From an uncultured Candidatus Rokubacteria bacterium (GTDB taxonomy: Bacteria; Methylomirabilota; Methylomirabilia; Rokubacteriales; CSP1-6), in NCBI GenBank assembly GCA_963789955.1, contig CAWBMV010000034.1:832001-896000 (forward strand): DNA of 64,000 nt, written 5' to 3'. The notes below the pieces were generated by a model. It was not told where the DNA came from and made no database searches. It saw only the letters and a program-made list of their open reading frames with translations. Position 1 is the first letter of the stretch, and every line of letters starts with the position of its first letter. The translations under genes and the position numbers were made by a program. Positions 1-64,000 of this stretch are shown here, piece after piece.

Positions 1-71
1 TTGAAATCCGGCTGATTCTTGACCGTGATCCCGTACTCGGTTTCGATGCCCATGACTTTCGGGATCGCCAT
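1..71 (-). CDS. Dop/PafA-family (Pup deamidase/ligase) protein, N-terminus only (runs off window)
   Basis: Reverse strand reads [30 protein letters not shown] is the N-terminal motif of Dop/PafA; lies directly downstream of arc. Confidence 0.8.
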
Positions 72-165
72 GCCGTCCTCTAGAAAGACCGCCCCCCGGT
101 CAATGCGCTCGGGGGGGAAATGGAGGGGCGTTCGACAGTCCCCCCATTGCCTGCTGAATGGGTGA

Positions 166-189
166 GGGGCTCGGCTCGCGCCGAGCCCC
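166..189. terminator. GC-rich hairpin after arc stop
   Basis: ggggctcggc-tcgc-gccgagcccc perfect 10-bp stem 7 nt after the arc stop; no clear U-tract. Confidence 0.4.
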
Positions 190-196
190 CGCTGCG

Positions 197-2010
197 TTAC
201 AGGTACTGACCGGTATTGACGACCCTCTCGACACTCCGGAGCTTTTCTTTGGTCTCGCCCATGAGAGGCTTCACGTAGACGATGCGCTCGCCCTTCTTGC
301 CGGCGATCTTCGCCCAGTCGTCGGGGTTGGTGGTGTTCGGAAGATCCTCGTTCTCCTTGAACTCTTCGCGGACGGCCGTCAGGAGGTCGTCGGCCATGAT
401 GCCCTTCTCGCCGCGCGCCGATGTAGCGCTTGAGCGCGAGCTTCTTGGCCCGGCGCACGACCGACTCGATCATCGCGCCGGAGGAGAAGTCCTTGAAGTA
501 GAGGACCTCTTTGTCACCGTTCGCGTAGGTGACCTCCAGGAAGCGGTTCTCCTCGCTGAGGGCGTACATCGCCTCGACGGTGGCGGCGATCATCGAGGTG
601 ATGGCGCTGGGCACGTCGCGTGCCGCGAGTCTCGGACTCGGCGAAGGGGATGTCGGTGGTGAGGTACTTGGCGAAGATCTCCGCGGCCGAGGCGCGATCG
701 GGGCGCTCGATCTTGATCTTCACGTCGAGCCGGCCGGGGCGCAGGATGGCCGGATCGATGAGGTCCTGGCGGTTGGAGGCGCCGATGACGATGACGTTCT
801 TGAGCCCTTCGACGCCGTCGATCTCGGCCAGGAGCTGGGGCACGATGGTGGTCTCGACGTCGGAGGAGATGCCGGTGCCGCGGGTGCGGAAGAGGGCGTC
901 CATCTCGTCGAAGAAGACGATGACGGGGACATCCTCGGCGGCCTTTTCCTTGGCCTTGACGAAGATCTCGCGGATCTTGCGCTCGGTCTCGCCGACGTAC
1001 TTGTTGAGGAGCTCGGGGCCCTTGATGTTGAGGAAGAAGCCCTTGATCTTCTCGCCGCGCTTCTCGGAGATCTTCTCGGCGAGATTGTTGGCGACGGCCT
1101 TGGCGATCATGGTCTTGCCGCAGCCGGGAGGGCCATAGAGGAGCACGCCCTTGGGGGGCGTGAGCTTGTGCTCCTTGTAGTAGTCGCCGTAGAGGTAGGG
1201 CAGCTCGACGGCGTCCTTGATGGCCTCGATCTGATCGCCGAGACCGCCGATGTCGTCGTAGCCGATGTCGGGCACTTCCTCGAGCGTGAGGTCTTCGACT
1301 TCGCTCTTCGGCAGCTTCTCCAGCAGGTAGCCGCTCTTGGCGTCGAGCAGGAGATGATCGCCGGTCTTGAGGCGCTGGGTGCGCAGGGGCTCGGCGATGA
1401 TGCCGACCTTTTCTTCGTCGGCGCGGAGGGTGACCAGCGCGCGCTCGGCGTCGAGCTGTTCCTTGAGGATGACGACCTCGCCCTGGATCTCGTAGCCGGC
1501 GGCCTCGATGACGTTGAGGCCTTCGTTGAGGATGAGCTCCTGGCCGGGCTTGAGCATCTCGGGCTTGAGCGAGGGATGCAGGTTGACCTTCACCTTGCGG
1601 CCCTGGGAGAGGATGGTGACGGTGCTGTCCTCGTTGGCGGCGAGATACACGCCGTACGTCGAGGGCGGAGCACAGAGCTTGTCGACCTCTTCCTTGAGCG
1701 CGGTGATCTGCTCGCGCGCTTCGTACAGCGCGTTCACGAGCTTCTCGTTCTGGTTGAACGCCTGAACGAGCTGCCGGTTCGCCTCGCGGAGCTTGTTCTC
1801 GAGGACCATGAAGTCCTTGGGCGTGTCCTCGAGCTTCTTCCGCAGGTGAACGGTCTCCGCTTCCAGCGACCTGATGTACGCCTGAAGGTCCTGCACTTGG
1901 ATTTCGTACTCCGTAAGACGACGACGCGTGCTCGAATCCGACATAGAGGCGGGAAGGAACTTCGAGAAGCCCTCACGACTCGGGCTACTCTTCTTGTCGA
2001 ACTCCTTCAT
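197..2010 (-). CDS. arc: Proteasome-associated AAA ATPase ARC/Mpa (two apparent frameshifts near 625 and 420)
   Basis: Coiled-coil N-terminus, Walker A GPPGCGKT, Walker [35 protein letters not shown] and C-terminal GQYL proteasome-docking motif; ATG at 2010. Confidence 0.92.
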
Positions 2011-2075
2011 GGTCCATCCCTTCTCACTTGACCCCCTGTGCGCCGCTCGTGCACAAGCTTCTGTCGCGTGCTCGA

Positions 2076-2105
2076 AGTATAGGCGGCTGCAAAAAAGAAA
2101 GTCAA
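2076..2105 (-). promoter_or_regulatory. sigma70-type promoter for arc
   Basis: Minus strand TTGACT-N18-TATACT about 65 nt upstream of the arc ATG. Confidence 0.6.
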
Positions 2106-2302
2106 GGTTGGCAGGTAACTTACCGCCGGTTGACACGTTGAATTTTCTATGTTTTTCCCCATCGATGTGACTCCCTCGTCACTTTGGTCGCCCACTCGCG
2201 CCCCCGAGTCATCAGCGGAGCAAGTTCTGTACCCGACCAACCCGCTTCTCCCGCTCTCGAAACGTGTGGCGTGAATAGTGGGTTCCACGTATAAAGACGG
2301 AG

Positions 2303-3923
2303 ATGCCCGCGCCGATGTTCGGTCGCGTCGCTGCCTTTCTGGCTCCGCTCGTGACGTTCCTGGTGACGTTCCTGGTCGCGACCCCTCTCGCGACCTCGCC
2401 GGCTCTCGGCCAGAACACGCCGCTGCCCACCCAGGTCGTCCGGCGCGAGCTGCGGATCGGTGCTCCCGGTGTCCCGTCGGCGCTCGATCCGGGCGCGGCG
2501 CTCGAAGGGACCAACCCGCTGATCGCGCGGCAGGTTTTCGACACTCTGGTCGCCTGGCGCGAGGGGAGCACCGAGATCGAGCCGGCGCTGGCCACCCGCT
2601 GGAACGTGTCGCGCGACGGGCTCGTCTGGTCGTTCTCCCTGCGCGAAGGCGTCAAGTTTCACGACGGTAGCCCGCTCACCGCGGCCGAGGTCGCCGCGAG
2701 CTTCGAGCGTCAGCTACGTCCGGAAGCCCACGGAACGAACCGCACCTGGCCGGCGCTGCTCCGCGGCACGCCCGGAGTCGTCAAGGAAGTCCGCGCGCCC
2801 AATGCGCGAACGGTCGAGATCGTTCTGGTCCAGCCCTACGCGCCCCTTGTCACCGTGCTCGCCCATCCTGGGCTCGCGGTCGCCAAGCCTTCGACGGCAC
2901 CCGAAGGCGGCGGCAGATTGATCGGTACGGGTCCTTATCGCGTCGTGGATGCCTCGGCGGGTCGCCTGGCGCTCGAGGCCATGCCTGGCTACTGGGGAGG
3001 CGCGCCGAAGTCGGAGCGGCTCGTGTTTCTCGACGTGAGTGCCGACGACCAGGCCGAGTCCGAGCTCGACTCCCGGTCGCTCGACATCTGGTTTCCGGCG
3101 GGTCCGCCACGGCGTGCCGCGGGTGCGCTCTCGGCCCCTAGCCTTCGCATCGGATATCTGGCCTTCCAGACCGAGAAGGAGCCCTTCTCACGAAGGACCC
3201 TTCGCCAGGCTGTCGCCGCGGCCCTGGATCCGGCGATCCTGGGCCAGACGCTCGAGCGCGCCGCGATGCCCTTGCAGTCCTTTCTCCCTCCGGGAGTCTG
3301 GGGACGCCGCGAGGGCTCGCCGATCCTCGGCGGCAGCCGCGCGACCGTGAAGGCGCTCATCAAGGAGAGCCGCTGGCCGAAGGAAACGAAGCCGACCTTG
3401 CTGGTACCGGCGGAAACGACGCCGCTGAATCTCCCGAAGGTGGCTGAGACGATCCAGCTGCTCCTGGGCTCCGACGACCTGCCGCTCAACATCCAGGTCG
3501 AGCCCGAAGGGACCATGCGCGCGCTCCTGCAGTCCGGAGCGTTCGACATGGCCCTGGCGGAGGCGATCGTCACGGGCGGCGATCCTCATCTCCTTCTATA
3601 TCCTCTGTCGACGAGCGAGGCGGCGACCAAGGGCCCGCGCGCGACGAACTTCTCCTTCTACCGGAACCCGCGGCTCGACGACGTGCTGATCCGGGCGAGC
3701 CAGCTCTCGTTCCGCTCCGAGCGCCAGCGGCTCTACCAGCGCGGGCAGGCGATACTGGCCGAAGAGCTGCCGTGGCTCCCGATCTACGTGCGTCTGCAGT
3801 GGGCGGTGGTCTCGCTCCGACGTCAAAGGTCTGCGGCTGCATCCGACGGGCATTCATCGTCTCGACACGGTGAGTCTCGACATTCCGCCCGCCCTGGCTC
3901 CCGCTCCCGGCGCCACCCGCTGA
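2303..3923 (+). CDS. ABC transporter substrate-binding protein, family 5 (OppA/DppA-like); frameshift near 3810
   Basis: Signal peptide, EPALATRWNVSRDG..FSLREGVKFHDGSPLTA, GTGPY motifs; C-terminus continues in another frame (VKGLRLHPTGIHRLD..) to TGA 3921-3923. Confidence 0.8.
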
Positions 3924-3940
3924 CGAGGCGAGGCTCGCCT

Positions 3941-4939
3941 GTGCCATCGATCGCCGACACGACGCTCGAGATGATCGAGTGGGTCTTTCCGGAGCATGCG
4001 GGCGGACCGGGGCAGATCCACGGCGGCCGGATGATGGAGTGGATCACCAAGGCCGGCACCCTGGCCGCCTCGCGCGTCGCGCGCGGCACCGTGGTCCTCG
4101 GCGCGATGGACGACATCGACTTCCTGCATCCGGTCAAGGTGGGCCAGATCGCCATCTTGAGGGCGCGCGTCGAGTACGTCGGAACGAGTTCCCTGGAGGT
4201 CGGGGTTCGGGTCTTCGCCGAGGACGTGATCACCGGGGAGCGCCGGGCGACCCTGAACTCGCACCTGGTCTTCGTGAAGGTCGATGAGGGCGTGCGTCCG
4301 CGCCCGGTCGAGGCTAAGATTCGTCCCCGGGACGCCGCCGAGTCGGCGCTGGTCGAGGCGGCCCGGGCCCGGCGCGAGCAGCGGCTGGCGCGGTTCGCCC
4401 AGCGACAGTCGCGTCTCGCCGCGAACGCCGAGCCAGACCTGGACGCCAGCGACGTTGACGTCGGCTGGCGCTTCGAATCGGTTCGAAGCGTCCTGCCCGA
4501 GGACGCGCTGTTCGGCAACACGATGTTCGTGGGCAAGATGCTCATGGCGCTCGACGAGGCGGGCGGCATCCTGTCGATGCGATACTGCAAGGGTCTCGTG
4601 ATGACGGCGTGCGTGGACGCGATGGACTTCTACTCGCCGATCTTCACGCACGAGGTCGTCACGTTCAAGGCGGCGCTGAATCACGTCGGCACCTCGTCGC
4701 TCGAGGTCGGCGTGAAGGTGCTGGCGGAAGTCCCGTGGTCGGGCGAGGTGCGACACGCCTGCACCGCGTTCGTCACGTACGTGCACCTGGGGGCCGACTT
4801 GCGTCCGCGCCCGTGTTCGCCGTACACGCCGACGACCGCGGGCGCTCGTCGGCGATGGGAGGCCGCGCTCGGTCGGCGGGCGCAGCGGCTCGAGCGCGTG
4901 AAGGGACTCAAGGCGATGCTGCTCAACGAAAGAGGGTAG
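3941..4939 (+). CDS. Double hot-dog acyl-CoA thioesterase
   Basis: Two hot-dog repeats (VFPEHAG..IHGGRMMEW; VLPEDALFG.TMFVGKML), each with VGTSSLEVGV; GTG at 3941. Confidence 0.8.
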   Translation: MPSIADTTLEMIEWVFPEHAGGPGQIHGGRMMEWITKAGTLAASRVARGTVVLGAMDDIDFLHPVKVGQIAILRARVEYVGTSSLEVGVRVFAEDVITGERRATLNSHLVFVKVDEGVRPRPVEAKIRPRDAAESALVEAARARREQRLARFAQRQSRLAANAEPDLDASDVDVGWRFESVRSVLPEDALFGNTMFVGKMLMALDEAGGILSMRYCKGLVMTACVDAMDFYSPIFTHEVVTFKAALNHVGTSSLEVGVKVLAEVPWSGEVRHACTAFVTYVHLGADLRPRPCSPYTPTTAGARRRWEAALGRRAQRLERVKGLKAMLLNERG

Positions 4940-4943
4940 GGCG

Positions 4944-5696
4944 ATGTCAGGGCACTCTCGGTGGTCACAGATCAAGCGCAAGAAGGGCAAGACCGACGTC
5001 CAGCGCGGCAAGCTCTTCTCCAAGATCCTCCGCGAGATCACGGTGGCGGCAAAGGGCGGCGGCGGCGATCCCAAGGCCAACGTGCGCTTGAAAGCCGCGA
5101 TGGAGTCCGCCAAGGAAGCGAACATGCCGCAGGAGAACATCAAGCGGGCGATCCAGAAGGGCACCGGCGAGCTGCCCGGTGAGTCCTACGAAGAGATCAC
5201 GTACGAGGGGTACGCGCCGGGCGGCGTCGCCCTGCTGATCCAGGTGCTCACCGACAACCGCAACAGAACCGGCCCCGAGATCCGCCACGCGTTCGAGAAA
5301 TTCGGCGGCAACATGGGCTCCTCGGGCGCCGTCGCGTGGATGTTCGAGCGCCAGGGGATCATCCAGGTGGATTCCTCGAAGATCGACGAGGACGACCTGC
5401 TCGCGAAGGCCCTCGATGCCGGAGCGACCGACATGCGCCGGGCCGAAAAAGCTTTCGAGATCATCACCGCCCCTGCTGAAATGGACGCCGTGCGCGACGC
5501 GCTGAGTCGGGCGCGGGTTCCCGTGCTGGAGGGCCAGGTCAGCTTCGTCCCGCAGTCGACGGTGCGGGTCGAGGGCAAGGACGCGACCGCCGTGGTGCGC
5601 CTGGTCGAGGCGCTGGAGGAATTGGACGACGTCCAGTCCGTCTACGCTAACTACGACATTCCTGACGAGGTTCTCGAGGCCATCTCGGCCGCATAG
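4944..5696 (+). CDS. yebC: YebC/PmpR family protein
   Basis: MSGHSRWSQIKRKK, YEGYAPGGVA, TDNRNRT, DDVQSVYAN; sits upstream of ruvCAB. Confidence 0.95.
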   Translation: MSGHSRWSQIKRKKGKTDVQRGKLFSKILREITVAAKGGGGDPKANVRLKAAMESAKEANMPQENIKRAIQKGTGELPGESYEEITYEGYAPGGVALLIQVLTDNRNRTGPEIRHAFEKFGGNMGSSGAVAWMFERQGIIQVDSSKIDEDDLLAKALDAGATDMRRAEKAFEIITAPAEMDAVRDALSRARVPVLEGQVSFVPQSTVRVEGKDATAVVRLVEALEELDDVQSVYANYDIPDEVLEAISAA

Positions 5697-6183
5697 CCTC
5701 CGGGTCCTCGGCGTCGACCCCGGCCTGGTCGGAACCGGCTACGGATTGATCGAGCCGGCTCCCGGCGGGGTTGCCGTGCTCGGCAGCGGTGTCATCTCGA
5801 CGAGCGCGGATCTGCCGCTCGAAGCGCGGATCCATCTGATCTACGACGGCGTCCGAAGCCTCCTCGAGGCTCAGACCCCGACGGTGCTCGTCCTCGAGGA
5901 CCTGTACGCCGAGTACAAGTTTCCGCGGACCGCGCTGCTGATGGCCCACGCGCGCGGCGTGATCTGCCTCGCCGCGCGCCAGAGCGACGTCGCGGTGCTG
6001 GCGCTGGCGCCGGCCGAGGTCAAGCGCGCGGTCGCCGCCGCCGGCGCCGCCTCGAAGCATCAGGTGCAGCATTCCGTCCAGCGGATCCTCAAGCTCGCCG
6101 CGCTCCCGACGCCGTCGCACGTCGCCGACGCGCTCGCCCTCGCGCTGACCGGCTTCTCTCGCCTGGGCGGGCGGCTGTCGTGA
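5693..6183 (+). CDS. ruvC: Holliday junction resolvase RuvC (start codon apparently lost by a 1-nt deletion)
   Basis: LRVLGVDPGL..TGYG from 5698, LEDLY, ARGVI, EVKRAV, HVADALALAL. Confidence 0.88.
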
Positions 6184-6830
6184 TCGCGACCCTCGCCGGG
6201 CGGCTGCGGCGCAAGCTCGAGGATCGCGTCGTGGTCGAGTGCGGCGGCCTCGGGTACGAGGTGTTCCTGCCGCCGATCGCCCAGCGTCAGATCGAGCACG
6301 TCACCGCCGGTCCGGGCGAGAAGGGGAGCGAGCTCGAGCTCGTCATCTATTACCACGCGACTCGCGACCAGCCGCGCCCGGTCCTGATCGGGTTCACCTC
6401 CGATCTCGACAAGGAGTTCTTCGAGAAGCTGATCACGGTCAAGGACATCGGTCCGATGGTCGCCGCGCGCGCGCTCGCGCTGCCGGTCGGCGAACTGGCG
6501 GCGGCGATCGCACGCCAGGACGAAAAGTTCTTGCGCGGTCTCCCGGGTGTCGGTCCGCAGAAGGCCAAGAACATCGTCGCGCAGCTCCAGAACAAGGTCT
6601 CGAAGTTCGCGCTGGCCCGCGAGGGCGCTCCGGTCGAGCCGGTCGCGGCCGCGGCGAAGCCGATCGACGCCGACGGGCTGCGCGAGCTGGTGTGGGAGAT
6701 CATGGTCAAGCAGCTCGGCCACCGGCCCTCCGAGGCTTCGCAGCTCATCACCGACGCGCTGCGCCGCCGTCCGTCGATCATGTCGCCGGAGGAGCTGTTC
6801 GACGAGATCTACCGCGGGCAGAAGGCGTGA
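6180..6830 (+). CDS. ruvA: Holliday junction branch migration protein RuvA
   Basis: MIATLAG..VVECGGLGYEV, HhH motifs VKDIGP and LPGVGPQKA; lies between ruvC and ruvB. Confidence 0.88.
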   Translation: MIATLAGRLRRKLEDRVVVECGGLGYEVFLPPIAQRQIEHVTAGPGEKGSELELVIYYHATRDQPRPVLIGFTSDLDKEFFEKLITVKDIGPMVAARALALPVGELAAAIARQDEKFLRGLPGVGPQKAKNIVAQLQNKVSKFALAREGAPVEPVAAAAKPIDADGLRELVWEIMVKQLGHRPSEASQLITDALRRRPSIMSPEELFDEIYRGQKA

Positions 6831-7873
6831 TGACGGCAACGGCCGACGACGGGAAGATGCTCAGTCGTGTCGCGGCGCCCGAAGAGGTGCAGTTCGAGCG
6901 CCAGCTCCGCCCGCGCAGTTTCGAGGAGTACGTGGGGCAGGAGCAGGCGGTCTCCAGTCTGAAAGTCTCGGTCGACGCCGCCAAGATGCGACAGGAGTGC
7001 GTGGACCACGTGCTCCTGTACGGCCCGCCCGGACTCGGCAAGACGACGCTCGCCGGGATTCTCGCCAACGAGATGGGCACCACCCTGGTGACGACGTCCG
7101 GCCCGGCCATCGAGCGGGGCGCCGACCTGATGGGCATCCTGACGAACCTCGGCGAGAAGGACGTGCTCTTCATCGACGAGGTCCATCGGCTGCCCCGGGC
7201 GGTCGAGGAGCTGCTCTATCCGGCGATGGAAGACTTCGCCGTCAACTTCGTGATCGACAAGGGACTTCACGCGCGCACGCTCAAGTACGCGCTCCGGCCC
7301 TTCACGCTGGTCGCCGCGACGACGCGCCCCGGAATGCTGTCGGCGCCGCTGCGCGAGCGCTTCGGCATCTTCCATCACCTGGATTTCTACTCGGAAGCCG
7401 AGCTCTCCCGGATCGTGAACCGCTCGGCGGCGATCCTCGACTCGAAGATCGGTCCCGACGGCGCGCACGAGATCGCGCGCCGATCTCGCGGAACCCCTCG
7501 CATCGCCAACCGCCTATTGCGCCGCGTGCGCGACTACGCGCAGGTGAAGGGGGACGGCGTGATCAACGAGGACATCGCGCGCCGCGCGCTCGACAGCGAG
7601 GGTGTCGACGCCCGCGGTCTCGACCGGCTCGACCGGCGCTTCCTCACCGCGATCGTGGATCACTATGACGGCGGGCCGGTCGGTCTCGAAGCGATCGCCG
7701 CCACGATCAACGACGAGGCGGAGACCCTCTCCGAGCTCGTCGAGCCCTATCTCCTGAAGATCGGCTTCATCGTGCGGACACCGAACGGCCGCCGCGTCAC
7801 CCGCGAAGCCTACCGCCACCTGGGCAAGCAACCCCCCGCCGCGGCCCCCGGCCAACAGGGCCTGTTCGAGTGA
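6830..7873 (+). CDS. ruvB: Holliday junction helicase RuvB
   Basis: LRPRSFEEYVGQ, GPPGLGKTT, FIDEVHRL, SRGTPRIANRLLRRVRD. Confidence 0.97.
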   Translation: MTATADDGKMLSRVAAPEEVQFERQLRPRSFEEYVGQEQAVSSLKVSVDAAKMRQECVDHVLLYGPPGLGKTTLAGILANEMGTTLVTTSGPAIERGADLMGILTNLGEKDVLFIDEVHRLPRAVEELLYPAMEDFAVNFVIDKGLHARTLKYALRPFTLVAATTRPGMLSAPLRERFGIFHHLDFYSEAELSRIVNRSAAILDSKIGPDGAHEIARRSRGTPRIANRLLRRVRDYAQVKGDGVINEDIARRALDSEGVDARGLDRLDRRFLTAIVDHYDGGPVGLEAIAATINDEAETLSELVEPYLLKIGFIVRTPNGRRVTREAYRHLGKQPPAAAPGQQGLFE

Positions 7874-7975
7874 CGCGGCCGGCCGAGATAGGGCGCCGCC
7901 GGGCCTGCGACCGCCAAGCGGGGCTCGTGGACCGCATCGCAATGAACATCGCCTTGCGGAGCCGGCTCGCGCCTC

Positions 7976-8021
7976 TCTCAGGCCACCCTCGGTCCAAGCA
8001 GGCCTCATGGTCCCCGTTACA
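7976..8021 (+). repeat. Dispersed 46-bp intergenic repeat, copy 1
   Basis: tctcaggccaccctcggtccaagcaggcctcatggtccccgttaca; 43/46 identical to 56717-56762. Confidence 0.85.
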
Positions 8022-8228
8022 GTAGGCAAGGTCCTCATTGCCTTCGGTCTTCTCATCGTCCTCGCCGGCGTGGTGCTCGTGCTCGTCGGACGCGTGCCGT
8101 GGGTCGGCCGCCTGCCGGGCGACATTCATATCCAGCGCGGGAATTTCACCTTCTATTTCCCGCTCGCGACCTCACTGCTCCTGAGCGTCGTCCTGACCCT
8201 CATCTTCTATCTCGTCGGGCGCCGGTGA
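8007..8228 (+). CDS. DUF2905 small membrane protein
   Basis: GRLPGDIHIQRGNFTFYFPLATSLLLSVVLT signature; usual ruvB-queA neighbour. Confidence 0.85.
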   Translation: MVPVTVGKVLIAFGLLIVLAGVVLVLVGRVPWVGRLPGDIHIQRGNFTFYFPLATSLLLSVVLTLIFYLVGRR

Positions 8229-9343
8229 GCAGCCTCTTCGCGGCGGCGGCGCTGCTGGCGCTGTCGAGCACCGCGATGGTCGCGGCCGACACGATCCGTG
8301 TGGCGATCGCCGAGAACGTGCGATCGGTCGAGCTGCGCGGTCTCAACATCGAGGTGAGCGAGCTGGGCTGCGTCGCGTGCCCGCGGGGCGTCGGGCGGAC
8401 CGATACCGTGCGCGCCGTGGTGAACGGTCAAGGCGTCGAAATCGATCGCCGGTCCGCGGCGGCCTTTCGGCTGACCAGCGATACGCCGATCCGGATGAAC
8501 GGGCGCGAATACCCCGCCACGCTCGAGATCGTCCGCTACGGTGAGGGGCTCGCGATCGTCAACGAGCTTCGGCTCGAGGAATACGTCGTCGGCGTCCTGC
8601 GAGCCGAGACCAGCGAGAAGTGGCCGGCCGAGACCCTGCGCGCCCAGGCGATCGTGGCGCGGACCTACGCGGCCTTCCTTCGCTCGTCGAGCGGCACCCG
8701 GCCGTACAACATCGTCGCCACGACGACGCACCAGGTGTACGCGGGACACGTGCCGGCGTCCTCACCCATCTGGGACGCGGTGCGCGACACGGCCGGACAG
8801 GTGCTCCTGTGGGACGGCGAGCTGTTCCCGGCCTTCTACCATTCGGCGAGCGGCGGCTACACGGAGGATCCGCGCACCGTCTTCGCGGCGCGCAACATGC
8901 CCGCGCTCAAGGCGATCCGTGACGATTTCTCGACGGCGGCGCCCCACTACTACTGGACCCTCGATCTCAAGCTTTCGGATCTGTCCGGCATCCTCAAGCG
9001 AAACGGCTACGACGTGGGCACGGTGACCGCCCTGGAGGTCACCGAGCGCACGCAGTCGCTCCGGGTGTCGAGCCTGACCGTCCACGGCACTCGAAGCTTC
9101 GTGCGGCTGCGCGGCAACGACTTCCGCCGCATGGTCGGCTACGAGACGGTCAAGTCGACCTTGTTCGCGGTCGCGCTCGACGGCTCGGTCGCCCGCTTCT
9201 CCGGCCGCGGATACGGCCACGGCGTGGGCATGTCGCAGTGGGGCGCCAAGGGCATGGCCGAGCAGGGATACAAGGCCGAGAAGATCCTCGAGTACTACTA
9301 TCCGGGGACCACGCTCGGCTGGCTCGGCACGCCCACGCGGTGA
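8225..9343 (+). CDS. SpoIID/LytB domain protein
   Basis: VNELRLEEYVVGV, LRAQAIVARTYA, YHSASGGYTE, GYGHGVGMSQWGA. Confidence 0.9.
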   Translation: MSSLFAAAALLALSSTAMVAADTIRVAIAENVRSVELRGLNIEVSELGCVACPRGVGRTDTVRAVVNGQGVEIDRRSAAAFRLTSDTPIRMNGREYPATLEIVRYGEGLAIVNELRLEEYVVGVLRAETSEKWPAETLRAQAIVARTYAAFLRSSSGTRPYNIVATTTHQVYAGHVPASSPIWDAVRDTAGQVLLWDGELFPAFYHSASGGYTEDPRTVFAARNMPALKAIRDDFSTAAPHYYWTLDLKLSDLSGILKRNGYDVGTVTALEVTERTQSLRVSSLTVHGTRSFVRLRGNDFRRMVGYETVKSTLFAVALDGSVARFSGRGYGHGVGMSQWGAKGMAEQGYKAEKILEYYYPGTTLGWLGTPTR

Positions 9344-9672
9344 CGATTTCCTGGCAGGACTTCGAGAAGGTCGACATGCGGGTCGGTGTCGTCACCGACG
9401 CCAAGGAGTTCCCCGAGGCCCGGCGTCCCGCCATTCGCCTCTGGATCGACTTCGGGTCTCTCGGGACCAAGCGCTCGAGCGCGCAGATCACCGCGCACTA
9501 CCGCCCCGCCGATCTGATCGGTCGACGGGTCGTGGCCGTCGTCAACTTCCCGCCGAAGCAGATCGGTCCCTTCGTCTCGGAGGTCCTGGTGCTCGGCGCC
9601 TACAACGAGGCCGGGGAAGTCATCTTGCTCAACCCCGATCAGCCCGTCGCGCCCGGCTCGAAGATCGGCTAA
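9340..9672 (+). CDS. csaA: CsaA-like tRNA-binding protein/chaperone
   Basis: DFEKVDMRVG, SSAQIT, VVNFPPKQIG, SEVLVLG. Confidence 0.88.
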   Translation: MTISWQDFEKVDMRVGVVTDAKEFPEARRPAIRLWIDFGSLGTKRSSAQITAHYRPADLIGRRVVAVVNFPPKQIGPFVSEVLVLGAYNEAGEVILLNPDQPVAPGSKIG

Positions 9673-9695
9673 GCTCTCGCCCGGAGGGCCTCGCG

Positions 9696-10607
9696 ATGAG
9701 AGTCGGGATCTCGTTGACGAGCAGTCATGCGGTGAAGGATCCGCGCGAGGGCGCGCGCTGGATGATCGAGCGCGCCGCGGCGGCGCGGCAGGCCGGTCTC
9801 GATTCGCTGTTCGTCGGCGATCACCACGCGACACCCGGGCCCTACTATCAGAACGTCCCGATCCTCGGCCGGCTCCTCGCCGAGTGGGGCGATGCGCCGG
9901 CGGGCTGCCTGTTCCTCCTGCCGCTCTGGAATCCGGTGCTCGTGGCCGAGCAGGTCGGAACGCTCGCGGCCGTCGCGCGCGGCCGCTTCATCGTCCAGTG
10001 CGGGCTGGGCTACGACGAGGCGCAGTTCGCGGCCATGGGCACGACACTCAAGTATCGCCCCTCGGCCTTCGAGGAATCGTTCGCGATCGTCCAGCGCCTG
10101 CTCCGGGGCGAGACCGTCAGCTCGTCCCGCCGCTTCACCTTTCGGGACGCGCGACTCGCGCTGCGTCCGCCGGAGAACGTCGAGTACTGGATCGGCGCCA
10201 GCGCGCGCCCGGCCATCGACCGCGCCGCGCGACTCGCCGAGGGCTTTCTCGCGTCGCCGTCGCTCACGCTCGACGAGGCGCGCGATCAGGCCGCCTTCTA
10301 TCTGGAGCGCTGCAAGGTCCACGGCCGAGCTCCCAAGGCGGTCGCCATTCGCCGCGACATCTACGTCGGTGACTCGGCGGCGGATGCCGAACAAGTCAAG
10401 GGCGCGATCCTGGCGACCGGATATCGCGGGATCCCGGCCCCGGCGCTCGTCGCCGGCTCGGTCGAGAGCGTCGTCAAGCAATTCGCCGAGCTCGCCGCGC
10501 TCGGCTACACCGACGTCATCGTCCGCCACCTGACCAACGAGCAGCCGAAAGTCCTCGCCTCGCTCGCGCGGCTCCGCAAAGTCAAGGAAGCGCTCGCCGG
10601 CACGTAG
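9696..10607 (+). CDS. LLM-class flavin-dependent oxidoreductase
   Basis: GLDSLFVGDHH, PVLVAEQVGTL, AIDRAARLAEG. Confidence 0.85.
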   Translation: MRVGISLTSSHAVKDPREGARWMIERAAAARQAGLDSLFVGDHHATPGPYYQNVPILGRLLAEWGDAPAGCLFLLPLWNPVLVAEQVGTLAAVARGRFIVQCGLGYDEAQFAAMGTTLKYRPSAFEESFAIVQRLLRGETVSSSRRFTFRDARLALRPPENVEYWIGASARPAIDRAARLAEGFLASPSLTLDEARDQAAFYLERCKVHGRAPKAVAIRRDIYVGDSAADAEQVKGAILATGYRGIPAPALVAGSVESVVKQFAELAALGYTDVIVRHLTNEQPKVLASLARLRKVKEALAGT

Positions 10608-10645
10608 CGGGCTGTTCGACGGCCCGCCATGTACACTGACCTGCC

Positions 10646-11671
10646 GTGGACGTCTCGGAGCTCGACTACGATCTGCCGCCCGAGCTGATCGCGCAGGCGC
10701 CCGCGCCGTCGCGGGATGCGTCGCGGCTCCTCGTGATCGACCGCGCGCGCGGCGGCTTCGAGGATCACGTCTTCGCCGAGCTGCCCGACCTGCTCCGACC
10801 GGGCGATTGCCTCGTCGTCAACAACTCACGCGTGATCCCGGCGCGGGTGCTGGCGCGTGACGTCGCCGGACGCGAGGTCGAGCTCCTCTTCATCGAAGCG
10901 ATCGACAGGCACCGCTGGCGGGCGCTCACGCGGCCGGGGCGTCGAAGCCGCGAGGGCGTGGAGCTGGTGGCGGGGAGCTCCCGGCTCCGTATCCTCGGCG
11001 TCGAGGCCGATGGGCCGCGCGTCGTCGAGCCGCTCGACGGCTCCGTCGACGAATTGCTGCGCGTCCACGGCCGGCCGCCGCTGCCTCCCTATATCGCGCG
11101 GTTCGCCGCGCCGACCGCGGAGGATCTCGAGCGCTACCAGACGGTCTACGCCCGACCGCCGGGATCGATCGCGGCGCCGACCGCCGGACTCCACTTCACG
11201 CCGCCTCTGCTCGACGAGATCCAGCGGCGCGGCGTCGAGCTGCACCAGCTGACGCTCCACGTCGGCCCCGGCACGTTTCGCCCGATCAAGACCGACCGGA
11301 TCGAAGACCACGCGCTGCCGGCCGAGCGGATCGTGATTCCGCCGGCCGTCGCCGAAGCGGTGAATCGCGCGCGCGCGGAGCGCCGCCGGGTGATCGCGGT
11401 CGGCACGACCACGGTGCGAGCGCTCGAGAGCGCCGTCGGCGCGGACGGTCGGGTACGTCCGCTCGACGGCGAGGCGCGCCTCTACGTCATGCCGGGTTAC
11501 GAGTTCCGCGCGGTGGATGCGCTGTTGACGAACTTCCACCTGCCGCGCTCGTCACTGCTCGTCATGGTCGCCGCGTTCGCCGGGCGCGAGCTGATCCTGA
11601 AATCCTACGGCCACGCGGTCCGCGCCGGCTATCGCTTCTACTCCTACGGCGACGCGACGTTGATCCAGTGA
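10646..11671 (+). CDS. queA: tRNA preQ1 ribosyltransferase-isomerase QueA
   Basis: DYDLPPELIAQ, RYQTVYA..GSIAAPTAGLHF, TNFHLPRSSL, YRFYSYGDA. Confidence 0.96.
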   Translation: MDVSELDYDLPPELIAQAPAPSRDASRLLVIDRARGGFEDHVFAELPDLLRPGDCLVVNNSRVIPARVLARDVAGREVELLFIEAIDRHRWRALTRPGRRSREGVELVAGSSRLRILGVEADGPRVVEPLDGSVDELLRVHGRPPLPPYIARFAAPTAEDLERYQTVYARPPGSIAAPTAGLHFTPPLLDEIQRRGVELHQLTLHVGPGTFRPIKTDRIEDHALPAERIVIPPAVAEAVNRARAERRRVIAVGTTTVRALESAVGADGRVRPLDGEARLYVMPGYEFRAVDALLTNFHLPRSSLLVMVAAFAGRELILKSYGHAVRAGYRFYSYGDATLIQ

Positions 11672-12814
11672 AGTTCGAGCTGCTCGCGACCGACGGCGCC
11701 GCCCGCGCCGGCCGATTGACGACCGCCAACGGCGTGGTCGAGACGCCGATCTTCATGCCGGTCGGCACGCACGCGGCGGTGAAGGCGCTGGGGCCGGACG
11801 ATCTCCGCGCGGCCGGCGCCCAGATCGTGCTCGCCAACACGTACCACCTGTTTCTCAGACCCGGACACGCGCTCGTTCGCGAGCTCGGCGGCCTGCATCG
11901 CTTCATGGGATGGGACGGAGCCATCCTGACCGATTCCGGCGGATTTCAGGTGTTCAGCCTCTCGAAGCTTCGCAAGATCTCCGAGGCCGGTGTCGAGTTC
12001 CGGTCGCCGGTCGACGGGTCGACCCACTTCCTCTCGCCCGAGATCGCCGTGGAGGTCCAGCAGGCGCTGGGCGCCGACATCATCCATCCCCTCGACGAGT
12101 GCCTCGCGTACCCCGTGTCACGCCGGGACGCCGAGCGCTCGCTCGAGCTGACCCTGCGCTGGGCCGCGCGGTCGAGGGCGGCGCACGCGGGACCGGGCCG
12201 GACGAGTCAGGCGATGTTCGGGATCGTGCAGGGCGGAGTCGACGCGGACCTCCGCAGGCAGGCGACACGCGCGACGGTCGATCTCGGCTTCGACGGCTAC
12301 GCGATCGGCGGCATGGCGGTCGGCGAGCCGAAGCCCGCGATGTACGATCTCACCGAGCTCGTCGCGAGCCTGCTCCCGGCGGACCAGCCCCGCTATCTCA
12401 TGGGAGTCGGCAAGCCGGAGGATCTCGTCCACTCGGTGGCGCGCGGCGTGGACATGTTCGACTGCGTGCTGCCCACCCGGAACGCGCGCAACGGCCAGGC
12501 CTTCACGGCCGACGGCCCGCTCACGCTCAAGCAGGCACGGTACACGCGCGATCAGGCGCCGCTCGACGCCGAGTGCGGCTGCTACGCGTGCCGCGGCTTC
12601 TCGCGCGCGTACCTGCGCCATCTCTTCATGGCCGGCGAGCTGCTGTCGCATCGGCTGCTCACGCTCCACAACGTGACGTTCTTTCTCGGGCTCATGCGCG
12701 AGATGCGCGCGGCGATCGTCGGCGGGCGCGTTCGGCGGGTTCCAGGCTCGGTTCTTCGCGCGGTATGCCGCGGCGAACGGCGAGGAATCGGGGGACCCCA
12801 CGCCGTCTCCCTGA
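11668..12814 (+). CDS. tgt: tRNA-guanine transglycosylase (frameshift near 12725)
   Basis: TPIFMPVGT, TDSGGFQVFSL, PRYLMGVG, DMFDCVLPTR, Zn motif CGCYAC; corrected C-terminus ends at TGA 12812-12814. Confidence 0.95.
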
Positions 12815-12816
12815 GC

Positions 12817-14211
12817 TCAGGCGCCGCGCCTGCCCATCTTCTGGGCCAGCTCCCGCAACGGGGGCTCGTAGGCTTCGCTGAACGTCGGGAAGGCGTGGAC
12901 GACGTCCGTCAAGACCTCGATCGGGATCTCCGCGCGGATCGCCAGCACGGCCTCGCCGATCCATTCCTCCGCGTGAGGTCCGATCGCGGCGGCTCCGAGT
13001 AACGTGCGGCGCGGCCGGTCTCCGACGAGGACCAGCCGTCCCGACTTCGATCCGGTCGCGCTCGCGCGCGCCGTGTGACGCACCTCCATCGACGCGCTGA
13101 TCGCGTCGTGGCCACGCTCGCGCGCCTTCTCCAGCGAGAGGCCCACGCACGCCACCGACGGCTCCGTGTACACGCCGCGCGGGATGGCCCGGTGATTCGC
13201 GTGGGCCTCGCCCCCCAACAGGTTCGCCGCGATGATTCGTCCGTGATAGTTGGCGGTGTGCGTATATCCGGCGATGCCGGTGATGTCGCCCGCCGCCCAC
13301 ACGTGCTCTTGCCCGCGCACACGACAGCGGTCGTCGATCTGAAGAAAGCCGTCGCGGCCGGGATGGATGTTCAGGGTTGCCAGGCCCAGCCCGTTCAGCT
13401 GCGGTTCCTGCCCGATCGCGACGATGAGCCGTTCGGCCGTCAGCCGTGTCCCATCCTCCAGCACGAGACAGGCCGTGCCGGCTCGCATCTCCGCCCGCAC
13501 GGCTTTGCTGTTCAAGCGGACGTCGATGCCTTCCTCGCGAAAAACGTCGGCGAGCGTCTCGCCCACGGCCGGCTCCTCGGCCGAGATCAGGCGTGCCGCT
13601 TGCTGGACGATCGTGACGCGCGCGCCGAATCGCGCCAGAACTTGCGCGATCTCGCATCCCACCGGTCCACCACCGAGCACGAGCGCCGACCCGGGAAGCT
13701 CCGACGTGGTGAAGACATCTTCGCTCGTCCACACCGATGCCCGATCGAGCCCGTCGACGTCGGGAATCTCGGCGACGGTGCCGACCGACACGACCAGATC
13801 GGTCCAGCCGATGACGTGCCCGTTGACCTCGAGAGCTCCGGGTCGCACGACGCGGCCGCGGCCGCGGTGAACGGCGATGCCGAGCGAGCGAAGCTCGCGC
13901 TCCCGACCGGAGTCGTCCAGCCGATCCGCGATCTCGTGACGCCGGGCCGCCGCGGCGCGATAGGCGGCACGCGCATCGTCCAGCGTGAGCGGCCCGCTCA
14001 CCGCGCCGTCGGTGTGAGCGGTGCCGATCCGGTGCCGGATCTCGGCCGAGTGCAGCATCGCCTTGCTGGGCATGCAGGCGAAGTACGGACATTCCCCGCC
14101 GAGCAGCTTCTGCTCGACGACGGCGACCGATTTGCCGCCACGCGCGAGGGTCGTCGCCACCGTTTCGCCCGCGGAGCCGACACCCAGCACCACGACGTCG
14201 TACGTTTCCAT
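12817..14211 (-). CDS. Pyridine nucleotide-disulfide oxidoreductase (Lpd/MerA-like family)
   Basis: GVGSAG FAD motif, redox disulfide GGECPYFACMPSK, GGGPVG, WAAGDIT, C-terminal HAFPTFSE. Confidence 0.88.
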   Translation of the reverse strand: METYDVVVLGVGSAGETVATTLARGGKSVAVVEQKLLGGECPYFACMPSKAMLHSAEIRHRIGTAHTDGAVSGPLTLDDARAAYRAAAARRHEIADRLDDSGRERELRSLGIAVHRGRGRVVRPGALEVNGHVIGWTDLVVSVGTVAEIPDVDGLDRASVWTSEDVFTTSELPGSALVLGGGPVGCEIAQVLARFGARVTIVQQAARLISAEEPAVGETLADVFREEGIDVRLNSKAVRAEMRAGTACLVLEDGTRLTAERLIVAIGQEPQLNGLGLATLNIHPGRDGFLQIDDRCRVRGQEHVWAAGDITGIAGYTHTANYHGRIIAANLLGGEAHANHRAIPRGVYTEPSVACVGLSLEKARERGHDAISASMEVRHTARASATGSKSGRLVLVGDRPRRTLLGAAAIGPHAEEWIGEAVLAIRAEIPIEVLTDVVHAFPTFSEAYEPPLRELAQKMGRRGA

Positions 14212-14336
14212 GGGGCCGCACCTTTCCTCGGAAGTGGGCGATTGCCCGATGTTTCTGGACCGACCTTTGTCTATGCAGTATCATCCGTTGATGTTTTGCG
14301 CGACTGATCGTCTTGACCGCGGAGGCCTCGGACTCG

Positions 14337-14669
14337 ATGCTCTTCCCTGATCTCGCGTACGCCGCCGGATCGGCGCCGGGCGGCGGCTCTCAGAGCATGC
14401 TGCCCACGATCGTGATGATCGCCTCGATGCTCGCGATCTTTTACTTCCTGCTGCTGCGTCCGCAGCAGAAGCAGAAGCAGGAACGCGAGCAGATGCTCTC
14501 GTCGATCAAGCGCGGCGACCGCATCGTGACCACGGGCGGCCTTCACGGTACCGTGACCGGCCTCAGCGAGCACACCGTCACCCTGCGGGTCGCTGACCAG
14601 GTCAAGCTCGAGTTCGACCGCTCCGCCATCGGCCGCGTGACGGCAGGGCAGGGCGAGAAGGATGCCTAG
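14337..14669 (+). CDS. yajC: Preprotein translocase subunit YajC
   Basis: FYFLLLRPQQKQ, GDRIVTTGGLHG; GGAGG upstream. Confidence 0.93.
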   Translation: MLFPDLAYAAGSAPGGGSQSMLPTIVMIASMLAIFYFLLLRPQQKQKQEREQMLSSIKRGDRIVTTGGLHGTVTGLSEHTVTLRVADQVKLEFDRSAIGRVTAGQGEKDA

Positions 14670-16218
14670 GCACCTCCGGGTACGTGTCGGGCTGGTCGTC
14701 ACCGTCGTCGCCCTCTCCCTCTGGTACCTCTACCCGCCGAAGAGCGCGATCAACCTCGGACTCGACCTGCAGGGCGGCATCCATCTCATGCTCGGGGTCG
14801 AGGCCGACCGGCACGTCGCGAGCCAGACCGACCGCGCCGCCGAGGACCTCAAGAGCGCGCTCGAGCGCAAGGGGATCGCCGTCAAGCGGGTGGTGCGCGA
14901 GGGGAACACGGCGATCCTGGTCGAGCTGGCCAACCCGCAGTCGTGGAACGACGCCCGGACCGTGGTGGCGGAGTTCGGAACCTTCGAGCGGCGTGACGAC
15001 GATCAGACGGCGGGTCGGTTCCGCCTCGTGATGACCGATAGCCGGGTCCGCCAGCTGCGCGACGACGCCATCCGTCAGGGGCTCGAGACGATTCGCAACC
15101 GTATCGATCAGTTCGGCGTGAGCGAGCCCACGATCACGCGGCAGGGCGCGGATCAGATCCTGATCCAGCTGCCGGGCGTGCAGGACCCGGGGCGCGCCAA
15201 GGCGCTCATCGGCAAGACCGCGCTGCTCGAATTCAAGCTCCTCGACGAGCGGACGCCGATCGACCAGGCGCTGGCCGGCCATCTCCCGGAGACCTCGGAG
15301 GTTCTCTACGGGAGAGACATCGACAAGCAGACGAAGGCCGAGCGCAAGATCCCGTACGTCGTCCAGAAGCGCAGCCTGCTCACCGGCGCCGAGCTGACGC
15401 GCGCCGAGGTGTCGGCCGACCCGAATTCGATGGGCAACTGGCAGGTCGCGATCGAGTTCACGTCGACCGGCACGCGGATCTTCGGCGAGGTCACGGAGCA
15501 GAACGTCGGCAAACGGCTGGCGATCATCCTGGACGGCACCGTGTATTCGGCGCCCCGCATCAACGAGCGAATCCCCGGCGGGCGGGCCGTGATCACGGGC
15601 CAGTTCACGGTGGACGACGCCCGCGATCTCGCCATCGTGCTGCGGGCCGGCGCCTTGCCCGCGCCGGTCGTCATCCTCGAAGAGCGCACGGTGGGGCCGT
15701 CGCTCGGCGCCGATTCGATCCGCAAGGGCCTGATCGCCATCGCCGGCTCGGCGATCGTCGTGTTCATCTTCATGCTGGTCTATTACCGGCTCTCCGGGCT
15801 CGTGGCCGACGTGGCGCTCGGCCTCAATCTCTTGATTCTCTTCGCCTGCATGGCCGCCATCCGGGCGACGTTGACCTTGCCCGGTCTGGCCGGCATCGCG
15901 CTCACGATCGGCATGGCCGTCGACACGAACATCCTGATCTTCGAGCGAATCCGGGAAGAGATGCGGGTCGGGAAGACCCCGCGCGCCGCGATCGAGGCCG
16001 GGTTCCGGCGGGCGCTGCGCACGATCGTCGACACGCACCTCACGGTCATGGGAACCGCGGTCATCCTCCTGTCGTTCGGCACCAGCTCGGTCAAGGGCTT
16101 CGGCGTGTCGTTGTTCATCGGTCTCGGCGCGAGCCTGTTCACGGCGTACTTCTTCACGCGCCTCCTCTTCGACCTCATCTACATGGGCCGGCGGAAGGTG
16201 GAGTCGATCTCGATATGA
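14662..16218 (+). CDS. secD: Protein translocase subunit SecD
   Basis: NLGLDLQGG, IRNRIDQFGVSEP, LRAGALPAP, GMAVDTNILIFERIREE. Confidence 0.96.
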   Translation: MPRHLRVRVGLVVTVVALSLWYLYPPKSAINLGLDLQGGIHLMLGVEADRHVASQTDRAAEDLKSALERKGIAVKRVVREGNTAILVELANPQSWNDARTVVAEFGTFERRDDDQTAGRFRLVMTDSRVRQLRDDAIRQGLETIRNRIDQFGVSEPTITRQGADQILIQLPGVQDPGRAKALIGKTALLEFKLLDERTPIDQALAGHLPETSEVLYGRDIDKQTKAERKIPYVVQKRSLLTGAELTRAEVSADPNSMGNWQVAIEFTSTGTRIFGEVTEQNVGKRLAIILDGTVYSAPRINERIPGGRAVITGQFTVDDARDLAIVLRAGALPAPVVILEERTVGPSLGADSIRKGLIAIAGSAIVVFIFMLVYYRLSGLVADVALGLNLLILFACMAAIRATLTLPGLAGIALTIGMAVDTNILIFERIREEMRVGKTPRAAIEAGFRRALRTIVDTHLTVMGTAVILLSFGTSSVKGFGVSLFIGLGASLFTAYFFTRLLFDLIYMGRRKVESISI

Positions 16219-17153
16219 TCGAGCTCTTCAAGAATCCGAACTACGACTTCATCGGCAAGCGGAAGTGGGCGTATATCGTCTCGATCGCCTTGACCCTGAT
16301 CGGCCTGAGCTCGCTCGCCGTCAAGGGCGGGCTGCGCTACGACATCGACTTCACCGGCGGCACCTTGATCCAGGTGCGCTTCGAGCAGCCGCCCACGATC
16401 GCCAAGATCCGGGCCAGTCTCGGCACGATCCATCTCGGCGAGAGCATCATTCAGCAGTTCGGCGACGCGAATGAGTTCATCATCCGGCTGCCGCTGGTCG
16501 AGGTCGGCTCGGAGGAAATTTCCAAGCGCGTTCAGGGCGCGCTCAGCGCCGACCCGTCGCTCGGCAAGTTCGAGATCCGGCGCGTCGAGTTCGTCGGGCC
16601 CCAGGTCGGCCGCGAGCTGCAGCTCCAGGCCGTCTACCTGGTGCTGGCCGGCCTCGTCTGGATCGCCATCTACCTGGCGTTCCGGTTCGACCTGCGCGGC
16701 GGGGTCGCCGCCGTCGTCGCCGTCTTGCACGACGTCATCGTCTGTCTCGGCGCCCTCTCGCTCACCAATCGCGAGTTCTCGCTGCCGGTGCTGGCGGCGC
16801 TCCTGACGATCATCGGCTATTCGGTCAACGACACGATCGTCGCCTACGACCGGCTCAGGGAGAACCGGGGCAGGACCGCCCCGAAGGGGCGCACGTTCGC
16901 CCAGCAGATGAACGACGCGGTCAACCAGACTCTGTCGCGAACCATCCTGACCTCGCTCACGACCTTCTTCTCGGCGGCCGTCCTGCTCTTCTTCGGGGGC
17001 AAGACCCTCGAGGATTTCGCCTTCGTCCTCTTCGTCGGCGTCATCACCGGGACCTATTCCACGACCTACGTGGCCGCCGCACTCGTCGTCGACTGGACGA
17101 ACCACGTCGAAGGACGGCTGCGGCGAGGGAAGAAAGCGGTGGCAAAAGCCTGA
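16215..17153 (+). CDS. secF: Protein translocase subunit SecF
   Basis: IDFTGGT, VGPQVGREL, IGYSVNDTIVAYDRLREN, QTLSRTILTS. Confidence 0.96.
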   Translation: MIELFKNPNYDFIGKRKWAYIVSIALTLIGLSSLAVKGGLRYDIDFTGGTLIQVRFEQPPTIAKIRASLGTIHLGESIIQQFGDANEFIIRLPLVEVGSEEISKRVQGALSADPSLGKFEIRRVEFVGPQVGRELQLQAVYLVLAGLVWIAIYLAFRFDLRGGVAAVVAVLHDVIVCLGALSLTNREFSLPVLAALLTIIGYSVNDTIVAYDRLRENRGRTAPKGRTFAQQMNDAVNQTLSRTILTSLTTFFSAAVLLFFGGKTLEDFAFVLFVGVITGTYSTTYVAAALVVDWTNHVEGRLRRGKKAVAKA

Positions 17154-17195
17154 CCAGCGTGTCAAACTAATTGGTCAACCAGGGGTTTTGGCTCC

Positions 17196-19337
17196 GTGAC
17201 CCAACTAGAGACGCTGATCGAGGAGATTCCGAAGTATCAGCCGGGCGCTGATCTCGATGTTCTCGAGCGCGCCTATCGGTTCTCGGCCGCCTCCCATCAG
17301 GGCCAGCAGCGCGCCTCCGGTGAGCCGTATCTAAGCCATCCGCTTGAGGTTGCCAACCTCCTGGTCGACTTCAAGATGGACGTCACCACCGTGACGGCCG
17401 GCCTCCTGCACGACGTGCTCGAGGACACCACCGCGACCAAGGCCGACCTCGAGCGCGAGTTCGGCGGGGAGATCGCGGAGCTGGTCGACGGCGTCACCAA
17501 GATCGGCAAGCTCGCCTTCTCCTCGCGTGAAGAGCGCCAGGCCGAGAATTTCCGGAAGATGCTGGTCGCGATGGCGCGCGACCTGCGCGTGCTGATGATC
17601 AAGCTCGCCGACCGGCTGCACAACATGCGCACGCTGGACTACCTGCCGGCCGACCGGGCCAAGAAGATCGCGCAGGAGACCCTCGACATCTACGCGCCGC
17701 TGGCCCACCGGCTCGGCATGGCCAAGGTGAAGGCCGAGCTCGAGGACCTGGGGCTCCGCACCCTGAACCCGACCGACTACGTCGATTTGCAAAAGCGCGT
17801 CGCCAAGCGCCGCCTCGAGCGCGAGGCGGACATCAACCAGGTGATCGCCATCCTCCAGCGAAAGCTCTCCGAGGTCGGGATCGATTCGCAGATCCGCGGC
17901 CGGCCCAAGCACTTCTATTCGATCTGGAAGAAGATGCACGACCAGGGCCGCGAGTTCGACGAGATCTACGACCTGACGGCCGTCCGCGTCATCACCGCGT
18001 CGGTCCGCGACTGCTACGGCGCGCTCGGCGTCATCCACTCGCTCTGGAAGCCGGTCCCCGGACGCTTCAAAGACTTCATCGCGATGCCCAAGGTCAACAT
18101 GTACCAGTCGCTCCACACGACGGTGATCGGGCCCAAGGGCGATCCGGTGGAGATCCAGATCCGCACCCGCGAGATGCACCGCATCGCCGAGGAAGGTATC
18201 GCGGCGCACTGGCTCTACAAGGAGCGCAAGGCCGGCAAGGACAAGCTCGACGAGTCGCTCGTGTGGCTGCGCCAGCTGATCGAGACGCAGCAGGACACGA
18301 AAGATCCGCGCGAGTTCATGGACACCGTGCGGGTCGATCTGTTCCCGGACGAGGTGTACGTCTTCACGCCCAAGGGCGACGTGAAGGCGCTGCCGGAGGG
18401 CGCCACGCCGCTCGACTTCGCCTACGCGGTCCACACGAAGGTCGGCGAGCACTGCGTCGGCGCCAAGGTGAACGCCAAGCTCGTCCCGCTGCGGTTCACG
18501 CTGCGCCAGGGCGACATCGTCGAGATCGTGACCTCGCCGAACCAGCACCCGAGCCGCGACTGGCTGAAGATCGTCAAGTCGACCCGGGCGCGGGCCAAGA
18601 TCAATCAGTGGCTCAAGGTCGAGGAGCGCGCCCGCTCGATCGAGCTCGGCCGCGAGATGTTCGAGCGCGAGGCCCGGAAGTATCGTCTCAATCCCACGGC
18701 GCTGCTGGGCGGTGAGGAGATCAAGAAGGCGGCGGCCGACTTCGGCTTCGCCGGGCCCGACGATCTCATGGCGGCGCTCGGCTACGGCAAGAGCTCGGTG
18801 CATCAGGTGCTGAACAAGATCGCGCCCAACGCGCTGCTCGAGTCGCCGGAGAAGCCGAAGGCAGCGGCGACCCGGCCGGCGCCGGTCGACGGCGTGCGCA
18901 TTCGCGGCGTCGACGACTTGCTCGTGCGGTTCGCGCGCTGCTGCAACCCGCTGCCGGGCGATCCGATCGTCGGCTTCATCACGCGCGGCCGCGGCCTCAC
19001 GGTGCACGCGCGCGACTGCCTGACCGTGGCCAAGAGCGTGCTCGACCGGGAGCGTCTCATCGACGTCGAGTGGGACGTCGAGGAGCCCGGCAAGCGGCCC
19101 GTCCGGATCGCCGTCTACATCGGCAAGGACCGGCCCGGCCTGCTCTCCGAGATCACCGGCGCCATCTCGGCCCGCAACGGCAACATCACGAAGGCCGAGG
19201 TGACGGTGACCGACGACCGGCGCGGGATCAACAACTTCGTCGTCGAGGTCGCCGATCTGCGCCAGCTCCAGGACATCATCGCCGCCATCCGCGATGTCAG
19301 AGACGTCATCAACGTCGAGCGTGTCCGGGGGCTCTAG
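17196..19337 (+). CDS. rel: Bifunctional (p)ppGpp synthetase/hydrolase (Rel/SpoT)
   Basis: Intact HD motif (LLHDVLED), RFKD synthetase motif, YQSLHTT, TGS, ARCCNP and ACT domains. Confidence 0.95.
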   Translation: MTQLETLIEEIPKYQPGADLDVLERAYRFSAASHQGQQRASGEPYLSHPLEVANLLVDFKMDVTTVTAGLLHDVLEDTTATKADLEREFGGEIAELVDGVTKIGKLAFSSREERQAENFRKMLVAMARDLRVLMIKLADRLHNMRTLDYLPADRAKKIAQETLDIYAPLAHRLGMAKVKAELEDLGLRTLNPTDYVDLQKRVAKRRLEREADINQVIAILQRKLSEVGIDSQIRGRPKHFYSIWKKMHDQGREFDEIYDLTAVRVITASVRDCYGALGVIHSLWKPVPGRFKDFIAMPKVNMYQSLHTTVIGPKGDPVEIQIRTREMHRIAEEGIAAHWLYKERKAGKDKLDESLVWLRQLIETQQDTKDPREFMDTVRVDLFPDEVYVFTPKGDVKALPEGATPLDFAYAVHTKVGEHCVGAKVNAKLVPLRFTLRQGDIVEIVTSPNQHPSRDWLKIVKSTRARAKINQWLKVEERARSIELGREMFEREARKYRLNPTALLGGEEIKKAAADFGFAGPDDLMAALGYGKSSVHQVLNKIAPNALLESPEKPKAAATRPAPVDGVRIRGVDDLLVRFARCCNPLPGDPIVGFITRGRGLTVHARDCLTVAKSVLDRERLIDVEWDVEEPGKRPVRIAVYIGKDRPGLLSEITGAISARNGNITKAEVTVTDDRRGINNFVVEVADLRQLQDIIAAIRDVRDVINVERVRGL

Positions 19338-19405
19338 GTGCCGGCCCCGGCGTCGGCCGGCTCGCCGCCGGCCGGCTGTCGTCGATTCACCGGCGCACTG
19401 ACTCG

Positions 19406-19780
19406 ATGAACCGGCGGCGATTCGAGACGCTGGTCGAGAAGGCCATGCGTCGCCTGCCCAAGCGATTCAAGGACAAGATCGCCAACATCGCCGTCGTCGT
19501 CGAAGACTGGGCCGACGACGAAACGCTCGCCGACGTCGGAGTCGAGCCACCCGAGACGCTCTACGGCCTCTACCGCGGCATCGATCTCACGCGCCGCGAC
19601 TCGAGCTACGGCAACGTCTTGCCCGACACGATCCACATCTATCAAGGACCGATCGAGGAAGATTGCGCCGACGAGGCCGACATGGAAGAGCTGATCCGTG
19701 AGACGGTCATCCACGAGCTCGGCCACTACTTCGGCCTCGACGACGACACCATGGAGCGCATTGAGGGCTCCGAGCAGTAA
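19406..19780 (+). CDS. Zincin-like metallopeptidase (DUF1025 type)
   Basis: LYGLYRG, LPDTIHIYQGPI, VIHELGHYFG (HExxH). Confidence 0.85.
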   Translation: MNRRRFETLVEKAMRRLPKRFKDKIANIAVVVEDWADDETLADVGVEPPETLYGLYRGIDLTRRDSSYGNVLPDTIHIYQGPIEEDCADEADMEELIRETVIHELGHYFGLDDDTMERIEGSEQ

Positions 19781-19787
19781 GGAGCCG

Positions 19788-21481
19788 CTGGCGCGGCAGA
19801 GGAGCGGCCAGAGCCTCGTCGAGGCGCTCGCGGCGGCCGCCCCTCGTTACTCTCCCGACGATCGACCGCGCAAGGTCGATGCTCCTGGAGGAGCTCGACG
19901 GCGCCATCGTCCGCGACGCGCGAACGCTTCTTCGCCTGCACGAGACCCTGTGCTTTCTGCAGGCGTACCCCGACGACGCCAAGATTCTCGAGCTGGTCGA
20001 TCGCGCGCTGGAAACGTTCGCGGCCCGGGTCGATCGACTCGGGCCCGCCGCGCGCCGGCGGCTCCACGATTCCGGCGTCGCCCACAGCACGCTCGATTAC
20101 CCCTTCGGCTTTCCGATGGCCCGCTGGCTCGCCGCGCGATTCCCGCGCGAGACCGAGGTGGCCTGGGCCGCGTTCGTAGACGCCGACCGGCTGGACGAGA
20201 CGCTCTCGCTGCTCGCGACCACGGCGGAAGGCGACGCCTTCAGCGAAGGCGGGATGGGGTGGCGGCAGTGGATTCGCGTCGCCAAAGGCGATCGCCGTCT
20301 CAGCGACGTGCAGCTGATCCTGGAATTGTTCGAGCGCGCGCGGCTGCCCGAGGAGACGCGCGACTGGCTCTTCGAGAGCCTCGGTCTGCCGATCCTCTGG
20401 CGGACGCGGGGCGCGGGCGGCTCGAGGACACTCGCGCGGGTCCCGGCGGGCTCCACGTTCTTCCACGCCGGCGCGCTCGAGCGCGGCGACGTCGATCTCG
20501 TCGAGGCGATTCGGGAGCCGCTGCCTCTCAGACGAGCGCCACGGCCGCTCGCCGAGACGATGATCGACGCCGCGCGTCTGGCGATGGCCACGCGCCAGCG
20601 GGAGCTCCACGCGTTCGCGTACCCGAATCCGGACGACGTGCTGGTGGCGGACGCGGGCCGCGGCCTCCGGCTCGTGTTCATCGGCATCGAGCCGGACTTC
20701 CGGCTGCCGCTCGAGGGTTACTACGGCTTCCTGGCGCTGAAGAACGGCGTGCCGGTGAGCTACGGCGGCGGGTGGGAGCTCTTCGGCGCGCTCGACTTCG
20801 CCATCAACATCTTCGCGTCGTTTCGTCAGGGCGAGTCGCCGTACCTGGCGACCCAGCTTCTGCGCGCGTACCGGTTCATCTTCGGCATGCGCACGGTGGT
20901 GATCGACCGCTACCAGCTCGGCCACGAGAGCACCGAAGCGCTGCGCTCGGGCTCGTTCTACTTCTATCATCGGCTCGGTTTCCGCCCACGCGACCCCGGC
21001 GTCGTACGCACGCTCGCCGAGGAGCGGGCGAAGATCGTCGCCGATCCCGCCTACCGCTCGCCGATTCCGGCCCTGAAACGGCTCGCCGCGGCTGAAGTCT
21101 TCCTGACACTCGCCGGCGGTCATCCAGCGCCCGAGGATCGCCTGCGCGCAACGGACGTTTCGGCGCTCGTCGCGCGCTACGTCGCACGCGAGTTTGGCGG
21201 CGACCGCGCCCGGGCCACACGCGACTCGGCTGAGCGTGTCGCGCATACGCTCGGCGCGCGACGGCGCAACACCTGGCCGCCCGGCGAGCGTCGCGCCTTC
21301 GAGCGCATGTCGCTCGTCGCCGCGCTCATTCCGGATCTTTCGGCCTGGTCGCTCGCCGAGCGCCGTGCCCTGCTCGCGGTCATGCGCGCCAAGGGAGGCG
21401 GGACCGAGATGGCCTACGCGCGACGGCTCGATGGGCATGGCCGCCTGCGTCGAAGCCTCGAAGCTGCTCGCGCGCGCGTAG
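19788..21481 (+). CDS. Uncharacterised protein of about 560 aa (ends approximate; probable frameshifts near 19875 and 21465)
   Basis: Long ORF with host-like codon pattern; contains a FYHRLGF motif reminiscent of GNAT motif B. Confidence 0.6.
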
Positions 21482-21532
21482 CCTCTCCATATCACTGGCC
21501 CGGTGTTCTAGCTCCGGCCTGTAAGTTTTCGC

Positions 21533-21579
21533 TTGACAGGCACTTTCAATACTCCGTATGGTTTCAGCAGATGCTGAAA
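21533..21579 (+). promoter_or_regulatory. sigma70 promoter with overlapping inverted-repeat operator
   Basis: TTGACA(21533)-N18-TATGGT(21557), then TTTCAGCA-GA-TGCTGAAA (21562-21579). Confidence 0.7.
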
Positions 21580-21598
21580 TGTTCGGAGCAAGAGAAAG

Positions 21599-22648
21599 GT
21601 GCTGAAATCCGAGGAGGTTCGGCGACAAGTGGCCCAGAGACTTCGGGAGCTTCTCCCGAAGGCGAAAGGCTGGCAGGAGAGCATCGGCTCCAAAATAGGC
21701 GGACAAGTCGTCGATTTGTTGGCCAGATTCCAGCTGGCCGGCCAGGAGCACACGTTGGTCGTTGAAGTGACGCCTCTCGGCCAGCCACGCCAGATCAGGG
21801 CCGCCGTGACCAGGCTGAACGACATTCGACGGGAGCTTCCGGGCGCCTATCCGATGGCCGGCGCCGTCTATATCGGCCCGCAGAGCGCGCGAATCCTCAA
21901 GAGCAACAACCTCGGCTTCGTGGATCTCTCGGGCAACTGCTACCTCGCCCTGGAGAACGCGCTGATCGAGAAGGAGGGCAAGCGGAACGTCCGGCCCTCG
22001 ACGCGGCCCCTTCGCTCGCTCTTCGCCCCCCGCGCCACGCGCGTGATCCGCGTGCTGCTGGTCGAGCCCGACCGGGCGTGGCGGCTGGAGGAGCTCGGGC
22101 GCGCCGCCGAGGTGAGCCTCGGCCACTCGCACAACGTGATCAAGCGACTCGAAGAGCTCGCATGGGTCGAGCGTGACGACAGCCAGCGGTTCCGGCTCTC
22201 GAAGCCGGCCGACCTGCTCGAGGGGTGGTGCGAGTCGTACACGTATCGAGCCAACGAGCGTACCTCGTATCTCGCTCCGGAGCGCGTCACGCGAAAGTTC
22301 ATGGGCGAGGTCGCCCGGGTCGCGGGCGCCGAGGGGCGCCGGTACGCCTTCACCTTGAACGCCGGCGCCGCGTTGCTGGCACCCAGTCTGAGATTGCCGG
22401 CCGTTCACTGCTACCTCGAGGGAGACCCCGCGCCGGTCGCTCGCACGCTCGGGCTGCGACCGGCCGCGGAGGTCGACGGAGCGCTCCACTTGCTCGCGCC
22501 CTACGATCTCGGCGTGTTCTACGGCGCCTTCGAGAAGGGCGGGCTCAAGGTGGTGTGCTTGCCGCAGCTGTACGCCGATCTCGTGCACTACGAGCGCCGC
22601 GGACGGGAGCAGGCCGAGCACCTGCGGCGCGAGGCGATGGGCTACTGA
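21599..22648 (+). CDS. AbiEi-like (AbiEi_2/DUF2186-type) wHTH regulator/antitoxin
   Basis: FVDLSGNCYL, LFAPRATRVIRVLL, wHTH EELGRAAEVSLGHSHNVIKRLEE, C-terminal PQLYADL..RGREQAEHL. Confidence 0.72.
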   Translation: MLKSEEVRRQVAQRLRELLPKAKGWQESIGSKIGGQVVDLLARFQLAGQEHTLVVEVTPLGQPRQIRAAVTRLNDIRRELPGAYPMAGAVYIGPQSARILKSNNLGFVDLSGNCYLALENALIEKEGKRNVRPSTRPLRSLFAPRATRVIRVLLVEPDRAWRLEELGRAAEVSLGHSHNVIKRLEELAWVERDDSQRFRLSKPADLLEGWCESYTYRANERTSYLAPERVTRKFMGEVARVAGAEGRRYAFTLNAGAALLAPSLRLPAVHCYLEGDPAPVARTLGLRPAAEVDGALHLLAPYDLGVFYGAFEKGGLKVVCLPQLYADLVHYERRGREQAEHLRREAMGY

Positions 22649-22672
22649 ACGATCGCGGAAGGAGGTGATCTA

Positions 22673-22711
22673 GTGGCCAAGAAGAAGGCGACGAAGAAAA
22701 AGAAGAAGTAG
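22673..22711 (+). CDS. Poly-lysine micro-ORF 1: MAKKKATKKKKK
   Basis: GTG..TAG preceded by AAGGAGGTGATC. Confidence 0.55.
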   Translation: MAKKKATKKKKK

Positions 22712-22767
22712 ATCCGATCCGATGAGGGCGGCACCGAGCTTGGACACGGAAGGAGGTGAGACGCTCG

Positions 22768-22800
22768 ATGAAGAAGAAGGCCAAGAAGAAGAAGAAGTAG
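22768..22800 (+). CDS. Poly-lysine micro-ORF 2: MKKKAKKKKK
   Basis: ATG..TAG TAA preceded by AAGGAGGTGA. Confidence 0.6.
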   Translation: MKKKAKKKKK

Positions 22801-22816
22801 TAACGCGGCTGCGCTT

Positions 22817-22879
22817 GGTGGGGGGTGGCGGCCTCCCACCGTTGACCATGCGGGAGGGGGCCAACGCCCCCTCCCGCGT
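22817..22879. terminator. Two tandem GC-rich hairpins between convergent units
   Basis: ggtgggggg..cctcccacc (22817-22840) and gcgggagggggc-caac-gccccctcccgc (22850-22877). Confidence 0.65.
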
Positions 22880-22888
22880 GTGCTGTGC

Positions 22889-23080
22889 TTAAATGACCTT
22901 CGTGACCTTGCCGGCCTTGAGGCAGCGGGTGCACACGCGCACGCGCCGGGGCTTTCCAGCCATCATGGCGCGCATCGAGACCAGATTCGGAAGCCACCGC
23001 CGCCGTGTCAGCTTGTGAGCATGGCTGATCGTGTTCCCGACGGAGGGGCCTTTTCCACAGACGTCGCAGCGCTGAGCCAT
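22889..23080 (-). CDS. rpmB: 50S ribosomal protein L28 (zinc-ribbon C+ form)
   Basis: MAQRCDVCGKGPSVGNTISHAHKLTRRRWLPNL..VCTRCLKAG. Confidence 0.96.
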   Translation of the reverse strand: MAQRCDVCGKGPSVGNTISHAHKLTRRRWLPNLVSMRAMMAGKPRRVRVCTRCLKAGKVTKVI

Positions 23081-23145
23081 TTGTGCTCCCTGGAATTGAG
23101 TTTCCGAGGACAGAACCGAAGGCACTGTATAGCACAGGGGCCGCC

Positions 23146-25236
23146 ATGAAGCAAACCGCCGCGGCGTCGAATCTCGCGACGCCTCTGCAGTTCGTCAAAG
23201 GCGTCGGCCCGCAGCGCGCGGGTCAGCTCGAGCGGAAGGGGCTTCGCACCGTCGAGGACGCCCTCTTCTTCGTGCCGCTCCGCCACGAGGACCGAACCCG
23301 GCTGACGCCGTTCCGGTCGCTCGTCCCCGGCCAGGCCGCGACGTGCTCGGGCACGATCGTCGGCGTGAGCCCGCCGCCGCCCGGACGGTTCCGCGTGCCG
23401 TTCACCGTCATGCTGCGCGACTCGAGCGGCTACGCCACCGCCAGCTGGTTCGGCTGGCGGTATCTGTCGCGCGTCCTCAAGCGCGGCCAGCAGCTCGTGC
23501 TGCACGGCCGTGTCGGGCGCTACAAGGGCGCGATCGTCCTGCAGCAGCCGGACTACGAGATCGTCGAGAACGGCGAGGACGAGCGCCTGCACACGGGCCG
23601 CCTGGTCCCGGTGTATTCGCTCACCGAGGGGCTGCCCCAGCGCGCGCTCCGCTCCATCATGTGGCGGCTCGTCGAGGCGCACGCCGCCGAAGTGGAAGAG
23701 GTGCTTCCCGAGAGTGTTCGCGGGCGACGGGGACTCGTCGGACTCGCGCAGGCGATCAAGGACGCGCATTTTCCCGAGACCGATGCGGCACTGGCGGCGG
23801 CGAGCCGCCGCCTCTCGTTCGACGAGGGCCTGCTGCTCCAGCTCGGGCTCGCGATCCTGCGTTCCCGGGTCGCTCGCGCGCGCGGGCTGGCGCTGAATCC
23901 GCGGGGCGATCTGGTCGCGCGGCTGCGCGCGCGGCTGCCGTGGAAGCTGACGGGGGCGCAGGAACGCGTGTGGGAGGAGATCCGCCGCGACATGGCGGAG
24001 CCGCACCCGATGCATCGCCTCCTGCAGGGCGACGTCGGCTCAGGCAAGACGATCGTGGCCGCCCAGGGGGTGCTGACGGCGATCGAAGCCGGCTACCAGG
24101 CGGCGGTCATGGCGCCGACCGAGATCCTGGCCGAGCAGCACTTCATGACGTTCCGCCAGCTGCTCGAGCCGCTCGGTGTGCGTCTGACCCTCTTGACCTC
24201 GTCGCTCAAGCCGAGCGAGCGGAAGGCGCGGCGCGCCGTCCTGGCCGCGGGAGAGATCGAGTGCGTGGTGGGCACCCACGCGCTCGTCCAGGAGGGCGTC
24301 GACTTTCGCCGCCTCGGGCTCGTGGTCGTCGACGAGCAGCACCGGTTCGGGGTCGAGCAGCGCGCGCGGCTGCGCGGGAAGGGCGAGCACCCCGATCTCC
24401 TGGTGATGACGGCGACGCCGATTCCGCGCACCCTGGCTCTCACGATCTACGGCGACCTGGACGTGTCGGTGCTCGACGAGCTACCGCCCGGACGCCGCCC
24501 GATCGTCACCGTCGCCCGCTCGGAGGGCAAGCGCCGCGCGATCTACAAGTTCCTCAGAGAGCAGGTCGCCGGCGGCCGCCAGATCTACGTGGTCTACCCG
24601 CTGGTCGAGGAATCCGAGGCGCTCGACCTCAAGGCGGCGACCGACATGGCGCGTCACCTCGCGGACGAAGTCTTCCCCGATCTCACGGTCGGCCTGCTGC
24701 ACGGGCGTCTCGGCTTCGAGGAGAAGGACGCGATCATGCAGCGCTTCAAGGCCGGCGAGATCGACGTGCTCGTCTCGACGACCGTCATCGAGGTCGGCAT
24801 CGACGTGCCGAACGCATCGGTCATGCTGATCGAGCACGCCGAGCGCTTCGGTCTCTCGCAGCTGCACCAGCTGCGCGGACGCGTGGGGCGCGGCGAGTGG
24901 AAGTCGTACTGCATCCTGCTCACCGCCGGCCGTCTCACCGAGGAGGCCCAGCGGCGGATCGACGCGATGACCTCCACGAACGACGGCTTCCGTATCGCCG
25001 AGGTCGACCTCGAGCTGCGCGGCCCGGGCGAGTTCTTCGGCACGCGGCAGTCGGGGCTCCCGGAGTTCCGGGCGGTCGACATCCTGCGCGACACGAACCT
25101 GCTCGAGGAGGCGCGCCGCGAGGCGAGCGCGATCATCGCGCGCGACCGCGAGCTGTCGGATCCGGCGCATCGTCCGCTCCGCGCCGCGTTGCTCGCACGC
25201 TGGCGGGGCAAGCTCGCGCTGGCGACTGCCGGCTAG
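23146..25236 (+). CDS. recG: ATP-dependent DNA helicase RecG
   Basis: RLLQGDVGSGKT, DEQHRFG, MTATPIPRT, QLRGRVGRG, DLELRGPGE. Confidence 0.97.
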   Translation: MKQTAAASNLATPLQFVKGVGPQRAGQLERKGLRTVEDALFFVPLRHEDRTRLTPFRSLVPGQAATCSGTIVGVSPPPPGRFRVPFTVMLRDSSGYATASWFGWRYLSRVLKRGQQLVLHGRVGRYKGAIVLQQPDYEIVENGEDERLHTGRLVPVYSLTEGLPQRALRSIMWRLVEAHAAEVEEVLPESVRGRRGLVGLAQAIKDAHFPETDAALAAASRRLSFDEGLLLQLGLAILRSRVARARGLALNPRGDLVARLRARLPWKLTGAQERVWEEIRRDMAEPHPMHRLLQGDVGSGKTIVAAQGVLTAIEAGYQAAVMAPTEILAEQHFMTFRQLLEPLGVRLTLLTSSLKPSERKARRAVLAAGEIECVVGTHALVQEGVDFRRLGLVVVDEQHRFGVEQRARLRGKGEHPDLLVMTATPIPRTLALTIYGDLDVSVLDELPPGRRPIVTVARSEGKRRAIYKFLREQVAGGRQIYVVYPLVEESEALDLKAATDMARHLADEVFPDLTVGLLHGRLGFEEKDAIMQRFKAGEIDVLVSTTVIEVGIDVPNASVMLIEHAERFGLSQLHQLRGRVGRGEWKSYCILLTAGRLTEEAQRRIDAMTSTNDGFRIAEVDLELRGPGEFFGTRQSGLPEFRAVDILRDTNLLEEARREASAIIARDRELSDPAHRPLRAALLARWRGKLALATAG

Positions 25237-25250
25237 GGGTGCGTAGGAGT

Positions 25251-25284
25251 TAATATATATAGCAATATATAATATATATTGACA
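25251..25284. promoter_or_regulatory. AT-rich palindrome overlapping TTGACA
   Basis: CAATATATA-A-TATATATTG perfect 19-bp palindrome (25263-25281) overlapping TTGACA at 25279. Confidence 0.6.
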
Positions 25285-25544
25285 CCGGCCCCCGCGAGGT
25301 CCAGCGTGTGCGTAGTTGTGAAGCTGGTGACGCGCTTTTGAGGCGGGGAACCTCGAGGGCGCGCCGGCTGAACGCCGCGACCGATGTCGCGAGGTGCAGT
25401 GAGGTGCACCTCCCCGCTCCCCTGACGGTCTCCGCAGACCGCCCGCCCGGTAGCTCTTCGAAGGCTCGGAATCGCCCCGGCAGATCTTGCTGCCACGGCT
25501 CACCCTGGGGTCTACCTCTCCAGGCTGGGAAAGGCACGCTCGAC

Positions 25545-25964
25545 ATGTCCGGTCCGATGACGGGGACACCGGTGGCGATTTTCAACTCCCATGCGGAGTT
25601 CATCCACTCACTCAAAGACGCCCTCGAGCGTGAGGGACTGACGACTGTTACCGCGCTCCTGGCCGAGATCCAGGACGGCACGCTCGATCTCGTCGCGTTC
25701 CTGGAGACGCACGACCCGCAGGTGATCGTGTACGACCTCCCCCGTCCCTTCGAGCGGCACTGGAACTTCCTGCGGCTCCTGAAGCAGACCCACGGTCTGC
25801 GCAAGAAGGCCTGGATCCTCACGACCACTGACAAGAAGGCGCTGGACGCGGCGGTGGGAGCGTCCGGCGTGATCGAGATCATTTTCGGCGAGCCCTATGG
25901 AGTCGACGAGGTCGTGGAGGCGGTCCGCAACGCGCTGTCAAACGGCCGGCCCGTTGAAGCGTGA
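25545..25964 (+). CDS. Atypical single-domain receiver-like protein
   Basis: DPQVIVYDLP, ILTT, GEPY..DEVVEAVR follow the REC pattern but the acidic pocket and the conserved Lys are missing. Confidence 0.55.
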   Translation: MSGPMTGTPVAIFNSHAEFIHSLKDALEREGLTTVTALLAEIQDGTLDLVAFLETHDPQVIVYDLPRPFERHWNFLRLLKQTHGLRKKAWILTTTDKKALDAAVGASGVIEIIFGEPYGVDEVVEAVRNALSNGRPVEA

Positions 25965-25967
25965 GGA

Positions 25968-26411
25968 GTGACGCGCATGAGTGCGAACCGTTCTTCGCCG
26001 GATCGCGTGTACCTGGGGGGCGTGCGAGTTCTCCTGGTCGACAACTCGCAGTCCATCCGTGAGGTGGTGACCGCCATGCTCGAGGACTACGGCGCGAGCG
26101 TGACCGCGGTCGGCACGGCCGACGAGGCGCTGGAGGTGCTGGAGCGCGAGCGCCCCGAGGTCCTCCTGAGCGCGCTGGCGATGCCGGACAAGGGGGGCTA
26201 CTGGCTCATCGGCAAGGTTCGCGGCCTGCCGCCCGAACGCGGGGGCACGACGCCGGCCGCCGCGTTCACTGGGTTCACCGGTCCCGCGCATCGAGCCAGC
26301 ATCTTGCGCGCCGGGTTCCAGTACCACATCGAGAAGCCAGTCACCTCGGACAACCTCGCCGGGATCGTCGCGCTGCTGGCGCTGAAAGCTCCATCCTCTC
26401 CGCAAGACTGA
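25968..26411 (+). CDS. Single-domain response regulator lacking the phospho-acceptor Asp
   Basis: VLLVDN, EALEVL, VLLSALAMP (Asp to Ala), AGFQYHIEKP. Confidence 0.75.
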   Translation: MTRMSANRSSPDRVYLGGVRVLLVDNSQSIREVVTAMLEDYGASVTAVGTADEALEVLERERPEVLLSALAMPDKGGYWLIGKVRGLPPERGGTTPAAAFTGFTGPAHRASILRAGFQYHIEKPVTSDNLAGIVALLALKAPSSPQD

Positions 26412-26529
26412 ACCCAGGCATCGCGGTCGCGTGGCAGGGCCGGACCATTCCCGAGGCCCCCTGTGTTACCTTCCCCCGCGTCATGTCGCGAACACGAAGC
26501 TCCCCGATCGATCGCACCCGCCGGTCGGC

Positions 26530-27085
26530 GTGCGCGTGATCGCCGGAGCGCTGAAGGGCCGGCGGCTCGTGACGCCGCGGGGCGCGACGACGCGCCCGAC
26601 CGCCGATCAGGTGCGCATCGCGTTGATGGATACGCTCGGGCCCTGGCTCCCCGATGCACGCCTGCTCGATCTCTTCGCCGGTGCCGGCGGGGTCGGCGTT
26701 CGAGGCGCTCTCGCGCGGGGCGGCGCACGCGACGTTCGTCGAGCGTGATCCGCGCGCGATCGCCGCGCTCGTCGAGAATATCCGGACGCTCGACCTCGAG
26801 CCGCGGACCTCCGTCGCCCGTGGCGACGTCGCACGACAGCTCGAACGGCTGGCCGGCGAGGCGCGCCGGTTCGAGATCGTCTTCCTCGATCCGCCCTATG
26901 CGACGGACGACGGCGAGCGCGTGCTCGCGGCGCTCGGCGACGGCGCGCTGCTCGCCCCGGCCGGCATCGTCATCGCGCAGCATCTGACCAAGCGGCGTCC
27001 GGCGCCGGAATACGGCGTGCTGCGCGCGTTTCGCGACCGTCGATTCGGGGAGACGACCTTGACTTTCTTTCGAGCGGGAGGGTAG
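26530..27085 (+). CDS. rsmD: 16S rRNA m2G966 methyltransferase RsmD (frameshift near 26700)
   Basis: MRVIAGALKGRRL, TRPTAD, LDLFAGAG, EALSRGA, FLDPPY. Confidence 0.9.
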
Positions 27086-27094
27086 CCTACCGCC

Positions 27095-27580
27095 GTGGCC
27101 AAGCGTGCCGTCTATCCCGGCATGTTCGATCCCGTGCACAACGGCCACGTCGACGTCATCCAGCGCAGCCTGCAGATCTTCGACGAGCTCATCGTCGCGG
27201 TGGTCGCCAATCCGTCGAAGCAGCCGCTCTTCTCGGTGAAGGAGCGGCTCGAGATGATCGACGAGGCCACCTCCGATCTGAGCAATTTCCGGATCGTCGC
27301 CTTCGACGGGCTCTTGATCGACCTGGTGGCGCGCGAGCGTGCCGACTGCATCGTGCGAGGCATCCGCGCCGTGTCGGACTTCGAGTACGAGTTCCAGATG
27401 GCGCTGATGAACCGGAAGCTCCGCAGCACCGTCGAGACGGTGTTCCTGATGCCCCACGAGAAGTACACGTACATCTCGTCGCGCCTCATCAAGGAAGTCG
27501 CCAGCTTCGGCACGTCGGTAGCCGGCATGGTGCCGCCGATCGTCGAGAAGCGACTGGCCGAGAAGTACCCTCCCAAGTAA
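27095..27580 (+). CDS. coaD: Phosphopantetheine adenylyltransferase
   Basis: YPGMFDPVHNGH, RGIRAVSDFEYEFQMA, ISSRLIKEVA. Confidence 0.96.
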   Translation: MAKRAVYPGMFDPVHNGHVDVIQRSLQIFDELIVAVVANPSKQPLFSVKERLEMIDEATSDLSNFRIVAFDGLLIDLVARERADCIVRGIRAVSDFEYEFQMALMNRKLRSTVETVFLMPHEKYTYISSRLIKEVASFGTSVAGMVPPIVEKRLAEKYPPK

Positions 27581-27611
27581 CCCGGCGGTTCGCCGCCGAA
27601 GGAGCCACGCC

Positions 27612-28812
27612 GTGCTGGCCGATCGCTTGAAGACGCTTGCCCCCTCGTCGACGCTCGCCGTGCAGGCGAAGGCCCGTGAGCTGCGCCGCCGCGGCGTCGA
27701 CGTGATCTCGTTCGGCGCGGGTGAGCCGGATTTCGACACGCCCGAGCGGATCAAGAACGCGGCGATCCAGGCGATGCGGCAGGGCCACACGAAGTACACC
27801 GAGGTCGGCGGCGTGCCGGAGCTGCGTGCCGCGGTCTGCAGCAAGTTCAAGCGCGACAACGGGCTCGACTACGAGCCGGCCGACATCCTGATCTCGTGCG
27901 GCGCCAAGCACACCTTGTTCAACATGGTGGTCGCCCTGTCTGAACCCGGGTGACGAGGTGCTGGTGCCGAGCCCGTTCTGGGTCTCGTATCCGGAGCAGG
28001 CGCGGCTCGTCGGCGCGGTGCCGGTCGCCGTGGCCACGCAGGAGCGAACCGGATTCGACCTGGACCCGGATCGGCTCCGCGCCGCGGTCACGCCGCGCAC
28101 GAAGGCGATCATCCTGAACAGCCCCAACAACCCGACGGGCGCGGTCTTCTCGCCCGCCGCGCTGTCCGCCGTCGCCGCGCTCGCCGTCGAGCGACAGCTG
28201 ATCGTCGTGTCCGACGAGTGCTACGAGGCGCTCACGTTCGAGGGGCGTCACCAGTCGATCGCCGGCCTCGGGCCGGAGATCAAGGCGCTCACGCTCACGA
28301 TCAACACGTGCTCGAAGGCGTACGCGATGACCGGCTGGCGCATCGGCTTCGCGGCCGGCCCGCGCGAGCTCATTCGCGCGATGACCGACGTCCAGAGCCA
28401 GGTGACGTCGAACCCGTCGTCGGTCGCCCAGTGGGCCGCCGTCGAGGCGCTCGCCGGAGCCCAGGACGAGGTCGCCAAGATGGCCGGCGAGTTCGATCGG
28501 CGGCGGCGTCTCATCGTGCCGGGGCTCAACGCACTCCCCGGCGTGTCGTGCGCGATGCCGAAAGGGGCGTTCTACGCGTTTGCGAACGTCTCCGGCCTGT
28601 TCGGACGAGAGTGGCGATCGGCCGAGGGCCCGAAGACTCTCAAGGGATCGCTCGACGTCACCGCGTTCCTCCTCGAGGAGGCGAAGGTGGCGGTCGTCCC
28701 GGGTGTCGACTTCGGCTCCGACGATCACGTGCGGCTCTCGTACGCGACCAGCGAGGCGCTGATCAGCGACGGCCTGACGCGGATGCGGGCGGCCCTGCAG
28801 CGGCTCGCGTGA
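27612..28812 (+). CDS. PLP-dependent aspartate aminotransferase family (frameshift near 27940)
   Basis: GEPDFDTP, NSPNNPTG, SDECY, SKAYAMTGWRIG. Confidence 0.9.
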
Positions 28813-28865
28813 TCGTTGCGCGCCTTGACAGCCCGCGCGACATTCTCTACTAAGGAGAGCTACCG

Positions 28866-29306
28866 ATGAAGCTTGAAGGCTCGTACGACGTGAAGGCGCC
28901 CCGCGACAAGGTCTGGAACGCGTTTCTCGATCCCGCGACGCTCCAGAAGGCGATTCCCGGCTGCGAGAAGCTCGAGCTGATCGGCGCCGACGAGTACAAG
29001 GCGACGCTCAAGATCGGCGTCGCCGCGGTCAAGGGAACGTTCGAGGGCAAGGTGCGGCTGCTCGACAAGAAGCCCCCCGAGTCCTACCGTCTGGCCGCCG
29101 AGGGGAGCGGCGGGCCGGGGTTCGTCCGGTCCGACACCGTGATCACCCTGTCGGACATCGAGGGCGGCACGCGCGTCTCGTACAGCGCGGACGTCCAGGT
29201 CGGCGGCCTCATCGCGGGCGTCGGCCAGCGCATGCTCGGCGGCGTGTCCAAGATGATGGCCGATCAGTTCTTCAACCGGATGGGCGAGCTGCTGACGACC
29301 GCCTGA
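28866..29306 (+). CDS. CoxG/SRPBCC family protein
   Basis: VWNAFLDPATLQKAIPGCE, VGGLIAGVGQRM. Confidence 0.85.
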   Translation: MKLEGSYDVKAPRDKVWNAFLDPATLQKAIPGCEKLELIGADEYKATLKIGVAAVKGTFEGKVRLLDKKPPESYRLAAEGSGGPGFVRSDTVITLSDIEGGTRVSYSADVQVGGLIAGVGQRMLGGVSKMMADQFFNRMGELLTTA

Positions 29307-29316
29307 CCGAGCCCGA

Positions 29317-30642
29317 ATGCCCTCCCGCTATCTCGAGCCGCGTCTGGAGCGTGCGTCACGCGCCGAGATGACGCGGGTGCAGACGCGGCGCCTGCGCGAG
29401 CAGCTGGCCCACGCCGCGGCGCACAGCCCGTTCTACCGGCGCAAGCTCAAGACCGCAGGGATCAAGCCCGCGGCGATCCGGACGCTCGGCGATCTGGCCG
29501 AGCTGCCCTTCACGACCAAGGACGAGCTGAAGGACAACCAGGCCGAGAAACCGCCGTGGGGCGACGTCCTCGCGGTCGCCCTCGACGACGTGCTCCGCAT
29601 CCACATGACCTCGGCCACGACCGGCCGGCCTCTCGCGTTCCTCGACACGCGCGACGACTGGTACGGCTTCTATCATTCCTATGCGCGCGCGCTCCACGCC
29701 TTCGGCGTGCGAAAGTCCGACTTCGTGATGGCGGCCTTCTCGTACGGCCCGTGGATCGGCTACTGGTCCGGCTTCTACGCGGCGCAGGATCTCGGCTGCC
29801 TCGTCTTTCCGGTCGGCGGTCTCTCGACCGACCAGCGGATCGACGCGCTGCTGAACTATCCGATCACGGTGCTCGGCTGCACGCCGTCCTACGCCCTCTT
29901 TCTGGGCGAGGCCGCGGCGAAGAAGGGCATCGACCTCGCCAAGGACACGAAGGTCCGGATCACCTGGCACACCGGCGAGCCGGGCGCGTCCATCCCCGCG
30001 ACCCGGGCGAAGATCGAGTCCGCGTTCGGCGCCAAAGCCTACGACCTGCCGGGGCTGACCGAGATCGCGGCGTGGGGGTTCGAGTGCGAGGCGCGCGCGG
30101 GATTGACCCACGTGAACGAGGACTACTGCTACCCCGAGGTGCTCGACGAGCAGGGGCGAGCGGTCGAGCCCGGCGAGCGCGGAGAGCTCGTCTTCACGAG
30201 CCTCTATCGCAAGGCGATGCCGCTCCTGCGCTATCGGACGCGCGACATCGTCCAGCTGGCCGACCGGCGGTGCCCCTGCGGGCGCACCCTGGTCGCGTTC
30301 GAGGGCGGTGTGCTCGGGCGGCTCGACGACATGAAGAAGATTCGCGGCGTGATCGTCTACCCGCGCCGCGTCGAGGAGCTGGTGCGGCCGCACGCGGACG
30401 TCGACGAGTTCCAGATCGTGTTCCGGCGCCATGAAGGTCTCGACGACATCTTGATCCGCATCGATCCCTCGCCGTCGCTCTCGCTCGGCGACCGCGGCGG
30501 GCTCCAGGCGAAGCTCACCGAGGATCTCAGGATCGGGCTCGGCATCCGCGTCACCGTCGACGTCGGCGAGCCTGGATCCTTGCCGCGCTGGGACCACAAG
30601 GCCAAGCGTGTGCGCGACGAGCGAACGGAGGTGCCGTTTTGA
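29317..30642 (+). CDS. Phenylacetate-CoA ligase (PaaK)-family AMP ligase
   Basis: LPFTTKDEL, TSATTGRP, TPSYAL, PLLRYRTRD, GRLDDM. Confidence 0.85.
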   Translation: MPSRYLEPRLERASRAEMTRVQTRRLREQLAHAAAHSPFYRRKLKTAGIKPAAIRTLGDLAELPFTTKDELKDNQAEKPPWGDVLAVALDDVLRIHMTSATTGRPLAFLDTRDDWYGFYHSYARALHAFGVRKSDFVMAAFSYGPWIGYWSGFYAAQDLGCLVFPVGGLSTDQRIDALLNYPITVLGCTPSYALFLGEAAAKKGIDLAKDTKVRITWHTGEPGASIPATRAKIESAFGAKAYDLPGLTEIAAWGFECEARAGLTHVNEDYCYPEVLDEQGRAVEPGERGELVFTSLYRKAMPLLRYRTRDIVQLADRRCPCGRTLVAFEGGVLGRLDDMKKIRGVIVYPRRVEELVRPHADVDEFQIVFRRHEGLDDILIRIDPSPSLSLGDRGGLQAKLTEDLRIGLGIRVTVDVGEPGSLPRWDHKAKRVRDERTEVPF

Positions 30643-31667
30643 AGGCAGCCCTCTTCAGGGAGCACGGCGGCGCCGAGAAGATTCTGTTCGAGGACTATCG
30701 CGACCCGGTGATCGGGCCCGCCGAGGTTCTCGTCCGCGTGCGGGCCTGCGCGCTCAATCAGGTGGACATGCTGCTGCTCGACGGTCGGTTCCCGCCGCCC
30801 GAGGGCTTGCCCCACGTGAACGGATGCGAGGTGACCGGGACGGTCGAGGCGACCGGGCCTGGAGTCATCGGGCTCGCGCGCGGCCAGCGCGTGATCATCT
30901 TCCCGGGATTTTCCTGCGGGAGCTGCGAGTACTGCCTGCTCGGCGAGCGGACCGTGTGCGTCCGGTATGGCTATCTCGGCGCCCACAAGGACGGCGGCTA
31001 CGCCGAGCTGGTGAAGGCGCCCGCCGCCAACGTGCTGCCGCTGCCCGACACGATTCCATTCGAGGCGGGCGCCGCGGTGCCGCTCGCCATGCTCACCTCG
31101 TGGCACGCGCTCGTGGCGCAGGCCGAGGTCAGACCCGGGCAGACCGTGCTCGTCCAGGCCGCGGGCAGCGGCGTGGGCAGCGCGGCGATCCAGATCGCGC
31201 GCCTCTGTGGCGCCCGCGTCATCACGACTGTCGGCTCCGACGACAAGATCGACTTCGCCAAGGCGCTCGGCGCCGAGCACGTCGTGAACTACCGCACGCA
31301 GGACTTCGTCGAGGAGACGAAGAAGTGGACCGGCAAGCGCGGTGTCGACGTGGTGGTGGAGCACATCGGCGGCGAGACCCTCGAGCGCTCGGTCTATGCG
31401 CTGACCCGGCTCGGCAAGCTCGTCACGATCGGTTCGCACGACACCCACTGGGGCCGGCTCGACCTGCGCCACGTCTATTCCAAGAACCTCCGGATCCTCG
31501 GCACGAATCTCGGATCGATCGTCGAGCTGAGGACCGTCCTCGACCACGTCGTCCAGGGAAAGCTGCGGCCGGTCGTCGACCGCGCGTTTCCCCTCAAGGA
31601 CGCGCGCGCCGCCGTGCAGCACGTGCTGGATCGCAAGAACAAGGGGAAGGTCCTCCTGGTCTCGTGA
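30639..31667 (+). CDS. Zinc-binding MDR dehydrogenase/reductase
   Basis: Structural Zn CGSCEYC..C, AAGSGVG, GKVLL. Confidence 0.85.
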   Translation: MKAALFREHGGAEKILFEDYRDPVIGPAEVLVRVRACALNQVDMLLLDGRFPPPEGLPHVNGCEVTGTVEATGPGVIGLARGQRVIIFPGFSCGSCEYCLLGERTVCVRYGYLGAHKDGGYAELVKAPAANVLPLPDTIPFEAGAAVPLAMLTSWHALVAQAEVRPGQTVLVQAAGSGVGSAAIQIARLCGARVITTVGSDDKIDFAKALGAEHVVNYRTQDFVEETKKWTGKRGVDVVVEHIGGETLERSVYALTRLGKLVTIGSHDTHWGRLDLRHVYSKNLRILGTNLGSIVELRTVLDHVVQGKLRPVVDRAFPLKDARAAVQHVLDRKNKGKVLLVS

Positions 31668-33224
31668 CGCTCGGGGCCCTTCTCGCGCGCGCCGCGCTCC
31701 GCCGACCCGACGCCGAGGCCGTCGTCGACGGCCGGCGCCGGCTCACGTACGCCGAGCTGGACGCGCGCGCGACCGAGGTCGCCCGGGGCTTCGCTCGGCT
31801 CGGCGTCGCCAGAGCCGACCGCGTGCTCCTCGTTCTCCGCAACCGCCTCGAGCACGTCATCGCGTACTGGGCGCTCCAGAAGCTCGGCGCCGTCGCGGTC
31901 CCCGTCGAACTTCCGCCTGGCCGCCAACGAGCTCCGCTACGTCCTCGGAGACTCCGGCGCGAGGCTCGCGCTCTTCGAGGACTCGACCTCGGGCCCGTTG
32001 CTCGAGGCGGCCCGGGGAACGGCCACTCGTCTCGTGTTCGTCGGCGAGCCTTCGCGGGCGGCCTCCCCGGCGTCCGCCGACGTTCTGATGTTCGACGATC
32101 TGCTCACCGCGGGGAACGCCTTTGTTCCTGCCGCGCCGCCGGGCGAGAACGATCTATCGCTGATCCTGTATACGTCGGGCACCACGGGTCGCCCGAAGGG
32201 CGTGCCGCGCACGCACAAGAATCACTACGCGGGTGCGATGGCGCACGTGATCCAGTGCGGCTACGCCTGGGGTGAGCGGACCTTGGGCGTCATGCCGCTC
32301 TATCACACGATGGGGATCCACGCGCTGACCAGCATGGCGGCGATCAACGGCTGCTTCGTCTGCCAGCCGGACTGGTCGAGCGCGGGCGCGCTCGAGCTGA
32401 TCGCGAGCGAGCGGCTGACGGCGCTTTACCTGATTCCGACCTTGTTCTGGGAGCTGACGCACGCGCCCGAGCTGGCCCGGACCGATGTCTCGTCCGTGCG
32501 CAAGCTCGCGTACGCGGGCGCGCCGATGCTGGCGCCGCTCACCGAGGCGTGCGCGAAGGCGTTCAGCCCCGACGTGTTCGTGAACCACTACGGCTCGACC
32601 GAGATCTACACCTTCTCGATCCATCCGGACGTACGCGCCAAGCCGGGCTGCGCGGGGAGGCCTGGAATCCACTCGACGCTCCGGGTCGTTGCCGCCAGCG
32701 CCGAGCGGAGGGTCGGGCCCGACGAGATCACCGCGCCGGGTGTCAAAGGTGAGATCATCGCGAGCCTCGAATCGGACGAGGCGTTCGCCGGGTACTGGAA
32801 GCGTCCCGACGCCGACGCGAAGGCGCTGCGCGAGGGCTGGTACTTCACCGGCGACATGGGCTGGATCGACGCGGACGGCGATCTCTGGGTCGCCGGTCGC
32901 GTCGACGACATGATCATCAGCGGGGGCGAGAACATCCATCCGGTCGAGGTCGAGGACGTGCTCGCCCGCCATGCCGATGTGAAGGACGTGGCGGTGATCG
33001 GCGAGCCCGACGAGAAGTGGGGCGAGCGCGTGGTCGCCTTCGTCGTCCCGGGCGGCGCGCTGACCGCGGAGACCCTCGACCATCACTGCCGGGCGAGCGG
33101 CGATCTCGCGAGCTTCAAGCGGCCGCGCCGCTTCGTGTTCGTCGCCGAGATCCCCAAGACGGCCTCGGGCAAGATACTGCGGCGACTGCTGCGCGACGGC
33201 CAGTACACGGAGGTGCGACCATGA
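31664..33224 (+). CDS. Acyl/aryl-CoA ligase (AMP-binding); frameshift near 31910
   Basis: YTSGTTGRPKG, YGSTE, TGDMG, GRVDDMIISGGENI, PKTASGKI. Confidence 0.88.
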
Positions 33225-33988
33225 GCGAGTTTCTCCGAGTCGAGCGCGCCGGGGCCGTGGCGACCATCTGGATCGATCGCCAGCCCCGGATGAACACGAT
33301 GACCGTCGCGATGCGGAATGAGTTTCCCGGCATCTTCGCGGGGCTCGAGGCCGACGAGACCGTGCGCGTGGTGGTGATCCGCGGGGCCGGCGGCAAGGCG
33401 TTCAGCGCCGGCGGCGACGTGTCCGAATTTCTTCAACAGGAGCCCGCCGACCTCGAGCTGTGGGGCGATACGCTCACGGCGGCCGAGCGGTGCCGGAAGC
33501 CCGTCATCGCCGCCATCGACGGGTATACGATGGGGGCCGGCCTCGAGCTGGCGGTCGCTTGCGACTTCCGGCTGGCCACGTTGCGATCGGAGTTCGCGTT
33601 CCCGGAAGTTCGGTTGGGCATGATCCCCGGGAGCGGCGGCACGCAGCGCGCGCTGCGGCTCATCGGCATGACGCGCGGCAAGCTCTTCATGATGACGGGC
33701 CAGCGGATCTCGGCCGAGCGCGCCGAGGCGTGGGGGCTGATCACCATGGCGGTGCCGAACGACAAGCTCGACGAGGCCGTGGCCGCGCTGGCCGGCGAGC
33801 TGGCCGATCGCGCGCCGCTCGCGCTCCGGACCTTGAAGATGGTGCTCAATCGCGGTGCCGAGGCGCCCCTCGAGACCGCGCTCGAGCTCGAGCGAAAAGC
33901 GTACGCGTGGCTCCGCTCCACGCACGACTACACCGAGGGCGTGACCGCGTTCCTCGAGAAGCGGCCGCCTCGCTACACGGGGAGGTAG
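33221..33988 (+). CDS. Enoyl-CoA hydratase/isomerase family
   Basis: AFSAGGD, GAGLELAVACD, PEVRLGMIPGSGGTQR. Confidence 0.9.
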   Translation: MSEFLRVERAGAVATIWIDRQPRMNTMTVAMRNEFPGIFAGLEADETVRVVVIRGAGGKAFSAGGDVSEFLQQEPADLELWGDTLTAAERCRKPVIAAIDGYTMGAGLELAVACDFRLATLRSEFAFPEVRLGMIPGSGGTQRALRLIGMTRGKLFMMTGQRISAERAEAWGLITMAVPNDKLDEAVAALAGELADRAPLALRTLKMVLNRGAEAPLETALELERKAYAWLRSTHDYTEGVTAFLEKRPPRYTGR

Positions 33989-33991
33989 ACG

Positions 33992-34999
33992 ATGGCTCGA
34001 TCCTCGTTCGGACTGATCCTGGCCAATCGCGCCGTCGTGCTCGGCGCCGTCAAGGTGCCGGACCTCCTCGACCTCACGGCGCAGGCCGAGCGCTCGGGCT
34101 TCTTCGATGCCGTGTGGGCCGGCGACAGTCTCCTGGCCAAGCCGCGTCTCGAGTCGGTCACCTTGCTCTCGGCGCTGGCGGCCGTGACGACCAAGCTGCG
34201 CCTGGGCGTCGGCTGCATGGCGACGTTCGTCCATCGCCATCCGGTGATGCTCGCGCATCAGTGGGCGAGCCTCGACGTGCTCTCGGGCGGGCGCAGTTTG
34301 CTCGCGGTGTGCCTGGGCGGACCGAGCGAGGCGAACGCGGCGCAGGCCGCCGAGCACACCGTCATGTCCATCCCGTCCTCCGAGCGCGTGGGACGCCTCG
34401 AGGAAGGGATCGTGGTGCTGCGAACGCTCTTCGGCGGTAAGAACGTCTCGCACCACGGCCGGTTCTACTCGTTCGACAACGTGACGCTCGAGCCAAGGCC
34501 GGTGCAGCAGCCGTGTCCCATCTGGATCGCGTCGAACCCGACCGGCCTCACCTGGAAGGGCGGTGCGTCGGCTTCCGAGGCAGTCATCGAGCGCTCGTTC
34601 CGGCGGATCGCGCGCTACGCCGACGGCTGGATGACGAACAAGCTCTCGCCGGACGAGTTCCGCAAGCAGTGGGCCCGCATCGGGACGATGGCGCGCGAGG
34701 AGGGCCGCGATCCGGCCAAGCTCGGCAGCGCGCTCTACCACAACATCAACATCAACGAGGACCGCCAGAAGGGGCTCGAGGAGACCAAGGCCTTCCTCGA
34801 CACGTATTACACGTCGAAGTTCTCGCGCGAGTTCGTCGAGCAGTGGACGATCGCGGGCGGTCCCAAGCAGTGCGTGGACGAGCTGCGCGCGTACTTCGCG
34901 GCCGGCGTCGGCCACATGGCGCTGCGGTTCGGATCCTGGGATCAGGTGGGCCAGTTCAAGCGCTTCCTCGGCGAGGTGGCGCCGGTGCTCGGCGGATGA
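33992..34999 (+). CDS. LLM-class flavin-dependent oxidoreductase
   Basis: FDAVWAGDS, ASLDVLSGGR, PRPVQQP.PIWI, ARYADGW. Confidence 0.85.
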   Translation: MARSSFGLILANRAVVLGAVKVPDLLDLTAQAERSGFFDAVWAGDSLLAKPRLESVTLLSALAAVTTKLRLGVGCMATFVHRHPVMLAHQWASLDVLSGGRSLLAVCLGGPSEANAAQAAEHTVMSIPSSERVGRLEEGIVVLRTLFGGKNVSHHGRFYSFDNVTLEPRPVQQPCPIWIASNPTGLTWKGGASASEAVIERSFRRIARYADGWMTNKLSPDEFRKQWARIGTMAREEGRDPAKLGSALYHNININEDRQKGLEETKAFLDTYYTSKFSREFVEQWTIAGGPKQCVDELRAYFAAGVGHMALRFGSWDQVGQFKRFLGEVAPVLGG

Positions 35000-35677
35000 C
35001 CCTTTCGGGTGAGCTTCTGATCCGCCTGGTCGTCGGAACGGTGCTCGGCGGCGTCATCGGCTACGAGCGGAACGTCCACGGTCGGCCGGCAGGATTCAGG
35101 ACGCACCTCATCGTCGCGCTGGCGTCGACGACGTTCATGCTCGTGTCGACGCACTTCGTCTACTTCCAGCACTACACGAAGGACGATCTCGTCACCGTCG
35201 ACACCTCGCGTATCGCTGCGTCGGTCGTCACCGGAATCGGATTCCTCGGGCGGCGGCGCGATCCTCCGGACCGGTGTCGGCGTCCAGGGGCTGACGACAG
35301 CGGCCGGCCTCTGGCTGGTGGCGGCGATCGGGCTGTCCGCCGGCGCGGGCATGTACGTCGTGAGCGTCGCTGCTACCGTGGTCGGCGTGGTGGCGCTGGC
35401 GCTCCTGCGCCGCTTCGAGCACAAGGACGAACGGCTGGTGCGCCGCAAGATCTCCCTCGTCGTCACCGAGGCCGGGCCCTCGGTGCCCGCGCTCCTCGAT
35501 GCCCTCGCCGGCGTCGGGGTCGTCGTGGCGCCGGCCGACTACGATCGGCGTGCGGAAGAGAACCGCGTGCACGTGACGTTCCAGGCGCAGGTGCCCGTCG
35601 CGGGAAGCGAGCGTCTGGTCGGGCTGCTCGAATCGCAGCCCGGCCTCGAGCACGTGAGGGTCGAGCCGATCGCGTGA
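34996..35677 (+). CDS. MgtC/SapB family membrane protein (frameshift near 35250)
   Basis: GYER..RPAGFRTH, RIAASVVTGIGFLG, then GLTTAAGLW in the next frame. Confidence 0.85.
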
Positions 35678-35715
35678 GCGCCGATGCGGCGCGCGAGGAC
35701 AAGGAGGCCGGGTCG

Positions 35716-37206
35716 ATGAGCTTCGTCGACATGCGCGAGTGGATCGCACGGCTCGACAAGGAAGGCGAGCTACGACGCATCACCGCCGAGGTGAGCTGGG
35801 ACCGGGAGCTCGGCGCCATCGCGCGCCGGGTGCTGGAGAAGAAAGGGCCGGCGCTGCTCTTCGAGCGCATCAAGGGCTACGAGACCGGGCGCTGTACGAA
35901 GGTCTTCGTGAGCGGACTCGGCAGTGTCGGGCGGCTGGCGCTGTCGCTGGGCTTCCCCAAGGATGCGTCGAATCGCGACCTGGTTCAGCACGTCATGAAG
36001 CTGAATCGTCAGACCATCGCCCCGACGATCGTCGCGACCGGGCCCGTCAAGGACGTCGTCGTCCGCGGCAAGGACGTCGACCAGACCGAGTTTCCGGTCC
36101 CGAAGTGGCACTACCTCGAAGGCGGACGCTACATCCACACGTTCTCCGGCGTCGTGACGCGCGACCCGGAGACGCGCGCGATGAACGTCGGCATCTATCG
36201 CGGCATGATCGGCAAGAAGAACACCGCGCCGTTCCTGCTCATCAAGGGCGGCCAGCACTGGGGCCAGCACTTCTTGAAATACTCCGCCCGCGGCGAGCCG
36301 ATGCCCGTCGCCTGCGTCATCGGCTGGGACCCGATCATGCCGTTCCTGGCGGGCTCGCCGATCCCGACCGGCGTGTGCGAATGGGATGTGATGGGCGCCT
36401 ATCGCGGCGAGCCTGCCGAGCTGGTCCGCTGCGAGACCGTCGACCTCGAGGTTCCGGCCAGCGCCGAGATCGTGATCGAGGGGTTCATCAGCGACGATCC
36501 GGCGACGTACGAGTCCGAGGGGCCGTTCGGCGAGTTCACCGGCTACGTCTCCGACGTGCCGACGCCGCGCCCCACGATGCAGGTGACGTGCATCACGCAC
36601 CGTCGCGATCCGATCTTCCGCGGCTGCCTCGAGGGCACGTTGCCCGGCTCGTACAGCGAGAACAGCGTGATGTCGTCCGTCCAGCGCGCGGCGATCGCGT
36701 GGAACATCCTGACGGCCGCCGGGATTCCCGGGGTGCGCGACGTGTTCGTGCCGCCGATCACGAACGGCGTGAACATCGTGGTCCAGATCAAGAAGGCCTA
36801 TCAGGGTCAGCCCAAGCAGATCGCGGCCGCGCTGTGGGGCTCCAGCGCCGCGCAGTACCGCTACAAGAACGTCACCGTCGTCGAGGAGGATATCGATCCG
36901 GCCTCGTACGAGCAGGTCGACTGGGCGTTCGCGCATCGGGTCAACGCCGGCGAGGACGGCCTCGTCATCTTCCCGGGTATCTTCGGCTCGCCGATCGACC
37001 CGAGCACCCCGCCCGAGGATCGCGACGTCGCGCGGCTCGGCACCGGGCTCTGGAATCGCGTCCTGATCGACGCCACGCGCTCATGGAAGCTCGAGCGCCG
37101 CGCCGAGTGGGGCGGCGAACGCTTCCCGCCCACGGTGCGCCCGGCGGCGGAGGACGAGGCGAAGGTGCGGGCGCGCTGGGAAGAGCTCGGGCTCGGCGAC
37201 CTCTGA
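35716..37206 (+). CDS. UbiD-family prFMN-dependent (de)carboxylase
   Basis: DMREWI, GPALLFE, NVGIYR, VPASAEIVIEG, EGPFGEFTGY; AAGGAGG RBS at 35701. Confidence 0.92.
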   Translation: MSFVDMREWIARLDKEGELRRITAEVSWDRELGAIARRVLEKKGPALLFERIKGYETGRCTKVFVSGLGSVGRLALSLGFPKDASNRDLVQHVMKLNRQTIAPTIVATGPVKDVVVRGKDVDQTEFPVPKWHYLEGGRYIHTFSGVVTRDPETRAMNVGIYRGMIGKKNTAPFLLIKGGQHWGQHFLKYSARGEPMPVACVIGWDPIMPFLAGSPIPTGVCEWDVMGAYRGEPAELVRCETVDLEVPASAEIVIEGFISDDPATYESEGPFGEFTGYVSDVPTPRPTMQVTCITHRRDPIFRGCLEGTLPGSYSENSVMSSVQRAAIAWNILTAAGIPGVRDVFVPPITNGVNIVVQIKKAYQGQPKQIAAALWGSSAAQYRYKNVTVVEEDIDPASYEQVDWAFAHRVNAGEDGLVIFPGIFGSPIDPSTPPEDRDVARLGTGLWNRVLIDATRSWKLERRAEWGGERFPPTVRPAAEDEAKVRARWEELGLGDL

Positions 37207-37207
37207 G

Positions 37208-38326
37208 ATGAAGATCACCGAGATCCGCGCGATCCCGCTCGCGGTCCCGCTCCAGCAGGTCGGCCCGCCGTCGTCGTGGGCCGGCGGGGCCGGCAAGCAG
37301 ATCCTCGTTCGTGCCGCGACCGACGACGGGCTGATCGGCTGGGGCGAGGCCTTCGCCTATGGCGCGACGGAGGCGGTGTGTCACGTCATCGACGACGCGC
37401 TGGCGCCGATCGCCCGCGGGCAGGACCCGACACAGATCGAGAGCCTCGTCGATCGCATGCACCGCGCGCTGATGATCTGGGGCCGCCGCGGCCTCGCGAT
37501 GATGGCGGTGAGCGGCGTGGAGCTGGCGCTCTGGGATCTGGTCGGCAAGGCGCGCAGGCGCTCCGGTCTACGAGCTCCTCGGCGGCCTCTGCCAGTCGCG
37601 GCTCCGCGTGTACGCGAGCCTCCTTCGCTACGACACGCCGAGCCAGGTGGGACAGGCCGTCACCGGCGCGCTGGCCGCTCGGCCACACCGCCGTCAAGCT
37701 CCATCAGATCGACGTGGAGTCGGTCGTCGTGGCCCGCGAGGTCGCTGGGGACGACGTGGACATCATGCTCGACACGAACTGTCCGTGGTCGGTCGAGGAC
37801 GCGATCCGGATCGGACGACAGCTCGAGCGCTTCGATCTGCGCTGGCTCGAGGAGCCCGTGTGGCCGCCGGAAGACTATGCGGGTCTCGCACGCGTTCGGG
37901 CCGCGCTGCGCATCCCGATCGCGTGCGGCGAGAACGACGCGACGGTGTTCGGATTCCGTGAGCTGATCGCGCACGGCGCGGCCGACGTCGTGCAGCCGAG
38001 CGTGACGAAGGTCGGCGGGCTCCTCGAGATGAAGAAGATCGCGGTGCTCGCGGCCGCCGCGAACGTCACGCTGGTTCCGCACGCGTTCTACTACGGCCCC
38101 GGGCTCGCGGCGAGCCTGCACTTCGCCGCCGCGACACCCGGCGATCCCGTACGTCGAGTTCCCCGGCACGCCGCTCGTGACCTCGCTCACCGCCGAGCCG
38201 ATCCGTTCGAGCGGCGGCACCGTCAATGTCCCCGACCGGCCGGGCCTCGGCGCCGATCCCGACCCGGGCCTGCTCTCGCGCTATCCGTATCAAGCCGCCG
38301 CGGCACGGCCGTTCTATCTGACGTGA
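37208..38326 (+). CDS. Mandelate racemase/muconate-lactonizing enzyme family (several frameshifts)
   Basis: GLIGWGE, SGVELALWDLVGK, MLDTN, WLEEP, ACGEN, PDRPGLG. Confidence 0.85.
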
Positions 38327-38793
38327 GCATCGACATCGTCCGCGCGACGTCGGCCGAGCAGATCGCCACGGCGCGGATGCTCTTCAAGGAGTACGAAGCC
38401 TCGCTCGGGATCGAGCTGACGTTTCAGGGCTTCGCGCGCGAGGTCGCGGAGCTTCCGGGGGCGTACACTCCACCCGCGGGTCGCCTGTTCCTGGCGACCG
38501 ACGGCACCGAGCCCGCCGGCTGCGTGGCACTCCGACCGCTCGGCGACGGCGTCTGCGAGATGAAGCGCCTCTACGTCCGACCGACCGCGCGCGGGCGCGC
38601 GCCTCGGACGCCGGCTGGCCGAGACCGTGATCCGCGAAGCGCGCGCGATCGGCTACACGCGCATGCGGCTCGACACTCTGCCGTCGATGAAGGAAGCGTT
38701 TGCGCTCTACCAGACGCTCGGCTTCCGCGAGATCGCGCCCTACTATGAGAATCCCGATCGTCGGGACCCGCTTCATGGAGCTCGGACCTGTAG
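38323..38793 (+). CDS. GNAT acetyltransferase (frameshifted)
   Basis: [39 protein letters not shown]. Confidence 0.85.
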
Positions 38794-38812
38794 GGCGTAT
38801 ACTGCCTCGGCC

Positions 38813-40156
<1,344 letters not shown>

Positions 40157-40160
<4 letters not shown>

Positions 40161-41404
40161 CCGCGCCGCGCAAGCGGACCGCGCCGCCGCGCCGACGCGA
40201 CGGAGTGCCGCCGCCCACGCCCCCGGACACGCCGGGCCCGAGCACGCTCGCCGTGCACGCGGGCGAGCCGCGCCAGAAGCCGGGCAACGCGCTCACCACG
40301 CCGATCATGCAGACGGCGACCTACACCTTCGCCGACACCCAGGAGCTGCGGGACCACTTCGACGGCACGATCGAGCGGGACGAGTACGGGCGCTACGGCA
40401 ACCCGACCCAGCGCATCGCCGAGCCGAAGCTCGCCGCTCTCGAGGGCGCCGGAGACTGCCTCCTGGTCGCGAGCGGCATGGCCGCGATCACGACGACCTG
40501 TTCGCGATGCTCTCGCGGGGCGCTCACGTCGTGGTCACCGACGACACGTACCGCCGGACGCGGCAGTTCCTGAACCAGACCCTCCACCGTTACGGGATCG
40601 AGTGCTCGACGGTGCCGGCCGGCGACTACGACGCGCATCGAGGACGCGATCCGGCCGACGACGCGCATGCTCCTCAGCGAGTCGCCGACCAACCCGTACA
40701 ACCGCATGCTCGATCTCGAGCGCTTCGCCGAGATCGGGCGCCGGCATCGGGTGAAGACGGTCATCGACGCAACCTTCGCCACGCCGTACAACCAGCGACC
40801 GCTCGAGTAGGGCGTCGACGTCGTCGTCCACTCCGCCACGAAGTTCCTGGGCGGCCACAACGATCTCATGGCCGGCGCGGTCCTTGGCTCCCGCGACATC
40901 GTGGACGCGATGCGGGCGCTCCAGGGCGTCACCGGCGCGGTGGTCAGCCCCTTCGTGGCCTATCTCCTGGTCCGCGGCCTGAAGACCTTCGCGCTGCGTA
41001 TCGAGCGACACAATGCGACCGCCCAGGCGATGGCGGAGTTCCTCGCCGCCCATCCCCGCGTGGAGCGCGTGCACTACGCCGGGCTGGCGAGTCACCCCGA
41101 GCACGACGTGGCCAAGCGGCAGATGCGGGGCTTCGGCGGCGTCGTCTCGTTCGAGGTGCGTGGCGACCTCGTCGCGGCCTCACGGGTCGTCGACAGCTGC
41201 CGCATTCCCTGCATCGCGCCGTCGCTCGGCGGCGTCGAGAGCCTCATCGAGCAGCCCGCCATCATGAGCTTCTACGAGCTCACCACCGAGGAACGGCTCG
41301 CGGTCGGCATCAAGGACAACCTGATCCGCTACTCCGTCGGCATCGAGGACGCCGCCGACCTCATCGCCGATCTCGCCCAGGCCCTCGACCGGGCGTTCGC
41401 GTAG
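40157..41404 (+). CDS. metB: Cystathionine gamma-synthase-like PLP enzyme (frameshifts plus in-frame TAG at 40808)
   Basis: [47 protein letters not shown]. Confidence 0.8.
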
Positions 41405-41418
41405 TCGGGCGCTGCGCC

Positions 41419-41967
41419 TTGCCGTCCAGCACTCCCGTCCTCATCCTGCCCGGCTACGGCGATTCCGGGCCGGACCATTGGCAAAGTCACTGGGAGCGCG
41501 CCGATCCCGCGTTTCGTCGAGTGATCCAGGACGACTGGCTACTCCCCAAGCTGGCGGACTGGGTCGTGCGTCTCGAGGAAGCGGTGGCGGCCTGCGCGAC
41601 GCCGCCCGTGCTCGCGGCCCACAGCCTCGCCTGCTCGCTGGTTGCGCACTGGGCGACCCGTCCGGCTGCCCGCGCGGCCGGCGCGCTGCTCGTCGCGCCG
41701 GCCGACGTCGATTCGCCGGCGCACACTGCGGACGAGGTCCGCAACTTCAGCCCCGTCCCGCTGGTCCCGCTGCCGTTTCCCAGCATCGTCGCGGCGAGTA
41801 CCGACGATCCCTTCGTGACGCCGGCCCGAGCCGCCGCGTTCGCCCGCGCCTGGGGAAGCCGGCTCGTCACCTTCGAGGGCGCCGGTCACCTGAACGCCGA
41901 CGCCGGCTTCGGCCCCTGGCCCGAAGGGCGGCGGCTCCTCGCCGCGCTGACGAAGCGCGAAAGCTGA
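41419..41967 (+). CDS. RBBP9/YdeN-family alpha/beta hydrolase
   Basis: PGYGDSGPDHWQ, AHSLAC, STDDPF, GAGHLN. Confidence 0.85.
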   Translation: MPSSTPVLILPGYGDSGPDHWQSHWERADPAFRRVIQDDWLLPKLADWVVRLEEAVAACATPPVLAAHSLACSLVAHWATRPAARAAGALLVAPADVDSPAHTADEVRNFSPVPLVPLPFPSIVAASTDDPFVTPARAAAFARAWGSRLVTFEGAGHLNADAGFGPWPEGRRLLAALTKRES

Positions 41968-43171
41968 CTACGCGCGGGCAGGTTCGGCGACCGAGGAGCG
42001 CAGGACGAGGCAGAGCGGAATCGTCGTCAGCACCAGCGCCGAGACCACGACGAGCGTCGTCGAAACGCCGGCGAGGTCGCTGAGCAGGCCGTAGACCGAG
42101 GGCGCCAGCGCGGACGACATGATCGTCACCGTGTAGTAGAGGCCGTACGCGCGCGAGCGGCGGTCCGCGGCGACGAGGTCGGCGACGGTCCCGTAGAGCA
42201 CCGACGACGTTCCGTTCAGCGCCACGCCCATGAGCGGCAGGATCGCCAGCGCGACGGGCAGCGGCGACGGGATCAGCGCCAGGATCCCCAGCGCCGTCGC
42301 CGTCTCGGTGAGGACGACCGTGCGGATGACGCCGAGCCGCTCGGCCACCAGGCCGCAGGCGAACTTGCCGACGGCGCCGCCTGCGAACAGCAGCGCCAGC
42401 GCGGTGCCGACGCCGGCCACGCGACGAGCCCTTGCGCGATCAGCGCGAAGGGCAGGAACGTGAGGAATCCGGTGCGCGTCGCGTTGTCGATCATCCCGAT
42501 CGCGGTCAGCGCCTGGAAGCCGCGCAGGTCGCGGATTCCCCAGCCCGACTGGCCCGTGGCAGGTGCCCTCGGCCGATCGTCGACCGCCGGCTCCGACTGC
42601 GCGGACGGTGAGTCGCGCCAGGACACCAAGAATCGCGGCCGCCGCCACGAGACCGATCACGCCATAGGCGGCCGCGGCGGTGCGCCAGCCGACGCACGAG
42701 CGCGGCGAAGGCGACCGCGGCCGGCACCGCCACCTTGCCGAGATCGCCGGAGAAGTTGTAGGTCCCGAGCGCCGCGCGCCGCGGGCCCGTCTCGTACGCC
42801 TTCGAGACGAGCGAGGACGACAGCGGGATGCTGCACGCCCGAGCCGAGCCCGGCGACCAGCAGCACCAGCCAGCAGCGACAGGAAGCCGCCGACCATTCC
42901 GGCCGGCGATGAATCCGCACGCGGTGACCGCGCGTGCCCGCGGCGAGCAGGCGCCGCTCGCCCCAGCGCTCGGCGAGCAGTCCCGCCGGAATCTGGAACG
43001 CCGCCATGCCGCCCGCTGTACGCGGTGCGGATGATCCCGACCTGCGCGAAGGTCAGCGCGGAACTCGCTCGCCCAGATCGGCAGGAGCACGTAGAGGATG
43101 TCCGAGAATCCGTCGTGGACGAAGTGGATGCTGCAGGCGGCCGCGAGCACCGCGCGCGCGCGCGATTTCAC
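41968..43171 (-). CDS. MFS transporter (multiple frameshifts)
   Basis: HFVHDGFSDILYVLLP, LAERWGER, ALGTYNFSGDLGK; hydrophobic segments throughout. Confidence 0.8.
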
Positions 43172-43242
43172 GCCTCGATCATCCCCGAGCGGCCCGCCGC
43201 GTTCAAGTAGAATACCGTCAGCACGGTCAGGGGAGGGGCTCC

Positions 43243-43863
43243 ATGCCGATCAGCATCACGCGCGTCTACACTCGCACCGGCGACACAGGCGAGACCTCGC
43301 TGGTCGGCGGCAAGCGGATCCCGAAGGACTCGCCGCGGATCGTCGCCTATGGCACCGTCGACGAGCTGAACGCCGTCGTCGGCCTCGTGCGGGTCTTCAA
43401 CGCCGAGCGGCTCGACGAAGGCGAGCGGCATCGCTGGCTCGACGAGGTCCTGAGAAAGATCCAGAATCAGCTCTTCGACCTGGGGAGCGAGCTGGCCACG
43501 CCGCCCGACGCCGCCTACGACGGGATGTTCCGGGTCGGCGAGGGTGAGGTGAAGGAGCTCGAGGCGCTGATGGACCGCTGCCAGAAAGATTTGCCGCCGC
43601 TCAAGTCGTTCGTCCTGCCCGGCGGCGGTCGCATCAACGGATTTCTCCACCAGGCGCGCACCGTGTGCCGCCGCGCCGAGCGCGAGCTCCTGGCGCTCTC
43701 CCGCCAGGAGCCGATCGGCGAGTGGCCGCTCCGCTTCCTGAATCGCCTGAGCGATGTGTTCTTCGTGCTGGGCCGCTGGGTCGGCAAGCACCTGGGTGAG
43801 CAGGAATATCTCTGGGAGCGGGGGCTGTCGAGCCACGCGCGTCCGAGAAAGGCACGCTCATGA
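43243..43863 (+). CDS. PduO-type cob(I)alamin adenosyltransferase
   Basis: VYTRTGDTGET, AYGTVDELN, FVLPGG, ARTVCRRAER, LNRLSD. Confidence 0.92.
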   Translation: MPISITRVYTRTGDTGETSLVGGKRIPKDSPRIVAYGTVDELNAVVGLVRVFNAERLDEGERHRWLDEVLRKIQNQLFDLGSELATPPDAAYDGMFRVGEGEVKELEALMDRCQKDLPPLKSFVLPGGGRINGFLHQARTVCRRAERELLALSRQEPIGEWPLRFLNRLSDVFFVLGRWVGKHLGEQEYLWERGLSSHARPRKARS

Positions 43864-44946
43864 AATTCGGACTCTTCTACGAGCTGTCCGTCCCGCGTCC
43901 GTGGACCCGCGAGTCGGAGCGGACCGTCTACGACAACGCCCTCGAGCAGGTGAAGCTCGCCGACGAGCTCGGCTTCGATCAGGTGTGGGCGGTCGAGCAC
44001 CATTTCCTGGAGGAGTACTCGCACTGTCCCGCGCCGGAGCTGTTCCTGACCGCGTGCGCGATGGTGACGAAGCGGATCCGGGTCGGGTTCGGCATCGTCG
44101 TGTGCGTGCCGGAGTTCAATCATCCGATCAAGATCGCCGAGCGGACCGCGGTGCTCGACATCCTCTCGGGCGGGCGCGTCGAGGTCGGCACGGGCCGCTC
44201 GGCGACGTGGACCGAGCTGGCGGGCTTCAACGCGAGCCCGGACGTCACCAAGAAGAGCTGGGACGAGTTCGTCCGGTGCCTGCCGAAGATGTGGACGTCG
44301 GAGAAGTTCGAGTTCGAGGGGGAGTTCTGGTCGATGCCGCGGAGGACCATCCTGCCGAAGGTGTACCAGCGCCCGCATCCGCCGATGTGGGTGGCGGTGA
44401 CGAGCCCGGGCACCGAGCTCGATGCCGCCGACCGGGGGCTCGGAAGCCTCGGCCTCACGTTCGGCCAGTTCGCCGAGCAGGAGAAGCGCATCGCCGAGTA
44501 TCGCCGGCGCATCCAGCTCTGCGAGCCCGTCGGGGAGTTCGTCAACGACCAGGTCTCGACCGTCAACTTCCTCTACTGCCACGAGGACGACGCTGTCGCG
44601 CTCCAGACCGGACGGCAGATGGCGAACCACTTCAACTACCTCGCGGCGCAGCTCATCTCGGTGCGCGAGACCTATCCGTCCAAGTCGTACCCGTCGCTCG
44701 GGTTGTTGCCGCAGCTGCGCCGCCAGGCGACCGGCCCGGAGGCGTCCGAGCAGGCCGGCGAGGGGCTGTGCCTCGGGCGGCCCGGAGCGCATCACGCGCG
44801 CGCTCCGGCGCTGGGAAGCGTGCGGGGTCGACCGCGTGAATTTCCTGCTCAACACCGCGGAGACGATCCCGCAGGCCGACGTGCTCGCGAGTCTCCGGCT
44901 TTTCGCTCGCGAAGTCATGCCCGCGTTCAACGGGAGCAAGTCCTGA
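43860..44946 (+). CDS. LLM-class flavin-dependent oxidoreductase (frameshift near 44780)
   Basis: MKFGLFYE, VEHHFLEEYSH, LDILSGGR; C-terminus LFAREVMPAF in the next frame. Confidence 0.88.
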
Positions 44947-45683
44947 TGCCGATCTTCGGCGAGCTCGAGCTCGGGACGATCGCGGAAGAGCTGCCGCGGC
45001 TGCGCGACCTCGACACGGAGGCGTGGGAGCTGCCGAAGGCCGAAATTTTACAAGTAGCGTGCGAGATCGCGGACGGCAGCCGCGCGCTGCTGCCGCGGGC
45101 GCTGCACCCGGCGATTCCCGAATACGTCACGTTCGTCGTGACCCGCTATCCCGAAAGCCCGGTCGGCCCGTTCGATCTGGCTCAGGTGCGGCTGATGGCG
45201 CGCGCCGGCGTCCATCCGCGCGGCTACGTGGTCGGAGCGGTGGCCTCGACCGCGAGCGCCGCGTCCGAGCTCCGCGCGCGCTGGGGCTATCCGGCGGCGC
45301 CGGGCGAGATCACGCTCAGGCGATATCACGACCGCGTGGCGGCCATGGTTCGACGCGAGGGCCAGACGATCCTCGAGATGGCGCTGATCGATCCGGAGAT
45401 CGTCTCGGGCGGCGATCTCCAGTACATCCACGGGATCACGCTCGCCCGCGTGGACGGCGCCTCGCAGCTGATCCAGGTCGATCCGCACTACACCCTGCAC
45501 AACGCGGCGCGCGGTCGTGCCCACGTGAGCCGGTTCGACGCGGCGGCGTGGCACGCGACCCCGATCACGTTGACCACGCCGATCTCGGCGAGCGTCTCCA
45601 CCTCGGACACGGATCTGCCGCGCATCCGTTTCGTGATGGACCCGGAAGCCCCGGTGGTCCGCGGGACCCGGAAAGTCCGCTGA
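44946..45683 (+). CDS. Acetoacetate decarboxylase-superfamily protein
   Basis: ALLPRALHP, YPESPVGPF, RARWGYP. Confidence 0.65.
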   Translation: MPIFGELELGTIAEELPRLRDLDTEAWELPKAEILQVACEIADGSRALLPRALHPAIPEYVTFVVTRYPESPVGPFDLAQVRLMARAGVHPRGYVVGAVASTASAASELRARWGYPAAPGEITLRRYHDRVAAMVRREGQTILEMALIDPEIVSGGDLQYIHGITLARVDGASQLIQVDPHYTLHNAARGRAHVSRFDAAAWHATPITLTTPISASVSTSDTDLPRIRFVMDPEAPVVRGTRKVR

Positions 45684-45684
45684 G

Positions 45685-48600
45685 CTAGTCGCGCTTCGGG
45701 GATCCGTCCAGCGCGAGCCGCAGGTGCTGCATCAGCGCCTCGGGCGTGAACGGCTTGGGCAGCAGGATGATGTCCGGGTCGAGCACGCCGTGGTGGCCGA
45801 GCGCGTCGTCGGTGTACCCGGACATGTAGACGACCTTCGTGCCCGGCCGCAGCTCGAGCATCTTCCGCGCGAGCTCGGGGCCGCTCATCTGCGGCATGAC
45901 GACGTCGGTGAGCAAGAGATTGATCGACCGCGCCGCGTCGAGGCACAGACGCAGCGCCTCGTCGCCGCGCGCGGCTTCCAGCACGGTGTAGCCCGCCATC
46001 TCGAGAATCTCGCGGGTCAGCTCGCGCACGTCCGCCTCGTCCTCGACGAGCAGGATCGTCTCCGAGCCGCGCACCTCGCCGCCGCGCTCGGGCGCCTGCT
46101 CGGCGCGAGTGTCCTCCGTCGGGCTCGCGCACGGCAGGTAGATGTCGAAGGTCGTGCCCTGACCCTCTCCGCTCCGGACGCCGATGTAGCCGCCGTGCTG
46201 CTTCACGATGCCGTAGACCATCGAGAGCCCGAGACCGGTGCCGCGGCCCTTGTCCTTCGTCGTGAAGAACGGCTCGAAGATCCGCGCCTGGATCTCGGCG
46301 CTCATCCCGAGGCCGTCGTCGATCACCGACAGACGAACATGCGGGCCCGTCCCGGCGCCGGGATGCTCCCGCGCGAACGCTTCGTCGAGGTCGATGTCGG
46401 CCGTCTCGATCGTGAGCCGGCCGCCCCGCGGCATCGCGTCGCGGGCGTTGATCGCCAGATTCATCAACACCTGCTCGAGCTGGGTCGGGTCGGCCTTGAC
46501 CCGGTCGCGCCGAGCGCCCGGCACGGTCGTCAGCGCGATGTGCTCGCCGATCAGGCGCTGCAGCATCGAGACCGATTCGCCGACGGCGGCGTTGAGCTGC
46601 AGCACGCGCGGCTGCAGCACTTGTTGTCGGCTGAAGGCCAGGAGCTGCTTGGTGAGCGCCGCGGCCCGGTGCGCCGTCCGCTGGATCAGATCGAGATCCT
46701 GCCGTGGCTTCGTCCCCGGCTCGAAGCGCTTGAGGAGGATCTCGCAGCGGCCGTGGATGATCGTGAGTAGGTTATTGAAATCGTGGGCCACGCCGCCGGC
46801 CAGGCGGCCGATCGCGTCCATCTTCTGAGCCTGCAGGAGCGTCTCCTGAGCCCGCGACACTTCCTCGGCGGCCACCTGGACCTCGCGGAAGAGGCGCGCG
46901 TTCTCCAGCGCCGTCGCGGCCTGCGATGCGAACGCGGTGGCGATCGTCTCGTCCTCTTTCGAGAAACCGGCCAGGCGCCGCGTCCGGATCGACAGCACGC
47001 CGGTCACGCGCTCGCCGAGCTTGATCGGCACGCCGAGGAACGCGCGGTAGCCGAGCCGCTTGACGGCGCTGCGGTGGGCCGGGAGCAGCCGCGTGTCGTC
47101 GGTCACGTCGTCGAGCCGGAGCGGCGCGCCCATGCCCGCGACGAGACCGCTGAGGCTCTCGCCGATCTTGATTCTCGGCGTCGACATCGTTTCCTTGGCG
47201 TCGCCCAGGAGACCGGCGACGACGAGCTCGTCACCCTCCACCAGGCGAAATCCGACGGATTCCGACTCGAGGACCTCGCCGCACGCGGCCGCGATCGCCC
47301 CGAGGAGCTCCTCGACCGGCTGGATCCTCGACAGCTCGTGGCTCACGTCCAGCAGCGCCTCGAGCCGGGCTTGATAGGCGCGTTGCGCCTCGAGCAACTG
47401 GGCGTTGCGGATCGCGATACCCGTTTGCGCGGCGAGCCGGGTGAGCCGGGCCTCGTCCCGGTCGGTCAATGGTCGCGGCGAGCGGTTGTACACCACGAGC
47501 AGCCCTTCGACACGCGACTCCGTCTGGATCGGCACCGCCAGCGCGGCTTCGACGCTCTCCACCGGGATGAGCGGCTGCGGGTCGTTCCGGAGGCGCGAGT
47601 CGTGCGCGTAGTCGTCGGTCCGGAACGGCCGGCCGGTCAAGAGCACGTGACCGACGAGCCCCTCGCCCGGCACGATCTTCTCGCCTCCCGCCGCGGACAC
47701 CCCCGCCCAGTGGCGGACGATCATCGCCTGTGTCGCCAGGTCGCGGGTGGCGATGACGCCGAGGTCGGCCCGGCACAGCTCGCGCCCGGCGTCACACGCG
47801 TTCTTCAAGATCGTGTCGAGGTCGAGCGCGGCGGTGATCTGGCTTGCCAGCTCCGCGAAGATCTCGGCTTCGCGGCGTCGGCGCTCTGAATCCTCGAAGA
47901 GGCGAGCTTTCTCGAGCGCCATCGCCGCCTGGTCCACGAATGCCTGCGCCAGGCGCACCTCATCACTGTCGTAGGCGCGGCCTTCGTGGTCGCCGACCGC
48001 GATGGCGCCGACGACGCGATCGTCGACGATCATCGGGAGGGCCAGCGCCGACCGGTGCGGCCGAGACTGGAGCGATTCGCGCAGCTCGGGCGTCAGCGCG
48101 ATCCGCGGATCGGTGAGGACGTTCGTCGTCGCGACCGGGCGCCGGGTGCTGACGGCGCGGCCCATCGCGCCGGTCCCCGGGGGGAACACGATATCGTAGC
48201 CGGAGCCGTCGGCCGAGAGGTGGCGGCCGATGAGCGCGCCGCTGACCGGCTCGACGCGGACGAGCGCCGACGAGAGTCCCCCGAGGAGCGCCCGCAGGCT
48301 GTCGGCGATCCGTCCGGCGACCTCCTCGGCGTCGAGCGATTCGGTGACCAGCCGTCCGACTCCCGCGAGGACCTCGGCTTCCCATTTCCGGCGAGTCGTC
48401 TCGGAGTGGAGCCGCGCGTTGTCGAGCGCGATCGCGGCCTGGTCGACGAACGCCTGGGCGAGCCGGATCTCGTCCGGCGTGAAGACTCGACCCGTGCGCC
48501 CGAGCGCTGCGAGGGCTCCGAAGGCGCGGTCGCCGGCGATGAGCGGGAGCGCCAGGATCGCGCGATGCTCGAAGCTCTCGAGCGCCGCGTAGGTCTCGGG

Positions 48601-50477
48601 CGCGAGGGTGATCCGCGGATCGGCCAGCACGTCGGGGGTCGAGACCGGGCGCCCCTCGCGCACCGCGAGGCCGACCGCGGCCGTGCCGCGGGGGAGCGTG
48701 CTGTTCCAGTCGACGCCGACCCCCGCGCTCGCCAGGAGCACGAAGTCCCCGGTCTCGAGGCTGATCCGGTACAGCGTCGCCATGGCGGAGCCGAGGAGCG
48801 GTCCGATGCTGTCGACGATGCGCTGTCCGACCTCGTCGGGCTCGAGGGAGCGCGAGATGAGCCGACCCACTTCGGCGAGGATCTCGGCTTCGCGCCGGCG
48901 GCTTTCCATTTCGCGCAGGAGATGGGCGTTCCCGATCGCGACGGCCGCGTGATTGGCCAGGCGGCTGAGCGCCGCCTCGTCCCGATCGCTGAACGGGCGC
49001 GCGGTGCGGTTGAAGACGTAGAGCAGGCCCTTGAGCTCGCCGTCCTGGATGGGAATGACGATCTGCGCGACCACGCCCGTGGCCTCGACCTGGGGGGTGT
49101 AGTCCCGGGTGATCCGTGGATCCTCGGCGTAGTTCGTCGTCCGGAATGGCCGTCCGGTCGTCAGGACCAGCCCGCCGGAGCCCTTGCCCGGCTGAATCAG
49201 GAGACCGATGAGCGCGTCGTCCGCCGCGCTTCGCACGCCGCGCCGGTGGATCACCCGGACACCGTCGGTGCCGGCCTCCCGGAGGGCGATCTGGGCACCG
49301 TCGGCGCCGGTCATCTCGCAGGCGCCGTCGACGATGCGCGAGAGGATCGCCCAGAGATCCAGCGAGCTGTTGATCTGCCCGACGACCTCGGCGAGCACGT
49401 CGACCTCGTGGCGCCGCTTGGTCGCGTCGTCGAACAGCTGGACGCTTTCCAGCACGAGCGCTGCGTGATCGGCGAACGCCTGCGCCAGACGAATCTCGCT
49501 CTCCAGGAAGACGCGGCCCCCGGCGTCGCAGACGGCGAGGGCGCCGATGACGCGATCCTTGAGCTGGAGCGGCAGCGCGAGGACCGCTCGATTCGCGGCG
49601 CCTTCGAGCCGCTCGAGGATCGCCGGATCGTGGCGGATGCGCGGGTCGTCGGCGAAATTCGAAGTGGCGATGGGCCGGCGCTCACGCACGGCGAGCCCGA
49701 TCACGCCGGTCCCGCTCGGAAAGACCGTCCCAGGGCCCAGCGCTTGCTCCCGTTCGCCCAGCAGCGCGAGCGCGACCATCGCGCCGGTTTCGGGCACGAG
49801 GCGGTAGAGCGCCGCCTCCTGAGCCGCGAGCAAATTCCGCACGCTTTCCACCACGCGTCGAGCGACGGTGCCGAGATCGAGCGTCTCGCTGCTCAGACGA
49901 CTCAGCTCGGCCAGGGCCTCGGCGGTGCGGCGGCGGCGCTCGCTCTCGGCCAGGAGCCGGGAGTTGCGAATCGCCGCGCCGGCCTCCGCGATCAAGGCCT
50001 CGAGGATCTCGTATTCCTCGTTCGCGAGGTCGAAGGGCTGCTCGCCCAGGAGGACGAGGACTCCAACCACGGTGTTCTGATACGCGACCGGCAGCGCGTA
50101 CACGCTCCGGAGGCCGTGGGACGCGTACCACTCGCGCGCGACCATCGGCGTTCGGCTCAGATCGTCGGCCTTGATGGGCTCGTCGTGCAAGGTGACCCAG
50201 CCGGCGACGCCTTGACCGTAGGCGAGCCGCGGGTTCGGGTGTCCCGCGCCGATCGCGGCGTCCGAACACCCGCGTAGCTCGACGGTCCGGGTCGCTCGTC
50301 GGCGACCCAGAGAGACACGCATCGCGCGTCGGTGAGCCGTACCGCCGCGGCCGCGATCTGGCGAAGGATCTCGTCGGTGTCGAGGGACGAGGAGATGAGC
50401 TCGATGAGCTGGATCAAGGTGCGCAGCTTCCCCGCCAGCGCTTCCGAGGAGTCGACGCCGGGTCCGGTCGGATCCAC
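45685..50477 (-). CDS. Hybrid sensor histidine kinase, 7xGAF-HisKA-HATPase-REC (frameshifts near 50300-50330)
   Basis: Repeated SLD...A(I/L)xNARL-type units, H-box GVAHDFNNLL, GRGTGLGL, receiver LLLTDVVMP..KPF. Confidence 0.9.
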
Positions 50478-50812
50478 TATCCGAAGCTCCGCCGACGGCC
50501 CAGGGTCATCAGGGTGCGTCGAAGCGCGCTGGAGCCGAGCTTGCTGGACAGGAGAGCCCGGCCCGCGGTCCAGACGACTGTCACGAGCAGCACGGCAACA
50601 CCCTCGGGGACGATCGCCGTCGGCACCCGCGGTCTCGCGCTGGAGCTCTTGGGGTCCCAGGTGGGGACGTCCCAGGTGGGGAACGGGATGTCGTCGCCCC
50701 CGGCTGGGGCGGGCTTGGCGGCCGGCGGGGGCGCCCCGACGAAGCCGATCGTCAGAGCCAGACAGACCAGCAGCGCGGCCAGGACACAGCCGTACTGGCC
50801 CTGAACCGTCAT
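50477..50812 (-). CDS. Small hypothetical membrane protein
   Basis: Two hydrophobic segments around a Pro-rich linker; overlaps both neighbours' start/stop codons. Confidence 0.5.
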   Translation of the reverse strand: MTVQGQYGCVLAALLVCLALTIGFVGAPPPAAKPAPAGGDDIPFPTWDVPTWDPKSSSARPRVPTAIVPEGVAVLLVTVVWTAGRALLSSKLGSSALRRTLMTLGRRRSFG

Positions 50813-51246
50813 GGACTGGCGGTTCCGTTCGAGGCGACCGAGACTCTCGGGACCGCTTCGCCTTCGGGACTGAAGATCCGCGAGACGACGCGATCGAGAC
50901 GCTGCAGATCGATCGGCTTGTGGATGTACTGGAGGATGCCGAGCTGACGAGCTTGCACCTCGGTGGCGGGGCTGTAGTCACCCGTCGTCATGACGACCGG
51001 CAGGCCCGGCTCGATCGCGCGGAGCCTGCGGACGAGGTCGCCTCCGGGCATGTCGAGGAGATTCACGTCGACGACCGCGAGGCCGAGGCGAAATCTCCCG
51101 ATGAGCCGCATGGCCTCGAGCCCTCGCGCGGTGGGGTACGCGCGGAGCCGCGCCTGGAGCAGGAAGTTCGCGACGGACCGCGCCGAGGCCTCGTCGCCGT
51201 CGGCGACGAGGATCCAAGGTTGTCCGGCGGACTCCCGGAAATTCAT
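50809..51246 (-). CDS. Single-domain response regulator
   Basis: ILVAD, AVVDVNL, VVMTT, IHKP. Confidence 0.8.
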   Translation of the reverse strand: MNFRESAGQPWILVADGDEASARSVANFLLQARLRAYPTARGLEAMRLIGRFRLGLAVVDVNLLDMPGGDLVRRLRAIEPGLPVVMTTGDYSPATEVQARQLGILQYIHKPIDLQRLDRVVSRIFSPEGEAVPRVSVASNGTASP

Positions 51247-51259
51247 GCTTCTCGTAGAG

Positions 51260-51275
51260 AGCAGGTTCAGTGCCA
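51260..51275 (-). promoter_or_regulatory. sigma54 (-24/-12) promoter
   Basis: Minus strand TGGCACTGAACCTGCT (GG-N10-GC) just downstream of an enhancer-binding protein gene. Confidence 0.6.
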
Positions 51276-51374
51276 GAGGCCGTCGTAGCTTTGAAATCGA
51301 GAAGTTGCACGAGCGCGGTCGCGGGCACTCCGCCGCGCCTTGACAGAATTGACGGTCTCCGGTTGACGGTGCCG

Positions 51375-52727
51375 CTAGACCAGGCCGAACTTCTTGATGC
51401 GGCGATACAGCGTGCGGACGGTGAGACCGAGCGCGCGAGCGGCCTGCTCCTTGTCGTTTCGGAACCGATCGAGGGCCCGCGCGATGAGATCGCGCTCGGC
51501 CTGATCGAGAGTCGGGAGCGTGTCGACGACTGCGACGGCGGCGGGCGTCTCGACCTTCGTCGTGAGATCGGGAAGGTTGGTCCGCTCGATCTCATCACGC
51601 GCGCCGAGGGCGAAGGCTCGCTCGATAAGATTCTCAAGTTCGCGAACGTTACCCGGAAAGTCGTAGGCCGTCAGCGCCGCCATCGCGTCGGGGGCGATAC
51701 CCTTGACGTCACGCCGGAAGCGCTCGTTGAACCGGCGGAGGAAATACGTGAGGAGCGCGGGAATATCGCTCCGGCGCTCCCGAAGCGGGGGCACGACGAT
51801 CCTGACGACGTTGAGCCGATAGAACAGATCCTGTCGAAACCCCCCATTCTGAACGACGGCTTCGAGGTTCTTGTTGGTCGCGGCGATCATCCTGACGCTG
51901 ACCGTGTGCGTCTTCGTCGAGCCGACGGGCCGGATCTCCTTCTCCTGCAGGACCCGGAGCAGCTTGGCCTGGAGGGCCGGCGAGAGCTCGGCGATCTCGT
52001 CCAGGAAGAGCGTGCCGCCATGGGCCGAGCGGAAGAGCCCGAGCGCGTCGGCGACGGCACCCGAGAAGGCCCCGCGCACGTGGCCGAAGAACTCCGACTC
52101 CAGCAGGTCGGCCGGGATCGCGCTGCAGTTGACCGGAACGAACGGGCCCTTGGACCGCCCGGACTGCCGGTGGATGGCCGCGGCCACCAGTTCCTTGCCG
52201 GTGCCGCTCTCGCCCTCGATCAGCACCGGCGAGTCGGAGTCCGACACTTTGGCGATGACCTCTCGTACCCGCGTCATCCCCGCCGAGTTGCCCACCAGAT
52301 CCTTCACGGCCAGGTGCTCGGCCAGGCGGTTTCTGAGCGAGTGCACCTCGCGGCTCAGGAAGCGCTTCTCCAGAACCTGCTGCATGAGGTGCTGGAGCTC
52401 GTCCAGGTTGAGGGGCTTGATGAGGTAGTCGTAGGCTCCCGACTTCAACGCCTGGACGGCGGTCTCGACCATCGGGTTGCCGGTCATCATCACGACCTCG
52501 AGCGCCGGGTCGTGACGCTTCATCTCGTCGAGAACTTGAAGTCCGTCCATCTCGGGCATCCAGATGTCGACCAGCGCGGCGTCGAAGATCTGGTGGCTGA
52601 TCAGGTCGACGGCCTCCCGGCCGCTCGCCACGTGGGTGACGTCGTAGTTCCAGGAGCTCAGCGCATCGCGCATGAACTCTCCGACGTCGGCGTCATCGTC
52701 GACCACGAGCACACGCGGACGATCCAT
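51375..52727 (-). CDS. NtrC/AtoC-family sigma54-dependent response regulator
   Basis: REC domain, GESGTGKE, GAFSGA, LFLDEI, FPGNVREL, C-terminal HTH. Confidence 0.93.
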   Translation of the reverse strand: MDRPRVLVVDDDADVGEFMRDALSSWNYDVTHVASGREAVDLISHQIFDAALVDIWMPEMDGLQVLDEMKRHDPALEVVMMTGNPMVETAVQALKSGAYDYLIKPLNLDELQHLMQQVLEKRFLSREVHSLRNRLAEHLAVKDLVGNSAGMTRVREVIAKVSDSDSPVLIEGESGTGKELVAAAIHRQSGRSKGPFVPVNCSAIPADLLESEFFGHVRGAFSGAVADALGLFRSAHGGTLFLDEIAELSPALQAKLLRVLQEKEIRPVGSTKTHTVSVRMIAATNKNLEAVVQNGGFRQDLFYRLNVVRIVVPPLRERRSDIPALLTYFLRRFNERFRRDVKGIAPDAMAALTAYDFPGNVRELENLIERAFALGARDEIERTNLPDLTTKVETPAAVAVVDTLPTLDQAERDLIARALDRFRNDKEQAARALGLTVRTLYRRIKKFGLV

Positions 52728-52734
52728 CGGCGAC

Positions 52735-53562
52735 TTACCCCCTTGTCCGACGATCGCAGCGGGCCAGGAACTCGAGCACGGCACGGTTCCAGGCCTCGGG
52801 CTGGTCACGGTTGGCGAAGTGGCTCGCCGGCGAGAGCACCACCAGCTTCGAGCCGCGAACCTTTCTGTGCATCACCCTCATCGGCGCCAGGGAGGGGTCG
52901 CGGTCGCCGCCGATGAGCAGCACCGGCATCCGCAGGCGCGGCAGCTGATCGGTGATGTGGTCCATCGCGAGCAGCGCCCGCAGGGAGTTCGCGTACCCTA
53001 TCGGTGAGAGCCGGCGGTACTCCTCGTAGAACTCATCCCTGGCCGAGGGGTCGAGGGCCAGCCGCTCCGAGAGGTTCGGGTTGGCGGCCATCGCGTACTC
53101 CGCCATGGCGTCCATTCCCTTCGTGAGCGTGATCTCGATCGAGCGCGCGCGCATCACGAGATTCTCGACGGAGAGCGGCAGCCCGGCGGCGGACGACGAG
53201 TTGGTCACCATCAGCGCCCGGACGCGCGACGGAAAGCGCAGCGCGAAGCGGGTGGCGATCCCGGCGCCCAGCGAGAGCCCGCCGACGTGCGCCTTCCGGA
53301 TCCCGAGGTGGTCGAGCACCGTCTTTAGGTCCAGCGCCCAGCGCCCGAACGAGAACTTGGCGGCGTCTTCCGGACTGTCGGACCGCGCGTGGCCGCGCGG
53401 CTCCCAGAGCACCAGCCGGTGGTGGGCCGCGAGGGCGTCGCGGTTCACGTCCCACATGTCGGCGTTGCCACCGATCCCGTAGGCGAGCACCAGAGGGGTG
53501 CCCCGGCGGCCGTGCTCCTCGTAGTAGAGCCGCACCCGGTCGTCGGTCCTGGCGAATGGCAC
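52735..53562 (-). CDS. Alpha/beta hydrolase
   Basis: PRGHARS, GLSLGA nucleophile elbow, GDRD, SHFAN. Confidence 0.85.
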   Translation of the reverse strand: MPFARTDDRVRLYYEEHGRRGTPLVLAYGIGGNADMWDVNRDALAAHHRLVLWEPRGHARSDSPEDAAKFSFGRWALDLKTVLDHLGIRKAHVGGLSLGAGIATRFALRFPSRVRALMVTNSSSAAGLPLSVENLVMRARSIEITLTKGMDAMAEYAMAANPNLSERLALDPSARDEFYEEYRRLSPIGYANSLRALLAMDHITDQLPRLRMPVLLIGGDRDPSLAPMRVMHRKVRGSKLVVLSPASHFANRDQPEAWNRAVLEFLARCDRRTRG

Positions 53563-53608
53563 GGGGGTATCTTAGCCGCCCGCGGTTTCGTGGCCCAAGG
53601 TTTCGCAC

Positions 53609-53638
53609 TTGACACGGATTCGGGCAATTCAGTATTTT
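53609..53638 (+). promoter_or_regulatory. sigma70 promoter of the hcr-box operon
   Basis: TTGACA-N18-TATTTT about 50 nt upstream of hcrC. Confidence 0.6.
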
Positions 53639-53688
53639 TAAAGCGTCCTTAAGTCCCAGTAAATCGTCTCAGCGCCGGTGGAGCCCCA

Positions 53689-54174
53689 ATGAAGGTGCGC
53701 GTCACCTTGAACGTCAACGGCGAGTCGCGCGAGGCGCTCGTGCCGACCCACAAGACTCTGCTCGAAGTGCTTCGGGAAGATCTCGGGCTCACCGGGACCA
53801 AGCACGGCTGCGAGCTCGGCGAATGCGGCACGTGCACCGTGCTCGTCGACGGCGAGCCGGTGCTGTCGTGCCTGGCGCTTCCGGTCGAGACCGAGGGCCG
53901 CCGGATCACGACGGTGGAGGGGATGGCGGAGGGCGGGCGCCTGCATCCGCTTCAGCAAGCCTTCGCCGAGCTGGGCGCCGCGCAGTGCGGATACTGCACG
54001 CCCGGCATCTTATTGACGGCCACCGCCCTCCTCGCGGAGCGGCCCAGCCCGACACGGCAGGAGGTCAAGGAGGCGCTGGCCGGCAACCTCTGCCGCTGCA
54101 CCGGCTACACGAAGATCCTCGACGCCGTCGAGCTCGCGGCCCTGCGGATGGGACGCCAGGAGGCCCGTACATGA
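53689..54174 (+). CDS. hcrC: 2x[2Fe-2S] subunit, 4-hydroxybenzoyl-CoA reductase gamma-like
   Basis: GCELGECGTC, QCGYCTPG, NLCRCTGY. Confidence 0.75.
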   Translation: MKVRVTLNVNGESREALVPTHKTLLEVLREDLGLTGTKHGCELGECGTCTVLVDGEPVLSCLALPVETEGRRITTVEGMAEGGRLHPLQQAFAELGAAQCGYCTPGILLTATALLAERPSPTRQEVKEALAGNLCRCTGYTKILDAVELAALRMGRQEART

Positions 54175-56626
54175 CCAAGAACGAGTTCGCGGTCATCGGC
54201 CGGCCGCTCCCGAAAGTCGATGCGTGGGCGAAGGTCGTCGGCGAGACGAAATACGCCGACGATCTCTTCCTGCCGCGCATGGCGTACGCCAAGCTCCTCC
54301 GCAGCTCCCACGCCCACGCCCGCATCAAATCCATCGACACCACGCGTGCCCGCGCTCTGCCCGGCGTGTTCGCGGTCGTCACGGCCGAGGACTTGCCCCG
54401 GGTGAAGTTCGGCATCTTGCCGGTGTCGCAGGACGAAGAGGCGCTCTGCGCGGAGAAGGTCCGCATGGTCGGCGATCCGGTCGCCGCGGTCGCGGCGGTG
54501 GACGAGGAGACCGCCGAGCAGGCGTGCCGGCTGATCGAGGTCGACTACGAGCCGTTGCCGGCGCTCATGTCGATCTTCGACTCGCTCGCGCATCCCGAAG
54601 TCCGCATCCACGACTACGGCGACGGCCCGAACGTCCACAAGAACGTCGCACTCCAGTTCGGCGACGTGGACGCGGCGCTCGACGGCGCCCATCTGGTGCG
54701 CGAGGACGTGTTCTTCTTCGAGGGCAACACTCACCTGCCGATGGAGCAGCACGCCGCCGTCGCCCACTGGGCGGCCGACGGCAAGCTGACCCTCTGGTCC
54801 TCGACGCAGACACCGCACTACGTGCACCGGGTCCTCGCGAAGGTGCTCGACACGCCGGCCGCGCACATCCGGGTCGTCGCGACTCCGGTCGGCGGCGGCT
54901 TCGGCGGCAAGACGGATCCGTTCTCGCACGAGATCGTCGTCTGCCAGCTCTCGAAGCTGACGGGACGGCCGGTGAAGATCGCGCTGACGCGGGAAGAAGT
55001 CTTCTACACGCACCGTGGACGCCATCCCGTGCTCATGTGGATCAAGACCGGATTCACGAAGCAGGGTGACATCACCGGCTGCCACCTGCGGACCTGGCTC
55101 GATGGCGGCGCGTACGGCTCGTACGGCGTCGCGTCCACCTTCTATACCGGCGTGATCAATCCGGTCACCTACAAGATCCCCGTCTACAAGTTCGAGGGCG
55201 CGCGCATCTTCACCAACAAGCCGCCGTGCGGACCCAAGCGCGGCCACGGCACGGTCCAGCCCCGCTTCGCCCTCGAATGTCAGCTCGACAAGGCGGCCGA
55301 GCAGCTCGGGCTCGATCCCGCCGACATGCGGCGGCGGATCGTCGCCGAGCCGTTCACCAAGACGGCGAACCACCTGACGGTCACGACCATCGGTCTGGGC
55401 GAGTGCATCGACAAGGTCGTGGAAGCCTCCGGCTGGCGCGACAAGCGCGCCCGCTACGGCGTTTCGGCGAAGCCTGCGCCCGGGAAGCCCGCGGGAGCTC
55501 GTCTGCCAAGAAGCGCGGGCTGGGGATCGCCTGCTCGGCGTACCTCACCGGAGCCGGCACCGCGATCTACTGGAACGACATGCCCCACTCCGGCGTGATC
55601 GCCCGAGCCGATCGCAGCGGTGGTGTCAGCGTGCTGTGCGGCGCCACCGACATCGGCCAGGGCTCGGACTCGATCCTGGCCTATCTGACCGCGGAAGTCC
55701 TCGGCATCGAGCCGAAGGACATCCACGTGCAGCCGGCCGACACGACCCTGACGCCCGTCGATCTGGGCTCCTACTCGTCGCGCGTGACGCTGATGTGTGG
55801 CATGGCGGCGATCCAGGCCGCCCAGCGTCTCCGCGACGCCATCTTCAAGGCGGTGGCGCAGAAGCTCGAGGTGAGCCCGGCGGCCCTCGTGGCGCGCGAG
55901 CGCAAGATCGGCGTGCCCGACGACTGGGACCGCGCCGTGCCGTTCGCGCGAGGCGTGGAGCTCGGGGAGGCGCTACACGGTGTCCTCGCGTTTCCCGGCT
56001 CGTACGCGCCGCCCAAGCGCGCCGGCAAGTACAAGGGCGGAGGCGTCGGGCCGTCGCCGTGCTACTCGTATTCGGCGTGTGTCGTGGAGCTGACCGTCGA
56101 CGAAGAGACCGGCACCGTCGATCTCGAGAACGTGTGGATCGGCCACGACATCGGGCGCGCGCTGAATCCGCTCCTGGTCGAGGGACAGGTCGAGGGCTCG
56201 GTGTACATGGGGATCGGCGAAGCCTTGATGGAGGAGCAGGTGTTCAGGAAGAATCTCCACAAGCATCCGTCGATGCTCGAGTACAAGAGCCCGACTACGC
56301 TCGAGACGCCGGAGATCCACACGATTCTCGTCGAGACCGACGACCCCGAAGGGCCCTTCGGCGCCAAGGAAGCGGGCCAGGGCCCGCTCCTGCCGGTGAT
56401 CCCGGCGATCGCGAACGCCCTGCATCACGCGCTCGGCATCCGCATCGACGAGGTGCCGATCACCGCCGACAAGATCCTCAAGGCCCTCGATCTGAAGCGC
56501 GCGGGAAAGCCGGCGCGCGTCGGGCCGACGCGCCTGCCGCTGCTCACGTTCAAGCAGCCGCTCGCGGTCGAATCCGCATTCGGGCAGCCGGCCGACGCCA
56601 TCGTCTCCAGACCATTCGCGAAATGA
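54171..56626 (+). CDS. hcrA: Molybdopterin subunit, 4-hydroxybenzoyl-CoA reductase alpha-like (frameshift near 55500)
   Basis: GGGFGGK, RGHG, DIGQGS, GSYSSRVT, GAKEAGQG; flanked by hcrC- and hcrB-like genes. Confidence 0.72.
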
Positions 56627-56716
56627 AGATACGTCCCGCAAAACCGCCACGCGCGAGATCGGGCGAGGGAAGTGCGGTTCCGAAAGGATCGGGCGTGCGG
56701 AGCTTCGCCACGTCTG

Positions 56717-56762
56717 TCTCAGGCCACCCTCGGTCCAAGCCGGCCTCACGGTCCCCGCTACA
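56717..56762 (+). repeat. Dispersed 46-bp intergenic repeat, copy 2
   Basis: tctcaggccaccctcggtccaagccggcctcacggtccccgctaca; 43/46 identical to 7976-8021. Confidence 0.85.
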
Positions 56763-56776
56763 ATGAGCTTCGCCGC

Positions 56777-57795
56777 GTGATTCGCCTACCGCCATTTACC
56801 TACCTCGCGCCCACGACGGTGGACGCAGCGGCGCGATTGATGGCCGAGCATGGACGTGATGCGATGCTCGTCGCCGGCGGGACCGACCTCTACCCGAACA
56901 TGAAGCGGCGGCAGTTCGAGCCAAAGGTGCTCGTCGCGCTGCGAGGTCTGCGCGAGCTGCGCGGGAGTCCGCGGCTCCGCCGCCGGCGGCTTCAAAATCG
57001 GCGCCGGGACGACCCTCTCGGCGGTCGCCGCCCACCGCGATATCATGCGCGAGTGGCCGGCACTCGCGACGGCGGCCGGACTTGTCTCCTCGCCTCAGCT
57101 TCGGAACATGGGTACCATCGGGGGCAACGTCTGTGTCGACACCCGGTGCAACTATTACAATCAGTCGCACGAGTGGCGTAAGGCCATCGGCTTCTGCATG
57201 AAAAAAGACGGCGATATCTGTCTGGTGGCGCCCGGGAGCTCCCGGTGCTGGGCCGTGTCCTCCTCGGACACCGCGCCCGTTCTGTGGGCACTCGGGGCGA
57301 AGCTCCGACTCGTCGGCGCCGACGGCGAGCGCACGGTACCGATGGGTGCGCTCTACCAGGACGATGGGATCGAATACCTCGCCAAGCGCCCTGACGAGAT
57401 CGTCGCGGACATCCAGCTGCCTCCCGCCGAGGGCTGGCGCTCGGCGTACCTCAAGCTGCGGCGCCGGGGCTCGTTCGATTTCCCGGTGCTCGGGCGTGGC
57501 GGTGGCCGCCAGGATGGAAGGCGACGTCGTCCGCGAGGCCCGGATCGTGCTCGGAGCCGTCGCCTCCCAGCCGCGGCCGGCGGACCGGGCTGCCGCGGCG
57601 CTCGTCGGCCAGCGGGTGACGCGCGAGCTGATCGCACAGGTCGCGGACCTGGCAGCCGGACCCTCGAAGCCGCTGGACAACACCGATTTCAGTCACCCCT
57701 ACCGCAAGAAAGTCACTCGAGTCTTCGTCGCGCGGGCCCTCGCCGCGGTGGCCGGGCTCGACGACATCGGCGCCACATCGGAGGAGGTCGCGTGA
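56777..57795 (+). CDS. hcrB: FAD subunit with [4Fe-4S] insertion, 4-hydroxybenzoyl-CoA reductase beta-like (frameshifts near 56970 and 57495)
   Basis: AGGTDLYPNMKR, QLRNMGTIGGN, insertion RCNYYNQSHEWRKAIGFCMKKDGDICLVAPGSSRC, KLRRRGSFDFP. Confidence 0.8.
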
Positions 57796-58340
57796 CCGCA
57801 CTGGGTGAGCGCATCAAGCGCCTGCGCGGGGAGCGCGAGCTCCAGCAGCGCCAGCTCGCGGAGAAGGCCGGTCTCACCCCGAGCATGGTCTCGCAGATCG
57901 AGTCGGGCCGGCTGTCGCCCTCGCTCCACACGCTGGGCAAGATCGCTTCGGCGTTCGGGGTGCCGATCGCGGCGCTGTTCGACGGCAAGCCGGCCGGCAG
58001 CATCGTCATCTCGCACAAGCGCGACTACCCGGTCGTGTCGTTCGATGGCTCCTCGGAGCGATGGGCCGTCCTCGGCGCCGGGCTGTTCCAGGGGAAGATC
58101 CGCGCGGTGGTCTCGACCCTCGGGCCGAAGTCACGCGGCTTCACGACCGAGAAGGTCATCATCAAGCCGGGCCAGCAGAAGCTCTTCTACGTGCTCGAGG
58201 GCAAGGTCGCGCTCCACTACGACGGCGATCGCCACCTGCTCGAGGCGGGCGACAGCGCGCTCCTCGACGGCGGCGTGGCCCACGGGTGGGAAAATCTCGG
58301 CGGCAAGCAGGCCCAGGCGCTCTGGGTCATTCTGGGATAG
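57792..58340 (+). CDS. XRE HTH-cupin transcriptional regulator
   Basis: LGERIKRLR..LAEKAGLTPSMVSQIE, cupin LEAGDS..HGWEN. Confidence 0.88.
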   Translation: MTALGERIKRLRGERELQQRQLAEKAGLTPSMVSQIESGRLSPSLHTLGKIASAFGVPIAALFDGKPAGSIVISHKRDYPVVSFDGSSERWAVLGAGLFQGKIRAVVSTLGPKSRGFTTEKVIIKPGQQKLFYVLEGKVALHYDGDRHLLEAGDSALLDGGVAHGWENLGGKQAQALWVILG

Positions 58341-58346
58341 GCGCCG

Positions 58347-60020
58347 ATGGCCGACACGGGTGAGCGCGTGCTGGTCGACTTCAGGACCGAGCCGGCGAAG
58401 TACCGGCACTGGAAGCTCACGTTCAACGGTCCCGTGGCCACGCTCGCGATGGACGTCAAGGAAGACGGCGGCCTGCGGCCGGGCTACGAGCTGAAGCTCA
58501 ATTCCTACGATCTCGGCGTGGACGTCGAGCTCTACGACGCGATCCAGCGCCTGCGTTTCGAGCATCCCGAGGTGGGCGCGGTGGTCGTCACCTCCGGCAA
58601 GGAGCGCGTGTTCTGCGCCGGCGCCAACATCCGCATGCTCTCGCAATCGGCCCACGGCTGGAAGGTGAACTTCTGCAAGTTCACCAACGAGACCCGCAAT
58701 GCCATCGAGGAGGCGACGGGAGAGTCCCGCCAGTTCTATCTCTGCGCCGTCAACGGTCCGTGCGCGGGGGGCGGCTACGAGCTCGCGCTGGCGACCGACT
58801 GGATCGTGATGGCCGACGACGGCAACACGGCCGTGTCGCTTCCGGAGGTTCCGCTGCTCGCGGTGCTCCCCGGCACCGGTGGGCTCACGCGGCTCGTCGA
58901 CAAACGCCGGGTCCGTCGCGATCGCGCCGACTTCTTCTGCACGGTCGAGGAGGGGATCAAGGGCGCGCGCGCCGTCGAATGGGGCCTCGTGGACGAGGTC
59001 GCGCCGCGCTCGAAGCTCGACGAGGTCGTGAAGCGTCGCGCCGCCGAGTTCGCGGCGCGCACCGATCGGCCGGCCGGAGCCCGAGGGATCGCGCTGGCTC
59101 CGCTCGAGCGCTCGATCGACGGCGACCGGATCCGCTATGGCCACGTCGTCTGCGAGATCGACCGCGCGCGCGGTCTTGCCGAGATCACGGTGAGCGGGCC
59201 GAGCGCGGCGCCGCCGACCAGCGCCGCCGGCGTCCACGAGGCCGGCGGCGCGTTCTGGCCGCTGGCCCTCGCGCGCGAGCTCGACGATCTGATCCTGCAC
59301 CTGCGCACGAACGAGGACGAGATCGGACTCTGGGTGCTCAGGACGTCGGGCCGCGCCGAGCTCGTCGAGGCGTACGATCGCCTGCTCGCGGCGCACCGCG
59401 AGGACTGGCTCGTGCGCGAGATCCGTCTCTATCTCAAGCGTACGTTCAAGCGGATCGAGGTCTCGTCGCGGTCGGTGTTCGCGCTCGTCGAGCCGGGCTC
59501 GTGCTTCGCGGGCACCTTGCTGGAGCTCGGGCTCGCGGCCGACCGGTCGTACATGCTCGACGGTGCGCGGCCGGGTGACACGACGCCGGCGGCGACGATC
59601 CGGCTCACGGAGATGAACTTCGGCGCGTATCCGATGGTCAACGGTCTCACGCGACTGGCGAGCCGCTTCCTCGCCGAGCCCGGACGAACCGACAAGCTCC
59701 GCGCGCGGATCGGCGAGGATCTGGACGCGGCCGCGGCCGCCGAGGCCGGGCTCGTCACCTTCACCCCCGACGACATCGACTGGGACGACGAGGTTCGCCT
59801 CGCGATCGAGGGGCGCGCGGCCTTCTCGCCCGACGCGCTCACGGGCATGGAGGCCTCGATCCGGTTCGGCGGACCCGAGACGCTCGAGAGCAAGATCTTC
59901 GGCCGGCTCTCGGCCTGGCAGAACTGGATCTTCCAGCGCGGCAACGCCGTCGGGCCCAAGGGCGCGCTCGAGGTCTACGGCACGGGACGTCGCAGCGAGT
60001 TCGATCGCAGGAGAGTGTGA
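58347..60020 (+). CDS. boxC: 2,3-epoxybenzoyl-CoA dihydrolase
   Basis: YELKLNSYDLGVDVEL, FCAGANIRML, KVNFCKFTNETRN, FGRLSAWQNWIF. Confidence 0.93.
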   Translation: MADTGERVLVDFRTEPAKYRHWKLTFNGPVATLAMDVKEDGGLRPGYELKLNSYDLGVDVELYDAIQRLRFEHPEVGAVVVTSGKERVFCAGANIRMLSQSAHGWKVNFCKFTNETRNAIEEATGESRQFYLCAVNGPCAGGGYELALATDWIVMADDGNTAVSLPEVPLLAVLPGTGGLTRLVDKRRVRRDRADFFCTVEEGIKGARAVEWGLVDEVAPRSKLDEVVKRRAAEFAARTDRPAGARGIALAPLERSIDGDRIRYGHVVCEIDRARGLAEITVSGPSAAPPTSAAGVHEAGGAFWPLALARELDDLILHLRTNEDEIGLWVLRTSGRAELVEAYDRLLAAHREDWLVREIRLYLKRTFKRIEVSSRSVFALVEPGSCFAGTLLELGLAADRSYMLDGARPGDTTPAATIRLTEMNFGAYPMVNGLTRLASRFLAEPGRTDKLRARIGEDLDAAAAAEAGLVTFTPDDIDWDDEVRLAIEGRAAFSPDALTGMEASIRFGGPETLESKIFGRLSAWQNWIFQRGNAVGPKGALEVYGTGRRSEFDRRRV

Positions 60021-61437
60021 TGGCCGGCATCGACTACAGCGAGCGCATCCCGAACAACGTCAACCTCGCCGACAACCGTCGGCTCCAGCGCGCGCTCGAA
60101 GAGTGGCATCCGAAGTTCCTCGACTGGTGGATGCAGATGGGCCCGGACGGTTTCCAGGCGAAGGACGTCTATCTCAGGACCGCCGTCAGCGTCGACGCTC
60201 AGGGCTGGGCCCAGTTCGACTACGTCAAGATGCCGGACTATCGCTGGGGCTTGTTTCTCGCCGAGCCCGAGCCCGGCCGCACGATCGGCTTCGGCGACCA
60301 CATGGGCGCGCCCGCCTGGCAGGACGTGCCGGGCGAATATCGCGGCGTGCTCCGCCGGCTGATCGTCACCCAGGGCGATACGGAGCCGGCCTCGGTCGAG
60401 CAGCAGCGTCATCTCGGTCGAACCTGCCCGTCGCTCTACGACCTGCGCAACCTGTTCCAGATCAACGTCGAGGAGGGTCGCCATCTGTGGGCGATGGTCT
60501 ACCTGCTCGACGCCTACTTCGGACGCGACGGGCGCGAGGAGTCCGAGGCGCTGCTGCAGCGCCGCTCGGGCGATCGGGACAAGCCGCGCATCCTCGGCGC
60601 CTTCAACGAGAAGACGCCGGACTGGCTCTCGTACCTGATGTTCACGTACTTCACGGACCGCGACGGCAAGTACCAGCTCGCGAGCCTCGCCGAGAGCGGG
60701 TTCGATCCACTGTCGCGGACCTGCCGCTTCATGCTCACCGAAGAAGCGCATCATCTGTTCGTCGGCGAGACGGGCATCGGGCGCGTCGTCCAGCGCACGT
60801 GCGAGCTGATGCGCGAGGGCAAGACCGACGACGTCCGCCGGCTGGCGCCATCGACCTCGCGACCCTGCAGCGCTACATCAACTTCCACTACTCGGTGTCG
60901 CTCGACCTGTTCGGGTCGGAGATCTCGACCAACGCCGCGAACTTCTACACGATGGGGCTCAAGGGGCGCTTCGAGGAGGGAAAGAAGCGTGACGATCACC
61001 GGTTGAAGGACACGACCTACTCGATCAGCGAGCTGATCGGCGATCGGGTGACGAGCCGCGAGGCGCCGGCGCTGCCGTCACTCAACGAGCGGCTGCGCGA
61101 CGACTACATCGCCGATTGCCAGCGCGGGCTCGACCGCTGGAACCAGATCATCAAGAAGCACGAGATCGATCAGGAGCTCTCGCTGCCCCACCGGGGGTTC
61201 CACCGGGCCATCGGGCTCTTCGCGGAGGTCAAGGTGGCGCCCGACGGCCGCGTGCTCAGCGAGGCCGAGTGGGATGCGCGCAAGCACGAATGGCTCCCGA
61301 CCGAGTCGGATCAGGCCTACGTCGAGAGCCTCATGCAGCCGGTGACCGAGGTCGCCCGTTTCGCCAACTGGATCGCGCCCCCAGCGCGCGGCGTCAACGG
61401 CCGGCCCGTCGACTTCGAGTACGTCCGCCTCGCCTAG
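60020..61437 (+). CDS. boxB: Benzoyl-CoA 2,3-epoxidase diiron subunit (frameshift near 60845)
   Basis: IPNNVNL, YVKMPDYRWG, QGDTEPASVEQQR, VEEGRH, MLTEEAHH, DFEYVR. Confidence 0.93.
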
Positions 61438-61440
61438 CGC

Positions 61441-62991
61441 ATGAACGCGTCGGAGCTGCTGCCCCCGCAGTTCAACGCCGCGACGTGGTTCGTCGACCGC
61501 AACGTCGCCGAAGGCCGCGGGGCCGTGCCGGCGTTTCGCCACGAAGACACGACGCTCACCTACGCGGATGTTCTCGATCTGGTCAATCGAACGGGCAACA
61601 CGCTGCTCGAGATCGGCGTCGAGCCCGAGAATCGCGTGCTGATGCTGTGTCTGGACGCGCCCGAGTTCATCGGCACGTTCTGGGGCGCCATCAAGATCGG
61701 CGCGGTTCCGATTCCCACGAATACATTGATGCGCGCCGCGGACTATCTGTACTTCCTGAACGACAGCCGCGCCAAGGTGGCGGTCGTCTCGGCGCCGCTC
61801 CTGGCCGAGGCCGGGCCGGCGCTCGCGGAGGCCAAGTATCTCAAGCACGTGCTCGTGGCGGGCGGCGCGCCCGGGCGGTTCATGGCGTACGAGGACCGCG
61901 TCGCGAAGGCGTCGGCGAAGCTCGACGCGGCGATGACCTCGCGTGATGATCCCGCGTACTGGCAGTATTCGTCGGGCTCGACCGGCTTTCCGAAGGGCGC
62001 CGTACACCTGCAGCACGACATGGTGATCTGCTGCGAGACGTACGGTAAGCAAGTGCTCGGGATCCGCCCGACCGATCGCATCTTCTCCGCGGCCAAGCTC
62101 TTCTTCGCCTACGGGCTCGGCGCGACCGGCTTTCTCCCGATGAGCGTCGGGGCGCAGGCGATGCTCTATCCGCAGCGGCCGACGCCTGAGAGCGTGTTCG
62201 AGGCCATCACGCGCTACCGGCCGACCTTGTTCTTCGGGATTCCGACTCTCTTCGCCTCGATGCTCGCCGTGAAGGACGCGGAGAAGCGGTTCGACGCGTC
62301 CTCGCTCCGCCTGTGCGTGTCGGCCGGTGAGGCCCTTCCGGAAGAGCTCTACAACCGCTGGCGCGATCGCTTCGGCGTCGAGATCGTCGACGGCATCGGC
62401 ACCACGGAGATCGGCTACATCTTCATCTCGAATCGTCCCGGCCACACGCGCCCTGGGTCGACCGGCGTGGCGGTGCCGGGGTACGAGCTCGCCATCGTGG
62501 ACGACGACGGCCGCCCGGTGGAGCCCGGAGAGATCGGCAACATCCGCGTCAAGGGCGATTCGACGATGGCTTACTACTGGAACAAGCACGAGAAGACCAA
62601 AGACACCCTCTTCGGTCAGTGGATCCAGACCGGCGACAAGTACTACCAGGACAAGGACGGGTTCTACTGGTATTGCGGGCGCTCCGACGACATGCTCAAA
62701 GTCGGCGGCATCTGGGTCTCGCCGGTCGAGGTCGAGGGGACTCTGATCCGGCACGATGCGGTGCTCGAGGCGGCGGTGGTCGGGCGCGAAGACACGGATC
62801 GGCTCGTCAAGCCCCACGCCTACGTCGTGCTGAAGGATCCGGCGATCGCGTGCGACACGCTCGCCGACGAGCTCAAGCTCTTCGTGAAGGACAAGATCGC
62901 GCCCTACAAGTACCCGCGCTGGATCGAGTTCGTCACGGAGCTTCCGAAGACGGCAACCGGCAAGATCCAGCGCTTCAAGCTGCGGGCCTGA
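61441..62991 (+). CDS. Benzoate-CoA ligase family
   Basis: YSSGSTGFPKG, AKLFFAYGLG, DGIGTTE, LPKTATGKIQRFKLR. Confidence 0.9.
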   Translation: MNASELLPPQFNAATWFVDRNVAEGRGAVPAFRHEDTTLTYADVLDLVNRTGNTLLEIGVEPENRVLMLCLDAPEFIGTFWGAIKIGAVPIPTNTLMRAADYLYFLNDSRAKVAVVSAPLLAEAGPALAEAKYLKHVLVAGGAPGRFMAYEDRVAKASAKLDAAMTSRDDPAYWQYSSGSTGFPKGAVHLQHDMVICCETYGKQVLGIRPTDRIFSAAKLFFAYGLGATGFLPMSVGAQAMLYPQRPTPESVFEAITRYRPTLFFGIPTLFASMLAVKDAEKRFDASSLRLCVSAGEALPEELYNRWRDRFGVEIVDGIGTTEIGYIFISNRPGHTRPGSTGVAVPGYELAIVDDDGRPVEPGEIGNIRVKGDSTMAYYWNKHEKTKDTLFGQWIQTGDKYYQDKDGFYWYCGRSDDMLKVGGIWVSPVEVEGTLIRHDAVLEAAVVGREDTDRLVKPHAYVVLKDPAIACDTLADELKLFVKDKIAPYKYPRWIEFVTELPKTATGKIQRFKLRA

Positions 62992-63010
62992 GGCCCCGGC
63001 TCCCTCGACG

Positions 63011-64000
63011 GTGTTCGACCGCACGCTCGAGACGCTCGGGCCGGACTCGCTACGCGACCATCAGTGGCGCCGTGTTCGCGCGATGGCGGCGGAGCTGCTC
63101 GCGACCAACCGGTTCATCCACGCGCAAATGGCGCGCGGCGGGTCTCGCCTCGGTCGACGATCTCCGCGGCTGGGACGACTTCCGACGCATTCCGCTGACG
63201 AGCAAATCGGAGCTCGTCGCCGACCAGGCCGCGCATCCGCCGTTCGGGACGAATCTGACGTACGCGCTCGAACGCTACGTGCGCGTGCACCAGACGTCGG
63301 GAACGAGCGGCGCGCCGCTCCGCTGGCTCGACACGCAGGAGTCATGGGAGTGGTGGGCGCGCTGCTGGGGATTCGTACTGCGGGGCGCCGGTGTCGGTCC
63401 GGCCGATCGCGTCTTCTTCCCGTTCTCGTTCGGCCTGTTCATCGGATTCTGGGCGGGCTTCGAGGGCGCTCGGGCGCTGGGTGCTCTGGCGATCCCCGGG
63501 GGCGGCCAGGACTCTGCGACCCGACTGGCGTGGATGGAGGCCCTGGGCGCGACGGTGCTGGTTTGCACGCCGTCTTATGCCCTCCACCTGGTCGAGGTCG
63601 CCCGCGAGCGCGGCATCGACCTGGCGAGGCTGCCCGTGCGGACGACTGTGCACGCGGGTGAGCCGGGAGCCGGCATCCCGGCCGTCCGAGCCCGTATCGA
63701 AGCGGGCTGGAGAGCTCGCACGTTCGACCACGGGGGCATGACCGAGATGGGCGCCTACGGCTACGAGTGCGCCGAGCAGGCCGGCCTGCACGTCAACGAG
63801 TCGGAGTTCATTCTCGAGGTGATCGACCCGGTCACGGCGAGGCCGACGACGGACGGAGAGCTTGTCCTGACAAACCTTGGCCGGATCGGCTCACCGGTCA
63901 TCCGCTACCGGACCGGGGATCACGTCCGCCTGGCAGAGGGAATTTGCCGGTGCGGACGCACCTTCCGGCGCCTCGACGGCGGCATCCTCGGCCGGCTCGA
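63011..64000 (+). CDS. Phenylacetate-CoA ligase-family protein (partial, frameshift near 63130)
   Basis: PLTSKSEL, HQTSGTSG, TPSYAL, GMTEMG, RYRTGD, GILGRL. Confidence 0.82.

Follow-up and report, generated by a model that had tools for sequence, protein, structure and literature searches.

The window, a 64,000-nt stretch of DNA from an uncultured Candidatus Rokubacteria bacterium, carries yajC-secD-secF, a relA/spoT-like gene, a zincin gene, a hypothetical gene, a promoter-like site, the gene of a 349-aa regulator, two micro-ORFs, two hairpins, the convergent rpmB and, beyond rpmB, a recG-like gene, in this order. The features of the regulator/micro-gene unit are collected in Table 1. The relA/spoT-like gene (17196-19337, + strand) lies 2.2 kb upstream, after yajC-secD-secF, as recognised from sequence. 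The long hypothetical ORF upstream of the promoter-like site (19879-21480, + strand) matched no Pfam or NCBIfam family; a gene resembling it also lies ahead of the regulator in L052, though not in all relatives.

Table 1. Features of the regulator/micro-gene unit and its boundary (positions in the window)
Feature	Position	Strand	Basis
Sigma70-type promoter-like site (TTGACA, 18 nt, TATGGT) of the unit	21533..21562	+	Promoter scan: 1 found, 0.2 expected
Operator-like palindrome TTTCAGC-N4-GCTGAAA, immediately 3' of the -10 box (candidate site)	21562..21579	.	Conservation across loci
Orphan AbiEi_2-like regulator, 349 aa	21599..22648	+	PF09952, structure model, fold matches
Extended SD, micro-ORF 1	22657..22670	+	Sequence, predicted pairing to 16S tail
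Micro-ORF 1, (M)AKKKATKKKKK, GTG start, TAG stop	22673..22711	+	Sequence, conservation
Extended SD, micro-ORF 2	22748..22759	+	Sequence, predicted pairing to 16S tail
Micro-ORF 2, MKKKAKKKKK, ATG start, TAG ending at 22800, then TAA at 22801-22803	22768..22803	+	Sequence, conservation
Hairpin 1, conserved 3' element of the cassette, putative RNA stabiliser	22817..22840	+	Folding, alignment of relatives
Hairpin 2, between cassette and convergent rpmB, likely shared transcription end, without U-tract	22850..22877	.	Folding
rpmB (L28), convergent neighbour bounding the unit, outside it	22889..23080	-	PF00830

The micro-ORFs, their ribosome-binding sites and their conservation

An earlier note on this DNA had described two units, 91 bp apart, each with a Shine-Dalgarno (SD) sequence, a start codon, a Lys-rich ORF and a TAG or TAG-TAA stop, and the coordinates of both were confirmed. 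The sequence GGAAGGAGGTGA is present at 22657-22668 and 22748-22759, and these are its only two occurrences in the 6.77-Mb genome. The 12-nt complement of 16S rRNA claimed for copy 1, AAGGAGGTGATC, also occurs twice in the genome, once in the cassette and once at the 3' end of its own 16S, read on the reverse strand, in agreement with the claim. The pairing with this 16S tail was predicted at -24.4 and -21.2 kcal/mol for the two units. Among 2803 long ORFs of the genome, one reaches -21 kcal/mol and none -24 kcal/mol; the cassette SDs are the strongest predicted ribosome-binding sites of the genome. In the folding ensemble, the SDs are mostly unpaired (0.66 and 0.74). Therefore, sequestration of the SDs by the 3' hairpins was rejected, and an anti-SD lock such as in type I toxin-antitoxin (TA) systems is not seen. 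AAG accounts for 15 of the 16 Lys codons in the two micro-ORFs. Although this bears out the earlier remark that nearly all codons are AAG, the genome uses AAG for 91.7% of its Lys, and the AAG richness of these two ORFs alone is thus unremarkable.

The regulator was found in all 61 relatives; the named ones among those with regulators 72-78% identical are Rokubacteria. DNA was taken at all regulator matches except two split-gene pieces, which gave 62 orthologous loci (51-100% identity) and seven paralogous loci (25-39%). Units of SD and micro-ORF stand behind 62/62 orthologous regulators, with 121 micro-ORFs in all; since the genomes are kin and not independent, this and the stop and codon counts below are descriptions and not significance tests. 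Two units are present at 53 loci, one at six and three at three. SD, start and stop are retained down to 51% regulator identity. Within the order, 116 of the 121 micro-ORFs are 10-13 aa long, the maximum being 24. The 1327 residues comprise K 948, A 280, T 36, R 29, G 27, S 4 and V 3, with no D or E, and most micro-ORFs have Lys as the last residue. The stops are TAG in 86 micro-ORFs and TAA in 35; TGA is never used, its share being 61% genome-wide and 34% after Lys.

The 85 distinct micro-ORF DNA sequences contain 628 AAG codons and, as single-base neighbours, AAA (49), ACG (23) and AGG (12). The neighbours GAG, CAG, AAC, AAT and ATG, also one step from AAG, were all absent from these 85 sequences. 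A single peptide is encoded in 11 synonymous spellings. Between units, the spacer lengths represent all three frames, none being kept. With a strict pattern, matches were obtained in 55/61 genomes and with the reversed control in none. The micro-ORFs are conserved and under coding-type selection. A lack of conservation of the SD plus poly-Lys frame near homologous regulators had been named beforehand as the result that would speak against the micro-genes; the search showed the frame at every orthologous locus.

One relative (G025) has two regulator/micro-gene loci, L016 (G025:C254) and L177 (G025:C266), with regulators of 82% and 72% identity. No rpmB adjoins L016, and the pair represents a duplication or contamination.

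The regulator, its promoter and transcripts of the unit

The regulator matches PF09952 (AbiEi_2) with 28.4 bits against a cut-off of 21. It is a single-copy core gene at a fixed place in the order (141/145 sampled genomes). In other families of the class, matches were found in 18/55 genomes, with at most 42% identity among the matches listed. The structure model (pLDDT 89) has three domains, namely a nuclease-like domain, a winged helix-turn-helix (wHTH) and a C-terminal nucleotidyltransferase (NTase)-like fold. The first matched 1y88 (Z 10.5) and NucS 2vld (Z 10.0), and the last matched Streptococcus agalactiae AbiEi 6y8q (Z 8.7, rmsd 2.8, 103 aligned) and MenT1 8an4 (Z 10.3, rmsd 3.0, 121 aligned). 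These Z values of a model are moderate, and a common fold by itself shows no function. In the PD-(D/E)xK-like motif of the nuclease-like domain, D and E are mostly kept in orthologues and the Lys is replaced; this Lys is kept in 5/6 aligned paralogues.

Behind all seven paralogues stand long NTase-like ORFs and no micro-genes. Three of these ORFs match AbiEii and one NTP_transf_8 above the cut-off, one gave a weak match, and two had no relevant match; at L170, L171 and L172 they appear frameshifted or truncated. Behind the orthologous regulator, no toxin gene was found in the slot at any of the 62 loci, micro-ORFs standing there instead, and a PF08843 (AbiEii) profile search of the genome, which is 87% complete, gave no match. 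Thus, both the orphan AbiEi-like regulator and the placing of the cassette where an AbiEii toxin would sit, as the earlier note had it, agree with the profile and neighbourhood data, from which the regulator is classed as an orphan, toxin-less AbiEi-like protein.

A TTGAC[ATG] -35 element is present in 60/60 orthologous upstream regions. The palindrome TTTCAGC-N4-GCTGAAA is exact in 52 of these 60 loci and within one mismatch in all of them, with extra TTTCA/GAAA half-sites on its flanks. In the window's own genome it has one match at up to one mismatch and three at two mismatches. A wider regulon was therefore rejected for sites within one mismatch. According to PMC7319586, AbiEi represses its own promoter via inverted repeats. 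Since the palindrome is conserved and unique in the genome, and given this autorepression, the operon itself is probably the main target of the regulator. We infer that the site at 21533 is active as a promoter and that regulator and micro-ORFs are co-transcribed.

The 247-nt cassette region folds at z -4.5, which accords with the two strong hairpins claimed earlier. However, neither of these GC-rich hairpins has a U-tract, the terminator scan called neither, and the shuffle test on the 60 nt after the last ORF was weak over the 62 loci (median z -1.2, 12/62 below -2). No Rfam family reached its gathering threshold (five weak matches, the best with 21.2 bits against 57), and a known structured RNA was rejected on this ground. 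A leader peptide or attenuator was likewise rejected because no same-strand gene follows, only the hairpins and the convergent rpmB.

Part of the stretch is contained in 20 runs from 14 studies, 17 of them recorded as RNA; none exceeds half of the words. In three of the four runs examined, contigs among those listed span the 3' end of the regulator gene and the micro-ORFs: X1 (22410-22777, three differences), X2 (22587-22793) and X6 (22376-22692). The fourth run, X3, covers every bin, as expected of DNA, and appears DNA-rich. The bridging contigs come without strand, level or proof of a single transcript, and they are therefore only compatible with co-transcription. Thin cover upstream of 21546 in X1, X2 and X6, with pieces starting at 21603 (X2) and 21580 (X6), is at most a weak hint of the transcript start. 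A peak of RNA depth at 22757-22877 was set aside because AAG-rich contigs from other organisms raise it artificially.

The window regulator resembles those of AbiE and MenAT in its AbiEi_2 domain above the cut-off, its wHTH and its AbiEi/MenT1-like C-terminal fold, and in window-type loci the candidate inverted repeat overlapping the promoter is AbiE-like as well (60/60 within one mismatch). In contrast to AbiE and MenAT, the DUF1814/AbiEii toxin gene is absent from the slot at all 62 window-type loci. Further differences from AbiE are that this regulator is a core single-copy gene, that its payload is micro-peptides, and that it has an extra N-terminal nuclease-like domain, the Lys of which is lost in orthologues. 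With the toxin missing, the locus is not an AbiE system; AbiE-like regulation is presumed by analogy.

Copies and relatives outside the regulator-linked loci

The peptide of micro-ORF 1 is encoded again in the window's own genome, unlinked, at G000:C6:252638 (- strand; L203), with a TTG start. This stand-alone copy has its own TTGACA/TAGCAT promoter-like site and a hairpin. It lies between a radical-SAM-like gene and nrdR (names from sequence), with no regulator adjoining, and as it faces the convergent nrdR, it likewise has no same-strand gene downstream. With the strict pattern, unlinked copies were found in 30/61 genomes. Twenty of the 29 outside the own genome were sampled; all 20 have TTGACA and a -10-like box and share the radical-SAM-like or nrdR neighbours of the own-genome copy.

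In other families of the class, neighbours other than rpmB are found, and tandem micro-genes stand behind an HTH-MNT-like and HEPN (PF05168) pair. The HEPN protein was detected in 44/55 genomes of those families and in 0/145 of the window's order. Thirty of these 44 loci were examined; 29 of the 30 have two or three micro-ORFs by a relaxed filter and 24 by a stricter one, and the single locus missed by the relaxed filter is cut by the contig end. The catalytic motifs expected are R-X4-6-H in HEPN and GS..DxD in MNT domains. The former was present in 0/30 HEPNs and the latter in 0/29 MNT-like domains. Thus, the upstream pair is like an HEPN/MNT TA system in its make-up and differs from it in lacking these motifs, besides its absence from the window's order. 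The micro-peptides behind it grade into KPAA/KKAAP repeats, for example MAAAKKPAAKKAAPKKAAPKAGKKTGRGC. By eye, a G5/C5 stem after the last ORF, followed by ACTCAT, is seen in part of both groups despite their different neighbour genes. In one genus (L363, L365-L373), a conserved G(K/R)GC tail closes the first micro-peptide, and its terminal Cys might permit dimerisation or a modification.

A scan of species genomes gave at least 120 matches at at least 119 loci, among them at least 53 K/R-rich ORFs of 10-121 aa. Records of the look-alikes listed include Planctomycetota, CPR, Acidobacteriota, Eisenbacteria, Omnitrophota, Nitrospiraceae and others, and many of those in other phyla appear by eye to be monocistronic. 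Among the matches listed, the full 10-nt SD AAGGAGGTGA precedes 37/53 Lys-rich ORFs, compared with 11/67 other MAKKK-starting ORFs. The AAG share is above that of flanking genes in 25 of the 29 ORFs with a background among the genome-collection matches listed. In AT-rich hosts, it is 102/210 in the ORFs and 297/1155 in flanking genes, again among the matches listed. Ribosomes slide on AAA runs, as described in PMC4363877, and the AAG enrichment would fit avoidance of such sliding.

A metagenome scan gave at least 120 loci, of which 61 are regulator-linked, 34 of the stand-alone type, one with rpmB only and 24 other. Viral contigs contributed four matches, two of them short ORFs; L206 and L208 carry a 15-aa MAKKKAGSGGKKKAK-type ORF with the full SD behind replication- or recombination-like genes. 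In other phyla, Pfam found no TA-like regulator upstream among 30 flanking ORFs at 19 non-Methylomirabilota loci, a subset of 137. In a collection of 15 billion proteins, 0/16 longer relatives were present; ORFs this short are seldom called, and the reading of GTG or ATG starts may affect the outcome of this look-up.

Several single loci are recorded here. In two CPR loci (L039:1086-1775 and L076:2657-3700), the Lys micro-gene adjoins a spermidine-synthase-like gene and secA, and one of the two spermidine-synthase-like genes is fused to AdoMet decarboxylase; the link to polyamines from these two loci is faint. L072, titled Nanoarchaeota, has a serS/micro-gene layout, a bacterial-type promoter and the 3' sequence found in the CPR-like L237 and L298, and this record is probably misbinned. 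The same may hold for some bins titled Gammaproteobacteria or Bdellovibrionales. L192 and L202 are false-positive pattern matches, which are not Lys-rich and overlap a promoter-like TTGACA before an rpsU-like gene.

Possible function of the micro-peptides

Like the histone-H1-like proteins Hc2 of chlamydiae (HctB, PF07382) and AlgP of Pseudomonas, the micro-peptides are of low complexity, rich in Lys and Ala (also Pro and Thr), and free of acidic residues, and their relatives carry KPAA/KKAAP-type repeats and expand up to 121 aa. The KPAA tail of AlgP binds polyphosphate granules and resembles an H1 tail, according to PMC9239181. However, Hc2 has 165-237 residues (PMC2848022) and the tail of AlgP 154 (PMC9239181), compared with mostly 10-13 residues here and no tract above 100 aa of the Hc2 kind in the micro-peptides. 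The tandem micro-genes, the extreme SDs and the TA-derived regulator upstream are further differences. The HC2 profile was over its cut-off in 0/8 longer relatives (the best with 13 bits against 40), none of these eight reached any Pfam or NCBIfam cut-off, and PF07382 had no match in the own genome. Thus, the H1-likeness is compositional only. By profile and length the micro-peptides are not members of Hc2; by analogy, an Hc2-like mode of action may apply.

The micro-genes are real, conserved and unannotated. As to their products, we favour, with modest confidence, heavily translated, H1-tail-like polycations delivered by an operon that has a domesticated antitoxin as its predicted autorepressor. 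The strong SDs would give abundant 10-12-residue oligolysine peptides from both micro-ORFs, and these would act as free polycations, in the manner of H1 tails or long polyamines, on DNA, RNA or polyphosphate. A polyanion target is suggested by the composition and by the resemblance to Hc2/AlgP repeats. The AbiEi-like protein, which by analogy with AbiEi would bind the palindrome, is predicted to repress the shared promoter and so to set the peptide supply, and the stand-alone gene would provide a separate supply. As a guess, nucleotide binding to the NTase-like fold might lift the repression. With a median of -6.1 kcal/mol (n=59), the SD of the regulator gene is weak compared with those of the micro-ORFs (median -21.4 kcal/mol), and peptides would therefore dominate the output of the operon. 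The own genome has five HU/IHF matches, two spermidine-synthase-like matches and ppk. Therefore, replacement of absent HU or polyamine synthesis was rejected, and the peptides fill no obvious gap. Unstructured 10-mers are expected to be degraded quickly, which counts against the polycation reading. A wider proposal, which we put forward only tentatively and hold to be doubtful, is an encoded 'polyamine', that is, a free H1 tail of 10-30 residues in many uncultured phyla, made from genes that escape annotation. In one class, two unrelated TA modules, the AbiEi antitoxin devoid of its toxin and the HTH-MNT/HEPN pair devoid of catalytic motifs, would have been domesticated as its controllers, and their NTase-like folds would sense nucleotide or stress and release a polycation pulse that compacts or protects nucleic acids.

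In the main competing explanation, the act of translation outweighs the product: 30S subunits would be retained at the near-perfect SD, and the Lys run would deplete Lys-tRNA or peptidyl-tRNA hydrolase, or act as a sensor of either, so that translation is throttled upon derepression. Toxic or regulatory minigenes are known, for example lambda bar. The axe-txe leader minigene resembles the present units in its very short ORF, strong SD and TA-related context, and minigene toxicity increases with a strong SD while the tRNA of the last codon is depleted (passages of PMC8708949). In the parent systems, moreover, the slot holds translation-inhibiting toxins (PMC10435456 and PMC11375011). The extreme SD strength, the excess of the full AAGGAGGTGA before Lys-rich ORFs, the usual Lys end and the avoidance of TGA point the same way, and SDs of -21 to -24 kcal/mol may exceed the need of high expression. 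However, the same passages of PMC8708949 state that toxicity drops with length and that two-codon ORFs are the most toxic, whereas the ORFs here have 10-24 codons, elsewhere up to 121, and are continuous with long proteins. They also come at the end of the unit, and no gene that they could regulate follows. The peptides accept Ala, Thr, Gly, Arg and Pro and never acidic residues, which points to the charge of the product, and the AAG enrichment speaks against selection for sliding. Since selection acts on amino acids, an RNA sink capturing 30S subunits or Lys-tRNA, as the earlier note had considered, fits less well. We judge the translation-sink explanation as a whole unlikely. Somewhat less probable still is a small basic ribosome-associated peptide, comparable to eL41, bTHX or bS22, that neutralises rRNA charge or aids assembly or hibernation. 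Strong translation signals, near-universal presence in the class and, in the window's order, a position convergent to rpmB would suit it. Nevertheless, lengths of 10-121 aa, repeat expansion and one to three varying copies are unlike a fixed pocket, rpmB, which is encoded on the opposite strand, gives way to different neighbours in other families, and a 29-aa relative matched no PDB chain.

The toxin-like peptide of the earlier note would make the locus a genuine TA or abortive-infection module in which the peptides have replaced AbiEii. They do occupy the slot where four of seven paralogues carry an AbiEii or NTP_transf_8 match above the cut-off, behind a promoter with AbiE-like inverted repeats. 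This reading is weakened because the identical peptide is also encoded away from the regulator, in a conserved copy that has a promoter-like site to itself, and because other phyla have stand-alone forms of up to 121 aa. Moreover, the module belongs to the core genome, in single copy and at a fixed position, instead of being patchy and mobile, and only four matches, two being short ORFs, came from viral contigs. It is described in bioRxiv 10.64898/2026.01.19.700257 that AbiEi neutralises the toxin by binding it and inducing auto-phosphorylation, which is impossible with a 10-mer. We regard such a module as very unlikely. An exported cationic antimicrobial or modified-peptide precursor has only the high positive charge in its favour; with Ala and three Val among the 1327 residues there is almost no hydrophobic face, and neither a leader nor a conserved exporter or modifying gene was found among the neighbours examined, so that this origin is scarcely credible. 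The low complexity and the outcome of the protein-collection look-up (0/16) would be as expected of an AAG microsatellite or of functionless chance ORFs. This was ruled out, its probability being practically negligible, by the coding-type substitution spectrum, the matches in 55/61 genomes against none in the reversed control, and the conservation of SD, start and stop over the whole range of orthologous regulators.

The operator-like palindrome, the third copy, the exchange of the regulator within the class and the spread across phyla go beyond the earlier note. A literature search on titles and the start of abstracts, with subscription journals and supplements outside its scope, gave no description of the micro-genes, and the passages available of a small-protein preprint hold nothing on lysine. 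If the polycation reading is true, conserved bacterial products have been invisible to gene callers, at 10-13 codons, and to tryptic proteomics, being almost all Lys; they would set the minimum size of an H1-like chromatin protein. Orphan antitoxins could then turn into housekeeping regulators with a new payload. Encoded oligolysines as polyamine- or H1-like agents, and the role of an orphan AbiEi, would be testable with synthetic 10-mers and the 18-bp operator.

A further basic micro-ORF, MAKGTGMRKETKKPKKKKK, was observed in the same genome at G000:C22:524912 (+ strand; in L204). Its SD is also strong (-21.8 kcal/mol), and by eye its neighbours are a dioxygenase-like gene on one side and an ABC-F-like ATPase gene on the other.
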